64,000 nucleotides of DNA from Chrysomallon squamiferum (Eukaryota; Animalia; Mollusca): contig CM022672.1 of assembly GCA_012295275.1 (NCBI GenBank), forward strand, positions 16,988,001-17,052,000, read 5' to 3'. Each line of letters opens with the position of its first letter. Within the stretch, counting starts at the first letter, position 1. The notes below the pieces were generated by a model that had not been told where the DNA came from, did no database searches, and saw only the letters and a list, made by a program, of their open reading frames with translations. Positions 1 through 64,000 of this stretch are shown piece after piece. Both the position numbers and the translations under genes were made by a program.

Positions 1-1551
1 TAATTTTATTTAATTAATTTTTCTCTTTCTTTCTCAGTTATACAAATTTAATAATTATTTTTCTTTTGTATAACAATATCATTATTTGTCACAACTCTTC
101 AAAATAACAATAAACGTTTAAAATACCTTGATTATAGTACTTATTGAATAAACGTTATTATTATTTTGTTAAATAAGTCTGAAAATTGTTAATTATGAAC
201 GATAAAAACAAAATTAAGATGTTTTTCCAATTACTGAACTATTTTTGTTCTTTTGAATGATCAAACTTGTCGTATGTTTGCATCTTCCCAATACTCTAAG
301 GAAGCTTAACGTTTTCTTCTTTTGCTTTATTTTGGAATTAAGAATTTATTTTAGTTCTCTTAAAACTATAAATACATTTTCTCGCTCTGATAATGCAAAT
401 AAACATTTTGTGGTCTATTTATGATATCATGACTCTCCAGACATAATTTTGTAAACTGAGTCCAATGTTTAATTGTAGCAAAACTTTTTGTTGATCTCTA
501 GGCATCCACAAACCGTATCCATACAGTAAGCATGGTGGGAGACCAGACTGTAAGCATGAGTCAAACTGTTAATTATATTACACGGTGTACGTTATTATAA
601 AAGAAATAAGAAAAAATGGCAATGACTTTGTTTATCAGGACTGATACGGGGTTCAACCAGGGCGTTACTATTCGTCCATTACGTTTTTGTTTATTGTTGC
701 ATTTACAGACTCTTAACTCAGCCAGTACTGACGATCCACTAACGTTGTGTCACTTAACATTGAAAAAAATATATTTCCCTTTTTGTTCGATTCAATTTTC
801 TAGCGGCTTAGGGGGTCAATTAAACCTCTAATACTTCTTAATAAACGATGACAAAACAGAATGCTATATATATATATATTTTATGAACTGCGACTCCTCC
901 GGAAACAGTAATCTTATTCTTACCTGTGTACGTTAGTGCGAGACCTAGCTTGCTATTTGTATACTGGAGACCAAACATCTGATTTCATTACAAATATCTT
1001 AAGGGAGAACAATTCATATTGGTGGAAAAAATATCAGAAACACGGATTTTATGACCGGGTACACAAAAGACTTAGAAAGAGCAACAGGTCCATTATTGGA
1101 AAATCATAATATGTCGTTGAGAAAGTATTATAGCTTTTAGAAAAAATAAAATAAAAATAAGAAAAAGAGAAGAATGTCGAATTAAATTAATAGTGTGCAT
1201 TGTGCTAGTGAGAGAATTTCGACTTTTCACTTTCTTTAAGGTGACTGAGGACGTTTCCAGTCAACCAGTGCTGGTCGCTTTGCTTCAGGTCGGGCGAAAA
1301 CACACTGACAAAAGCGAAAACAAAAAACGAATGTACCTCCTGGATGGGTGTGTTGGTTAAAGGGGAAGGGGCAACTTATCCCGATTAACTGTCGCCTTTT
1401 GTAAGACGACCGCGAATGAAAGTAATAAGGATAAACACAGGAACAAAAAAAATACTTTGCCGAGCCGCGTACTCGCTTAGCCTTGTAACTTGCAGGCCGA
1501 CCAGTACACACACGTGGTGGAGGAAACACGGCCGAAAGATTCACTTCGGAC

Positions 1552-2368
<817 letters not shown>

Positions 2369-3635
2369 CTAAAAAAAAACATACAGAGAACATTTATAAG
2401 TTGTAAGAAACATGAACATTTTTTATTACCGGTTAAAAGACGATAAATAATTTTTGTAATGGTCAAATGATTATTGGTGATTGCTTGTATAGATTATGTG
2501 ATTATATGAAGATATATAAAATTGTACATACTTTTATTTTATTTTTAAATGCGTCTTATTTCATTGGTACTTATATTTTTAAAATTGGTTAAATCAGAAT
2601 TTAATGATGTAATTTCTGCCGTCGTATTCTGACATAATTGCTTCTTTAATAATATTATTTATACCGAAATGAAATCACATATAAAATATATGATTTATTT
2701 CGAAATAATTAAATCCCAGGTATTTGTGAAAATTAATATGAGTGAAACAAAAGAAATTTTATCGAAAGAAAACAAAAAAATATAAAAAAATAAATAATCC
2801 GAAAAACTCCATCCCCAACAACAACGAATAATTAAATACAACAAATACATAGTTAATTAAACAATAAAAACAGCAACACTTGTATAAAAGTAATAGCTGT
2901 AGCAGTTGTGATTGTGATATAGTAATAGTAAAAACAGTAGTAGTGGTAATAATAGTAATAGTAAAAACAGTAGTAATAGTAGTGGTAGAATGATAGTAGT
3001 AGGAGAAGTAATAGTAGTTGTAGTAATAATAGAAGTAGTCATGGTAATAGTAATATAAATAGCCGCTGTAGTAAAAATAAATACATAAATAATAACAGAA
3101 GCAGTAGCTGTAGAATAGTTTCTGGATTTTTTTTTTTTGTGTATAATGTACTTTAGAAATTTCTTCACAATACTGTATTCATAAAATCACAATGTGTTTA
3201 CAAGATTTATGAGAATGAAACTCCATATTTATTTATTTATTTATTTATTTATTAATTTTGTTTTACTTTTTATTTTTTGACATTTTAATATTAACTTTCA
3301 AACTATGGATGAAATTAGTGACAGTGTCGCAATTTTCAGTTATAATTTTGCCCCACTTATTTATTAAATTTTAAAAACTATATTTTTCTTCTGCGATCGT
3401 AGAGAAGCATAAAATTTTCAGTTATCACTAACCAGACATTGTTAACTTTTTTTCTAAAAATAAGGATTATGAAAGGATAATTTTACTGCGTTAAATAAAT
3501 GAAATAAGAGAAATCACCCCAAACCTCCGAACAGAGTAGAATAAATAAATAAATAAATAATTAATAAATAAATAAACAAACAAATCAAATAGAATAACAA
3601 ACTTCCAACAATATTAATACTATTTATTTCTTTAA

Positions 3636-3668
<33 letters not shown>

Positions 3669-4820
3669 GAATTTATTTATTATTATTATTTTTAAATATA
3701 TATCTATGGAACAAAATGATTTTTAAATATAAAGACGTAAAGAGTTATTTACCCTTGGCTAATGATTTATTTTCCTCTACCTGAGGGAAAAAACCAAATG
3801 AACAAAAAAAAAGAAAGAAAAAATTTCAAATATAAAAACTAGTGGTGCCTGTTTTAAATGTGATATATGGTTAATGAAAAAAAGATTAAAAAACAAAACA
3901 AAAAAAAGAAACAAAAACAAAAACAAAACAACAAAAACAGCTGATAAGCAAAAATTAACAGCTGGAGCAAAAAGTACAGTCAGAGTAAGTCGTGATCTGT
4001 ATTTTATTTTATTTAATTTTAATTTTAATTTTAATTTTACTATTTTATTTCTAAAAATTATAATAATACAAATTATTTACGAAAATAAAGGATTAAAAAA
4101 AAAATCTATTTAAACCGCATTTTTGGAGTTCTTAATAATCTCATATTATAATACTTTATTAGTCAAGAGGCGTGTTTTCATAATTTTTAAAAATCGATTT
4201 ACCTTGACTAAGTATCTAATTAATTTCCTTTGAGTAAAAAAAAAAAAGACTAAATTTACATTTATTTGTTTATTTATTTATTTACATAGCTATTTTTGTA
4301 TTTGATCGGCATTATTCGGCTCATTTCGAGTCAACTCGGCGGAACTCGGTCTTCAGCAGAATATTTTCATACACGATCATTCATATCACCTCCAGCATTT
4401 GTACATTGGTATATTTTTCAATACAAAGTTATCTTTTACAACTACAAATAAATACTTATATTATGCTGTGTCATAATTTATATTCATTAAAAACTATTTA
4501 AACAGATAAACATACAAACAAAAATAAATAAATGTTTTATTAAAAATACAATATTTTCTATCATTGTAATTAATCGCAATCACTGAAAAAAAAAAATTAA
4601 AAAAAAAATTAAAGTCATAACAATGCAGCCATAAACACAAATATTGTTTCGTATTTTAACAGCTACCTTTATCAAATAACATCCTCCAAAACATTATAAC
4701 AACAGCAGCAGCAACAACAACAACAACAACAACAATAATAATAATAATAAGGACCTGTATTAAAAAAAAAAAAACACTTTCTAAGAGCAGATAATTCCTA
4801 TAACCTTAGGTTACAAAATA

Positions 4821-5450
4821 CAGTGGTACCTTGAATAACAAGTTTAATTCGTTCCGTGACCGACCTCTTAATTCAGTTTGCTCGTATATCAAATCAATGT
4901 TCCCAACTGAAATTCTTTGAAATACCATTAATCCGTTCCAACCCCCTATTAAAAAAACACCCACATTTTTCCACGTGTTTTTAAATAAGAAAAAATGTAT
5001 TTGTAAATGACAAATATTGTATAAAAAAAAAACAAAATAAAAGAGAATGTAAAGAAATAAACTGGTTTTGTAAAATGTACAGGGTTAGGGTTTTAACGCC
5101 TTTGGCTGGAGTTACAGCCTTTATCGACTCCTTCTGCTTCAGTGTGGTACATATCGTAGAAGTACTGCGCTCGTACTGCCTAGCCAAGTTGACCACCTGC
5201 ACACCTCGCTCATGTTTTTCTATGATTTCATGCTTTATTTCAATGGACATCATCCGCTTCTTCTTCTCAGCATTGTCCTTTGCATTCACTTTCTTAGGAT
5301 CCATGATCAGAAAAAAGAAATTTGGCAAAATACTGCATAAAACACAAGCACAACACAACAGAGATGCTTCCGCGGCGAGGTAACCACGTGAAGCAAACGA
5401 GTGAGACGCGGGATGCTGTGCGGATGTTGCGTTGTTCGTTGCGCACAAAT
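4821..5450 (-). mobile_element. Truncated Tigger/pogo DNA transposon with a CENP-B-type N-terminal HTH remnant
   Basis: TA|CAGTGGTACCT terminus at 4821; minus-strand MDPKKVNAKD..KKKRMMSIEIKHEIIEKHERG..LARQY..STSTICTTLK from 5304; second TIR not found. Confidence 0.82.
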
Positions 5451-5661
5451 TATATACCTAACGTGTTTAAATATAGGAAACGATATGAATATAATTTCCT
5501 TTTACATCTTTAAAATTATCGCTAACTGTTCTAAATAATTTAACTGGCTTTAATTTTATAATAAGTTATTAAGAACTCAAGAAATGAAAGTTTAGTAGAT
5601 TTGTTTTAAATTTTTTTTTTTTTTTATTATTTTTTTTTTAGATAATAATAATAATTATCAT

Positions 5662-5704
<43 letters not shown>

Positions 5705-6406
5705 TGATAATAATAGTAATAATAATAATAATGATTAAATGGTATCATAATTAATAATAACTTAATATTAATAGTATGTCATACAGTTCGGGTTTTGCTT
5801 TTTTCATTTACTTTCTTTTAATATACAGTATACATATGTGTCCCACGGCCAGTTTATAATTTTGTTGCGTCCAGTTTCTTTTTAATTATATGTGTAATTC
5901 TTAATCATAATATTATAATTACGCTACACGACAATGTTACTGGATTAAAACAAATCTCGTTGTTTATTAAAATGTTTCGTCTTTCTTATTTGATAAGCCC
6001 GTCTTTATTTGATTTATTGTTTGACAGATGATTTTAAATATATAGATATTAGTTTATAGACATCTTATTTATTTTTTTCACTTGTTAATGGTTGTAAGTT
6101 GTCAAAGATAGACTGATCACCTGAAAGAGAATGCCCAATAACAGCGTGCCACAAATGTTTCTTTTCAGTTAGCAGCTGTCGCTATTGCTATTGCTATATA
6201 TATATATATATATATATAAATGTTATATCATACTGATTAATACATATACACACAAATCATCTTCGGGGTATATTCGTATCAGTGTCAGGTTTGCTAACAG
6301 AAGTAAAAATGCGTATATACGATGTGGGAGTGAAAACATAGACACAAATTCAAATATAAAAACTTAAAACTAATAATAATAACACACACACAGAGACACA
6401 CACACG

Positions 6407-6438
<32 letters not shown>

Positions 6439-7743
6439 CACATAAATCTATAGAAATATTCTTAGTTTATTTATTGTTAAGATTAACAATTCATGTAAAT
6501 ATTCCTAGAAGAAATTATTATTTTCAGTTTATTATGACACTAATAATCTTTAATTCATCTTTTTAAATTCACAGTACAATGATATAATGACAATAAGTTA
6601 TCTTCAACAAAAGTATTATCCATTATTCATTTTTTTTTTTTTTTTTATGCATTTCTATATAAAAGATAACGCATTACTGTAATCACATGTTATTGTGACA
6701 GCGTAGACAGTGTAAGATAATACGTTTATCACGTTACAAGTGAATTACCAGCAAGATAATATAGTCCACATGTTCCCACACCACCTCCGTGAAATAATAA
6801 AAGAGAAAAGAAAAAGAGTTATGAATAGGCAACGGAATATTTTCTGCACGACAACCGAGTTTGGTAAATCGAAAACGTGACGGGAGAGGCTTATCGAGGA
6901 CACCCGATTTTCTATTTCAACCCACTCGTTACTTTAACTGACATTAATAATGATAATAACAATTTTTTTAGTAATATGAAGTTTGATTTAGTTATTTTTT
7001 GAAATACGTAAAGCTTTTAGAATATGGAGAGCAGATTCATAGTTGATCTGACCTTCTTGACGCCGGTTAAGAGGTAATGGAAAATGATATTACTCATATC
7101 AGGTTGTTTTTGTTTGTTTGTTTTTTAATTTTCTGATTTTTAAGTTTACAGCAAAAGTTTTAAACACAGATAACACCAATGTCAAAGTTTAAAGATATAT
7201 ACTTTCTTTTATCTGCTATAAGATGTCAGATATTTAAAAAGAAAGACGACATGTTGATATATGAGAAGCAAACAGATAAATCAAATGAGACAAATCTAAG
7301 AAACAATCTGATGCATCAAATGACACAAATTTGAGAAACAAAGTGAAGGGACGAGAAAGAGAGGTAGAGACAAAGAGAGAACGAGAGGGCAAATGCGTAG
7401 AGGTAAAGTAGATTAAAAATAAAATAAAAAGAGAAACGGTAGAGTTCAGATAGGAGAACGAAATAGAAGATAAAGAAAAAGAGAGAGGGATGGAAACTGA
7501 TTAGGAAAAAGAGAGAAAGAGAGAATCTGTGAGATGTGAGAGAAAGAGAGAGGTGGGTTTAAGTGGATGAATGAGGGTGATTATAAAATAAATTATGTTG
7601 TAGCATACAGGAGAAGAGACAAAAATAGATGAGATAAAAAGAGATGAACGATAAATAAAAGAAGATAATAGTGGAAAAAAAAGAAGGAGAGAAAAACAAT
7701 GGAGATAGAGACAGAAAAAGAAAATAAGAACATAGAGAAAAAG

Positions 7744-7826
<83 letters not shown>

Positions 7827-9247
7827 CAATTAATATGAAATTAACCATTAATAAAATTATTCTGACACACTAAAAACTGTGTTGTGAACTGTCGCTGTGT
7901 ATTTATTTTATCATTGATTCAGATTTGGTACAAATACCGCTCGTAAGCATGAACTCCATATACAGTTAACATTAAACTTTTCTTTTGCTTATAAATATAA
8001 AAGAAAGCTTTTCTTCTCCTCAAACCATAAACTAAAAAGTAAAAAAAAAAAAAAAAAAGAATGAATCATATCGACACAGAGATTTAATTCAAATCACGAC
8101 CATGTCGATTTTTTCAAATTACTTTTATACAGAAACAAATTACTTCGAAATAGAAAAAACCCTCTGAGAACCGGCCCTTGACAAACCTGAATTCGAGGTG
8201 TCTATTCGCACACCCTGACATTTCAATAGCATAACTTTTTCTTTTCACCGCAGCACCATATCAGTATCTCAAAACACTTTTAAACCACCTCACAACACAA
8301 TACAAATGTTTATGCAAAGAAGGGAAAACCTTATGCATAGAGTGAAACCTCGCTAATCTTTGCAGTATGAATTTTATATTTTTATTTTTTTATTTCATTA
8401 TTTACAGAATTTTTATCTTTATTTATTTTATTTTATCTTTATTTTATCTTTATTTTATCTTTATTTTATCTTTATTTTATTATATTTCATTCTACTTTTC
8501 TTTTTTTTTTTCAAAAATTATTTGTTAAATTTTTAATTTTTAACTTTTTTTTCTCACGGGTGGGGAAGGGAGTAATTAGTTTAAAAAAGTCAGAATGAGG
8601 AAATTTCTATTGCAGCGAACGGGATAAAAAATAGTTACGTCTCTTGAAATACTAATTACAGTTTATATATATTTGATAAAAAAAAATGTCAAAAGCTACA
8701 TAGTAATTTGCGTGTGTTATTGGAAATTTTATGATTCAAATGGCAGTTTCATTTAGATGCAAACTAAACCAAATATCTTATATAAATAGGAGATATAAAT
8801 GTCCGCAAATTACTGCAACAGGATGTCTTCAGTTATGTCTTGGAGATGAATAGTTTATTTTAATTATCATTTCATTTTTGCCTTATCAACAAGGAAAGCT
8901 CAAACTTCGACCATTTGTGAAAAAAACTTTCAGAAGTTTTTGAACGATTGAACGAACATACATATATATATATACGTACATACATACGTATATACATTCA
9001 TTCATATATGTATTATTACATTTATATATGTCTTCATACATTCATATATGTATTCATACATTCAGACATACATACATACATACATACATAAGCATATATT
9101 ACGAAAAAAAAACAACAACACGTAACTGTTTCCAACAGTCAAAAAACTTCGCTGTGCTGTTCAGCCATCCGTAAAGCGTAGTTTTCTTCACTGCCGGAGT
9201 CCAGTCGGCGGAGGTCTCACTGTAAGTTTGTGTTAAAACGTAAAGAC

Positions 9248-9285
9248 TATTTAAAATTAGCGACGATCTCCAGTGACTCATCTCA
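9248..9285 (+). promoter_or_regulatory. Candidate core promoter of gene 1 (TATTTAAA; AP-1-like TGACTCA at 9274)
   Basis: TATA-like motif about 100 nt upstream of the ATG in a locally CpG-richer patch. Confidence 0.3.
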
Positions 9286-9348
9286 CACACACTGAATCGC
9301 AGGTCGGTTTGTCAGTTTACACGACCAGCTCGCCGAGACGTCACTGCA

Positions 9349-45569
<36,221 letters not shown>

Positions 45570-46134
45570 TGACCCTTTATGGTTTGTAATTTTATTAAAT
45601 ATATTATTTTAAAAATATTCTCGTAACGTGTAATACACATTGATGACAATTAGTTTATTAAATGTTAATTAATTAGTAAATAATATTACTCTCGTTATTA
45701 TTTTTTTTTATTAGAAACAGAAGAAATTAGGATGTTACAAAACAACAGTCTATTGTTTATATTTCAGGACTTAATTCCGTGGAAGATGTAATTCTGATTC
45801 CACTGCCTACATCAAAACAACTTTGCTGAGGTAATTCACACAAACATCCATCCTACATATTTTGAAGAAACAAATAGGCGTCGTCTGTGAAGACTTATTG
45901 TGATTGTGAATAATTAAAAGTTTTGATTTGTGATATGTTTCAGCTCTTGGATGACATCAATGTTAAATGTTTCATTTTTATCATTTTAATCACATACTGT
46001 CAATTGTACATAATGTTCTATTCTTTTCTTTTCCGTTTTTAAAAATAATTTCTCTATAAGAGATTTCTGTGTGTTACGTACTGTAAAAATTTGTCAAATG
46101 TTTGTAAAATGTTTTAAAATGTGGATAAACTGAA

Positions 46135-46145
46135 AATAAAATAAA
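46135..46145 (+). terminator. Candidate polyadenylation signal of gene 1 (overlapping AATAAA)
   Basis: AATAAAATAAA about 570 nt after the stop; such hexamers are common in AT-rich DNA. Confidence 0.35.
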
Positions 46146-46643
46146 AGTGTACACAATTTATCGATTTTAAAATAACAGTAATTTAGCATCAATATTTAGC
46201 AATGATATGACAATATTTCTGTTACTTTTGCAATTAATATATATAATTATTATTATGTATGTACATATGTGCGTGCGTGTATGCGTTTGCATGTCTGCGT
46301 GTGTGCACGAATGTATGTCTTGTTGTCTTACTATAATTGATAGTTGTCTGGTTGTATAGCTACGTACCTGTCTACGTACCCACCTACCTATTTGTCTGAT
46401 TTTGTTTCTTTTATATTACCTATTTTTAAAATGATGTCAGATTTAAAGAATACTTATATGCACTTATTATCTACCTTTCAAGCTGTCTCTCTATCTACCT
46501 ATCTATCTATTATCTATTAAACTATCTGTCTATCCATCTATTATATATAAAAATAACAACAACAACAAAAAATAATCCTTAATGTTAATACTTCCCCATA
46601 CAAAAAAAAAAAAAAATAATAATAATAATAATAATAAAAAAAA

Positions 46644-46682
<39 letters not shown>

Positions 46683-47197
46683 CAACCAAAACAAACAAGA
46701 ATAACAAAATCCCTATTAGCTAATCGTTTGCTCTAGCTGGTTTCTTTGTTTATTTTCTGTATATCGTCTTTAACTATTTGTTATGACAACTAATAACAGA
46801 TCAAAAATGTGTTGAGTTCTTCATTAAATAAAATTTGATCGCTTCTCTTACTGCCTCAGTCTAGTTCAATAACAGTCACAATTACTAGCAGGCGTATCTG
46901 TATATATAAGTGTGAGTTTTCAAGCAAAACATTTTTTTTTTAAACAGACCTCCCCTGACAAAAGTAACTCCTGCATGTAAATTGAAAAATAATTTTTATG
47001 ATCACACAAATGAATGTGAAAAGGTGTTATTGCTGACAACAGTCTTGATCAGCATGAAATGTGTTCGATTTACGACGTCATTTTTGACATTAAAAAAGAG
47101 TTTAATCTCTGCTGCAAATCAGTTTTAAAAGGTTACCTGATGTCGAAAGAGTTTAAGTAGAACACAATGCATTATTAATCCAAAAATTTACATTTAT

Positions 47198-47299
<102 letters not shown>

Positions 47300-50200
47300 T
47301 AAAAAAAGATAAAAAAAATAAAAATATTAAAAAAATAAAAAAATTCCCATAAAAAAAATATTAAAAAAAAAGAGGAACGTCCAGGAAAATTATTTTTTTC
47401 TCTCTATTTGGTCCCATCTCAAAGTATTCGTTCCACATGACAAGAACAAAAAAAAAAAAAGAAAACTGTTAAAATCATAAACCAGGGGGAGAATATCTGT
47501 CCACTGGACAATTGTAAACTCCAGACGGACATAGGTAACTACATTTTTACTGCTCTTTTTAACCTTGATTTGATTATTTTTATTACGGCACTATACCAGT
47601 ATTTTAGACAATGTCTGTGGTAATCTTGCTAAGTAAATTCCAAGGTTTTACTGTTCTAATACATTACAAGAATTACTCGTAGATATGTGTGGATTTAATA
47701 TTAATAGAAGTAGATGTTGGTTTTTAAATGTTATTACTGTAGTAATTAGTCAGCTCTAGAGTTAATACAGATACAGAAATGTATTGTGCTTTGTTTTTAT
47801 TTCTAATGAACTTAAACCTACTAACTTAATACTTATATATATAAACTGTCTTTGATGATTAGTATGTATTCGTTATGACTTTACTACTCGATTGCCAGAG
47901 TGTCTTAATTTGGAATAAGTTATCGGTATCCGTTTTGTTCCATAAGACAAAGGCTAAAAACAAAGAAATGACTTTTAACTCATATGCATATTAATAAAAT
48001 AAAAATACGACGAGAAAGTATTCAGCCAATGAATATCTTTAGAACAAGTATCGTGGCACTGATGTAACTTAGTCACTGAGGGGGATTTTTCAACACGTAC
48101 AAGATCAACCAGACTCATCTTTGGCCAGTCAGCAAATCGCAAATAAGCATCACAAATATGGACATTCATCCACTGAAACATTCCAGTAATAAGGAAGGCT
48201 TTTCGGAATCATTCCATCAGCGAGGCTCAGATAAAAAATTTGTTGCCACGCTTTCTTTCGCAGAACTTGTCTTCGCAGTCAGACGAAGATAAATGTTTAG
48301 ATGGTTATCCCTGGTTCTCCGCCAGAGATAGGTTTATATGAGTTTTGGCTTTTTTTGTTTTTTTTGCCAATCGTACTCTTTCCATATCCAGTTGGCAAAA
48401 CGTGTTCCATAATATCAGGAATCCTTACTATATTGAGAGGAACTTTCGCATGCGTCGCGCTGAAAAGCTGTCACGTGCTAATCAGATGACCTTTACGTCA
48501 TAACTGAGGTTGATTGAAACATGTCCAAAGATTTCTGAGTCGTTGACTTATTTTAGAGGTCTTGTGTTTCTTCTTCTGTAGGTATGTATGACTGCACGGT
48601 ATACAAGTGGACTCAAAAATGACCGATCTAAAAAATTGTAGATGAGTATTGTTTAATGAGTATACCAGCCAACCGTACGTCTGGCAAAGGTTAGCCAAGA
48701 AATAATGTAAAACTTATTTTTAGCGAAGATAGAAAAAAAATGTCAAAAGTTTCAATAAGACAGCTCATTGAAACTTGTGACATATAATTCGTATTATTAT
48801 ACAACCATTTAGATAATGGATATTACATAGAAAAATACCTATGATTCCAAATTGGCCAGTGAATAGTAGTGTTCAGGAAAACAAGGTTTAATCTTATGCA
48901 TGATGCAAATATGTAATATAAAATAATAATGATAAGTGCATGAAACTAATACCTTTACCTTTATTTTCTTATATCCTTAAAATGGAAAATTGGCTGTTTC
49001 AGGAATATTTTGCTTTGCCTGAAGAAAATCATTTAAGATTTATGCACAGGAAGTTAAGGTAATCATAATGGAATAAGGTTTATTCAAGCTAACACATAGA
49101 AGGACTATTGTATAATAGAAAGTTAACCTATCTAAAACAATATGTTTAGGTTTATTATAAAATATTTTGTGCACTTTTACTGTAATAAAATATAACGTAC
49201 TGCAAAGTAAATATAATAAATAAATGAATAATAATTGAAAGAATTGTCTTTTTCTATATCTATTCTTCATTAAATGTGTCCAAAGGCTTTCTACCAATTT
49301 AACTTGAACGTACTTCAAGCCAGTTTCTTCTTACAATATATGAATCATGCATATGAAAATATACAAGATTAACTGGTCATTTCACTTATTAGTTTTGTTT
49401 TTTTCTTTTTCGAATAGAGGTCAGCATGAAACTGATCTTTTGGATAAATATCTAATTTCAAAACACGCTCCTTAAAGCTTCGAACAGTGATATGCAGTTG
49501 ATTTTATTTTTGTCAGAACTCCAGCTTATTTTTCATCTGATTCAGGTACAAATATCTCAAGACAGATAGTTGTTTATCTTCGTAGGCCGTGGGCTACATA
49601 ATATCTCTCCATCGTTTTAGCATACCTCTAATGTTTTTTCAAACCTTGGGATGTTCTCTACAATATTTTAATACATGTTGTTCCAATAAACTTGTTGACA
49701 AGACACCCCACTTGTAAAGATGAACAACTGATTTTCTGTATTCTATAACAATTACACAGATACGTAATGAAGAAACATTTTGTATTTTTTCCTCAGCATT
49801 TCAACAGAAGCCTTCTTTTCATATCAGTCTTATCATGATACATGGTCAATACATACGATGTTAAAGTTAAAACCATTTGTAATGGAATACGATCTGTTAT
49901 TTTTAGTACAATTATGTATATGTTATCTTAATCTATTAAGCATTATATGACATAAACAAAAACTAGATAATTTTTAAACATAATTCAGGTAAAGGTCTGA
50001 AACGTAAATGTGTTTAACGTCTACATGTCACTTCCAGTGACACACACAAATCGCAGAAATCGCTTGCGAAGGGTACCTATATTTCACATTAAGGAAATCC
50101 CAAGACTTCAGAAAAATACATGTTTATTAAAATGTAGTAAGGGTGCAAGTATGCCCTAATAGAGATACAAGTATGAATAAAAGATTGATCAGATAGCTCT

Positions 50201-50855
50201 TATTTTGCTACATGAATTAAAGACGGAATGAATGAACACACCTAACTAAAAAAATCATTAAACATTTGAGTGAAGACCTAGTGGACTGTCATATCGCTAT
50301 ATCCATTTAAAAAATGTTGTTACCAACCATTCATCTACGGCAAAGGAGCACCGCCAATAAAATCAGATAATCATAATAGCTTAGTTTTGTGAGATGTAGA
50401 CCATCTTCTACAATGAAATGTTTGTAAATGAATATTTTTTTTTAATCAGTGCATAATTTAACATCTAAACCAATGGCTTGAAGCTCAGTGATTAGAGCAA
50501 CAGCCTCAAGTTATGAATGATCATTTCTCCTTAATGTAACCATTGGACTATTTTACGTTCAAACGTTTATCTCGAGGCTTCTTTGAGGATGGCACTCGTA
50601 TATATTTTAATGTGTGTGGGAATGAACACTTTAATATCTCAAGTTACTTAATGAAAATTCCGTGGAAATAAAAATTATAACAAAATCCAGATATTTCTAA
50701 ATTATCATCTTATGACTCTTAAATATTTAAATTGAAGTTTCATTAAGCTACCTTTAGTAATTATAATCGAAAAACTCATTCAGTAATTTTCAGCAAGCTA
50801 AAATTTGAATGTTTTTATTTGTGAAAATATCTTTCCTTTGACATTTTAAAAGGTT

Positions 50856-51030
50856 GTCTCTGTGGCCGAATGTTAACATCGTACGACTTCGGAATGCAGG
50901 CGAATGTGTGCCGCCTGTTCGAGTCTCGTCAGCGGCATCTGAAGGTTTTGTCAGGTCATGATTGGACTTTGTTCTCCTGCGCAATGCTTTCCTGAATACT
51001 GTCTACGTGCAGAGTCTATTCAGATGTACA
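50856..51030 (+). mobile_element. tRNA-derived SINE-like element
   Basis: Pol III A box TGGCCGAATG (50863) and B box GTTCGAGTC (50917) in a GC-richer island; 3' end approximate. Confidence 0.55.
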
Positions 51031-52156
51031 TAAGACAGAGAATATTCAAAATCCTAAACTACATACATATATATGTATATATACACACATACATACTTGC
51101 AAGATTAAAGCGCACACCCTCAAACACCCACCCACACACACGCAGACACACACAAACACAACCAGTTGGATAATGTTTGTTACAGTTCTAAAAGGATTTT
51201 ATCTTTTACGGTTTTTATTATTATTTTTTTTAGTCATTATATATATATTTTTTTTTTGGCAAATATGCTTTTCGTATGTATAATGTCCTTATTCATTTTT
51301 AGAAATAGGAACTTTGTTGGTTGTGAAAGGCTTGGTAAATATTTCCAACTTGTTTCTCAGCAAGATAAGAATCAGCTGTATAAAAATTTAGCATCCTGAG
51401 AACAACGGGTACGAGACAAGAGAATGACACCCACCAAAAACGTCATAGATAATAATTTATTTTTTATATGTTTACCGTATGCCCAGTGCAGATGACTCAC
51501 ATATATTTACATTATAAACACAGATACAATTGTTTCCTTTTATCATAATTATCTACCTGAAGTAGAATAAACTTTTCTAAATGATTTCATTATAACATGA
51601 ACAGATGTTGGAACATGCTCTGGGTACGTAGTTTATAACCATGTATTTAAATTACGTGCTGTTTAGGCACTCTGTAATGGAAAAGAAAATATTCATGATA
51701 TTTTGATGTATTCTATATCGATACCAAGTCATTCTGAAGTTTTATTATTTGTACATTGGTTTTACATAAGATCGTCTCGTTGAAGCTTTTGACATTTTTC
51801 TACGAGAAGGTAATAATCAATGTTCATAAAGCTGCTTAAGACAATGTATACTATTCATAGTTTTGGAAGTGGATTCTGTGTACTGAAAATCAGATTCAGA
51901 ATCTGTTCAAACTGTAATCATATGGTTTACATTATTTTTACGGATATCATACAGGAAAATCCTATGATTGATCAGAGAAAATAAATTTTGCATGATACAA
52001 ATATGTAACTTAAAAAAAGATAAGTATATTTTTTCTGTGACGAAAATAACGTTTCACCTTTTATCACTATATCGCATACATAGCAAATGAACATCAAAAT
52101 AACATGAAAACGTTCCATTTGAAAGAGTATGAAAAATATATAATGTAGATTTATAG

Positions 52157-52364
52157 TTACGCACTAAGAACTCATAATATGATTCAACATCTGTTCATAT
52201 TATAATGAAACCAATTAGAAACTGTTTATTCTAATTCAGCGATTATTACTGAACTGTGTTTTACGCACTAAGTATTCATAATATGATTCAACATCTGTTC
52301 ATATTATAATGAAAAAAATTAGAAACTGTTTATTCTAATTCAGCGATTATTACTGAACTGTGTT
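52157..52364 (+). repeat. Direct tandem duplication, about 104 bp x2
   Basis: TTACGCACTAAG...TTACTGAACTGTGTT occurs twice. Confidence 0.92.
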
Positions 52365-53512
52365 TAAAGGAAATAACATGTTAGTGTGTTTTAAATTATC
52401 GTAACATTAAACAGTTTTTATCTCTGTTTATATTGTATAGTACATTCGATTTATCGCCATGCAATAAAGACATAACAAAACAATAATTATTTACGTGTCT
52501 ACTGATAATTTTTGTTGTTAACAGGACTCTAACGTCCACTATTCTCTTTTTCACAGTTAATATCTTGCTGAAGCGCAAGATGAAAATATTGACTAAACCT
52601 TTTGCAGTTTTCCAAATTGATTACTATTTTTTAAGAAAGAAAACCTGTATGTTCTTCTGGTATCTATGAGAACAAATTATAAGTTTTATATTTAACGAGA
52701 ACTATTTATTGCATATATCCGCAACTTTGGTGAAAACGTACAGGTTCAGAACACTGATTATTGCAGTGGATGTGAACAGCAATGCCTATGATCTGATTAG
52801 TGTAGTTTTCCTGAGGGAAACAAACACTTTGCTTCTCAAATCTCGGATATATAACAGCATTAATAATATTCTGACATCGATCTTCATCATTTTGATAAAT
52901 CTCTTTAAGATAAATGCTCATTATCATGCAATGTTTCTTGATGATTCGAACAACGGTTTAAATTTTATATATAAATAGATGAATTAAAACTGAATTAATA
53001 TTTGTCAGAGAAACTACATTTTAATCTTATGTAGAAAAAAAAAAAAAAAATGTAATCCAAATAAAAATTAGTAAGCTATCACGAATAGTTTTCTTTGTTT
53101 ACCACAGAAAGTCTATAGCAGACATAGTATGAACATACAGAGTTGAGATTAAGTTGTGCAAATAGCCTCCTTGCATTCAAAATATAATTGTGCATCTGTT
53201 TATACTACAACCATTTATCCTACTTCAAAATTAACCATTGCATGATAGTAATGTATGATTAAATAAAGATAAAACAATAAAAAATTGTATAATCGCCTTA
53301 GAGTTTGGTACATTTTGATTAAACAATTTTATCGACGACTATATTGTTTGTATTACATGAATCATTTCCACGCAGCATATAACAAAACAGTAAAAAACCC
53401 ATTTTGTAGCTGAATATTGATACCAATTACCATCTCATTATCCTATTAGAGAGATGCATGGAACCGTAACGTGATTTGCTGGTTACTGTACATTTAAAAA
53501 TGATCTAACATG

Positions 53513-53594
53513 TATAAAAAACACAGACACGTAGATTGACTTCACTTGGGAGAGTCCTGCTCTTGTGCCATACATTTTGTTTAGCAATATCCAG
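53513..53594 (+). promoter_or_regulatory. Gene 2 TATA box (53513), Inr-like TCACTT (53542) and non-coding first exon ending at CAG|GTAATA
   Basis: TATAAAA about 30 nt before the Inr-like motif; donor at 53595; acceptor TTAG at 53761-53764 just before the ATG. Confidence 0.55.
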
Positions 53595-53771
53595 GTAATA
53601 AACCTCTTTTTTTGTGGTAAGGTATTAACGAAATTTTACTTATATATTAGCAGTAACCTGTTTTATATTTGTGTAATTTAGTACTGTTATATTTTATACT
53701 CGTGTTTCAGTTATATTTTTGTCCTGTCGTAATTCGTAACTTGTGTATATCTCTTTTATTTTAGCCTTATC

Positions 53772-53838
53772 ATGGACGTCCGGTGGTTGGGATTCCTCTT
53801 TCTTGTGTGTCTTACATCTAGAGTCTGCCTCACACAGA
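53772..53838 (+). CDS. Gene 2 signal peptide exon (MDVRWLGFLFLVCLTSRVCLTQ)
   Basis: ATCATGG start context, hydrophobic core, phase 1 donor GTAAGA. Confidence 0.8.
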
Positions 53839-54061
53839 GTAAGATATTTATTATCACTTGAAATCTACTTTACAAATTAACACTGATTTATTTGATCAGT
53901 TGCACCTTCAGGATTGACTCTACTTTGATATTTTTCGTTTTCGACAGGAACACATGAAAGAATAATTAATATTATTTTCAGTAGTATTAGCTGTTTCTGG
54001 TCAAACTTTATAACTGGGTATACACTGAAGGATAGCACAGAAAGGTTTCAGAAAAGAGAGA

Positions 54062-54100
<39 letters not shown>

Positions 54101-54453
54101 GTTTTTGTTTTTTCTTTGTTTTTTGTTTTTTTAATGTTTTCAAACCGCCAATTGTAGGAAACGTAAAATACTTTTTTTTACATAAGATGAGACTAAAACT
54201 GATAATCGGTCAGCCATCAACAACTTGATGAAACAGCGAGTTTAAAAGAAATGGCGGCATCAAAATATCACGTGACTACTGTTGAAATTCCACACATAAA
54301 AATTGAGTTGTCGACGCGATTAGGTTGTTAAGTGAATTGATCTTTAGAGATTGTTTTAATTTCACCTTATGACGCCATTTATAATATTTTTAGTATATTT
54401 TTAAATGTTTAGACAGTTGTGTACTGCTTACTGGAGCAACAAAACAACAACAG

Positions 54454-54484
<31 letters not shown>

Positions 54485-55041
54485 GTAAATAAAAAGATAA
54501 ATTCAGCTCTAATATACATTATTTACGGTTTGGATAATGTAAATACAGGTAATAAAGAAAATATATAAAGGAAACTCCAACTTATTAACTTTGCATAATG
54601 TCTTAGATATTACAGAACACAAAAACACAGTCAGCAAAAATTATGATCCTGTACTGTAATATGTGCACAGTAATATGTAGTTTTGGATGTTATAAACACT
54701 AAAGCAATGAATAGTAACCAACGGCAGGAACGAGGATGAGACAAAGGAAAGGTAATGTTATTTGAGATGCTTGGACGCGATGATGACTTTCCAGAGCGAA
54801 AGCTCTCGTGTAATATATTTTACCGACTGGTCGGAGTCCTGGTCGTAAATCCGCACGGTCATTAAAAAAGTAGGTAGGTAAGTGAGGAGTGTCTGTATTT
54901 TATTGTCGACAGAAACAATTAAGACACTAACATTGATAGTTAAAAAAAGGTTTAGAGGGATAACTGTATGTAGTGAATGTATGAGCGAATTCATGACCTA
55001 CCACTTAGCACGGTAACCAATGAACCACATATATATCTAAG

Positions 55042-55094
<53 letters not shown>

Positions 55095-58000
55095 ATACAC
55101 ACCAGTTATCCCAGTTACAGAAATAAAAGAGAACTCTTACAAGATGAAAAATTATATTTGTTTGAGTTTTCATTTTATTATCATTATTTTATTTAATCAG
55201 GAATATGAAATTTAGATGGAAAGCCTATGACACATGTATATCGCGACGCAAACATTTCGATAGAGACACCTATTTTAAAAAATATTTTATTTTCAATAAT
55301 AACAACAACAGCAAAAATTGATTACGAGAATAATGAAAATCAATGGTGACGATGATACTGATAATGCTGATAATTAAAAACCAAACCGGACAAAGCCAAT
55401 TATTTTCAAAAATTATTCTAACTTAGAAGCCATTTAACTTTCCTTAAATAAATTTAGTTAAGTTTATAAAATGTTGTGCCTCACCTATTTCGTTTCATTT
55501 TACAATTATTTCAGTACCTGAATTTTATATGAAAGATGGAAAGGTCAGTGTTGCAGAAGAAGACGGTAAAGTCACAGTAACAGTGAAAAGAGACAAAGGT
55601 CCTGGCGTTGTCCTTCCTTCCATTACTGTGAAATTAGATGTTGTTGATAACACAGCAACATCAGCTGATTATAACGTCACTGAGAATCCCATTTTTGTTG
55701 AGATTAGAAAGGATCAGTTGGAATCTACAGCCGAAATCACAATAATAGATGACAATGTATGCATACTTAATTATAGACTTGCACGAACTCATAAATAAGT
55801 TAATGATTTTCAGAAAAGAGATGGTGTTTAAAAATGAGAACTTTTCGTTAGAAACAAGTTCTAATTAAAATATCAACAGGATTTTAAAATATTTAACAGG
55901 ATTTTTATTTATTTATTTAATTTATTTTCATTAATTATTATTATTATTATTGTTTAAAATTTATTGTTAGATAAAGCAAAACACTTTTTGCAAAAAGTAA
56001 AAAAATTGTTCAAAAACAAAAATTTGATATAAATATAGATTTTACATGTTTATTCATAGAAAAATATACATTCTAAATTTTAAATCCACAGCAAGAAGAA
56101 CCTAGTGAAACTTTTGAAGTGTCAATTAAACCTGATTCTACTTACACTGTTGGAGCCACAGCAAAGACTGTTGTTACGATAACTGACAACGATTGTAAGT
56201 GATGCAAACTCTCAGATATCTAAATTAGAAAATTAATTCAAGTACTTATATACGTGATATCATTTCTTTTCAAATACTGACATATTTTCTAACACTCATT
56301 TGTAGAAAAAGAAAAACACTCATTCCTGTTAATGTTATTAAAAAAATGTACGGTTTTCTTCTTTTTCAGTTTCAGCCATCAACATAGGAACACCTTCAGC
56401 GGTAGTTAATGAAGATGATGGAACGATATCTATTGCCATTGTAAGAACATTTCCAGACGATGGTGCTGTAACACCACTAACTGTGTACCTTGCGGTGACT
56501 GCTGGAACTGCAACTGCAAATGATGATTATGAAACACCTTCACCTTTGAGCATTGACTTTCCTTCTCCTTCTCCTGGCACAACATCGGATGAACAGTTGT
56601 TTAATATCACTATCAAACAAGATGATGTAAGCATCTTCTGAGTTTTTCTACAAACTTTAAATATTTTGTTATAAAGGTAGTTATGCTGTCATCGGTTTTA
56701 TTATATGAATTCAAAACAGCTGTTGATTCTCTGACATATATTTCGATTTAATAATTTCAGATTGATTTAGTTTGGTACATTTTAAGTGAAATATTTTATG
56801 TCAGGGTTAACTTTATTATTTTTTTTTCTGCTTCTTTCTCAGTTATTAGTTTTTGCCTGGTTCATACTATAAACTTCTATTTTCATTTTCAAAATAAAAG
56901 AGTTCACAGGATTGGACTTTTGAATTGGTTTTATTAAAGTAAATCTCTGAAAACTTAATTTGCCTTCTGCTTTTTCCATTATTCATTGTGTAAGGCAAAC
57001 ATTTCATGAAATTAATAAAATATTTAGAGATTCCAAACAACAGATGAAATAATTCATGGAATCAGTAAATAAATTCCTTAATATTTTCATGAAATAATGT
57101 CATTAAAAAAATAAAATAAAAATCTAGACAAATAATGTTACTTTAAAATCGAAAGTTCATAATAAACTAAAGTGTTGGCCATTTGTTGGCACAGTCTTCT
57201 TTAAGAACGAAACTCCATTTAAATGATAACATCTTGAGACGAAACTGTGAGGAAAAGCTGTTGACAAATTTGGTTAAATATTTCTGTGTTTTTGATCTTT
57301 TTGTTTGTACATGAAATAAAACACTACAGATCATTTTTTTAAAAATTTTATGAAACTTTATGCATTTTAGTAGATAATTCTTCATTTCGTCAAAATTCTT
57401 TCAAAATGTTTAGAGATTTTAGTGAACATAAAACGCCACTTCTTTCATATGTTTACATAATTTCTAATGTTACTGATTTTAATTTCAGTTGTTTGAACCA
57501 GATGAAACATTAACACTTAGTGTGAACGAGGTAGACTCTTACAAATTAGGAATGTCAAAAAGTATCGAAATAACAATTAAGAATGATGATGGTAAGTAAC
57601 TTGATACATAAGAAAATGCATGATTTTCATGATGTTTATTTCTGATTTTTAAGAGTTGTAGTATGTCTAAATACAGAATAGATTTTCTAAAGAAACCCAC
57701 TGTCTATGTTAGTAACAGTGACATTTATCAGAATAACCGATAGGTTAAATTTTCAATGTATTGTAGTCATCAATATTTATGTTATTCTTACACAATTGTT
57801 GTCAGAAGAGTGTGGAAATGAAACAGAGAATGAATTGAATGAATAAGAACACAGTTCCACTGTCAGAAACAGCTGTAAAAATTTCAGTGCTTGATTACTG
57901 ATAAGAAGAGAAGAAACGCCACTTTTATAACTTTATGCATTTTTCAAACAGCAAGGTATTTACTCTTCCCTAAACTACTATGCCTACATGGTGTCTGTCT

Positions 58001-61000
58001 AGTTGTACGTATATGTTTGTGTCTTTATTAATATAGATCTTTATGGATTTGTTTATGTGTACATGAACATTTGTGTGTTTGTGTATGTGTATCTATGTTT
58101 ATAGTTAGATAGATACACATCCCCATAAATACTTAAGCTTACAGTTAATATATTCACTTAATTATGTATATATTTCACAGTTCCAACAATATCACCGGAG
58201 ACACCAAATCCAACACACGAGTCTATTGGACCAACAGTTTTGACTGCAACAAGAACAAATAGACTGACTGGAGAATTCTCTCATGATCTTTCAATCTCTG
58301 ATGACACAGCTGTTGTAGGCAATGATTATGTTAAACCAGATGGAGCTAAATTTGTCTTTGCAAATGGAGAAGCCAAAAAATCGATTGAAAATGAGCATAA
58401 AGATGATATGGTAAGTTAAGCGAGTTAAATTTTCTATATATGTAAACTACAATTATATACTTTTCAAACAAAACAAAAAACGAAAAATGGAACTCTGTGG
58501 TAAAATTTTAAATTGAGTCTATTGAAAGCAGTCTTAAACTTCATAGACAGTTGTTGAAACAGCAAAAAAGTAACCTGAGTATCATAATTACTTAATTCAT
58601 TATTAATTAATTTCGTAATATAAATAATCCTCATTTAGAATTTTTTAAATATAACATTCTAGAGTTTAATATGTATTTTGTTTCCTAGTTCGAGAAAGAG
58701 ATTCTGGAGTAAACATGAGTTTATGATCGCATTACACTTAATATGAATATACATTTATACATAAGAAGTCGGGTATCATTCAGTTTATGTATCAAACTGA
58801 TTACCAAATTGGACACTGAGAGCTCAGTCTATGTTTTATGTATTATATTTATGATTCGGTTATATTAATCTTAACTCGTGGACATTTTTTGTATGTAAAA
58901 CTTTCTTCCGACATTAATGCCAAATTTTGAATATCCATTCCTACTATTACCCATTTCAGATAATTAAAAATTATCATATTAAAATACTTATCGAATACAC
59001 GGTCTCATACAAATACTTTTCTAAAATACATTTTCGATCATAAAACCCAATCCTTATATATAGGTTCATAATAATACTTATTTATAAACCAGCTTATGGC
59101 ACGAATTCACATTTCTAATATTCTCATTGTCAAAATAACAGACATTTACCAGCCTAACAGTATATGCTTTTGTTTAAATGCACCAGTTTACATAGGAATT
59201 AATCGAATACCTATGATACAGTAATAGTTATCAACAGATACAACAATATATACATATATTTGCATACACAGAATGATTTAGACTTAGAAGAGTTAGCTTC
59301 TGGAGAGAATGTGAGGTCCCTTGCTGATGTAGAAGATCTAGAAAGACAAATCTCCGACAACGAACAAAAGTTTTCGAAATTTTCAGGTGAGTATTCATAT
59401 ATAACATAACATTGACACTAAGTTCTTTTAATTTGTGAAACTGTATTATTACTCAGCACGCACACACATACACACATTATATTGTTTTGAGTATTTTTTT
59501 TAACTTTTATTTCAAACACCATTTTATGTTTTTCATTTTTTTTTTTCTTTTCTCTTTTTTTTTTTTTTAATGTGGCAGTATTAATTTCTTTCTTTTACTC
59601 TGTACATTGTATAGGATTCCATGAAACTATATTTGAGAAACACTCTTGCTGAACGAGAAATATATATTTGTTTTAATTATTTACACAGCACTAGTACGAT
59701 ATTATAACTGTTTTAAGGCAATATATTCAGACCATTGTTAAAAATATACAATCGAGTGGGTGTAGTATTACGGAAAAGTGGGTGCCTCAGCTGAAACTAG
59801 TTTAATAACATGTGACGCTATTAAGGGATGGTTATAACGTCTGTGTTCTTTCTCATGGAATACTAGTACGTTACAGGATTTTATTTCACTGTTTTAAATA
59901 CGTATTTTTATTTCACACAGATGAGCCCGGACAGCGAACCAAAAAAAGTGTTTTGAAGGCAGCCGAGCATTACAAATGGCCAAACACAACAATTGCAGTC
60001 ATTATACACGAAAGATACAGTAAGAAAAAACACTGTAATATATCACAATATTATTACAGACTTCGTGAAAACTAGAAGATTGAACACAGGTTAACCTCAA
60101 TACAAATAGGAATTAACTGGACATAAACTGTGCACGTAATGTGTACATGAGGTTTATAAAACCAAAGAAGCAAACTCCACAATATTTTCATGGACGTATT
60201 AATGATACTGAAACGAACAGTTATCTAGACGTAGTTTAGGGTTGATACTTTGTCTAAAGAGGTATTTGTTTATGTAAAGATCTGCTTACAGAAGATATAT
60301 GTGAATACCCAGAGCAATCGATACCTCACGTAATTCAAATAGTGATGAGCGTGGGTGAAAGGACTAAATTCAAGACATTTATTCAAATAGAAATACCTGG
60401 TTTACAGATGATATTATCTCAGGTTCTTTAAGCATTTTGTTGATATCAAATAAAAACAATTCTTAAAAGCCTTTTTTTATTTTAAATAAAGGACACACAC
60501 ACAAAAAAAATAATAAATAGGGTTAGATGATTAAAATATTATTTTATAACATTTGCGATTTAAATTTACGGTAGACACTTTCACCTCTATATTTGTCCTT
60601 TAAATACATATATATAATATATTTCAGCATCTGCTCAGAAAGAAAAACTAATGGACGGTATGAAACACTGGGAAAGCCATTCGTGTTTGAGATTCAACAT
60701 TGTGAAATCTCACATAGGCCCGCATATTAAGTTTGTCAAGGGAAACGGGTAAGTAATGCTATTTTTATGTTTATTGGCTATACTACTACTTCTACTGCCT
60801 AAATATAAAACCTACAGTTAATATTATTACTACCAAATCTGTTACATAGCCATTATTATTATAATTATTATTACAAATATCTCTACACTAATTGAAATGT
60901 ATACAATATGTATCTCACAAATTCAATTATTTGTTTAAAGTATGTGATTGTGGATTGGTATATTAACTGTAATTAGTACAATACACGTCTCACTGACAGA

Positions 61001-62346
61001 TTTACTTACAAATATATCCTAGTGTGAAATCACTGATGATTTGTGACCAGAAATAAAGGAATAAAGAAATATATACGAATACAGAAACAAACAACAACAC
61101 ACAAAACAATACATACACTTTTAAGATTAAATAAGAAATGCTGTTTCAGATGTTATTCTTCAACTGGGATGCAAAACAGACCAACAGGGCAAGATATTTC
61201 AATTACTTCAGGATGTATGTATGTAAGTGCATTTGTGTTTAGTGTCTTTTAAATGAAATGTATATATATATATATATATTATCCTACATGATTTAATGAA
61301 TATGTATTTTACACATAAACCGGTTATTTAACACATTAACGAATACAACTACATCGTTTAATATCTAAGATCTTTACAACATTTTTAATTTAATTCATTT
61401 GATTTTATTTTACTTAGCTCAATTTTGTATTTTATTTTTAATGTTTTAAAAGCATTGTTCTTTGTAATTAATAGTTTTATTTTCGTATAATTATTACAAA
61501 TTCTGTATACTTTTATAATTATCACTCTAATGCAAATTACTACTCCCTGAATTTTTCATATATATATATATTTAATTTTTTTTTTTTTTTTTTAAAATAA
61601 CAATATGATAACAAATTATTACATAATTCCCGTCTCAGCGATATCCAATAATTCAAAAAAAAAAAAAAAAAAAAAAACACATTTTCTTCTTTCAGTATAA
61701 AATAGGTTATTTACTGTTAATGTCCAGTTATTTCATTATATAGGATTAATAAATCATTTATTTATTTATTTGCTGCGATATATTGGCAAGAAACAAATGT
61801 TTAAGAATCATTCATTCATTCTTACATTTAGAAAGTACAATTAATATCTAATGAGTCACACTGGAAAAATAATTGTTCATGAAATGGAGAATCGACTGGG
61901 TTTAATATGCAGTGAATTTATTTGTTTATTTAGACTGGTACAATAGCTCATGAAATGGGACATACGCTGGGTCTATACCATGAGCAGGACCGCCCTGACA
62001 GAGACAAGTATATTACAGTAGTAGAAGACAAAATAGCAACAGGAAGCTTAGGCAACTACCAGAAACGAACGTGGGATAAAGTAAAAACCATGGGAATTCC
62101 GTATGACTACACTTCTTTACTGCACTACAGAGAATACGTGAGTACTTTGGATTTTCTTCTTTTATTACCAGACAAAAAATATTTTGATATATTTTTGATT
62201 GTGTGTTATTTCTTTATATGTGTGTATATGAGAAATGTGTTTATGAGAGATATTCTAATGTTTATTTGTGTGAAATTTATATAGAGTTAAGCAGACAGAA
62301 AGAAAGAACGGGAGAAGAGGCTGATATTAACAAGAGATGATGATAG

Positions 62347-62443
<97 letters not shown>

Positions 62444-63094
62444 TATAGGTATTTCACATATTTATGAAATATACACAAAAGTCTGTATATGGTCTGAATG
62501 AATCATTAATTTATGTAGAGTGAGAATTATCAAAACTGAAATATTTAGGCTATTTATTAATACATGAAAAGGCATGGCCGATCAGATAACTCTTTCATTA
62601 TGTATCTCACGATATAGAAACAAATATGAATAACAATACAATGTAAGTGAACTAACAGCGTGAAATATATAAGCTGATGTTTTTTGCAGTTCTTAATATG
62701 TCGCTAGGTTTTATATTCCATACTTTCACACCCAGTTATTGAAATACAAGCACACTCACAAAACAGTTTTTTCTTTTGTTTTCTATTGCTATAAGCGAAA
62801 CCGGTATTAATACAATAAAATGATTTAATTATTACATTACGAATAAAATATATATTTTCAAATTGTTTTTGTTATTAATTAAGACATATTTTCTGTCTCT
62901 CTATGTCTGTCTATCTGACTGTCCTGTTTTTCCATCTGTCAATTTAAACACTTAATATTCACATTTTCAGCAATTTTCAAAAGATGGAAGCAAAACTATT
63001 ATAACTGTAGACGATGACATGCATGAGACGGTTGGTAATAAGAGGAGGCTTTCTTTCTTTGATGCCAAGACGATTAACTATCAATACTGTACAG
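53772..63094 (+). CDS. Gene 2 (multi-exon span, 3'-incomplete): chimeric SP-Calx-beta x2.5-astacin metalloprotease
   Basis: 12 coding exons, all phase-compatible and stop-free (1738 nt); the last six are paralogues of gene 1 exons 3-8. Confidence 0.8.
55515..55756 (+). CDS. Gene 2 Calx-beta domain 1, first exon
   Basis: VSVAEEDGKVTVTVKR...DNTATSADY...EITIIDDN; phase 1-0. Confidence 0.9.
56092..56194 (+). CDS. Gene 2 Calx-beta domain 1, second exon
   Basis: QEEPSETFEVSI...VVTITDND; phase 0-1. Confidence 0.9.
56370..56626 (+). CDS. Gene 2 Calx-beta domain 2, first exon
   Basis: VVNEDDGTISIAIVR...AGTATANDDY...FNITIKQDD; alternative in-frame acceptor at 56376. Confidence 0.9.
57489..57591 (+). 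CDS. Gene 2 Calx-beta domain 2, second exon
   Basis: LFEPDETLTLSV...IEITIKNDD; 103 nt like its domain 1 counterpart. Confidence 0.9.
58181..58410 (+). CDS. Gene 2 Calx-beta domain 3, first exon only (partner exon absent)
   Basis: DDTAVVGNDY...FVFANGE..K....DD; phase 1-0; donor GTAAGT. Confidence 0.85.
59272..59386 (+). CDS. Gene 2 paralogue of gene 1 exon 3 (prodomain)
   Basis: NDLDLEELASGENV...; 115 nt, phase 0-1. Confidence 0.88.
59921..60019 (+). CDS. Gene 2 paralogue of exon 4 (RTKK, furin site lost)
   Basis: EPGQRTKKSVLKAAEHYKWP; 99 nt. Confidence 0.9.
60628..60748 (+). CDS. Gene 2 paralogue of exon 5 (astacin)
   Basis: GMKHWESHSCLRF; 121 nt. Confidence 0.9.
61150..61222 (+). CDS. 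Gene 2 paralogue of exon 6 (astacin edge strand GCYSSTG)
   Basis: 73 nt, phase 2-0. Confidence 0.9.
61934..62137 (+). CDS. Gene 2 paralogue of exon 7 (HEMGHTLGLYHE; SLLHY)
   Basis: 204 nt, zinc motif intact. Confidence 0.94.
62971..63094 (+). CDS. Gene 2 paralogue of exon 8 (end of astacin domain)
   Basis: 124 nt; the EGF exon is expected beyond the window end. Confidence 0.9.
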
Positions 63095-63139
63095 GTATTT
63101 ACATTGCTGTGTTGTACTGTTATCTTGCTGTCTCAGCAA

Positions 63140-64000
63140 ATCACTACTGTACAAATATAATATGATTTACAAATACTCTTCCACTGTCACTACAAATCAG
63201 GTGTTACATCATTTACTGACATAGTTCCATGTCCATTTTCGCTAGTACATTTTCCACAATTTATTGACATTGTTCCCTGTCAGTGTACCACGAAATGACA
63301 TTTTTCCAATACGACATTAACTGACACTATAACAACTGCACATGTATTGTACCAGTTACTGACACCGTTTTATCCTAAGAATAAAACAAACATTGCAGCA
63401 TGTACTGACACTAGTTACCATCAGTACAGTACAACACGTATTACATGTACAGACACTATTTACCAACAGTATAGCACAAAACATTTTTACATTTGCTGAC
63501 TCTATTTACGATCAGTATAGTACAAAACATTTTTACATTTACTGACAAGGTATACGATTATTATAGTACGAAACATTGTTACATTTACTGACACTGTTTA
63601 CGATCAATATAATACAAAACAGTTACATTTACTGACACTATTTACCATCAGTATATACAAAACATTGTTACATTTACTTACATACTATCTCCACTGTAAT
63701 AGATGTTCTTGTATTGTACAATTTACTCATACTATCCTACTATATTGTTCCGTTTACAGGCACTGCTCACTATCAGTATAGTACAAACACTGTATCATTT
63801 ACTGAAACTATCCTACTCTCTCTACAATGTAACAACTGTACACGTATTGTACCATTTTACTGACACTGTTCTGTTATCAGTGTATCACAAACCACTGCAG
63901 CATGTACAGATACAGGTCCATTGTCAGTGTAGTATAACTGGACCATTTATTCATATTAACTATTATCTCCACTATTATATAAAAAGTGTACATGTACTGT
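63140..64000 (+). repeat. Same minisatellite of about 45 bp in gene 2, with more regular units
   Basis: Recurrent TTACATTTACTGAC and TAGTACAAAAC motifs. Confidence 0.78.

Follow-up and report, generated by a model that had tools for sequence, protein, structure and literature searches.

A probably functional chimeric gene joining Calx-beta domains to a duplicated astacin-like protease in Chrysomallon squamiferum

Can a secreted protease acquire a new N-terminal module when its gene is duplicated in tandem and the duplicate is joined to the front of another gene, and would the product still work if the join cuts a folded domain in half? This question is raised by a window of 64,000 nucleotides from C. 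squamiferum (GCA_012295275.1, contig CM022672.1, positions 16,988,001 to 17,052,000, forward strand), in which a gene on the plus strand (gene 2) begins with Calx-beta domains and continues as an astacin. An earlier note on this DNA had read it as a young fusion, in frame, of Calx-beta sequence with a second copy of an astacin gene, and two parents, an open frame and the recovery of the junction in six sequencing runs now support it. Gene 2 comprises 12 exons, all with GT-AG borders, which join without a stop, as the note had claimed, into 579 codons; the 1738 nt of coding sequence contain no stop, frameshift or splice loss. These figures describe the part within the window, as the gene continues 3' beyond the window end (64000), where a lesion may yet lie.

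In the 5' part, the claimed TATA box is no more than a TATAAA hexamer at 53513-53518, a putative element; a putative 5' UTR intron (GT..AG, read from the sequence) lies at 53595-53764. Exon 1 (53772-53838, leaving in phase 1) carries the ATG and a signal peptide predicted from hydrophobicity: the 11-residue segments that rank first to fifth by this measure in the whole protein start at residues 3-8. Calx-beta domain 1 is encoded by exons 2 (N-part, 55515-55756; Pfam PF03160, E 2.5e-5) and 3 (C-part, 56092-56194), and domain 2 by exons 4 (N-part, 56370-56626; E 2.8e-5) and 5 (C-part, 57489-57591), the C-parts being recognized by alignment to repeats of Gigantopelta aegis. Exon 6 (58181-58410) is an orphan N-half corresponding to the parent's last repeat. 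The N-halves in exons 2, 4 and 6 have E values of 2.5e-5 to 5.2e-5, each scoring below the Pfam cut-off of 27 bits as a single exon. Domains 1 and 2 are complete repeats with 37 of 38 core columns hydrophobic; both keep the DDxxxExxE acidic loop, which aligns with NCX1 CBD1, and the tandem matches NCX1 CBD12 in a profile alignment (E 1.7e-15). The count of 2.5 Calx-beta domains thus holds, domain 3 being present as its N-half.

By sequence comparison, the 5' parent belongs to a multi-copy family of genes with Calx-beta repeats. Domains 1-2 match the FREM3-like protein XP_041379428.1 of G. aegis (38% identity over 286 residues), which itself lies above the Pfam Calx-beta cut-off, and exon 6 is 57% identical to repeat 9, the last, of the ADGRV1-like protein XP_041379155.1, matching its residues 930-1006 only. 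In the latter protein, the Calx array is completed by the second half of that repeat and followed by EGF-like and ZP-N-like segments (CUT_N E 0.0014, under the cut-off), a KRRKRS motif and a hydrophobic, putative membrane segment, the last two read from the sequence, whereas a search of the window found neither the missing half domain nor these downstream parts, and we rejected the idea that EGF/ZP exons or the half domain had been placed elsewhere in it. No ZP chain occurred among the PDB matches of XP_041379155.1, and a single-sequence AlphaFold model of its repeat 9 (pLDDT 37) was set aside. Neither G. aegis protein has an astacin domain, unlike gene 2.

The 3' parent, again judged by sequence, is the neighbouring astacin gene 1 (9349-45165, plus strand; Pfam and sequence), with a signal, a long prosegment, an astacin-like domain, EGF-like and CUB-like parts, Cys-rich exons and a TSP1 exon array; the TSP1 label is Pfam-based, and the EGF-like and CUB-like labels are ones we presume from cysteine patterns. 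Exon 7 of gene 2 (59272-59386), the C-terminal part of the prosegment, is the paralogue of gene 1 exon 3 (15449-15563), as the earlier note had recognized, with 6 differences in 115 nt. The prosegment ends and the catalytic domain starts in exon 8 (59921-60019), in which the furin-type site RTKR of gene 1 has become RTKK (59935-59946). The catalytic domain continues through exon 9 (60628-60748; E 0.0085), exon 10 (61150-61222), the exon most diverged from gene 1 (11/73 nt), and exon 11 (61934-62137; E 9.6e-25), and ends in exon 12 (62971-63094; E 5.7e-7), which has a phase 1 donor and is open towards the window end; against the Pfam Astacin (PF01400) cut-off of 22.5 bits, exons 11 (87.8 bits) and 12 (29.8 bits) lie above and exon 9 below. 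Intron 12 (63095-64000) continues the copy of gene 1 (21361 to about 22079); the window stops just short of the place where a counterpart of the following EGF-like exon of gene 1 (near 22150) would be expected.

The zinc motif HExxHxxGxxH (61949-61981) reads HEMGHTLGLYH within an unbroken stretch of 19 residues, so that it is intact as previously stated, and the third histidine is followed by EQDRPDRD, which conforms to the ExxRxDRD feature of astacins (PMC9848320). The Met-turn (62114-62128, placed by BMP1 alignment) reads SLLHY instead of SIMHY in both genes, with the Tyr kept and Met replaced by Leu, a change that, according to the part of PMC1266349 available, MMP-2 tolerates and that weakens protease C. 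The FXGDI latency (aspartate-switch) motif was found in neither gene; at a guess, an EVNDL that spans exons 2-3 of gene 1 might be a degenerate form of it. The catalytic domain of gene 2 has four cysteines (425, 447, 468 and 578), which would pair into two disulfides. The protease of both genes thus appears astacin-like but not canonical. With multidomain astacins (BMP1/tolloid, meprins, sea-urchin BP10/SpAN, nematode NAS; M12A) it shares the zinc motif, ExxRxDRD, the Tyr ligand and the four cysteines, and the tail of gene 1 is of their EGF-CUB-TSP1 type; gene 2 differs from them in the Met-turn Leu, the lack of FXGDI, a truncated prosegment and the loss of the furin P1 Arg. Word-based searches with exon 4 and with exon 11 gave no scoring match, and an ESM Atlas search with exon 11 returned astacin clusters only.

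The two parents meet inside intron 6, between a donor at 58410 and an acceptor at 59272 that are both phase 0, in agreement with the claim that a Calx gene halts mid-domain at a phase 0 donor. The intron had been described as turning into a copy of gene 1 introns, which proved correct and can be refined to two breakpoints. Its first part (58411-58542) is inherited from the Calx family: contigs of paralogues share 58413 to 58542/5 with 16 other letters and then depart. At breakpoint 1 (58542-58545) it passes into a 119 bp copy of gene 1 intron 1 (58543-58661, from 11245-11363; 91.6% identity), and at breakpoint 2, which omits about 3.08 kb of gene 1 including exon 2, into a copy of intron 2 from 14446 onward (58663-59271); the stretch copied from gene 1 (14446-22079) runs from 58663 to about 63870. 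We rejected the possibility that the 119 bp piece is a common repeat, as one contig per run covers 58549-58590, with a loose end continuing as gene 1 intron 1, and likewise an own first exon for the astacin copy, as gene 1 exons 1-2 have no match there. A misjoin across 58411-58663 had been named as a concern, but in 6/6 public DNA runs compared (3 studies) individual contigs span 58542/5 and reach over 80 letters to either side, differing from the window by 1-6 letters each. Exon 6 in the window form recurs with 0-3 other letters among these contigs (X2, X3, X4, X6 and X7); none of the listed contigs spans exon 6 to exon 7. The Calx-to-astacin fusion is therefore genuine DNA.

What would such a gene do? 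We consider it probably functional, and with moderate confidence read it from its sequence as a transcribed gene for a secreted protease precursor that its two whole Calx-beta domains would dock in the calcium-rich extracellular matrix until activation. The Calx promoter and signal peptide would now drive the protease; domains 1 and 2 would fold into a stiff, Ca2+-binding rod, and the half domain, unable to fold, would act as a polar linker. With RTKK in place of RTKR, the precursor would escape furin in the Golgi, and therefore the Calx head would likely stay on the secreted precursor; an extracellular protease cutting after lysine may then free the active catalytic part, which would cut a nearby matrix protein. 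Because astacin activity requires a new, buried N-terminus (PMC9848320, section 2.1), everything upstream, the Calx domains included, would be cut off on activation. A head kept on the precursor and then shed favours matrix targeting over calcium sensing. Of the earlier suggestion of a Ca2+-sensing or matrix-binding N-terminal module, the second half is thus the better one, applied to the precursor, and Ca2+ sensing by the active enzyme is not favoured.

The main rival is that gene 2 is a dead or unspliced duplicate, in which the Calx exons are silent or terminate within intron 6 while those of the astacin, deprived of their own first two exons, drift neutrally; we regard this as possible, though doubtful. 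Intron 6 contains ATTAAA signals at 58963 and 58978, and read-through of exon 6 would give Val-Ser-stop; however, the donor at 58410 is a perfect GTAAGT. In pairwise comparison of gene 1 and gene 2, with changes counted between the copies and not along either one, the astacin parts have a dN/dS of 1.16 (33 nonsynonymous, 8 synonymous), the astacin exons differ at 41 of 736 nt (about 36 expected under a neutral gene 2 and a constrained gene 1), and the introns at 307 of 3824 aligned bases (8%), plus 45 non-3n indels. The dN/dS value, the loss of the furin site and the decay of exon 6, changed at 14 sites in a neutral-like ratio (11 nonsynonymous, 3 synonymous), all fit a dead copy. Against it, the differences are spread unevenly among exons (chi-square p 0.002), and residue changes relative to gene 1 number 17/89 in the N-terminal subdomain but 6/109 from the zinc-motif exon onward (p 0.004), although gene conversion could also have conserved the 3' exons. 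In simulations of neutral drift the frame survived in 0-1.2% of cases at 4% divergence, in 0.06-10% at 2% (ranges that reflect the indel discount applied) and in up to 33% at 1%; the open frame of gene 2 is thus unlikely to have survived neutral drift, but it carries less weight if the fusion is younger than the duplication, when survival of up to 10% (2% divergence) or 33% (1%) would apply. Four core positions that are hydrophobic in paralogue contigs and in G. aegis are polar in the half domain (4/13, compared with 1/38 in domains 1-2; Fisher p 0.012, in a post hoc test prompted by two of the four changes). Such fixed changes would imply a long time since truncation, and yet the coding sequence remains open.

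A second rival, which we find rather unlikely, is promoter capture: the chimera would be expressed and useful only through its new promoter and signal peptide, the Calx part being a passenger removed early. Astacin activation strips all upstream sequence anyway (PMC9848320). Cores and acidic loops are retained in domains 1-2, however, and the strong RTKR site was lost, not kept. A Gly-to-Arg change has given the half domain a minimal R-T-N-R motif (residues 282-285), which could be cleaved in an unfolded linker, but RTNR with Leu behind it is poorly suited to furin. Unlikely, in our judgement, is a new protease architecture still in the course of adapting, in which selection after the fusion rid the orphan half domain of its exposed hydrophobic core (4/13 positions; neutral chance 0.003) and did away with the furin site, so that a Ca2+-stiffened, Calx-headed precursor would assemble with the parent family's Calx-EGF-ZP matrix and trim it on activation. 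Very improbable is a calcium switch in which Ca2+ on the Calx pair, as in the sodium/calcium exchanger, would govern latency or activation of the attached protease: the alignment with CBD12 and a prosegment partly lost, which may leave latency loose, speak for it, but the pair is held apart from the enzyme by about 120 residues of linker that is probably unfolded, activation takes the head away, and marine invertebrates have millimolar extracellular Ca2+, enough to saturate the sites. Finally, a misjoin of two unlinked loci is extremely improbable, since, although both halves are repeated in the genome and the junction is supported by contigs and not by long reads, those contigs were built independently from the six runs of three studies, and X1 and X6 extend to 58692, 30 letters beyond breakpoint 2.

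Gene 2 is an exon-shuffled chimeric gene, a known kind of event, with a Calx-beta and astacin pairing that is new as far as we found. The Drosophila genes jingwei and Sdic are reportedly young chimeras formed by duplication and intron-mediated fusion; there too, coding exons from one parent are expressed from the promoter and 5' exons of the other and both parents persist, whereas the join in gene 2 is DNA-based, phase 0 to phase 0, and halves a domain, and the chimera is known here from DNA alone. The earlier note had been unfamiliar with a Calx-beta–astacin architecture, and none was found among 197 Calx relatives or in the literature searched; the Figure 1 legend of PMC9848320 does not name Calx-beta among the accessory domains of astacins, and a metagenome scan with exon 11 gave at least 18 distant loci, none with Calx-beta similarity among the matches listed. 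Among bacteria, M12B (reprolysin-like) peptidases also combine a metzincin domain and Calx-beta repeats in one chain (P0096, P0182; an ESM Atlas cluster of 81), but they belong to another metzincin family, have the peptidase first and the repeats after it, and show no close kinship to gene 2, so that we infer an independent origin of their pairing. Domain shuffling is mostly inferred long afterwards; in gene 2, the two parents, the two breakpoints and the changes that followed can be traced base by base. If expressed, gene 2 would test directly how a chimera deals with a join that halves a folded domain and whether an N-terminal module can target an astacin precursor; if silent, it is an ordinary by-product of duplication.

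In this context, XP_041379155.1, the nearest relative of exon 6, resembles molluscan EGFZP/EGFL shell-matrix proteins in its apparent EGF, ZP-like, furin-site and membrane layout, as far as these are described in the part of PMC9290575 available, and we counted this likeness for matrix docking. Calx-beta has 0 occurrences in the main text of that paper. According to the same part of PMC9290575, EGFL arose through partial duplication with loss of the anchor, whereas the gene 2 chimera lost the entire EGF-ZP part and gained a protease.

The earlier note had described a gene in which Calx-beta exons are joined to a duplicate of astacin exons of the neighbouring gene 1 (9349-45165, +), a structure that proved correct in exon borders, open frame, Pfam domains and self-comparison. 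All 12 exons of this gene 2 (53772-63094, +) are preceded by AG and followed by GT, and joined they give 1738 nt within the window (579 codons, no stops). Pfam, applied to 13 exon translations, recognised Astacin in exons 9, 11 and 12; in exons 2, 4 and 6 it recognised the N-terminal part of Calx-beta. A phase-0 intron cuts every Calx repeat of gene 2, so exons 2+3 and 4+5 form whole repeats (domains 1 and 2) and exon 6 a half. Self-comparison identified 58663 to ~63870 as a copy of gene 1 14446-22079, and 58543-58661 as a copy of gene 1 11245-11363. Gene 1 begins at 9349 with a signal, followed by a long prosegment and the catalytic exons, after which come exons of EGF-like and CUB-like type and an array of TSP1 exons. 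The Met-turn reads SLLHY in both gene 1 (20212-20226) and gene 2 (62114-62128), with leucine for the nearly invariant methionine; being common to both, the change is older than the duplication. According to PMC1266349, MMP-2 tolerates this replacement and protease C is impaired by it. Because of the SLLHY Met-turn and the absence of FXGDI from both genes, we name the domain astacin-like.

Exon 4, searched against 1.84 billion representatives, retrieved 75 Calx-repeat proteins, and XP_041379428.1 from the vent gastropod Gigantopelta aegis stood well ahead of the others as a match for domains 1 and 2 (38% identity over 286 residues). A profile search yielded 359 matches; the 120 listed include G. 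aegis XP_041379155.1, in which nine Calx repeats are accompanied by an EGF-like stretch rich in cysteine, the motif KRRKRS and a hydrophobic segment. Exon 6 matches the first half of the last repeat of this protein at 57% identity; domains 1 and 2 resemble XP_041379428.1 most. Judged by these matches, the host is probably a gastropod. XP_041379155.1 also has a weak CUT_N (ZP-N-like) match below the cut-off, and no ZP chain occurred among its PDB matches. Neither the second half of the last Calx repeat nor the downstream modules were found in the window. In all probability the 5' parent belongs with the EGFZP matrix proteins of molluscs (PMC9290575), as a version with a Calx array. XP_041379155.1 (named ADGRV1-like) and XP_041379428.1 (named FREM3-like) both look like a Calx-array, EGF, ZP-like, membrane-anchored type; the latter model, from a contig of 48 kb, breaks off midway through repeat 3.

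Duplication with intron-mediated fusion is a known process, but the pairing of a Calx-beta with an astacin domain appears to be new. None of 197 Calx proteins compared matched the astacin domain (E up to 1), and PF01400 was absent from the best 120 of the 359 profile matches. Bacterial M12B peptidases also combine a peptidase with Calx repeats, which there lie downstream. PMC9848320 surveys more than 25,000 astacins; its Figure 1 legend names no Calx-beta, and 'calx' occurs in neither of its two supplements. Our literature search, mostly of papers free of subscription and of no architecture database, found no Calx-beta-astacin protein, no Gigantopelta astacin and no exon-shuffled chimeric gene with an astacin; the parts available of PMC11788884, PMC6626399, PMC12146183, PMC5460417 and PMC11871041 apply the terms to unrelated proteins or lack them. 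The earlier note, which knew of no such architecture, is thus borne out within these searches, which do not imply absence.

We regard gene 2, whose 3' end lies beyond the window, as probably a functional chimera; that it is a dead duplicate is unlikely, if the best placed of the alternatives. Of 3824 aligned intron bases, 307 differ between the two genes, and these introns show 45 indels of lengths not divisible by three, whereas the six common exons have no indel. When neutral drift was simulated on one lineage, the whole frame and its splice sites stayed intact in 0-1.2% of cases for a divergence of 4%, in 0.06-10% for 2% and in 3-33% for 1%, each range reflecting the discount on the intron indel rate. 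Differences from gene 1 are spread unequally across exons (p 0.002): 17 of 89 residues are changed in the N-terminal subdomain, but no more than 6 of the 109 encoded from exon 11 on (p 0.004). When a sliding window was used to look for clustered differences, the result was not significant (p 0.15), and gene conversion could mimic the 3' conservation. Against selection count a dN/dS of 1.16 and the total of 41 differences, which fits a neutral gene 2. In the N-terminal subdomain gene 2 (GCYSSTG, SGC) seems more canonical than gene 1 (GCGSPTG, SRC), judged by the consensus. With the core columns taken only from the repeats of G. aegis, polar residues occupy 1 of 38 positions in domains 1-2 vs 4 of 13 in the half domain (Fisher p 0.012). 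Since paralogue contigs are hydrophobic at all four changed sites of exon 6 (58196, 58282-3, 58391, 58397), these changes are derived; paralogues and window differ at 14 sites among the matches listed (40 of 91 rows), and when 14 changes were placed at random, 0.3% of the simulations produced at least four polar residues in the core. This test is post hoc, having been suggested by two of the four changes.

Astacin becomes active only once cleavage creates a new N-terminus, which is buried and bound to the family glutamate (PMC9848320). The Calx head can consequently act on the precursor only. RTKR precedes the mature start in gene 1 and RTKK in gene 2, and since furin requires arginine at P1, the chimeric precursor would likely be secreted uncut and activated outside the cell. 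The most likely role of the Calx head, at about even chances, is to position this precursor in the matrix in which the parent family acts; of the earlier proposal of a "Ca2+-sensing or matrix-binding" module, the matrix-binding half is the better one and would apply to the precursor. Promoter capture, with the Calx head a mere passenger, is a slimmer prospect than a dead duplicate. The acidic loop is retained in domains 1 and 2, where it aligns with NCX1 IIDDDIFEEDE, but a calcium switch, the other half of that proposal, is distinctly improbable for a head confined to the precursor. By the usual strand layout, the half domain lacks the last strands and the acidic residues, and it is likely a linker.

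Seven public DNA runs (X1-X7) from one organism and three studies, none recorded as RNA, each contain at least half the words of 55450-59450, and the junction was compared in six (X5 left out). In all six, of which one may be the assembly source, single contigs with 1-6 other letters each cross the first breakpoint (58542/5): X1 58399-58692, X6 58423-58692, X2 and X4 58413-58637, X3 58413-58626 and X7 58413-58628. An assembly misjoin is therefore very unlikely, and the join is genuine DNA. The X1 and X6 contigs reach 30 letters beyond the second breakpoint (~58661-58663), marginal against our 31-letter rule; none of the contig pieces among the matches listed spans exon 6 to exon 7. Paralogous contigs match 58413-58542/5 at ~88% and diverge beyond, and of the loose ends at 58661 and 58663, one runs on into gene 1 intron 1 and the other into the end of exon 2 of that gene. 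Intron 6 (58411-59271) thus begins as intron of the Calx family, continues with 119 bp from astacin intron 1 and ends as astacin intron 2; gene 2 lacks ~3.08 kb relative to gene 1, including the 111-nt phase 0-0 exon 2. Within the single run X2, donors like that of exon 6 lead into four different sequences, which makes the Calx parent a family, although some of these sequences may be alleles. Within 55450-59450 summed contig depth at exon 6 is far above the exon 5 level, and in X7 the paralogues of exon 2 have small deletions (55682-55686). Together these features suggest that the Calx family has a common last repeat and variable front repeats.

The TSP1 array of gene 1 (25031-45165, +) has ~25 intact phase 1-1 exons with broken copies interspersed: a frameshift lies near 33122, deletions at 34522 and decayed copies near 32900, 33900, 35277, 36274, 37270 and 39635, and 33114-38118 is a recent internal duplication (80-92%). 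A Tc1/mariner-like element at 18218-18996, present in a gene 1 intron and missing from the matching gene 2 intron, has inverted ends that are long (81%) and contains a C-terminal piece of a transposase; a fragment at 4823-5450 (-) resembles the DNA-binding N-terminus of a Tigger/pogo transposase. Of an inverted pair (79%) in gene 1 intron 2 (14723-14979 and 15190-15416), gene 2 has one arm only (58923-59254). The last gene 2 intron carries a 46-bp minisatellite of 6.5 copies (63388-63682), with related repeats in gene 1 at 21600-22080.
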